31,840 nucleotides of DNA from positions 1-31,840 of the forward strand of contig CAUZNH010000001.1 of assembly GCA_963581345.1 (NCBI GenBank). The letters are read 5' to 3'. The stretch comes from Candidatus Thalassarchaeaceae archaeon (lineage in GTDB: Archaea > Thermoplasmatota > Poseidoniia > Poseidoniales > Thalassarchaeaceae). How positions within the stretch are numbered: position 1 is the first letter of the stretch; the number at the start of each line of letters is the position of its first letter. Below are positions 1 through 31,840 of the stretch, piece by piece. The notes below the pieces were generated by a model. It had not been told where the DNA came from. It ran no database searches and saw only the letters and a list, made by a program, of their open reading frames with translations. The position numbers and the translations under genes were made by a program.

Positions 1-1134
1 GATGTCTTTATCGCGTGCAACCGTTACTCCTGCTGCAGCCGAACGTATACCTGTAAGTGCTGCGATATTTCCTGCTACAATCTTTGGAATAGAGATACGA
101 TCACTTCCAACCATCATACTGACTTGTTGAACTCTCTCTGCTTTACTTCCACCAATAGCCCACAAACTCTCACCATGATTAATCGTCCCTGAGTATAGGC
201 GTCCTACAGCAACTTCGCCAGCATGGGGGTCCATCCAAATCTTGGTAATCATAAGTGCAAGTGGTCCTTCTGGGTCACAATTAATCATTGCTTGACCCAA
301 TTCAGATTCCGGATCACCATTCCAAATATTTGGTATTCTGTATGGTTGTGCGATTACTGGACTAGGAAGTTGAGAAACTGCCATATCTAACAGAACCTCA
401 TGTACAGGTGCCCTTTTGGCTAATTCCTTTTGTTCTTCATTATTACAATAATCAAAGATATCTTTGAATGAAATACCTGATTTCTGCATATATGGGACTG
501 TAATCCCCCAATTATGGTAAGCAGAACCGAATGCAACGGTGCCATCTGCAACGCTAACTTGCCAAGATTTTTTATATTCATCAGGTGCAAATTGACGAAT
601 CAATTTGTTAACCTTGGTAATCTGTTCCATGAATCGTTCTTGCATGTCTTCAGGTGTAACTTGCAATTCGTTAATGAGTCGGTCTACTTTGTTGATGAAC
701 AGTACTGGTTTGACCTTTTCTTTAAGCGCTTGACGCACAACAGTTTCAGTTTGCGGCATTGCACCCTCAACCGCGCAAGTTAGGATAAAACATCCATCAA
801 CTGCACGCATTGCTCTTGTAACGTCACCACCGAAGTCAACGTGACCAGGTGTATCAATCAGGTTGATGAGATAATCTGTGCCTTCAATTGCGTGAACCAT
901 GGAAGCGGAAGCAGCATTAATGGTAATTCCTCTAGCAGCTTCCTGTTCATCGAAATCGAGAACCCTACTTTTTCCTGCTAATTCCTCACTCATCATCCCC
1001 GCACCAGCAATCAAATTATCAGATAGAGTGGTTTTACCGTGGTCAATATGTGCAGCAATGCAGAGGTTTCGAATTCGATCTCTGTCGTGCATCACTTCGG
1101 TTGCTTTTGCGATGTTGTCTTCCTTTCGTCCCAT
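1..1134 (-). CDS. fusA: Translation elongation factor 2 (aEF-2), N-terminal 378 codons; truncated by window edge
   Basis: Not in the ORF track because it runs off the edge. Manual translation from ATG 1134 gives [46 protein letters not shown]...RGITINAA...[25 protein letters not shown] (G1-G3 motifs of EF-2). SD AGGTGA lies upstream. Confidence 0.98.
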
Positions 1135-1205
1135 CAGTCTTCACCTTCGGTGAAGCCGCCGACCTAACATCGGTTCATAAAGGCCACCACCCAAGTTACT
1201 GGGTG
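1135..1205 (-). promoter_or_regulatory. Structured 5' leader of EF-2: SD-occluding hairpin plus shared rps12/fusA motif
   Basis: Perfect 7-bp inverted repeat CTTCACC-GAA-GGTGAAG (1155-1139) covers the SD. Also helix CCGAU/GUCGG (1173-1159) and hairpin CACCCA-6nt-TGGGTG (1188-1205). Confidence 0.55.
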
Positions 1206-1243
1206 AATGTGACTACCATTCCATCAGTTATCGTTCCAATGAC

Positions 1244-2401
1244 TCATGAAGTTAGTAGAGAAGAGGGTTGCATCATTTCATCTAGAAGGGTCTGAAATTC
1301 TGTATTAATTCTGATAATTTTATCTTTTGTTTGTGCTATTTGGTCAATAATGATGCGCCTAGCATTTGAACTTGATTTGCGTAATTGCTCACGCCTTTCA
1401 TCTAGATATCTCAATGTGTCTCGCATTGCGGTAATACATTCTCTACTGCGTAATTCAAACAAATTCATATCATTCTTATTGTGATTCGGTTGTGATTCGA
1501 TTACAATTTTCGAGAAGGACGTCCTCATTTTTGCTGTTTCAATTGACGATTTCGGTGTTCTTTTCAGGTTTGAATTAAAATTAATTAGAGACCAAGCCTT
1601 AATCCACCACTTTGATGGATCCCAATGCCACCATTTAATTCCATTACGATAATCCGCTTGAAACGCATGATGAAAATTATGGTACCCTTCTCCAAATGTG
1701 AAAAAAGCAAGCCAAAGAGAATCCTTACTACTATTGCTAGTAGTATAGGATTGTTTTCCCCAAACATGGGCTGCAGAATTTATCAAGAATGTACCGTGGT
1801 GCACAAAAACTGTTCGAACTAAGCCACCCCAAACAAATCCACCAATAGCAGTTGGTATTCCGCCAATAGCATAACCTACTGCTGCTGGGGCAACCATACC
1901 AACTAAGAAACCGATAACAAAAATGAATCGGTGTTGTAATCTTATAACCCAATCTTTCTGTAAATCCCTAACATTAGAATAGTCTACCTCCCCATCTTGT
2001 TCATCTACTAATATCCAAAAGAAATGACTCCACCAAAAACCTCTCTTAGCATTATATGGGTCACCCTCTTGGTCTGTTTCTTTATGGTGCTGACGATGAT
2101 CACTGCACCATTCCAAAATTGAATTTTGAAACGCACCTGCACCAAATAATGCATACAGTATCCTTAGGGGCAATAATGCTTGATGGCTACGGTGAGAGAA
2201 TAGTCTGTGGTATCCGACAGTAATAGATAGTCCACAAGCAAAATACCATACGAAAAATATGCTCAGTTCAACCCACGTAATACCATATGTGATACCATGC
2301 CATATTGAACCTACCAAAGCCAAAACTGGAGTGAGTATAAGAAAAATCACATTTATCCAATTCAACTTTAATGTGTTTTTATTGCCGATTGATTCGGACA
2401 T
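1244..2401 (-). CDS. Membrane fatty-acid desaturase, delta-9 acyl-CoA/acyl-lipid (OLE1/DesA-like) family, with C-terminal coiled-coil extension
   Basis: Three His boxes (GYHRLFSH, DHRQHH, EGYHNFHH), DPYNAKRGFWWSH and DYRNGIKWWHWDPSKW motifs, hydrophobic TM segments. Confidence 0.93.
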   Translation of the reverse strand: MSESIGNKNTLKLNWINVIFLILTPVLALVGSIWHGITYGITWVELSIFFVWYFACGLSITVGYHRLFSHRSHQALLPLRILYALFGAGAFQNSILEWCSDHRQHHKETDQEGDPYNAKRGFWWSHFFWILVDEQDGEVDYSNVRDLQKDWVIRLQHRFIFVIGFLVGMVAPAAVGYAIGGIPTAIGGFVWGGLVRTVFVHHGTFLINSAAHVWGKQSYTTSNSSKDSLWLAFFTFGEGYHNFHHAFQADYRNGIKWWHWDPSKWWIKAWSLINFNSNLKRTPKSSIETAKMRTSFSKIVIESQPNHNKNDMNLFELRSRECITAMRDTLRYLDERREQLRKSSSNARRIIIDQIAQTKDKIIRINTEFQTLLDEMMQPSSLLTS

Positions 2402-2426
2402 AATATCACAGCACCATTCTTGTTAA

Positions 2427-2434
2427 TTTATTTA
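2427..2434 (-). promoter_or_regulatory. Putative TATA box for a leaderless desaturase transcript
   Basis: TAAATAAA ends about 26 nt upstream of ATG 2401, and no SD precedes the ATG. Confidence 0.4.
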
Positions 2435-2505
2435 GTATTCTATTAGCACTATTAACTTCAAGGACCTAAAATCCTAAAACGGAGCAGTTTCATGAATTGA
2501 AATTA

Positions 2506-3144
2506 TCAGCGTGCAGATGCAGCGATTCTTTCAACTTCTTCTCTCTTACCTATTGCGTAGGATGTAACATCCCCATTCGCAGCTTTTGAGATTTCAGTAA
2601 CGATTCCCTGAGTAAGTGTTCGAGTACTCTTACGTGTTGCTTGAGTAGAACCTGTAGCCAAGTGTCGAATAGCGACATCAATTCGACGCATTGGCGCACT
2701 GTCAACTGCTTTTGGCTGACTAACTGCTCCAAATTTAATTCGTGTAATCTCTTCCATTGGTGCTGAATTTGCTAATGCGTCAACAAACACTTGTAGTGGA
2801 TTGGTATCATCTCTCTCTGCAATCCGGTCCAAAGCTGCCTCAAATGCTTTTGTAGCAGTGATCTTCTTGCCAGTATATTTCCCAGTTCTCATCAATCCGT
2901 TGATAAATCTCTCAACAATTGATAACTTGCTCTTTCCAAACCAAGCGTTAGCGTGGCGTCCTCCAGTGTGGGGGATACCTACCGTTTTGAGATTGATGTA
3001 AGGTGCAATACCTGGGTCTTCACAAGAAACAGTAGTAGCATCCCATTTGTTGAATACAAGAGTACCAATTCCTGCGATTGGGGTTTCATTGACTACCTTC
3101 TCTTCGGCAGGTGCTTCTTCTTCTACTTCTGCTTCATCACTCAT
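2506..3144 (-). CDS. rps7: 30S ribosomal protein uS7
   Basis: LVFNKW, HTGGRH, KSKLSIVERFINGLM, NPLQVFVDALANSAPMEE, AVDSAPMRRIDVAIR, KREEVERIAASAR. SD GAGGTGA. Directly follows rps12. Confidence 0.98.
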   Translation of the reverse strand: MSDEAEVEEEAPAEEKVVNETPIAGIGTLVFNKWDATTVSCEDPGIAPYINLKTVGIPHTGGRHANAWFGKSKLSIVERFINGLMRTGKYTGKKITATKAFEAALDRIAERDDTNPLQVFVDALANSAPMEEITRIKFGAVSQPKAVDSAPMRRIDVAIRHLATGSTQATRKSTRTLTQGIVTEISKAANGDVTSYAIGKREEVERIAASAR

Positions 3145-3153
3145 TATTTCACC

Positions 3154-3582
3154 TCAGCGTATTGGCTTCTCTTTACGGCCTCTAACCATCTCATTAAGTG
3201 AGACTCCATTGACCTTGATTACCTTGAATCTAACTCCGGGGATATCTCCGTATGAACGACCCATGCGTCCACCGATTCCCTCAACCATGACTTCATCGTG
3301 CTCATCAATGAAATTGATTGCTCCGTCACCAGGTGCGAAGGCTGTCAACTTGTTTCCAGTCCGGATTAAACTGATTTTTACTGCCTTACGGATACCTGAG
3401 TTGGGCTGCTTGGCTTCAATTCCAACCTTCTCAATCACAATGCCCTTGGCTTGTGCTGAACCACCTAAGGGATCAGACTTTTGTTTGAGCTTAAGAATCC
3501 GCTTTTTGTACCCACGATCCTTCCAGCGAAAACGCTGCCTATCTCGCTTCATTTTCGCACCAGCAAAAAGTCCTCTTCCCAT
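3154..3582 (-). CDS. rps12: 30S ribosomal protein uS12 (archaeal/eukaryotic S23 type)
   Basis: [57 protein letters not shown]. Confidence 0.99.
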
Positions 3583-3685
3583 GGTTACACCTTGAAGCAG
3601 GCCGCCGTCCTACCCCGCATATATGAGTCCATCGGCATCGAACCCATAAGCATAGGCGCAGGGCAACGATTCTTACCTGCTTCAA
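3583..3685 (-). ncRNA. Candidate structured cis-regulatory leader (r-leader) of rps12-rps7
   Basis: Perfect 10-bp closing helix UUGAAGCAGG(3685-3676)/CCUGCUUCAA(3601-3592), UCGUU/GACGG, GCCCUGC/GCGGGGU, and hairpin GCCUAU-GCUU-AUGGGU. Six G-U pairs work only on the mRNA strand. Confidence 0.55.
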
Positions 3686-3731
3686 ATATACACCCCCAAC
3701 CTTCAAGCGATGTATCTAAGTCGCCATCACA

Positions 3732-4997
3732 ATGGCATTCAGAGACCATCTCGATGGAGCAGTCAAGATTGACTCAATAAACCCAATTAATGAGATGAGA
3801 TTACTAATTGAGTCCAACCCAAACGACGCTATATTATTCACCAGTGTCGAAGGCGCAGTAGGCCATTCAGCAGCGGCAAATGTATGCCTTAGAGATAATA
3901 TGGTAAATCAATTTGACATTCAACCTGCCGAGTTACTTAAAACTCTAGAATGGGCAATGAATAACCGTTCAGAACCTGAAAAGTATCAAGGAAATGCACC
4001 TGTATTAGAGAATTCCATTGAACCTGTAGACCTAAGGAAATTGCCAATTCCACATCACTACCCTCAAGACCGAGGCCGTTACATGTCAGCTAGTATTATC
4101 ATAGCCGAACACGCAGGAATACGCAATGTATCCTTTCACCGACAATTTGTAAGAGATGAAAATCACTTAGTTGCTCGTTTAGTTCCTCGCCACCTCAGAA
4201 CCATGGTTGATGAAGCAAGAGCACAGGGTGATATAGTAAATATTGCAATTGTTAACGGAGCTGATCCTTGCCTTCTATTAGCTGCTGCAATGTCCTTCAA
4301 CGAACCAATTGATGAACTCACAGTAGCGTCCTCTTTGTATCAAAAATTCTACGGCAAGGCAATGCAAGTTATCACTTTAGAAAATGGTATAACAGTACCA
4401 GCAGATGCAGAGTATGCAATGTGTGCAACTATTACCAGCGAAGATGATGATGAAGGGCCATACATTGACATTACTGGCACCATTGATGATGTTCGCAAAC
4501 AACCTGTCATTGAAGTTCACTCTATCCACCATCGGAACAATCCTATATTTCATGCAATTTTACCCGCATTATCCGAACACCATGCACTAATGGGTCTCCC
4601 CCGCGCACCGACTATTTTCTCTAGTGTTTCAAAAGTGTGTGATTGCCGAGACGTTGTAATGACATCTGGTGGATCTGGTTGGCTTGCTGCAGTGGTTCAG
4701 ATTGTACCACAATCTCCAGATGATGCTAAAAAAGCAATAATGGCTGCTTTTAGTGGCCATCCATCTATGAAATCCGTAACAATTGTTGATACGGATATTA
4801 ATCCAACAGACCCAGTTAGGGTTGAGTGGGCATTAATGACACGGTGGCAACCAGATAAGGACACGGTAATCCTGAGTAACCAGCGAGGCAGTAGCCTTGA
4901 CCCTACTAGAACTGAAGATGGATTGACCTCAAAAATTGGTTATGATGCCACTATCCCATTTGGTAGTGATAAGAAACCATATACTTCTGTACTATAG
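3732..4997 (+). CDS. UbiD-family prFMN-dependent decarboxylase, probably anhydromevalonate-phosphate decarboxylase type
   Basis: LRKLPIPHHYPQDRGRYMSASI, RNVSFHR, VPRHL, VPADAEY, EGPYIDITGT, DDVRKQPV, VDTDINP...VEWALMTR, SSLDP, SKIGYDATIP. Confidence 0.9.
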   Translation: MAFRDHLDGAVKIDSINPINEMRLLIESNPNDAILFTSVEGAVGHSAAANVCLRDNMVNQFDIQPAELLKTLEWAMNNRSEPEKYQGNAPVLENSIEPVDLRKLPIPHHYPQDRGRYMSASIIIAEHAGIRNVSFHRQFVRDENHLVARLVPRHLRTMVDEARAQGDIVNIAIVNGADPCLLLAAAMSFNEPIDELTVASSLYQKFYGKAMQVITLENGITVPADAEYAMCATITSEDDDEGPYIDITGTIDDVRKQPVIEVHSIHHRNNPIFHAILPALSEHHALMGLPRAPTIFSSVSKVCDCRDVVMTSGGSGWLAAVVQIVPQSPDDAKKAIMAAFSGHPSMKSVTIVDTDINPTDPVRVEWALMTRWQPDKDTVILSNQRGSSLDPTRTEDGLTSKIGYDATIPFGSDKKPYTSVL

Positions 4998-5047
4998 GTT
5001 ACTCAATAATTGGGAAACTTCAATGGTGACAACCATCAGAGCAGGCC

Positions 5048-6040
5048 ATGGCGAATAGTAGTGGCTCCTCATTACAACATCCTCGTCGCAGTCTAGGCAA
5101 CAGACACCGTTCACAGGCCCAGAAGTTCCTTGCTTTAGCACAATCAACTCCCAATTTATCCATTCAGAACTTGAAATGGGCAGAACAGAGTGCTCGACAA
5201 GCAGTGTTACATGATTTTACTCACGAAGAGAATTGGCGTCTACTAGCAGAGATCAAAACATTAGCTGAAGATGAAATGGGTTTAAGGGCCGTTTTAGAGG
5301 ACCTGTTTGCGGTATTAGGAAGAGACCCTGAACATTTACAACAACTTGCAGGAGTAAACATGCTTGAACACGGTTTCTCATTGCTATCAGCATCACTTGC
5401 AGCAGACCCTCTTGACCCAGAGTATTGGGCAGAATTAATTTCTTCAGATTTTCTAGATGAATTAGAAAACAGATTTTCCCACCTAGATTTAAGCGATCCA
5501 AGAGCAAATGTATTGTTTGGAAGAAGATTAGAAAGGGTCAGAACTATTGATGAAGAATTGTTTATTCGACTAGTTAGAAAATTACTCGCTCATAGGCCTT
5601 TCAACCATGAAGCATGGATTGAACTTGGCCATTTACATGAGAAAAGACATGAATATGACGAAGCATGGTTGTGTTATGACCAAGCCCAAACTCATTTCCC
5701 TCAAATTACTTCAAGAGATAAGTTCAGAACACGAATGGAGAAACGACTAGATAGCCATGATTCTAAATGGGCTAAGCCAGACAATAGTAGCCGCGTTAGA
5801 TTCCTAAAGAGAATGGAAGTCCTAGCTCTCAAAGTAGCAACCCCCACTGTTAGTGATGAAAAGATGGGATCTGAAGAAGAAGTCAATCGTGGGGATGAAG
5901 AAGAAAATATTAGAAGTTTATTAGAAAATCAAGAATATTCATCCGCCTTCTTCCTAGCAAGAAGGTTAGTTACCAGCGGTGAAGAATGGGCAACCACTTA
6001 TCTTGAACAGGCCCAAGAACATCTTACTGATTCAACATAG
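5048..6040 (+). CDS. Hypothetical TPR-like alpha-helical repeat protein
   Basis: 330-aa ORF with TPR-like segments (NHEAWIELGHLHEKRHEYDEAWLCYDQAQTHFP; ENWRLLAEIK). Confidence 0.75.
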   Translation: MANSSGSSLQHPRRSLGNRHRSQAQKFLALAQSTPNLSIQNLKWAEQSARQAVLHDFTHEENWRLLAEIKTLAEDEMGLRAVLEDLFAVLGRDPEHLQQLAGVNMLEHGFSLLSASLAADPLDPEYWAELISSDFLDELENRFSHLDLSDPRANVLFGRRLERVRTIDEELFIRLVRKLLAHRPFNHEAWIELGHLHEKRHEYDEAWLCYDQAQTHFPQITSRDKFRTRMEKRLDSHDSKWAKPDNSSRVRFLKRMEVLALKVATPTVSDEKMGSEEEVNRGDEEENIRSLLENQEYSSAFFLARRLVTSGEEWATTYLEQAQEHLTDST

Positions 6041-6956
6041 AAAGGACCGTGGCATCGGTCACCTCACCTGATTCTAGTATTTTGTCACTAAAATTTACCA
6101 ATCCAATGGCTCTTTCTGCTTCTAACAATACAGCAATATCTGGTCTAGATTCGCCCTCAAACCCAAGGTCCCAGTTATCACTACACCATTCAACAACTTC
6201 CTTTAGGTCACCAGGATGTGCACGGCATGGGGGATTTTCACCTAATTCCCTAGGTGTGGCATTGCTAACTACTTCTGACATTCTAGGTGCTGAATCATCA
6301 ATATTTGTAAGGCTTAAATCCATCCAAATTAATGCTGATTGATGTGCAGAATCAAGCATTTCATTCTTTGAGCATGATTTGAATGCAACCCACGCATGGC
6401 GTTGGCTTGAAACAAAATCTCCAAGTTCAAAAAGAATGCATGAAATTTGTAATCTACTGGTTGCAATTATTGGTTCTTTATGTGGCCCTTCTCTGTTAAT
6501 ATCTGAAAGAATTGCTAATGCCATAATACCTTCATTACGTGATGTGTGCCATTCGGCAAGATTTAGGGTTGCAATTCCATGGGCAATGCTACCTTCCTCA
6601 AGTGCCTTTAATCTCTCCATAGCCCATCGTAGGTCAATTCCAGCCTGTTCTTCTTCACCAGCAGTAAACCGCAATAATCCCCATTCCATCCTTGCTCGAG
6701 CTTCAAGAGTATGATTACGTTCAGTAGAACTACGACTTGCTTCAACACAATCTTTCAGATAATTTTGAGCATTATCGAAATCATTGTTCATTTGAGCAAA
6801 ACGGAATTTGACGAAAAAACATTCAGCATCAGAAAGCAACGTTTGAATTTTTAACGAAAATTTTTCATCCCCAGCAATCATTGCAGCCTCTGCTAGCCCC
6901 AATTTGTCACTGAATTCTTGAATTGCTCCTTCTGATAACGGATCAACACAGTGCAT
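6024..6956 (-). CDS. Hypothetical TPR-like helical protein; start moved to ATG 6956 (uncertain)
   Basis: Long ORF with helical repeats (ARARMEWGLLRFTAGEEEQAGIDLRWAMERL; IATLNLAEWHTSRNEGIMALAIL). The track start at 7094 overlaps the DHH gene by 110 nt, so the first ATG after the DHH stop was chosen. Confidence 0.65.
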   Translation of the reverse strand: MHCVDPLSEGAIQEFSDKLGLAEAAMIAGDEKFSLKIQTLLSDAECFFVKFRFAQMNNDFDNAQNYLKDCVEASRSSTERNHTLEARARMEWGLLRFTAGEEEQAGIDLRWAMERLKALEEGSIAHGIATLNLAEWHTSRNEGIMALAILSDINREGPHKEPIIATSRLQISCILFELGDFVSSQRHAWVAFKSCSKNEMLDSAHQSALIWMDLSLTNIDDSAPRMSEVVSNATPRELGENPPCRAHPGDLKEVVEWCSDNWDLGFEGESRPDIAVLLEAERAIGLVNFSDKILESGEVTDATVLSMLNQ

Positions 6957-6984
6957 CTCATACAATTCGAATGCTGTAGTTATT

Positions 6985-7971
6985 TCAATCCCTCCTAATA
7001 CCTGAGAGAGAGGAAATGAAGCCAGAACGAGCGGTGATAGTTGGTACATCTCCAGACCATCCAGCAGCCCCTGAATGGCCGCCACCTTCACCACCTAATG
7101 TTGCGCATAATTCTGACATAATATTTCCAAGATGAATTCCTTCGTTAACAGCAGTCCTACTAGCTCTACCGATTAATCTGGTCTCATTCTCTGCTCTCCT
7201 CACAACCAAAGCCACATCGGCTCCTGCTGCTAATAGTGAATGAGCTACAATCCCCTCATTGGTACTGCCTTGTGTGTGGAGGAGAAACCATTCCCCAGCA
7301 TCTATTGATTCTAACCTGGAAAGGGCTTTTGCAATAGCCATTTTTTGAGAGTGATTTAACTCCTCTTTTTCTATTGATTCGATAAATGTTGCATAATCTA
7401 GTGAATATTTGTTAATCAATTCTCCAGCCGCAATGAATGAGCCACCATTTGCATGTTTGAACCGCCCAGTATCGGTAATTATTCCAGCCAACAATAATGT
7501 TGCAGATTTTTCGTCCATCGTCAAATCAAATTGTTGGGCATACCTATGGATAATTTCCGTTGTAGAACTAACTCCCCAACAGATAACCAACTCAGCCTCG
7601 TTCCAATCAGTACCACCTTGATGATGGTCAATTGCGCAAACAGGTATTCCTTCAGGCAATTGTAAACCTGTTTGGGAGTATGAAGCACAATCTACAACAA
7701 TTATTCCAGCTAATGTTCGTGGCCACATAGGTTTTTTTGAATCCATTAAATGAAACGAACCACCAACTCTCCCTAGCACTCTTTTTGCAACCTTCGAAAC
7801 ATGAAGCCCGCAGGCTTTGGCTCCTGGCCCAATTAACGACGCAAGGCAAACAGCAGAACCAATGGTATCCATATCCCCATTTTTATGGGAAACTACTGCA
7901 ATCGCCCCATCTTTTGACTTCTGTCTAACCCATTGATGTAACTGGGTGAGATCAATTTCCGAATTTTTCAC
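6985..7971 (-). CDS. DHH/DHHA1 family phosphoesterase (NrnA-like)
   Basis: SHKNGDMDTIGS, VVD, IDHH, GIITDTGRF, GGEGGGHSGAAG. GTG start overlaps the pfdB stop. Typical member of the exosome superoperon. Confidence 0.92.
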   Translation of the reverse strand: MKNSEIDLTQLHQWVRQKSKDGAIAVVSHKNGDMDTIGSAVCLASLIGPGAKACGLHVSKVAKRVLGRVGGSFHLMDSKKPMWPRTLAGIIVVDCASYSQTGLQLPEGIPVCAIDHHQGGTDWNEAELVICWGVSSTTEIIHRYAQQFDLTMDEKSATLLLAGIITDTGRFKHANGGSFIAAGELINKYSLDYATFIESIEKEELNHSQKMAIAKALSRLESIDAGEWFLLHTQGSTNEGIVAHSLLAAGADVALVVRRAENETRLIGRASRTAVNEGIHLGNIMSELCATLGGEGGGHSGAAGWSGDVPTITARSGFISSLSGIRRD

Positions 7972-8291
7972 TATGAACCCTCAAACTGTTTTACCATCTG
8001 ATCGTATTGAGTTCGCAGAGTTTCTTCTTGAACTACTAATCTTTGTTCATGTTCTTTGAGGGTTGTAATAGTCTTCTCAATGTCCTCAGATAATTTTCCC
8101 CTATCACTCACTTCTAACAGAAGAGGTCCGGACTGCCGATAAACTGCCCTGTCATCTTCTTGAGTAGATAAGTGTTCAAGAGTGCCTTCTAATTCTTTGA
8201 TTTGTCCACTAACTGATGCTACTTGTTGTGCTGAACTCTGTAATTCAGCCACAACCATTTGCAATCTTTGCCGGATATCTTCTGTCACCAT
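7971..8291 (-). CDS. pfdB: Prefoldin beta subunit
   Basis: Two coiled coils flanking VYRQSGPLLLE, and position in the superoperon. Confidence 0.9.
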   Translation of the reverse strand: MVTEDIRQRLQMVVAELQSSAQQVASVSGQIKELEGTLEHLSTQEDDRAVYRQSGPLLLEVSDRGKLSEDIEKTITTLKEHEQRLVVQEETLRTQYDQMVKQFEGS

Positions 8292-8306
8292 CTCAATCTC
8301 TCATTT

Positions 8307-8555
8307 TCATCGGCTGCGGTTGACCTCAATAAGGGACTCGGATGCAGCTTGGATTAACCTAAGCGCGGTATTGAGCCTTGCTCTTAGGTCAGATGTGTTT
8401 TCAGCAGTTACTCGAACAGACAAAGAGGATGAGTTGGTTTCAATCCCAACATCTTCAGTTACTAAAGCAGCAGCTAATGCATTAACATCAACAGTTTGAC
8501 TGAGAGTGAGAGTGGCACTGCAGGCATCACTCTTCTTCGCTACCATCATCACCAT
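8307..8555 (-). CDS. pcc1: KEOPS complex subunit Pcc1 (start may be ATG 8549 or 8546)
   Basis: LSVRVTAENTSDLRARLNTALRLI matches the Pcc1 C-terminal signature. Conserved position between rpl37ae and pfdB. Confidence 0.75.
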   Translation of the reverse strand: MVMMVAKKSDACSATLTLSQTVDVNALAAALVTEDVGIETNSSSLSVRVTAENTSDLRARLNTALRLIQAASESLIEVNRSR

Positions 8556-8934
8556 CTCCCTCGGTGGTAATCTCTGCTAGTGGAGCATCTTCATCTTTTT
8601 CATTAAGAGTACGCTCGTATTCTATAGCAGCATTTTGAGCTATCAATGCCATATCGGTTGCAGTTGCTCCTTCAACTGAACGGCGTACAATCCTATTATT
8701 TGCATCAGATGCACGAGTAAATGGTTGCCAGACTCCGCCTGCAAATGTGTGGCCACACTTTCGGCAAGCCCATATTCCAGGAGATTCGCGTCTAACCTTT
8801 TGATATTGGCACACTGGGCAAGAATACTCTCTCTTCACCTTTCTTAGTGCAGACGAGGCTCTGCGTCGGACGCTAACACCGTATCTTGCTCCGAACCTTG
8901 CTTCGAGTCCTGCTTTCTTAGTGCGCTTTGCCAT
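8527..8934 (-). CDS. rpl37ae: 50S ribosomal protein eL43 (L37Ae) with long C-terminal extension
   Basis: GARYGVSVRRR, CPVC...GIWACRKCGHTFAGG zinc ribbon. SD GAGGTG. Confidence 0.96.
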   Translation of the reverse strand: MAKRTKKAGLEARFGARYGVSVRRRASSALRKVKREYSCPVCQYQKVRRESPGIWACRKCGHTFAGGVWQPFTRASDANNRIVRRSVEGATATDMALIAQNAAIEYERTLNEKDEDAPLAEITTEGDGDDGSEEE

Positions 8935-8943
8935 ACAAACACC

Positions 8944-9723
8944 TCACATTGAATCAACTAATTTTCTCAACTCGGAACATCGAACCTTAGCCGCTTCCAT
9001 GATTTCTACAAATTCGCTCGCCGTGAACGCTCCCTTTAATCCCTTCTGCAAAGAGTGGACATGGTCACCTTCACCAAGAGTGATGTGGATTCTCTCATCA
9101 CCGCCAACTTCCTCTTCTCTGTTAGAGTCATAAACGAACCTACCGCCTACTTTCTGGAAAGAGCACATGATTGGTGTTTTGTTAACTGGGAATTTTCTAT
9201 CTTCGCCAATATCAAACCGTTCACCAGGAAGGGTCGCATTGTGAAGCGCAGCAATCGCAGCCAATCCAAATGCATCGAATAAATTACCATCATCGCTGAT
9301 TGCAAAACAATCAATGATTACCTGCCAAACTTTTTCACCAGGAATAATACACAAATCTTTGGTGTCAATACAACCAGATTCACGAATCCCTCGGTCTACT
9401 ACTCTACTCATCTCTATGCTTTCTGGACTTGGTGGTCCTGGTTCGATGTGACGGCCGGCTCCTGGCCTCAATTCAGCACTTGTCATGAGTCCACCTTCAT
9501 CAGGCCGATCAGGATAAGGGGTTTGAATTTGGAATTTGATACCACAGAATACGATTGTATCTCCCATCCGCACTCTTGCACTACCTTCTGCGCGGTCAAG
9601 AACTCCAACTTCCAAAGAAAGCTCTCGTCCTTCCCATCGGCCTCGGCCATCTGCTCTTTGGTCTCTTGATGCTAGTTCTGCGAGGTGGGCTCGTAGCAAT
9701 TCAGGAACTAGGGGTTGAGCCAT
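8944..9723 (-). CDS. rrp42: Exosome complex RNase PH-like subunit Rrp42 (start ATG 9723, TAATG-coupled to rrp41)
   Basis: RADGRGRWEGR, AEGSARVRMGDT, PYPDRPDEG, SRVVDRGIRESGCID, DDGNLFDA. Confidence 0.95.
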   Translation of the reverse strand: MAQPLVPELLRAHLAELASRDQRADGRGRWEGRELSLEVGVLDRAEGSARVRMGDTIVFCGIKFQIQTPYPDRPDEGGLMTSAELRPGAGRHIEPGPPSPESIEMSRVVDRGIRESGCIDTKDLCIIPGEKVWQVIIDCFAISDDGNLFDAFGLAAIAALHNATLPGERFDIGEDRKFPVNKTPIMCSFQKVGGRFVYDSNREEEVGGDERIHITLGEGDHVHSLQKGLKGAFTASEFVEIMEAAKVRCSELRKLVDSM

Positions 9724-10454
9724 TATTGCCCACCTCCATATTTGTTCGCAATTGCTTCCTTCATTAATACATGAATTTTGAGTGCGGCCTCCATATTGTA
9801 ATCCCAAGCCTCTTGGAATTCAGAAGGTGATAGGTCTCCATCCATTTGTAGAAATACAAGTTCTCCACTGTTTGGGAGTACGCCCATTGGTAAATCCGCT
9901 GCGCCATAATTATCCTCTTCCTTATTCAGATCACAGACTACAATTCCGTTGATTTTTCCGCTAGCCACACTGACTACCATGTCCGTCATTGGTATACCAG
10001 CATCCGCTAGAGCAAGTGATGCAGCAGTTAATCCTACACAACGTGTCCCAGCTTCAGCGCAAATCACTTCAATTTCAACTCTGATTTTACTACGAGGATA
10101 AAGCTCCAGTAATACAACTGATTCCAAAGCATCTGATGTGACCTTACTTATCTCACGGCTACGTCTGTTGAAACCTGGGCGGAATCGGTCTGTTGTTGAG
10201 AATGGTGCCATATTGTAACGAACGTCAAGAACAGCTCGTTCTTGGCGTTGAATCTTCCTAGGATGGGCCTCCATTGGACCGTAAACCGAGGCGATTACGT
10301 AATTAGTGCCCCAGCGCATACTAGCAGAACCGTCCGCTACTGGAACTACGCCTAGTTCAATTTCTATTGGGCGTATATCGCCTGCTTTCCGGCCATCAAC
10401 CCGATTTCCATTCTCATCTATCATTTGGACGTCACTGTATCCCATTTTCATCAC
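9723..10454 (-). CDS. rrp41: Exosome complex catalytic subunit Rrp41
   Basis: RVDGRK, ADGSA, VYGPME, YNMAPFSTTDR, RRSREISKV, AGTR, ALADAGIPM, DLNKEED...ADLP, LQMDG. Confidence 0.97.
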   Translation of the reverse strand: MMKMGYSDVQMIDENGNRVDGRKAGDIRPIEIELGVVPVADGSASMRWGTNYVIASVYGPMEAHPRKIQRQERAVLDVRYNMAPFSTTDRFRPGFNRRSREISKVTSDALESVVLLELYPRSKIRVEIEVICAEAGTRCVGLTAASLALADAGIPMTDMVVSVASGKINGIVVCDLNKEEDNYGAADLPMGVLPNSGELVFLQMDGDLSPSEFQEAWDYNMEAALKIHVLMKEAIANKYGGGQ

Positions 10455-11155
10455 TCTCCATTTCCGTTTGCTAGATGGCCAGTAAAAGCACCAGCCAAAT
10501 CTGTTGAATGTTCATTATCTCGCACGAATGCCAATGCATTTCGTACTATGCGAATCCCCTCTGGTTCACCATCAACCCAAATTCTACCGTTCGCACCTAA
10601 GATTATCCTGCAATTGCTTGCATCCTTAAGTTGGTTAATGATAGCATTAGAACCACTAGAAATAGTGCCGACAAGGTGTGGTGGTATTGTGTCAACGAAT
10701 CCTGAGTTAACCTTCCTTAATCCCATACCTTTCATTGTTACAACAGAAGAATGTGCCTCATCTACTTCTTGGATCCGGCATAAAATTGTGGTGCCGACAT
10801 TCATTGCATCACGAGTGCCCCCATAATCAATCTTCATCGGAGCCAAACTCATTGGGAGGATTGCATTGAATGGTGCATTCAAGTCAATAAACCAGATATT
10901 AGATCTCATGCCCTCAATGTAGCCAATAACTAAATCACCTGGTCTAGGGAAGTAAGCAGTATGTATTGGTGTGATTGAAACTTCACCGGATTTTGCAACG
11001 ATATAACCAAGTTTGGTTGCTATAAATTCACCATTTATTTTGATGATTCCGTGACCAAGCCGGTCACTTGTATCTAAACTAATTTTATCGCCGGGTATCA
11101 CTAGGCTGCCGGATGCAGCCAAAGTGCGCCCATCCGAGGCGCCACTACTACTCAT
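10451..11155 (-). CDS. rrp4: Exosome RNA-binding subunit Rrp4 (S1+KH)
   Basis: VIPGD, YFPRPGDLVIG, IILGANGRIWV. Position upstream of rrp41. Confidence 0.93.
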   Translation of the reverse strand: MSSSGASDGRTLAASGSLVIPGDKISLDTSDRLGHGIIKINGEFIATKLGYIVAKSGEVSITPIHTAYFPRPGDLVIGYIEGMRSNIWFIDLNAPFNAILPMSLAPMKIDYGGTRDAMNVGTTILCRIQEVDEAHSSVVTMKGMGLRKVNSGFVDTIPPHLVGTISSGSNAIINQLKDASNCRIILGANGRIWVDGEPEGIRIVRNALAFVRDNEHSTDLAGAFTGHLANGNGE

Positions 11156-11227
11156 ATTTCTTCTCCGAGCCGGCCGACCGGACTATCCTCTATAACCGTT
11201 GCACAGCAAAAGGGTAATTGAGTGGGT

Positions 11228-11917
11228 TCACTTCATCTCTTTAACCACAACATCTGAGGCTCTTTTCCCTACCTTAGCGATATAATCATTTTTCATACCA
11301 GCAGGTATCTCTACTGTAAATGCCCAATCACCATTAGGCAACCAATCTTCACGAAGGACGTCTTCCCGAACTAAAGCAAAAACCGGACCATAATTCGTAC
11401 CTCCAACTTTGAATGCTAACTTAATGGTAGTAAACGATATGGGGATTAGTTCCCTTATCATTGCGACAGCATCTTTGACTTGTTTTTCGACTGATTTGAA
11501 GGGGTCGGCTTTGAATCTAGCTTCAATAAGAGCATTTTCAACTCTTTGAGGAGGATGTGGGAGTTTTGTTTGAGGGTCAATCCCTAGCATACAAATGTCT
11601 GCAATCACCTGTCTTGTTTTTTCTTCTATCATCTTTTTTCGTTGGTCAGTAGTAAGTTGAATACTCCCTTCTAGGATGATTTTTTCTACACATGGGCCCA
11701 GTTCTGTTGTCCCAAACACGCCTTCTAATTTTTCACTGGTGGGTCTTTCCCCATTCTTCGCATCATGCCAAACCTCGTCAGTTGCTAATAAATCATCAAG
11801 TTCCACACTGGTGTGATCATTTTTCCATTGGTGAACTAAATCTGGATCTACCAACACTTCATACCGTTTCCCGCCTTTCTCAAGTCGGGCAATTACGGCG
11901 TCATCCATACTGACCAT
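11228..11917 (-). CDS. Ribosome maturation factor SBDS/Sdo1
   Basis: MVSMDDAVIARLEKGGKRYEVLVDP, QLTTDQRKKMIEEK, IDPQTKLPHPPQRVENA, EIPAG. Confidence 0.97.
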   Translation of the reverse strand: MVSMDDAVIARLEKGGKRYEVLVDPDLVHQWKNDHTSVELDDLLATDEVWHDAKNGERPTSEKLEGVFGTTELGPCVEKIILEGSIQLTTDQRKKMIEEKTRQVIADICMLGIDPQTKLPHPPQRVENALIEARFKADPFKSVEKQVKDAVAMIRELIPISFTTIKLAFKVGGTNYGPVFALVREDVLREDWLPNGDWAFTVEIPAGMKNDYIAKVGKRASDVVVKEMK

Positions 11918-11972
11918 GAAGGGTCCTCAAACTAAGCGAGAAGGGGGGATGCGCATAGCATCTTCGCAAAAA

Positions 11973-12695
11973 TCATTCTTCATTTGCTGGTAACTTGTTA
12001 ATATGGCCTATGGTTTCTTCTTGATCCATCAATCTGAAACCATCTTTATTGAGAACTGCAATTTGTACTGCATTCTTGTTTAAATCATCATCCAAAGATG
12101 AGCGAAGTGCTTCTAAACCAAGTTTAATAGCTGCATTCTGAGTCATGTTCTTCTTCCATTTGCTCTCAAAATACTCAACAACAGTATTTCTCCCTCTACC
12201 TACCGCCCCTGCGTGATACGATTGGTATGCACCACTAGGGTCGGTTTCGTATAGGTGGATGCCGTTGTCATCCACTCCGGCGATTAAAAGGGCTGTTCCA
12301 AATGGCCTAGTCCCACCATACTGGGTGAATGACTGCTTGAAATTGCAGATTTTCTTTGTCAGAATATCAACAGGAACTTTGTCACTATAGGTAATCCTAT
12401 TAATTTGACATTCTGCACGAGCTCTGGCAACCAATTGCCGGGCATCGGCTACAAGACCGGATGTCGCGAACCCTATGTGATCATCAATTTTGTAGACTTT
12501 GTCAATGGATTCTGGGATGATTAATCGACTAGCAATTCGTTTGTCAACAATCAATAATACCCCACCTCGGTACTTCAACCCTACAGTTGTAGTACCTCTT
12601 TTTACAGACTCTCTTGCATATTCAACTTGAAACAATCGGCCATCAGGGCTGAATGTTGTGATTCCGTGGTCGTATCCTCTTCCGCTTGGTTGCAT
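11973..12695 (-). CDS. psmA: Proteasome alpha subunit
   Basis: GYDHGITTFSPDGRLFQVEYARE, IDDHIG, SGLVADARQL, GGTRPFGTALLIAG, LYETDPSG. SD AGGTGA. Confidence 0.99.
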   Translation of the reverse strand: MQPSGRGYDHGITTFSPDGRLFQVEYARESVKRGTTTVGLKYRGGVLLIVDKRIASRLIIPESIDKVYKIDDHIGFATSGLVADARQLVARARAECQINRITYSDKVPVDILTKKICNFKQSFTQYGGTRPFGTALLIAGVDDNGIHLYETDPSGAYQSYHAGAVGRGRNTVVEYFESKWKKNMTQNAAIKLGLEALRSSLDDDLNKNAVQIAVLNKDGFRLMDQEETIGHINKLPANEE

Positions 12696-12806
12696 CTGTT
12701 CACCTAAACGCGGCTGTCGGACGGACTCTTATGAACCTTGAGAACCAATATAAACAATCTAAAGCATCGCCCACTTCTTTTTCACCAACCACACCATCCG
12801 ACATTC

Positions 12807-13589
12807 ATGCGAGTCATTGTACTGTCTTCAGGAGGAAAAGATTCGTGTTACGCAGTTTGGTGGGCTTTGATGAAAGGTTGGAAAGTTTCTGGTATCGTCA
12901 CAATCAACATTACCGGGGATGATTCAATGATGTTCCAAGTTCCAGCAACTTCGATTGCTGGATTACAGGCTAGTTCAGGTGGCATCCCCTGGTTACAAGT
13001 GAATGTAGAGGGAGATGAAGACACTGAAATTGAAGAACTTGAGTCTAAGTTAAGACCAATCATTAATGGAACAAACAGCCCAGTTACTCCCCAAAATTGG
13101 ACTAGTGATGAGATTAAAGACATTTGTGACTTTAATGTTAATCCCAGCCAAACGATTAGAAAACTTGTTCCTGGCCAAACGATAGATGCGATTGTAACAG
13201 GTGCCTTACGAAGTGATTATCAAAAAACTAGAATTGAACAGATGGCACAACGACTTGGAATCAAATCTTTCTGTCCATTATGGCACCATAATCCATTGAA
13301 TCATATGCGTGACCTTGTTCACCACGGATTTGAATTAATTTTCTGTTCAGTTTCATGTGATGGATTGGATCAAGATTGGATAGGGAAAAAATTAGACAAG
13401 AATAGTTTAGATGAATTAGAACTACTGGCTGAACAGAACCGATTTTCCATTGATGGTGAAGGCGGCGAGTTTGAAACTACTGTCCTAAACAGCCCCTGGA
13501 TGAATAGAAGAATATCCATCAACGGAGACACTGTTTGGTCTGGTCGACGGGGTCATTTATCGATTAGTGACGTTACTTTTGATGAATAA
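12807..13589 (+). CDS. dph6: Diphthine--ammonia ligase (PP-loop ATPase); start moved to ATG 12807
   Basis: LSSGGKDS PP-loop, SMMFQVP, TGALRSDYQKTRIE, PLWH, IDGEGGEFETTVL. Confidence 0.9.
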   Translation: MRVIVLSSGGKDSCYAVWWALMKGWKVSGIVTINITGDDSMMFQVPATSIAGLQASSGGIPWLQVNVEGDEDTEIEELESKLRPIINGTNSPVTPQNWTSDEIKDICDFNVNPSQTIRKLVPGQTIDAIVTGALRSDYQKTRIEQMAQRLGIKSFCPLWHHNPLNHMRDLVHHGFELIFCSVSCDGLDQDWIGKKLDKNSLDELELLAEQNRFSIDGEGGEFETTVLNSPWMNRRISINGDTVWSGRRGHLSISDVTFDE

Positions 13590-13644
13590 GGTGGGCGTTA
13601 TCCTCAAACCAAAAGCCCTTCTCGGCCGAGGCGAGGATACCTAA

Positions 13645-14994
13645 ATGCCACTATGTCCACTAGATTATCGGTACGGTCGCGACTCTGTCAAAAACATATG
13701 GACTGACCTAGGACGTCACTCTCGACAACTTGAGGTGGAGCGTGCACTAATATGGGCGCACAAAGAACTCGGTAAGGTCTCCCAAGCTGATTATGATGCT
13801 ATTGCAGCAATCTCTAACCCCAAAAGTGTCACCAAAGAGAGAGTAGAGGAAATAGAGAATGAAACTAGGCATGACATTATGGCTCTCACTAAAGCAATGG
13901 CAGAACAAGCCGGAGAAGCGGGCTGGTGTATTCATCTAGGCGCTACATCAAATGATATCGTTGACACAGCAGTAGCGTTACAAATTAGGGATTCAATTGA
14001 TCAACAAACTCAAATTCTATGCACATTAATCTCAACAATCGCTGATTTGTCAGAAAGAGAAAGGGACACCGTTTGCATTGGACGTACTCATGGGCAAGCA
14101 GCCGTTCCAATCACTTTTGGATTGAAGGTCGCTGTTTGGGTAGATGAATTTAGACGTCATCTTATTCGATTGCAAGAACTAACTCCTAGAGTTTGTGTAG
14201 GTAAGTTCCTAGGAGCAGTTGGCACAGGAGCAGCCCAGGGTGAAAACGCAAGAGAATTACAAGCACAGATAATGACACACTTAGGTCTAGGCATCCCTCT
14301 CGTAACTACCCAAGTAGTAGGACGTGACCGATATATTGAGTGGGTATCTTGGATGGCCAATGTAGCCACCAGTGTTGAAAAGGTATTACAAGAAATAAGA
14401 AACCTCCAACGAACAGAAATCGCAGAAGTTTACGAGTATTTTGATGTAGAAAAGCAAGTGGGTTCCTCTACGATGGCTCACAAACGTAATCCAATTACTG
14501 CTGAGAATGCCTGTGGGTTGGCTCGCGTAGTACGAGCAATGATGTTACCCACATGGGAAAACGCCCTACTTTGGCATGAACGAGATTTGGCCAACTCCAG
14601 TGCTGAGAGGTTCACACTTTCCCATTCTGTTGTTCTTTTGGATGACATTTTATCAAAATGCAATAGTGTATTGAGTAAACTAGTAGTTGACAAAGAAAAC
14701 ATGTTACGAAATATCAATTCCCAAAATGGTCTAGTCATGGCTGAAAAAGTGATGATAGCTCTTGTAGATAAAGGAATACCTAGAGATGAAGCACATGAAG
14801 TCCTTCGTTCAGCATCTATGGAATCATTAGAGAAAGGAGTGCACTTAGAAGATATTTGTGCAATGACCCCAACTATATCAGCAGTATTTGATGGAGATGA
14901 ACTTCACGGTCTATTTGATCCTAACAGCCATCTTGGTGTATCTGCAGAATTGGTTGATGAAGCAGTAGCAGTAGCAAGAGATGCTATCAAGTGA
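13645..14994 (+). CDS. purB: Adenylosuccinate lyase
   Basis: CPLDYRYG, TRHDIMA, IHLGATSNDI, GRTHGQAAVPITFG, GSSTMAHKRNPI signature, HERDLANSSAER. Confidence 0.98.
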   Translation: MPLCPLDYRYGRDSVKNIWTDLGRHSRQLEVERALIWAHKELGKVSQADYDAIAAISNPKSVTKERVEEIENETRHDIMALTKAMAEQAGEAGWCIHLGATSNDIVDTAVALQIRDSIDQQTQILCTLISTIADLSERERDTVCIGRTHGQAAVPITFGLKVAVWVDEFRRHLIRLQELTPRVCVGKFLGAVGTGAAQGENARELQAQIMTHLGLGIPLVTTQVVGRDRYIEWVSWMANVATSVEKVLQEIRNLQRTEIAEVYEYFDVEKQVGSSTMAHKRNPITAENACGLARVVRAMMLPTWENALLWHERDLANSSAERFTLSHSVVLLDDILSKCNSVLSKLVVDKENMLRNINSQNGLVMAEKVMIALVDKGIPRDEAHEVLRSASMESLEKGVHLEDICAMTPTISAVFDGDELHGLFDPNSHLGVSAELVDEAVAVARDAIK

Positions 14995-15205
14995 TTAACA
15001 TCAATCCACCGAGCGCCAAGCCAGTAAATGTTGCAGTGATGACCAATAACAAAATCATCGCTTGAGGGCCATACTGATTCTTGTCTAATAAGGCAGTACC
15101 AAACAACCCATGAGTACGCAATGCACCACGCAATCCACCTTCAACTTCCTCAAATGCTGGGAGTGAACGTCGAGGGATTCTCTCCCCATCTCTAATACTA
15201 CTCAT
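14987..15205 (-). CDS. Small hypothetical membrane protein (start ATG 15205, or GTG 15211)
   Basis: C-terminal hydrophobic helix AMILLLVITATFTGLALGGLML. SD-like GGGGTGG upstream. Fills an otherwise empty gap. Confidence 0.6.
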   Translation of the reverse strand: MSSIRDGERIPRRSLPAFEEVEGGLRGALRTHGLFGTALLDKNQYGPQAMILLLVITATFTGLALGGLMLIT

Positions 15206-15298
15206 AGCCACCCCACGGAGTGAATGGTCATAGGGATTACCGAAGAATGTATGGTTTTCAAACTAAGTATTCAAAAACCCCCAAACTAACGAAACACT

Positions 15299-15874
15299 GT
15301 GCCCCTCCCAGAATTACCCCCTGTTACGCACTTGGCAGTGGCCGAAGGTTGCGGTGGAACTTCATTGGCGTTACAGTATGCACGTGATACTTTGAATGCA
15401 GGGGGGAGGGTGATTTGGGTTTGCGAAAAATCACCAGACCCAGGTCGGTTTAGCCAAATCCTTTGTGATGTAGATGTTGTTTCACTTTCAAAATTTCACA
15501 TGATGGAGTGTGGTGAAGCCATTTCAGGTGGTGTTCTAACTGCGGGTAAACTCGCTGAAAGATTAACTCCACAACTATTTGTTGTTGATGATTGGACACC
15601 ACGTACCGGGCAGCCAGATAGATTAGCAATTTCTGCAATTGAATCCATCACAAAAATAATCGGCTCTAGCCAATGTAATTTACTAATCACTTCTGCACTT
15701 TACAGTGATGCTAGCGGTGAAGAAGAGTGGAAAACGCGGGGCAAAAAATTACTTGAAAAAATCAAACCATCTAATTGGAGATTAACAATTGCAGAGAGTG
15801 GTTTACAGAAAAGAATACTTTGTGTTGAAGATGAAATTATTCAACTTCAAATTAAGGATAAAGGGTTTAGTTGA
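15299..15874 (+). CDS. RecA/RadB/KaiC-fold protein with degenerate Walker A
   Basis: AEGCGGTSLALQYA...GGRVIWV, Walker B-like LFVVDD, LLITS strand. The Lys of GKT is replaced by Gly. Confidence 0.7.
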   Translation: MPLPELPPVTHLAVAEGCGGTSLALQYARDTLNAGGRVIWVCEKSPDPGRFSQILCDVDVVSLSKFHMMECGEAISGGVLTAGKLAERLTPQLFVVDDWTPRTGQPDRLAISAIESITKIIGSSQCNLLITSALYSDASGEEEWKTRGKKLLEKIKPSNWRLTIAESGLQKRILCVEDEIIQLQIKDKGFS

Positions 15875-15877
15875 CAA

Positions 15878-16141
15878 TTAGTCCTCTTCGTATTCAATTC
15901 CTTGAGCTTCTGCCGCAGATGCCAACAAGTCTCCCATTTCATCGAGAGCACCATCATCTGGTTCATTGAATTGGGCAGGATCTTTTGCTTGGCCACCTAA
16001 TTCATCGGAGCCAGCAATTACAGGCGCATTATCTGCTATTACCGACTGTTGATTACGTTTAATCATCTTCATGATGAGGTATAATAGGGCCCCTGATGCC
16101 ACAAACAACAGAACTTGTGCTATTGATACTGAATCAGCCAT
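15878..16141 (-). CDS. Small hypothetical single-pass membrane protein with acidic cytoplasmic tail
   Basis: N-terminal TM (IAQVLLFVASGALLYLIM), basic KMIKRN, acidic tail. SD GAGGAGAGG. Confidence 0.7.
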   Translation of the reverse strand: MADSVSIAQVLLFVASGALLYLIMKMIKRNQQSVIADNAPVIAGSDELGGQAKDPAQFNEPDDGALDEMGDLLASAAEAQGIEYEED

Positions 16142-16167
16142 GGGGTGCCGAGAAGACCTCTCCTCAA

Positions 16168-17418
16168 TTACCCCTTCGCTTGTCGGTTCAGAGGTTTAGC
16201 CAAATGACGACGATTTGAACAGAGCGGTTCAACCCATTGCTTACTTGATTCAAATCTAGTACTGACCCACACTGACTCTTGTGTATTACCACATTGCTCA
16301 CACCGTAAAGGCTGTCCAATACCCTGGCGACATAATTTCCCACCACATTTGCAATATGGACGTGACAGTGCACGAGGGACCCCCTCTGAGCACATGATTG
16401 ATTCCAAATGAATTTCATTATTTGGGGAAGTAAGCCCTCTCCATTCTACTAAATCCCCTACCACGAGCGATTTCAGTAATCTATTGACTTCCCCACCTTG
16501 TTTGAAAGCGACCAGTGTGCAGTGTTTCTGGCCATCAAACACCAAAAGAGATGCATGACCACCTTTCACTTCTCTAACTTTTGAGATCACAATTCCAGAA
16601 CAAGTTTGCTTGATGTGGTCGTCTGTTGCCTGATTACTTCGATGTACTCGCATAGCAATAGCTACTTCTACACCTTCATTAGACTGTAACCAATTATGTG
16701 CTTGCTCAGCAACCATGCTCTCCTCTGCCCTAATCCCATATAGAACGGGGCAAGGGGTCCTAGGTGTAATTAAAGAATCACCCGCATTTGGGTCCCGATT
16801 AAGAATCGTCTTAGGGAATTTATCAGACATTTCCCCAACCAAAACACTCGGGACTTTCCGCCTACTTCCAATTTTTTCAGCCATCCTCCAAGCAGTGGCC
16901 TCCCAAGTACAATCATTCTCCCCCCTCCACGCAATTGCGCTAGATGCCCCGACTAATCCTCTTGCTAAATTTGATGTATTTTTCTCATCTTTTTTCGTCC
17001 AATAAATTGCTGAAGATACGTTGCTTACATCTTTTAGTCTATCTTTTGGATTTACATATTTCCTTACAGCGTCCCAATACCATTCTTCTGGGAACCTAGT
17101 TTCAGTGAATACCAATACTGGGCTAGCAGACTCTATTCCAACGACATTTTCAGAAGATGTATTTGTAATATATTGATTATTGAACCAATCATCTAGAACA
17201 TCTGATAGAATGCTTGTTGCAGAACCTGTCAGTAATTCGGCAGAAAGCGCAGCATTACCTCTTGTTCTTTCAGGGGCAAATGGCCATAATCTAACCAAGT
17301 TGGGATGGCCAACAACAGTAAAGCCACCCTCTTCTAAATGAGTCAAGAGAAGGTGGAAATCCCAAGTAGTACATCCACCATCAAGTGAGTCGGTATCATC
17401 AAGGCCAATCCAAGCCAT
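16168..17418 (-). CDS. tiaS: tRNA(Ile2) 2-agmatinylcytidine synthetase TiaS; start moved to ATG 17418
   Basis: WIGLDDTDSLDGGCTT, PNLVRLWP, RTRGNAAL, RGLVGA, PRTPCPVLYGIR, SNQATDDH, GGH, C-terminal CKCGG...CEQC. Confidence 0.93.
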   Translation of the reverse strand: MAWIGLDDTDSLDGGCTTWDFHLLLTHLEEGGFTVVGHPNLVRLWPFAPERTRGNAALSAELLTGSATSILSDVLDDWFNNQYITNTSSENVVGIESASPVLVFTETRFPEEWYWDAVRKYVNPKDRLKDVSNVSSAIYWTKKDEKNTSNLARGLVGASSAIAWRGENDCTWEATAWRMAEKIGSRRKVPSVLVGEMSDKFPKTILNRDPNAGDSLITPRTPCPVLYGIRAEESMVAEQAHNWLQSNEGVEVAIAMRVHRSNQATDDHIKQTCSGIVISKVREVKGGHASLLVFDGQKHCTLVAFKQGGEVNRLLKSLVVGDLVEWRGLTSPNNEIHLESIMCSEGVPRALSRPYCKCGGKLCRQGIGQPLRCEQCGNTQESVWVSTRFESSKQWVEPLCSNRRHLAKPLNRQAKG

Positions 17419-17458
17419 TGATGTAAGGCGCGTGGCGGTAGCACTTGAGGGCGTCGTT

Positions 17459-18103
17459 TCAGAGAGTGTCACCATTGTCGGAAAAATCAAGTACTCGTTC
17501 AATTACATCATCGATACCAATTTTTTCATCGCAACGGAATGTTCGCACATCATGATTCAATCCAGCTTTCATGTCTGCAATACGGTCGCCAACCATGAAT
17601 GAATTACCTTCATCTCTAGGTGAATAATCTATTCCATAATCGAATTTAGAGATCTGATTATTAGATTCAGTGGCATCAATAATCTGCCTACCTACTTGCA
17701 ACATCCCTGGATTTCCCTTTCTAGCCCAAGCATTACTCCAAGGAACATAAGGACTGTACAAAATCAATTCAAGATGTGCATCCCCATTCTCTTCAAGGAG
17801 AGTTGTTTGTAGAGCAGAATTAACCTCAGCAAGTCTTTTGTGGTCCCATAACCCCCTTCCTATGGGTGATTGATTTGTAACTATGCATATTCTAAATCCT
17901 GCATTCCTTATTCTTGCAATAGCGGATGCAGTACCTGGTAAAACCTCTAATTCATCTACTGAATTAATGTAATTCTCACTACCTACATTGAGGACTCCAT
18001 CGCGGTCAATATATGCTATCCCACCACCCCATGTTAGGTTGTTAGGCAAAGGTGGAAATTCTACTAGGTCAGTTAAACTAGACAAGTGACGTGATGGTAG
18101 CAT
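17459..18103 (-). CDS. HAD-IIIA phosphatase, GmhB/histidinol-phosphate phosphatase family
   Basis: YIDRDGVLN (DxD), VTNQS, RKGNPGM, MVGDRIADMKAG. Confidence 0.85.
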   Translation of the reverse strand: MLPSRHLSSLTDLVEFPPLPNNLTWGGGIAYIDRDGVLNVGSENYINSVDELEVLPGTASAIARIRNAGFRICIVTNQSPIGRGLWDHKRLAEVNSALQTTLLEENGDAHLELILYSPYVPWSNAWARKGNPGMLQVGRQIIDATESNNQISKFDYGIDYSPRDEGNSFMVGDRIADMKAGLNHDVRTFRCDEKIGIDDVIERVLDFSDNGDTL

Positions 18104-18115
18104 ATGTAATTCGCC

Positions 18116-18715
18116 TCATGAATGACTTGGAAGATTTCTTTCTAATTTTACTGCTTCCTTCACCATGTGATTAATAATCAGTTGCAAATCTTCAATTCTC
18201 TCCATTGAAGTAGTTTCACAAATGATTGCTACGTCTACCATTTGTGCTAATTTACCGCCGCCACCATTATTGTAATTACCAGTGATAGCAGCAGTCCTGC
18301 AGCCAATTTCATGGGCTTTGACCATCCCATTCAACACATTTTCTGAGTTACCAGATCCACTGTATCCAACTACTAAATCACCTGCTTTTGCCCAAGTACC
18401 AAGAGCGCCTGCGAAGATGTTCCCGTAACCAGTATCATTTGCCCAAGCCGTCAGCGAAGCCGTATTATCGGTGTGGCATACAGTCTTCACGCCCAATTCT
18501 TTACTCCAATCGCCAGCAGAATGAGAAGGTGTCGCGGCTGAACCACCATTTCCAATGAAGTGTATTGTACCGTCATTATCCATTACAGAAAGTATTTCGT
18601 TAGTTAATTGATTCAAATCTGCTTGATTTAGGGCATTTATCGCATCAATTAAATCGCCTTTATACGCGTCTAAAAAGGCTGAGAAGTCAACGTTATCCAT
18701 GTCACCACTAATCAA
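18116..18715 (-). CDS. SIS-domain sugar-phosphate isomerase, GmhA (phosphoheptose isomerase)-like; start TTG 18715 or ATG 18700
   Basis: FIGNGGSAA, TAWANDTGY..IF, GDLVVGYSGSGNSENV, AITGN..GGGKL, RIEDLQLIINH. Confidence 0.85.
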   Translation of the reverse strand: MISGDMDNVDFSAFLDAYKGDLIDAINALNQADLNQLTNEILSVMDNDGTIHFIGNGGSAATPSHSAGDWSKELGVKTVCHTDNTASLTAWANDTGYGNIFAGALGTWAKAGDLVVGYSGSGNSENVLNGMVKAHEIGCRTAAITGNYNNGGGGKLAQMVDVAIICETTSMERIEDLQLIINHMVKEAVKLERNLPSHS

Positions 18716-18806
18716 TCGCTAACGGGCAGTCTATTTACGACTTGTTGAACCATGACATTACAAAGTGGTGGCTTATACCATCAAGATGTAGAGAAGGGAA
18801 CGCTAA

Positions 18807-19730
18807 ATGGGCATTGAAGAACTGAGGCTTGTATTTGCATTATTAGGACTTGCAACCCTAGGATTTGCATTCCATAGTAAGAGAGAGAGAACATCTACAA
18901 TATCTTCAATTGGATGGGTTTCGATTTCAATATATTTTTTCCTCGATACACCTCATTACATAGAATTAGCAGACCCAGTGTTAATCCTAATGTCCGCGGC
19001 TACTTTGCCAATCGGGATTGCTATAGGATTTTGGGAGTACAATACTCAAAATAGTGGAAAAGAAGTACCTGCATTATATTGGCTAAAAGGTGCTGTTTTT
19101 TGGTCTGCCCTACCATACTTAGCCATTTCATGGATACCTTATCTCTCAGTAGCACTAGTTTGGTTTACTGCCGTTCAAGCTGTTTTATTTCTGAGAATTA
19201 CAGGGGTTGCCGATCTACAAGTTGGAACTGCTCAAGTAGAATACATTGATGGCTCAACCTCTCTATTTTCAGAATTTACAGGGAATCCATGGCTTTACCT
19301 TGAACCTCTTGGTGAAGGGGGATTCTTTATTCCAATTCTCAATGCTGACGGCACCGCCACAGGCGTGTCAATGATTCTTGCATGTAGTGCATTACAATCC
19401 ATGATTGTCTTCGTTGGGGCACTAATTGCTCTCAAAAAAACGCCTTGGAAATTGAGAGCCAGAGGTCTTTTCATCACATTACCAGTTATCCACATTCTCA
19501 ATATGTTTCGAAACGCGGGTATAATCTACCTCGACATGACATACAGAGACTGGCATTGGTTAGGTATAGGTATGTTTGATTTTGCCCATTCTTATGCTGC
19601 AAAAGTAGGTAGTTTATTTGCCATGTTTTTAATGGCAATTGTGCTATTTGAAATTCTACCAGAACTCCATAATAATATTCTAAGATTGATGGAACCTTTA
19701 ATTCCCAAAAAAAAGTCTAACGCTTCTTGA
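18807..19730 (+). CDS. Archaeosortase (ArtA-like, exosortase family)
   Basis: Multi-TM protein with ILACSALQSM (catalytic Cys), ILNMFRNAGII (Arg), and HSYAAKVGSL. Confidence 0.85.
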   Translation: MGIEELRLVFALLGLATLGFAFHSKRERTSTISSIGWVSISIYFFLDTPHYIELADPVLILMSAATLPIGIAIGFWEYNTQNSGKEVPALYWLKGAVFWSALPYLAISWIPYLSVALVWFTAVQAVLFLRITGVADLQVGTAQVEYIDGSTSLFSEFTGNPWLYLEPLGEGGFFIPILNADGTATGVSMILACSALQSMIVFVGALIALKKTPWKLRARGLFITLPVIHILNMFRNAGIIYLDMTYRDWHWLGIGMFDFAHSYAAKVGSLFAMFLMAIVLFEILPELHNNILRLMEPLIPKKKSNAS

Positions 19731-22700
19731 GTTTTTCAAGAACCTTGCCGCGTAACGGCATACTATGTTCCCAAGCGAATTCCTTCATCACTCTAAGGGC
19801 TTGTTTTTCCAATTTAGGATCTGCAACTAGGTCTTTTACATCAATAATATTCTCTCTGGTATTGGCCTTGAATGCAGCTATAGGTTCTTCATTGTGAAAT
19901 ACTAGATAAGCAGAGCCAAATCCAAATCTCTCCCTCAATAACGACGCAAAGTATGGTGCGAGAGGGTCAGATGGAGGTAAAACAAAATCCCTCATTATTG
20001 GCACATCCGTTGAACTCTCAAGCATCTCTTTCCGGCCCCAACAAACTTGATTCAAATCTTCTAACAAGAATCCCTTGATTAAATCCCCTTCATCAACGAG
20101 ATACTGAAGAACTGTCATAATTTCTTCAGGCTTGTATGGCTTCCCAGCCATCTTTTCACATTGTTTCATAGTGATTACCGGAATTTCTTTAATCAATTCA
20201 ATCAGATAATCTTGCTTGAATTGCCAATGGTCGGTAATAATAGTCGGGTGAACTGTCCGGAATCCCCCTCTGTAGTCTTGAACTAAGTGGCCTGACCGAA
20301 TTAGTGGTTGGGCAAGTTTGCGGAATTCTGCACGACGTAAAGCGTGCCTATCCATGAATAACTGAGGATCTGAATGATCTGTGAAGAACTCTAAAACATC
20401 CAATAATTCCTCATTAGGTGGTAAATTACGAATCGTCAATAGTCTTTGGAAGTGCGAATAAGGCGCATATACTCTGTGACCTGTTAGATTGGTACCTTGG
20501 TGTAATTGGTTGGCACTTGCCATTGATGAGAGATTGACTCGGTATGCTTCACTGCGCCCCCGTAGAGCAAAGTCATCTCGGATTTCAAAAAGATGCTTTA
20601 CTGCCATCGTTTCATTTTCACTACGTGAGTCTTGATGCATTTTGTGGTTATAGAATAATACCCTAACAGATTCTTTGATTGGGCGTGGATCCATAACCCC
20701 ACCGCGAATCATTCTGCGCCCATCACCAATAGGTTCGAACCCTATTCTGGTGAATGCATCTATGGTTTCTTTTCGGGCCTCAGAAATATTTTCTCCATTG
20801 AAATTTGTTAACACAGAAATTTCAACAAGAGTATCCCTGTAATTCTCCAATAAACGGTCAAACTGCTCTACAAATTCATCAAGATATGCATGCGGAATAT
20901 GGATATCTTTAATCTCAAGATAATCATTTACCTTGTACATCAATATTCTCCCAACAGGGTCGACCCCTTTGAAAACGGGATAGTACCAACCTTGTTTCAG
21001 TACGTACCTTACTTCTTGGATAAAACGTGAACAGAATGGATCTGATTGAGTTAAGATTCGCATTTTCCTATCTTCTCGAACCCGTTTCTTAACCGCAGGG
21101 ACATCCGAGGGTACACAATAGAAATCTGTCAAACCAGGTTGCAATGCTAACACTTTAGTGATTCTACCTTGCTCCATAAGCAATTTCAATGTGTCCTCAA
21201 GTTCATCACCAGCCCTACTAACATACCACCCTAAAGTGAACCTTTTTACTGGACCAATTCTGTTAATTAATTCAACCAAAGCATCATCAAATGGTAATGG
21301 ATTATACACCTCATACACTCTGTGGAATAAGGAAAGACTTCTTTTTCTCTCGGGAAGTTCTTCATATTGCTTAACATAAAGTAATTGACGTTCCATGTTG
21401 TTTAAGGCGTATTTTGCGCGATTCATCACATGTTTTGAGTCATCATCACGAGGAATGTCAACTAGAATTTGTTGTCTAGTTACATTTTCACCAGCAGGAA
21501 CCTTGGTCATTAGTTTAGCTTCCATATCACCAATCCATGGTTCGGGTCTCAAACCTAGAAGCAGCCCCATTTGGTCTTTTTTAGTATATCCAATCCGATT
21601 ATGGAGTAAACGACCCATTAATACATCTGAATCATGTTTCATATCCTTCCAATCAGCAAAACGGAAATCCTTCACTCTGTCTAACAATTCATGCATCTTT
21701 TGAATCATTACATGAGAAGAAAGTGCACCTAAGGGATCATCATGTAACTTGAAGGATTTAGTTAACAATAAGTTTTGCAGGTTGCGGTAAGCCACTACTT
21801 CTTCCTCCCCACCAGTAAGGTAGTGTTCATCTACACGTAAGATGAATTCGCCTTCTTCAGTTTGTCTATAGAATCCAATAGTGACAATATTGCGTACCTC
21901 TAACTCATGTAATATATTCTCAATCATTGGTTTGGGGAAAGGTAAACGTTCGACAATCACGTCTAATGTCTGCGGCCCTTCACTTCCAAGAAGGTCAACT
22001 AACTTAACTCTAAGGCACTCATGCGGGTCAGAAAGAGGAGTCTGCTCCCAATCAATCGCTTCTGTGCCCTTGTACTTTGTACTCGTCTCATAAATCAATC
22101 CACCAAGGTATAACTCACGCAGATCGTCCAATTCATCGGCATCATGAGATGATAAAACACCTAATGTCCCATGAATATCAGCCATTCTTTTGGAATACCA
22201 TTTGGTGTCAATAACAGAATGACCTGTGCTCCTTATTCTAACTATTTCCTTTCTATCAATAAGTTCAAGAATCCAAGTACGAATCTCGTCTTTATCTATA
22301 CTTGCTAATTTATCACGGTATAGCGGGTTTTCGTGTTTATTATCTAAGCCACCGCCCATTTCCATTAAGTCAAGAAGAGTGTCTGCGTTTTTGGGAATTG
22401 AAACTTTATCATTGTAGTAAGTATTGACTTGTTCCTCATCTAGTTGGGTTGCAAGTGCTCTCTGCCCCAACAATCGTCTAAGAATTTCTGGGTCAATATC
22501 CTTGATTAGATATGCCCTTGTTCTCATTGAGAGTAAATCTTCGAATGCTGACATGTAGAGATTCATACCAATTGGTGAAGGGACCTTCACTCTAGTGTGT
22601 AATATTCTTGAACTACCTTGAACTACTTCACTTACGAATTGATTTAATCCCTCCATATCAAGGTCAGCGTGAAAAATTTCATTGAATACTTCTTTCATTA

Positions 22701-25011
22701 ATAATGAGCCTTCGGTTGCACGGTGATTCTTGAGTAAAGCATCGGCTTTTTGTTGAAATTGTTGTGGTGATACTTCTTCAGCACCTATGCGGCGAGGGAT
22801 TATCAAACTCCTTCCAGCCACTTCACGGAATCTCTTGGCAAATAATTGAGTATCCAGCAAATATCTTTCAATCACTTTGCGATGGTCATTTGCTTTGAAT
22901 ACATCAGGGAAAGCACCTGGGTCAATATCATCAGACATTTTTATGAGGAAGCCATTCTCATCAAATGAAATCTCATGCACATGGATATCATGAGCAGAAG
23001 CTACTCCAGCAAAGAAATATCCTAACGTCATATTGAACGCTCGACCTCTACATGTTGTCACCATGTAAGTTGTTACACCACCCACAATTTGCTCCATCAT
23101 TATTCGATTTGGACCTGGGACTTCAAAGGATTCAGCCACATGCTGCTCCATAAATCGAGCAACTGATTCAGCTATTTTTCTAGAAAGGCCATAACCTTCC
23201 ATCAAAAGTCGCCGTGGGTCCCGCTGTCTTCTAAGCGCCAACATTGTGGATTTCTGTAGTTTCAATACAGCCAAAGAAAGTTCAGGACTTCTTGATAGTG
23301 CTTCACCAGACCATGATGGTACAGTTGGGCGGAACCCAGTTACTGGGGTTACATTTACCCTAGATCCTTGAATTGACTGAATTCGATATGTTGTACCTCC
23401 AAGAAGAATAACATCACCGGGTCTAACACTGGAAACGAAAGACGATGACAACTGACCAATCATTGAACCATCTGTATTCAGAACTAGGTAGTTATTATCA
23501 GGAGAAATTGTTCCAAGGTTGGTGTAATATATCATCTGTGAATATCCTCTCTTTCCGATGGTATTTTCCTCCCAATCAACCCACAATCTCTTTTCATCTT
23601 CCAACATATCTATTACTTCGATATAATCGTCGTAAGGAAGAGCGCGATATGGCCAAGCAGTAGTAATCAACTCGAAGACTTCGTCAATGTCTTGCTCTCC
23701 GACGATTGTTAGCCCAACCATGAATTGGGCTAACACGTCTAGAGCATTTTCGGGGAAGTGCAATAAATCCATTTCCCCACACATAATTGCTCCTTGAAGG
23801 GCCACTAACTCAACTAAATCATGAGGGCCAGTCGGTAAGAATCGGGCGCGAGGAATCCCTCCAACATGGTGGCTAGCACGGCCAATTCGTTGCAGCGCGG
23901 TTGCAATACGCCCCGGTGAACCGAGTTGAATTACTAAATCAACTGTGCCAATATCAATACCTAATTCTAATGAAGATGATGAAACACAACATCTTAATTC
24001 ACCCATTCTCAATCGTTGCTCTACATCCTTACGAATTTGCTTATTCATTGAACCATGATGGGCTTCTATCCCATCTTCATCCCATCCAGCAAGACGTCTG
24101 AGTTTCTGAACTATTTCTTCAGTCATTTTTCTAGTATTTACAAACACAATTGTAGTTGTATGTGCTTCAACTAAGTCTAGGATACGCTCTACATTGGCAT
24201 CTAGGATTTGTTTGTGGTCAAAAGATGGATCGCCGAACCTTGGATGAGGGAGAATGATGTCCAAATCTAGTTCTCTTGCACCACTTATTTTAGCAATTTT
24301 GACTAAATCAGTATCATCTCCTACTGGAACTAGAAATTTAGCCACCTCATCTAATGGTTCCATAGTTGCAGATATCCCAATTCTTTGGACTGGAGTGGTA
24401 ATCACAGAATCAAGAAGTGCCATTGTCAAAGATAGCAAAGTTCCTCTCTTAGATGCCACTAGACTGTGTAACTCGTCTAAAATAATCCAACTCAAATCAG
24501 TCATTAATGGGCGGAATTTAGATGATGCTAAAGCTAGTCCAAGGCTTTCAGGAGTTGTAATCAGAATGTGAGGTGGATTACGCAACATTTTTTGACGGTC
24601 AGATTGACTTGTATCACCTGTCCTTAATCCAACTTTGATATCCTTAGATCGACCTGATAAAAATCTAGATTTTATTTCAGTTAGTGGCTCAATCAAATTC
24701 TTTTGAATATCATTAGCTAATGCTTTAATTGGTGAAATATATACACAGTACACTTTCTTTTCAAGTTCACCATCTATTGATTTACGAATTAATTTGTCAA
24801 TAATTCCTAAAAATGCCGTTAGTGTTTTCCCACTTCCAGTAGGGCTAGATAATAATAAGTTATCACCAGCATTGATTGAAGGAATTGCCATCTTCTGAGA
24901 ATCAGTGAAATCAGGGAACTTATCCCTAAACCAATCCCTTACAGGCTGGCATAATTCGCTGTATATTACTTCAGAATCTTCATATGAATCTAAGTATACT
25001 ATCTCAGTCAT
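19717..25011 (-). CDS. lhr: Large Lhr-family SF2 helicase with tandem AlkZ/HTH_42-like C-terminal domains
   Basis: SPTGSGKT, YISPIKALANDI, RTGDT, ITTPESL, DELH, SATM, AHHGS, SSLELGIDIG, LQRIGRASH, LDVLAQ, VPSWSGE. About 900 extra C-terminal residues. Confidence 0.92.
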   Translation of the reverse strand: MTEIVYLDSYEDSEVIYSELCQPVRDWFRDKFPDFTDSQKMAIPSINAGDNLLLSSPTGSGKTLTAFLGIIDKLIRKSIDGELEKKVYCVYISPIKALANDIQKNLIEPLTEIKSRFLSGRSKDIKVGLRTGDTSQSDRQKMLRNPPHILITTPESLGLALASSKFRPLMTDLSWIILDELHSLVASKRGTLLSLTMALLDSVITTPVQRIGISATMEPLDEVAKFLVPVGDDTDLVKIAKISGARELDLDIILPHPRFGDPSFDHKQILDANVERILDLVEAHTTTIVFVNTRKMTEEIVQKLRRLAGWDEDGIEAHHGSMNKQIRKDVEQRLRMGELRCCVSSSSLELGIDIGTVDLVIQLGSPGRIATALQRIGRASHHVGGIPRARFLPTGPHDLVELVALQGAIMCGEMDLLHFPENALDVLAQFMVGLTIVGEQDIDEVFELITTAWPYRALPYDDYIEVIDMLEDEKRLWVDWEENTIGKRGYSQMIYYTNLGTISPDNNYLVLNTDGSMIGQLSSSFVSSVRPGDVILLGGTTYRIQSIQGSRVNVTPVTGFRPTVPSWSGEALSRSPELSLAVLKLQKSTMLALRRQRDPRRLLMEGYGLSRKIAESVARFMEQHVAESFEVPGPNRIMMEQIVGGVTTYMVTTCRGRAFNMTLGYFFAGVASAHDIHVHEISFDENGFLIKMSDDIDPGAFPDVFKANDHRKVIERYLLDTQLFAKRFREVAGRSLIIPRRIGAEEVSPQQFQQKADALLKNHRATEGSLLMKEVFNEIFHADLDMEGLNQFVSEVVQGSSRILHTRVKVPSPIGMNLYMSAFEDLLSMRTRAYLIKDIDPEILRRLLGQRALATQLDEEQVNTYYNDKVSIPKNADTLLDLMEMGGGLDNKHENPLYRDKLASIDKDEIRTWILELIDRKEIVRIRSTGHSVIDTKWYSKRMADIHGTLGVLSSHDADELDDLRELYLGGLIYETSTKYKGTEAIDWEQTPLSDPHECLRVKLVDLLGSEGPQTLDVIVERLPFPKPMIENILHELEVRNIVTIGFYRQTEEGEFILRVDEHYLTGGEEEVVAYRNLQNLLLTKSFKLHDDPLGALSSHVMIQKMHELLDRVKDFRFADWKDMKHDSDVLMGRLLHNRIGYTKKDQMGLLLGLRPEPWIGDMEAKLMTKVPAGENVTRQQILVDIPRDDDSKHVMNRAKYALNNMERQLLYVKQYEELPERKRSLSLFHRVYEVYNPLPFDDALVELINRIGPVKRFTLGWYVSRAGDELEDTLKLLMEQGRITKVLALQPGLTDFYCVPSDVPAVKKRVREDRKMRILTQSDPFCSRFIQEVRYVLKQGWYYPVFKGVDPVGRILMYKVNDYLEIKDIHIPHAYLDEFVEQFDRLLENYRDTLVEISVLTNFNGENISEARKETIDAFTRIGFEPIGDGRRMIRGGVMDPRPIKESVRVLFYNHKMHQDSRSENETMAVKHLFEIRDDFALRGRSEAYRVNLSSMASANQLHQGTNLTGHRVYAPYSHFQRLLTIRNLPPNEELLDVLEFFTDHSDPQLFMDRHALRRAEFRKLAQPLIRSGHLVQDYRGGFRTVHPTIITDHWQFKQDYLIELIKEIPVITMKQCEKMAGKPYKPEEIMTVLQYLVDEGDLIKGFLLEDLNQVCWGRKEMLESSTDVPIMRDFVLPPSDPLAPYFASLLRERFGFGSAYLVFHNEEPIAAFKANTRENIIDVKDLVADPKLEKQALRVMKEFAWEHSMPLRGKVLEKLKKR

Positions 25012-25094
25012 ATATTCCCCTTCCTATTCTTATAGTGGTAGCGTAACGAACCATTATATCAACAGTTCGCTTTTTGAAAGGAATATACGGGGAG

Positions 25095-25108
25095 TATCAC
25101 TTGTGATA
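25095..25108. promoter_or_regulatory. Palindrome TATCAC-TT-GTGATA, candidate transcription-factor site upstream of lhr
   Basis: Perfect 6-2-6 inverted repeat in the ferredoxin-lhr intergenic region. Confidence 0.4.
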
Positions 25109-25115
25109 ACCGGAT

Positions 25116-25415
25116 TCAAGCCCATCTTGAACCATTCTTTCCCCACCGGTTGAAAACCTCAACCGCAGGAGATGGTTTTTCCTGGAAAATTAAAGGAGAG
25201 GATTCAGCTAGAACTGGAATAATAACTTCACGAAGTGCACTTGTTGGACAAGAACCTATGCAACTTAGACATCCAACACAATTCTCATTTAGTACTATTA
25301 CTGGTCTCTTTCGACGTTCAGGAGGGCACTCTGCGAGCGGTAATAATGCTTCAAAGGGGCAGTGAGTAATACACAAGTCACAACCTGTGCAATCATCACT
25401 TACGATTTCAACCAT
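25116..25415 (-). CDS. 2x[4Fe-4S] dicluster ferredoxin (start ATG 25415 or 25427)
   Basis: CTGCDLCITHCP and CVGCLSCIGSCP motifs. The track start at 25523 overlaps glyS. Confidence 0.9.
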   Translation of the reverse strand: MVEIVSDDCTGCDLCITHCPFEALLPLAECPPERRKRPVIVLNENCVGCLSCIGSCPTSALREVIIPVLAESSPLIFQEKPSPAVEVFNRWGKNGSRWA

Positions 25416-25516
25416 CGCCTGCCCCATGTAATAACCCAAAGAGTTAGCATTTTTCATACTATTTATGCCGAAGCATTGAGAACCCTTCTCTATCCGACCA
25501 ACTCTTAGGTGATGGC

Positions 25517-27241
25517 GTGACAAGCGACAGCGACCGAGTTAACTCCTTGATGTCGATGTTGAAAAGGAGAGGGATTATCTTTCCTGCCTTTTCAATTCAT
25601 GGAGGAATTGCCGGTTTGTATGATTACGGACCTGTAGGTGGAAGGCTATTGAGAAAAGTGCAACAACAATGGAGAGAACATTGGTTGTCAAAAGGTAATA
25701 TTGTAGAAATTGACAGCCCTACTATTACACCTGAATCGGTTTTACAAGCAAGTGGCCATGTATCTGCCTTTAACGACCATGCGTCTGAATGTAATTCTTG
25801 TAACGCTATTTTCCGTAGTGACCATTTAGTTGAGGAATTCCATCTAAATCCAGATTCTCTCTCTGGCCCTGAATTAGATTCAATCCTTTCCGATAATTCG
25901 GTTTCCTGTCCTTCTTGTAAGAATGACGATTGGGCGAATTCTCGCCCTATGAATCTAATGTTTGGAACTAAAATAGGCGCAACGGGGGGTGGTAGACAAG
26001 CGTATATGCGACCTGAAACTGCTCAGGGAATGTTCCTAACCTTCCCTATGATTCAACGCCATTTCAGGAATCGTCTTCCTTACGGAGCAATCCAAGTTGG
26101 AAAAGGGTACAGGAATGAAATAAGTCCACGACAAGGAATAATCCGACAAAGGGAATTCAATATGGCTGAACTTGAATATTTCATTGATCCAAATGTGGAC
26201 GCGCATCATGACCTTTCAAAATGGGATGATATTAATTTTCAATTAATTCCTGACCCTGAAAATGGAGAGCAGAAAACTATCAATTTGCAAATTTCTACGG
26301 CACTTGAACAGAATATCGTCCGACATCCAACAGTTGCAATGTTTATGGCTGAAACTTATGACTTTCTTACTAAGATAGGGGCAAACCCAGAAAAAATCAG
26401 ATTTAGGCAACACGAATCGGATGAAATGGCACATTATGCATCTGATTGTTGGGATTTGGAAATGCATGGCTCTTATGGTTGGGTTGAATGTGTTGGAATT
26501 GCCCACAGAGGTTGTTATGATTTAGAAGCACATGAAAATGCAACCAACAGCAATGAATTGAGAGCTTGGCGTGATTTTGATGAGCCAATCGAAGTTGATA
26601 AGGAAGTTGTAAAAGCAATTGGATCAATTGTAGGACCTGCTTTTAGACAACAGGCAGGCCAGGTAACTCAAGCTTTGTCAGAACTAGAAAATATACCAAC
26701 ATCATTCCCCTTTGAACTATCCCTAAGTGATGGAAGTAGTGTTACTATAGATGATTCAATGGTTAAGGTAGTAAGGGTGCAAGAGACAATACGAGGAGAA
26801 TGGTTCCTACCTCATGTGGTTGAACCTGCATTTGGTCTTGACCGTATTATTTGGCACCTACTTGACCATGGATATGAAATGACTAGTAAAGAAGGAGAAG
26901 AATACCTCATTCTGCACCTTTCAGAATCAGTTGCACCATACGAAGTTGTTGTGTTACCACTCTTTGAGAAAGATGGGATGGGCCAAATTGGTAAGGAATT
27001 GCAAACGACACTTCTGGAAATTAATGGAATTGGTGTGTATTATGACGGAACAAGATCAATCGGCAGAAGATATGCAAGAGCAGATGAAATAGGCGTCCCT
27101 TGGGCTGTTACCATTGACTATGAATCATTAGAAGATGGAAGTGTTACGGTTCGTCGGCGAGATGACCAATCTCAAATCAGAATTTCTACAAATGATTTGA
27201 TTCAACATTTACAAAGTGGTTCTCTCGGCTCTGTTTTCTAA
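25517..27241 (+). CDS. glyS: Glycine--tRNA ligase (alpha2, archaeal/eukaryotic type)
   Basis: YDYGPVG, MRPETAQGMF, RNEISPRQGIIRQREFNMAELEYF, EMAHYASDCWD, WVECVGIA, PHVVEPAFGLDR, SIGRRYARADEIGVP. Confidence 0.99.
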   Translation: MTSDSDRVNSLMSMLKRRGIIFPAFSIHGGIAGLYDYGPVGGRLLRKVQQQWREHWLSKGNIVEIDSPTITPESVLQASGHVSAFNDHASECNSCNAIFRSDHLVEEFHLNPDSLSGPELDSILSDNSVSCPSCKNDDWANSRPMNLMFGTKIGATGGGRQAYMRPETAQGMFLTFPMIQRHFRNRLPYGAIQVGKGYRNEISPRQGIIRQREFNMAELEYFIDPNVDAHHDLSKWDDINFQLIPDPENGEQKTINLQISTALEQNIVRHPTVAMFMAETYDFLTKIGANPEKIRFRQHESDEMAHYASDCWDLEMHGSYGWVECVGIAHRGCYDLEAHENATNSNELRAWRDFDEPIEVDKEVVKAIGSIVGPAFRQQAGQVTQALSELENIPTSFPFELSLSDGSSVTIDDSMVKVVRVQETIRGEWFLPHVVEPAFGLDRIIWHLLDHGYEMTSKEGEEYLILHLSESVAPYEVVVLPLFEKDGMGQIGKELQTTLLEINGIGVYYDGTRSIGRRYARADEIGVPWAVTIDYESLEDGSVTVRRRDDQSQIRISTNDLIQHLQSGSLGSVF

Positions 27242-27268
27242 TTACCAAAACAATGCCTAATTCATCGT

Positions 27269-27291
27269 TTCATCTATAATCAATAGATGAA
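27269..27291. promoter_or_regulatory. 9-bp perfect inverted repeat over the putative rfcL TATA box (operator, or glyS 3' hairpin)
   Basis: TTCATCTAT-AATCA-ATAGATGAA, containing CTATAAT. Confidence 0.45.
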
Positions 27292-27324
27292 CATTCAAAA
27301 CCCCTCGCTGCCGTGAGGACTTTG

Positions 27325-28857
27325 ATGGTCGAAGCGCAGTCAATTCCGTCCGACTGGACTGAGCGTTATCGGCCTAAAACAGCAGCCCAATTAGAAGGAA
27401 ATGAAGCAGCCAGAAAAAGAATCAAAATGTGGCTAGAATCATGGAAGAATGGAACACCTGACAAGAAAGGACTTCTTCTTGTTGGGCCACCTGGAATCGG
27501 AAAAACTAGCATTGTTAGGGCTGTTGCAGAAGACTTCGGATGGGTAGTCATTGAATTGAATGCTAGTGATGCAAGGAACGCCGCTTCAATTAGAAAAGCC
27601 GCAGGGGGTGGCGCATCAAATTACACATTTGGATTGGATGGGTCTTTTGACTTGGGTGGAACTAGAAAAACATTGATTCTTTTGGATGAAGTTGACCATC
27701 TGCATGGTGGTTTACGGGGAGTGAGTGAAAAACGAATTGAGGGATCATTGGCAAAAAAACGCGGTGAAGATAGCACAATTGCCTCTTTGAAGGGTGATTC
27801 TGGGGGTAAGGCCGAATTGTTAAAAATGCTAAAAAGTACCACCCAACCAATAATTATGACTTGTAATGAACCCATGGGATTGTGGGGCAGACGTAATTCA
27901 AATTGGGCTTCAGCAAGAGATAGGTTTCTTCGCCAAGCAGAACTAATTAAATTTCGAAGAGCAAGTTCAGCAGCGCTACAAAAAATTGCAAAAAGGGTTC
28001 TCAATTCTGAAAATATAACCTCTGACCCTGGCGCACTAAGCAGACTAGTAAATGCAAACCCCGGTGATATCCGCGCCCTTGTTAGGGATTTACAAATGAT
28101 ATGTGAAGATGGTACTAATCATATTGATTTAGATACCGTGGAAACCCAACTTAGTAGGGGATTACGGGATCAACAACTAGATTTGTTTCCAGGTTTAGAA
28201 GAACTTTACAAAAGCACATCTGCAAAGGATGCTGCTGAAAAGACTAGAGATATTGAAATCACACCAAGGGAATTAATTGCTTGGATTTCGTGGAATAATG
28301 CCTCTGTTTTCAAAGGCCGAGAAGATCTCGCTAGAGCGGCTAAAACTTGTTCAATTGCCGACCAATCATTGCATACAATGTACAGTAATAATGCATACCG
28401 TAGTTGGTATTGGTCTGGGCAATTATCTGCTTTATCTGCTAGTGTTTCATCAATTCATGAGCCGGCCGCAAGGTTCTCATTGTCTTTCCCACCATTCTTG
28501 AGAAGGGGTACAGAACCGTGGCGTAGAAAAGCATTGATTCAAAAATTAAAGGACCTTTCAGGTTGCAGTATTCAAGCTGCTCGTGAAGAATTATGGCCCC
28601 CACTAGCAGCCATCCACGAGTCGGGAAATAATCTGGATGTTGAAGATTTCACAATTAGTAAAGAGTTAAAATTAGATGGTGATGAACATGCTTTACTTCA
28701 TGGACTGAGAAGTAATCTCAAATCAACTAAAGACATTGTAAAAAGGTACAATGAAAGCATCCAAGTAGAGTCTAAAATTGAAGAGAATGATGAATTTTTA
28801 GAACAAGAACAAGAAAATACTCCAATAATAGATAAAGATCAAAAAACTCTATTTTGA
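27325..28857 (+). CDS. rfcL: Replication factor C large subunit (start ATG 27325 preferred; GTG 27313 possible)
   Basis: WTERYRPK, GPPGIGKT, ELNASDAR, LDEVD, GDIRAL, C-terminal PIP box QKTLF. GAGG SD 6 nt before ATG 27325. Confidence 0.95.
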   Translation: MVEAQSIPSDWTERYRPKTAAQLEGNEAARKRIKMWLESWKNGTPDKKGLLLVGPPGIGKTSIVRAVAEDFGWVVIELNASDARNAASIRKAAGGGASNYTFGLDGSFDLGGTRKTLILLDEVDHLHGGLRGVSEKRIEGSLAKKRGEDSTIASLKGDSGGKAELLKMLKSTTQPIIMTCNEPMGLWGRRNSNWASARDRFLRQAELIKFRRASSAALQKIAKRVLNSENITSDPGALSRLVNANPGDIRALVRDLQMICEDGTNHIDLDTVETQLSRGLRDQQLDLFPGLEELYKSTSAKDAAEKTRDIEITPRELIAWISWNNASVFKGREDLARAAKTCSIADQSLHTMYSNNAYRSWYWSGQLSALSASVSSIHEPAARFSLSFPPFLRRGTEPWRRKALIQKLKDLSGCSIQAAREELWPPLAAIHESGNNLDVEDFTISKELKLDGDEHALLHGLRSNLKSTKDIVKRYNESIQVESKIEENDEFLEQEQENTPIIDKDQKTLF

Positions 28858-30420
28858 TTACTCTTTCCAGACTCTAATGGAAAGTAATACAATAACTGTC
28901 AGCAATTCTAAACGACCCAGCCACATCAAAGTAGCAGTGACGATTAAACTCGTCCAATGTAAACTAGCCCATGTTTGAGTAGGTCCAAAACTACCTAACG
29001 CTGGTCCTGTATTTCCTAACGAAGCAATTGCTACTGATATCACCGTTTCCAAATCTAAAGAAGATTCTATTATTGCTAGTAAAATGATACTACCCATTGA
29101 TAGAACTGCCCACCATGAAAGCATGCCAACAATCGTCCAAAGTTTTTCGTCCTCAACAACTTCACCATTAAGCCGGACAAGGTGTATTTTCTTGGGTGAT
29201 GCAATACGGGAGATTTCACGTTTTGCCAACAGGTATGCAATTCTCAGTCGTAAAATTTTGAGCCCTCCGCTTGTTGAACCAGCTGAAGCACCTACGATCA
29301 TCAAGAACAATAAAATAATCAACGATAAAGTTGGCCAAATTGCGTAGTTTGAACTAGCATAACCAGTTGATGTACCAATTGATACCACATTGAAAGTTGC
29401 ATGACGGAATGAACTACCAAATTCCCAGTCTGCTAAGAAGTAAAGGCTTGCAGTCACGGTTATTGTAGCAAGTGTTAACACAGTCAAATATACCTGCATC
29501 TCTTGGTCCTTAATTGCAGCCCTCCAGTCTCCTCTATAGACATAATGGAACAGACTGAAATTAATCCCAGTGAGTACCATAAAGATAATAATAATCCATT
29601 CAACAGTAACGCTATTGAAAGACATAATCCCTCCATCATAGGTGCTGAAACCACCCGATGGAAGAGTTGTTAATCCATGATTAACAGCGTCAAATAATCC
29701 CATATCTGCCAAATAGTATAAAAGACAAATTTCTACAACTGTAAAGAATGCATAGATGGCCCAAAGAATCTTCGCTGTCTGTTGAATCCTTGGCTTCAAC
29801 CTTGATAATGATGGGCCTGTAAGTTCTGCTCTTGCCATCGTCATCCCACCACCTAAATAGCGGGCTAACAACAACATACCGAGCATAATTATCCCCATTC
29901 CCCCAAGCCATTGGCTAAGACTTCGCCATAGCAATAGTGACTTTGATTGCGCATTAATGCAGTCAGGCACAGCAGGCTGGCATACTGGACTGGTTCGAGG
30001 ATCAATCACGGTTGCACCCGTGGTGGTAAAGCCTGACATTGATTCAAAGAAAGCCCTTACCGAACCGCCAAGCACTTCAGTCAAGTTTGATTGCCCATTA
30101 ATCAGTTCAAAAGGGCCATGAAACATTCCACCAAACCAAAACGGAAGGGCGCCAATTATTACAACAACTGGCCACCCTAATGCTACTGCAGCAAACGCTT
30201 CTCTGTCCCTTAATCTCTCAGAGCTAGCTCCTCTATTTACACCCCAGGTGATGAGCCAATATCCAAGACCAAAAGAAATAGCACTGGGCACGAAAAACGC
30301 ACGCGCTGTTAACTCAAATTCTCCGAGTAAAAATGACCCAACTATAATCATCAAAAACAGAGGACCTGCTAACAACATCAGGGTCAAACCCACTACGTAG
30401 GCGAGAACATCATTTCGCAT
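28858..30420 (-). CDS. trkH: Trk-type K+ uptake membrane protein TrkH
   Basis: FFESMSGFTTTGAT, QWLGGMGII, TLPSGGFS, STGY, GASAGSTSGGLKILR, ASLGNTGP, MWLGRLE. Confidence 0.97.
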   Translation of the reverse strand: MRNDVLAYVVGLTLMLLAGPLFLMIIVGSFLLGEFELTARAFFVPSAISFGLGYWLITWGVNRGASSERLRDREAFAAVALGWPVVVIIGALPFWFGGMFHGPFELINGQSNLTEVLGGSVRAFFESMSGFTTTGATVIDPRTSPVCQPAVPDCINAQSKSLLLWRSLSQWLGGMGIIMLGMLLLARYLGGGMTMARAELTGPSLSRLKPRIQQTAKILWAIYAFFTVVEICLLYYLADMGLFDAVNHGLTTLPSGGFSTYDGGIMSFNSVTVEWIIIIFMVLTGINFSLFHYVYRGDWRAAIKDQEMQVYLTVLTLATITVTASLYFLADWEFGSSFRHATFNVVSIGTSTGYASSNYAIWPTLSLIILLFLMIVGASAGSTSGGLKILRLRIAYLLAKREISRIASPKKIHLVRLNGEVVEDEKLWTIVGMLSWWAVLSMGSIILLAIIESSLDLETVISVAIASLGNTGPALGSFGPTQTWASLHWTSLIVTATLMWLGRLELLTVIVLLSIRVWKE

Positions 30421-30424
30421 TTAT

Positions 30425-31837
30425 TCAACTCCCTGTGAGTCGTTTTTCAACATCTTCAATGTCTTCAACTTTAGCGAAGAGCATCAATCGGTCACCTTCT
30501 TTCATGATTTGGTCACCAGAAGCCCTCAGCATACTTTCTGTACCAGATGATTGAGATGTACGATGGATGAATGCTACACGACATTGTTTATTCTCCAATA
30601 CCTTAACCTGCTTACCAATCATTCTGTGTCCAACATTAAGAATTGCAGACATACCAACAATATCAGGAATAGATGAAAGTAGATGATAATTACCTTCTAC
30701 CTTGCTGTGAACATGTCGGAGAATATAGTTGATTGAAACTCTTCGACGACTAACAGCAAAAGAATGTCCTATTCGCCTTGCGATTTGTGCCAGTTGGCTA
30801 CCATCAAGAACCATTCCCACTATAGCGACTCCTAATTCAGTTGCATGCAGAGCAACTGCCATGTTAGCGTGGTCATCAGATAAGGCAGAGATTGCGATGT
30901 GGTGATCATCAATATCTAATTCTTGGAGGAGGTCTAGGTCCAAAGGATTACCATGAATCGAATCCAATGAGTCTGTATTAGCAAAATCGCTACCAGCTAA
31001 CTCGTTGGCTTGTTCCAAATTTTCGCTAATAACCGTAACCCTGCAACCATCTTCAAGATATGATTTTGCTATTTGACGCCCTAATCTAGTTGCACCAAAT
31101 ATCATGATTCTTGGGTGGTCCGGATAATCAGGAGGTTCATGTCCAGTTGCTAATAATATTCGCCTGAAAGTGTGTTTACCTATTGTAGCAAAAGCGACTA
31201 GGGAATTTGCAACAATAACTGAGTCTGAAGTAGGTATGTAACTTTTCTTTCCTGGTTCTTTTATTCCGAATATTCTAGGTAAGCCATCCACATTATCTTG
31301 AGACTCTTGAAGAGTAGAACCAATTAATTGTTCAGCAGATGGAAGAACTTCTCCAACAGATATCCAAGCATCCTGGCCAAGAGGGAGAACCTCAACCATC
31401 GAAGCACCTTGTAATCCTACTTTTAAATCATCAATTACTAGTAGGTCAGAACATACTGCATGCTGTACCCCACTCCATCGAGTTAAATCTTCACCCTTTT
31501 CATCCGAAATCAAACTTGCATCATGAATTCTAGCAATTGTCATTAATTCTGATTTATTTCCAGCCTGACGCACAATGTCACGAGCTAATGCACACGAAAT
31601 CATGTTAATTTCATCACGCTGTGTTGCTGCAATGTAGACTTCAGCATTTTGCACCTCAGCCTCCATCAAGTCCTCTCGCAACGTGGCATCACCTTGGACC
31701 ACCAATACATCCAATGCTTGAGCCTCTTTGATAGAAACAGGGTCTGTGTCAATGAGAACTACGTCTCTACCTTCACTACGTAAAGCCTTAGCAACCCCAC
31801 GACCGACTTCGCCGGCCCCCCCGATAACTATCCTCAT
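30425..31837 (-). CDS. trkA: Trk system NAD-binding subunit TrkA (RCK_N/RCK_C x2)
   Basis: MRIVIGGAGEVG, GDAT, DEINMI, second RCK IMIFGATRLG, D..N motifs, GDRL. Directly upstream of trkH. Confidence 0.93.
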   Translation of the reverse strand: MRIVIGGAGEVGRGVAKALRSEGRDVVLIDTDPVSIKEAQALDVLVVQGDATLREDLMEAEVQNAEVYIAATQRDEINMISCALARDIVRQAGNKSELMTIARIHDASLISDEKGEDLTRWSGVQHAVCSDLLVIDDLKVGLQGASMVEVLPLGQDAWISVGEVLPSAEQLIGSTLQESQDNVDGLPRIFGIKEPGKKSYIPTSDSVIVANSLVAFATIGKHTFRRILLATGHEPPDYPDHPRIMIFGATRLGRQIAKSYLEDGCRVTVISENLEQANELAGSDFANTDSLDSIHGNPLDLDLLQELDIDDHHIAISALSDDHANMAVALHATELGVAIVGMVLDGSQLAQIARRIGHSFAVSRRRVSINYILRHVHSKVEGNYHLLSSIPDIVGMSAILNVGHRMIGKQVKVLENKQCRVAFIHRTSQSSGTESMLRASGDQIMKEGDRLMLFAKVEDIEDVEKRLTGS

Positions 31838-31840
31838 GGA

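Follow-up and report, generated by a model that had tools for sequence, protein, structure and literature searches.

Why does the gene for a fatty-acid desaturase lie between the genes for ribosomal protein S7 and elongation factor 2 (EF-2) in a marine archaeon, where did it come from, and on what would its product act? The archaea of Marine Group II (MGII, Poseidoniales) belong to the most abundant archaea of the plankton; to our knowledge, none of them has been cultured. The composition of their membranes is an open question of the "lipid divide": none of the Poseidoniales metagenome-assembled genomes (MAGs) encodes the G1P dehydrogenase that defines archaeal lipids, most of them have genes for G3P dehydrogenase and fatty-acid degradation as well as plsC homologues, beta-oxidation has been reported, and mixed membranes have been proposed (PMC6461757, PMC6962369). 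A desaturase gene provides a testable handle on this question.

The enzyme is an archaeal addition to a known family. Members of its 90% cluster are already present in public databases under the names 'acyl-CoA desaturase [Candidatus Poseidoniales archaeon]' or 'stearoyl-CoA desaturase (delta-9 desaturase)', and we found no discussion of it in the literature searched. A search for fatty-acid desaturases in MGII/Poseidoniales returned only carotenoid (phytoene) desaturases, and the supplements of two MGII papers held no desaturase entry. Here we present an analysis of a 31,840-nt stretch of DNA, analysed as a whole and referred to as the window, from a Candidatus Thalassarchaeaceae archaeon. 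The source genome (G000) is a 1.34-Mb MAG that is 65% complete.

Gene order and integrity of the locus

An initial annotation, made from the sequence alone, had placed an open reading frame with three intact histidine boxes at 1244-2401, between rps7 and fusA and on the same strand as these. The gene was found exactly there, on the minus strand, encoding 385 amino acids with the boxes HRLFSH (residues 65-70), HRQHH (102-106) and HNFHH (241-245). It was identified by Pfam, its match to SCD1, an AlphaFold2 model, its metal ligands and dN/dS. Along the minus strand the order in the window is S12, S7, desaturase, EF-2. The cluster starts with S12 (uS12, 142 aa, 3154-3582; assigned by Pfam and neighbourhood), continues with S7 (uS7, 212 aa, 2506-3144; PF00177, 1.3e-34), and the last gene present is that of EF-2 (aEF-2, the fusA homologue; assigned by Pfam), of which the N-terminal 378 aa are encoded at 1-1134 before the contig end truncates it. 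S7 is here not directly followed by EF-2, as the 1158 nt of the desaturase and two spacers, both read on the minus strand, intervene. The first spacer, of 104 nt (2402-2505), carries the desaturase's own upstream region; in the second, of 109 nt (1135-1243), the EF-2-proximal ~55 nt form a conserved leader/promoter-like element. A UbiD-like gene (3732-4997) lies upstream of S12, divergent from it on the opposite strand, and the genes on the remaining contig are housekeeping genes typical of archaea (UbiD-like, prefoldin, L37ae, exosome subunits, SBDS, proteasome alpha).

Full-length EF-2 on other contigs has 735 aa and the gene following it is convergent, hence the cluster ends after EF-2. On one contig (L153:7521-9158, minus strand) the convergent gene directly downstream of EF-2 encodes a 562-aa protein with NUDIX and polyprenyl synthetase domains, possibly an IDI-like/prenyl-diphosphate synthase fusion.

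An assembly chimera could be ruled out. The identical desaturase protein was detected on at least 21 contigs, and in at least eight independent JGI/ENA assemblies it was surrounded by the same genes, i.e. UbiD on the opposite strand, S12, S7 and the 735-aa EF-2. The same junctions were present in relatives, and the arrangement was seen in two Poseidoniales families.

Protein fold and metal site

The protein matched the Pfam family FA_desaturase (PF00487) with 5.8e-18 and 66 bits, the cut-off being 29.7, and mouse and human SCD1 with 4.9e-44 and 1.5e-43, respectively. Besides the three histidine boxes, N208 and H212 are present. The ten di-iron ligands H65, H70, H102, H105, H106, N208, H212, H241, H244 and H245 were invariant in 89 aligned homologues, and all SCD1 ligands (H120, H125, H157, H160, H161, N265, H269, H298, H301 and H302) have their equivalent among them. 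The window protein has the same nine-His plus Asn di-metal site as SCD1, with the motifs HxxxxH, HxxHH, NxxxH and HxxHH.

An AlphaFold2 model built from a 40-sequence alignment had a mean pLDDT of 93.8 and a pTM of 0.89. When this model was compared by Foldseek with the SCD1 structures 4ymk, 6wf2 and 4zyo, the same fold was recognised, with target-normalised TM scores of 0.81-0.86 over about 290-300 columns, an rmsd of 2.5-3.1 Å and 30-31% identity. Four transmembrane helices and a cytosolic cap (the mushroom fold) are predicted. The window protein differs from SCD1 in its archaeal host and in a C-terminal extension of three long helices at residues 284-377 of the model, which is extra in the Poseidoniales protein. 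In nine close pairs of desaturase genes dN/dS ranged from 0.05 to 0.13. We concluded, as far as sequence and model can tell, that the gene encodes a di-iron membrane desaturase of the SCD1/Ole1 type, in agreement with the bacterial-type, O2-dependent, delta-9-family (SCD/Ole1-like) enzyme that the initial annotation had recognised in an MGII archaeon. Delta-9 regiospecificity on C16/C18 acyl chains is what membership in this family would suggest.

The closest relatives are stand-alone Ole1-like desaturases similar to DesA (SO0197) of Shewanella oneidensis, occurring in Gammaproteobacteria, Bdellovibrionota, Verrucomicrobiota, Elusimicrobiota and Acidobacteriota. These proteins have ~370-390 aa, are 38-48% identical to the window protein in alignments that span the C-terminal extension, and share with it a Phe at the position of SCD1 W262. 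Many of the ~380-aa bacterial homologues have the extension in common with it, since their alignments reach about residue 370. The Poseidoniales copies differ from the DesA-like enzymes in forming their own clade on a long stem (0.35). Of 40 relatives that are bacterial or unnamed, 15 have a Lys at position 133, whereas 30 of the 41 Poseidoniales copies have an acidic residue there. The Shewanella loci compared (L051, L061, L064, L073 and L078) may not be orthologues of SO0197 itself. The DesA family of Pseudomonas aeruginosa (NF049918, phospholipid delta-9 desaturase) also consists of membrane His-box desaturases; membership in it was rejected, as the match was weak (2.2e-14) with 53.4 bits against a curated equivalog cut-off of 400.

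Substrate, electron donor and acyl-lipid context

In SCD1 the CoA head group is bound by R155, D156, R188, K189, N75 and N148, and the thioester carbonyl by W262 (PMC9825965). By sequence alignment, which runs through a loop of lower confidence (pLDDT about 80, residues 131-140), the equivalents in the window protein are S100, D101, D133, E134, N17 and N93, with F205 for W262. The pantothenate-contacting Asn75 and Asn148 of SCD1 are kept as N17 and N93, whereas R155, R188 and K189, which contact the CoA adenosine and diphosphate, are replaced by S100, D133 and E134. The same tendency was seen throughout the 41 Poseidoniales copies, with Ser or Ala for R155, mostly Asp or Glu for R188, mostly Glu or Gln for K189, and Phe for W262. 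The basic CoA-binding residues together with W262, which would mark an acyl-CoA desaturase in the strict sense, were not found. The replacement of the basic residues makes an acyl-lipid substrate plausible: the enzyme may not take acyl-CoA in the way SCD1 does, and a lipid-bound acyl chain would be at least as likely.

Compared with SCD1, no fused cytochrome b5 domain is present in the window protein, and a search for cytochrome b5 (PF00173) in G000, a genome of 65% completeness, gave no match. The electron donor would probably be of the ferredoxin type.

A genome search for acyltransferases had been proposed in the initial annotation. PlsC-type acyltransferases (PF01553) were detected in 61 of 61 Poseidoniales genomes, usually two or three in each and two in G000, and in none of four control archaea. 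GpsA (PF01210) gave only weak matches in G000, of 32 and 23 bits. One of the contigs of G000 (C125) carries an ORF of the CD36 family (L126:3-857, minus strand; PF01130, 6.7e-11), divergent from an adjacent 562-aa PlsC-type acyltransferase (L126:895-2583, plus strand). CD36-family proteins are known from eukaryotes as lipid scavengers and fatty-acid translocases.

Distribution of the desaturase and the S7/EF-2 junction

The desaturase was found in 34 of 61 relatives, that is in 8 of 19 genera; of the 13 genera sampled there from the window's own family (f1), only three had the gene. In the phylum sample it was present in 5/21 of f1 and 28/42 of family f3. A synteny survey across MGII, also suggested by the initial annotation, showed that the arrangement at the str site, i.e. 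S12-S7-desaturase-EF-2, recurs in two families. Among the first 20 related genomes, 16 showed this order. It was present in every gene-bearing f1 genome of the sets searched (L001-L016, L019, L140) as well as in L022, and in the f3 genera g17 and g20, the S12-S7 pair being inverted in g20. Several named MAGs and one Poseidoniaceae isolate genome, AH-273-F07, had it too. An exception was L021, a g1-like named MAG contig, where neither S7 nor S12 was located in the 3.1 kb upstream of the desaturase.

Inversion of S12-S7 relative to desaturase-EF-2 was observed in L138 (g20) and L035 (UBA60), with the breakpoint between S7 and the desaturase, and the desaturase still adjoins EF-2 in both despite the inversion. 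The EF-2 match in L035 was split into three pieces.

Within the window's own genus the desaturase was not found in G004, G011 and G018, where S7 and EF-2 are 89-113 nt apart. The three are grouped together by a three-protein marker tree, which makes a single loss likely. Genera g15, g18 and g19 and family f2 have the desaturase at another location; S7 lies next to EF-2 in them, the g19 genome G058 being the exception. The gap between S7 and EF-2 in relatives without the desaturase measures 66-164 nt, and the flanking S7 and EF-2 proteins are 84-99% identical across the order. Judged by these comparisons of gene order, the junction between S7 and EF-2 is a slot of variable content in Poseidoniales.

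Other reading frames were observed in this gap, all on the minus strand: a 242-aa multi-pass membrane ORF in G041 (L110:432-1160), an ORF of ~165 aa in G044 (L106:1047-1544) and also in G040, and a membrane ORF of ~120 aa in G058 (L115:458-820). G041, G044 and G040 belong to g16, a genus without the desaturase. A Pfam scan of the gap ORFs of G041 and G044 gave no match.

The neighbours of relocated desaturase copies included GlutR-like, OYE-type reductase, MscS, SRP19, aminotransferase, GNAT and 3-hydroxyacyl-CoA dehydrogenase genes, with no consistent partner among them. In the single-contig g15 genome G038 (L141; G038:C1:825597-826624) the desaturase matched in two pieces, covering query residues 12-87 and 146-370, which is a probable decaying copy.

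Origin and composition of the gene

Phylogenetic trees were calculated with FastTree for 206 homologues and as an IQ-TREE quick tree for 89. All 41 Poseidoniales copies formed one clade (SH-aLRT 100; FastTree 99) that was nested among bacterial homologues of the five groups named above, at 38-48% identity. The phylogeny thereby bears out the horizontal acquisition from bacteria that had been proposed. Within the clade family f2 was basal, followed by the relocated copies of g15 and g18, and the last clade comprised g19, all of f1, and g17+g20. The f1 copies thus grouped with g17, g20 and g19 (SH-aLRT 98), excluding g15+g18, and were not sister to all f3 copies. The three-protein marker tree places g17 and g20 with other f3 genera, so the desaturase tree deviates from it in part, and some transfer within the order or rate artefacts may have caused the mismatch. 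With a midpoint root the marker tree splits f1, and rooting on the f2+f3 stem restores it; the drawn root carries no conclusion.

A low GC content had been pointed out as a weak sign of foreign origin. The total GC of the desaturase gene is indeed low, 37.7% against a genome mean of 44.4%, which corresponds to the 0.6th percentile of ORFs of at least 200 aa. As a foreign signal it did not hold: GC3 is 30.3% for the desaturase, 29.6% for S7 and 32.0% for EF-2, and the deficit is located in codon position 1 (43%, mean 56%). The low total GC is explained by amino-acid composition. With a GC3 like that of the two neighbours, nothing in the composition speaks for a recent arrival, and recent transfer judged from GC content was ruled out on this basis. 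The clade spans three families and the gene is under purifying selection. The insertion implied by the initial annotation was a recent one; as read from these comparisons, the desaturase gene is instead old and order-wide in Poseidoniales.

Upstream regions of the desaturase and of EF-2

The spacer between S7 and the desaturase (2402-2505, minus strand) contains an inverted repeat TTTCA-N5-TGAAA at 2488-2502, a conserved GTTAATAGTGCTAATAG block at 2440-2456 that is kept in L001-L006, and a GGTG Shine-Dalgarno-like site at 2412-2415. Close relatives have both the inverted repeat and GTTAATAGTGCTAATAG in common upstream of the desaturase. In the other family the desaturase is preceded by a palindrome GGTGTTGC..GCAACACC followed by CCCCAACGGTCAATAG, and a GTCAATA(G/A)-like motif is found before the gene, also at non-str sites.

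In L016, L024 and L030 (Poseidoniaceae) this palindrome was near-perfect, GGTGTTGC-(2-4 nt)-GCAACACC, and preceded the start of the desaturase by about 45-65 nt. In L024 one arm has a G-to-A change and the other arm the matching C-to-T. The palindrome is a candidate operator or hairpin. Degraded versions of it accompany relocated copies (L017, L027).

When the str-site copy was compared by BLASTN with two relocated copies, homology began about 12-15 nt after the S7 stop and stopped at the end of the ORF. The moved segment consists of the ORF and about 65-85 nt of its own 5' flank. That this flank moves with the ORF points to an autonomous unit, and we infer independent transcription. The initial annotation had suggested a placement for co-expression with the growth operon, and against this stands that the desaturase has its own conserved 5' region, which travels upon relocation. 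No conserved clear terminator after S7 was seen in the comparison of upstream regions.

On the EF-2 side, order-wide conservation was seen in the ~55 nt before the EF-2 start (about 1135-1190, minus strand), in genomes that have the desaturase as well as in those that do not. The element consists, in this order, of CCTTTATGAACC (1172-1183), AGGTCGGC and a short hairpin containing an AAGGTGA ribosome-binding site. It may act as a promoter, TTTATGAA being TATA-like, or as a leader RNA, or combine the two functions. Since it is conserved regardless of the desaturase, the desaturase was inserted upstream of EF-2's own control region. With this leader, and with a gap that holds other cargo or nothing in related genera, the tight S7-EF-2 unit assumed earlier was not borne out. 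The position between S7 and EF-2 is the lesser point, as EF-2 brings its own conserved leader and cargo is tolerated in the gap before it.

AAGGTGA is located in the 3' arm of the leader hairpin, and the arms co-vary between genera (TTCACC/GGTGAA, ATCACC/GGTGAT, CCAACC/GGTTGG). Part of the EF-2 leader, CCGATG...AGG(T/A)CGGCGGC...AAGGTG, resembles the rps12 leader at 3583-3685.

Interpretation of the locus

We consider it about 70% probable that the gene encodes a functional SCD1/Ole1-type desaturase, acquired once from bacteria and kept as a self-contained module in a permissive gap, which desaturates fatty-acyl chains. A Poseidoniales ancestor would have acquired the gene once, and thereafter it would have been inherited mostly vertically, often lost and sometimes relocated. 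In G000 the module would comprise the ORF and about 65-100 nt of its own 5' region, sitting between the end of S7 and the conserved leader of EF-2 and forming no integral part of an S7-EF-2 unit. Its substrates would be C16-C18 fatty-acyl chains, lipid-bound at least as likely as CoA-bound, in which the enzyme would place a cis double bond (delta-9, to judge by the family), and the electrons would probably come from a donor of the ferredoxin type. That Poseidoniales handle fatty-acyl chains is suggested because PlsC-type acyltransferases are universal among them and beta-oxidation and G3P dehydrogenase are reported. The likely role would be to tune the fluidity of fatty-acyl-containing lipids.

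Two other histories of the gene have to be weighed against the single ancient acquisition. The gene could be a recent bacterial insertion into the str operon of the window's lineage, co-transcribed with S12, S7 and EF-2 for high expression during growth. The common strand, the short spacers of 104 and 109 nt, the low total GC and the bacterial nature of the nearest non-archaeal homologues would fit, and read-through from the S12 promoter is possible, no clear conserved terminator being seen after S7. Monophyly across three families, an identity of only 38-48% to any bacterium, a GC3 equal to that of the neighbours and the same position in two families nevertheless largely refute the recency part of this reading, and co-transcription is opposed by the 5' element that moves with the gene and by the EF-2 leader that is independent of it; as a whole we regard this history as very improbable. 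Somewhat less remote, yet still unlikely, is that the str-site copy spread between Poseidoniales families by homologous recombination in the conserved S7 and EF-2 flanks, rather than being ancestral with many losses. The grouping of f1 desaturases with g17, g20 and g19 of f3 to the exclusion of g15+g18, which differs from the marker tree, the presence of the gene in so few of the f1 genera and the strong conservation of the flanks across the order all speak for such a spread. Within f1, however, the desaturase tree roughly follows the marker tree, the S7 and EF-2 proteins of f1 carriers showed no excess similarity to those of g17, and a faster evolution of relocated copies may draw them to the base of the tree; the trees are quick or FastTree ones and the marker tree is built on three proteins.

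The other part of the reading that can be questioned is the substrate. The enzyme could act outside the membrane lipids, on isoprenoid chains, on fatty acids, free or bound to CoA, that are scavenged for catabolism, or on another lipid-like metabolite. No fatty-acyl lipid is known from MGII, the CoA-contact residues differ from those of SCD1, and some relocated copies have beta-oxidation-type neighbours (3-hydroxyacyl-CoA dehydrogenase in L042, OYE-type reductase in L034). Against this, ligands and fold are those of delta-9 acyl desaturases, and beta-oxidation can proceed without prior delta-9 desaturation. Archaeal isoprenoid chains are made unsaturated and are then reduced, and such chains need no O2-dependent desaturase; the isoprenoid substrate considered in the initial annotation found no support. 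The closest relatives are the stand-alone bacterial Ole1-like desaturases, and genetic evidence shows that DesA of S. oneidensis supplies unsaturated fatty acids to the membrane under aerobic conditions (PMC4273635). A substrate outside the membrane lipids therefore seems rather improbable to us, and we prefer fatty-acyl chains.

An order-wide desaturase gene under selection makes most sense if acyl chains are structural and not only food. We tentatively suggest, as a possibility that falls short of even odds, that glycerol-3-phosphate membrane lipids with ester-linked fatty-acyl chains, or mixed acyl/isoprenoid ones, are made or remodelled by Poseidoniales, with the enzyme as an acyl-lipid desaturase for homeoviscous adaptation. 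If true, this would be a bacterial-style mechanism of membrane fluidity in a free-living archaeon, and the lineage-specific pattern in which the gene is kept, lost or relocated would reflect membrane strategies that differ from one MGII genus to another.

SCD-like desaturases of other Thermoplasmatota

SCD-like desaturases were also observed in other Thermoplasmatota (f10, f28, f29, f32-34 and f48; G066-G315; loci L143-L152), often with two copies per genome. They have archaeal hosts and the same ten metal ligands as the Poseidoniales protein, whereas the identity to it is only 28-36% and they form a separate, very distant clade. They have a Trp at the position of SCD1 W262, and their Asn contacts differ. 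On the evidence of these comparisons, their gene is a separate acquisition or lineage.
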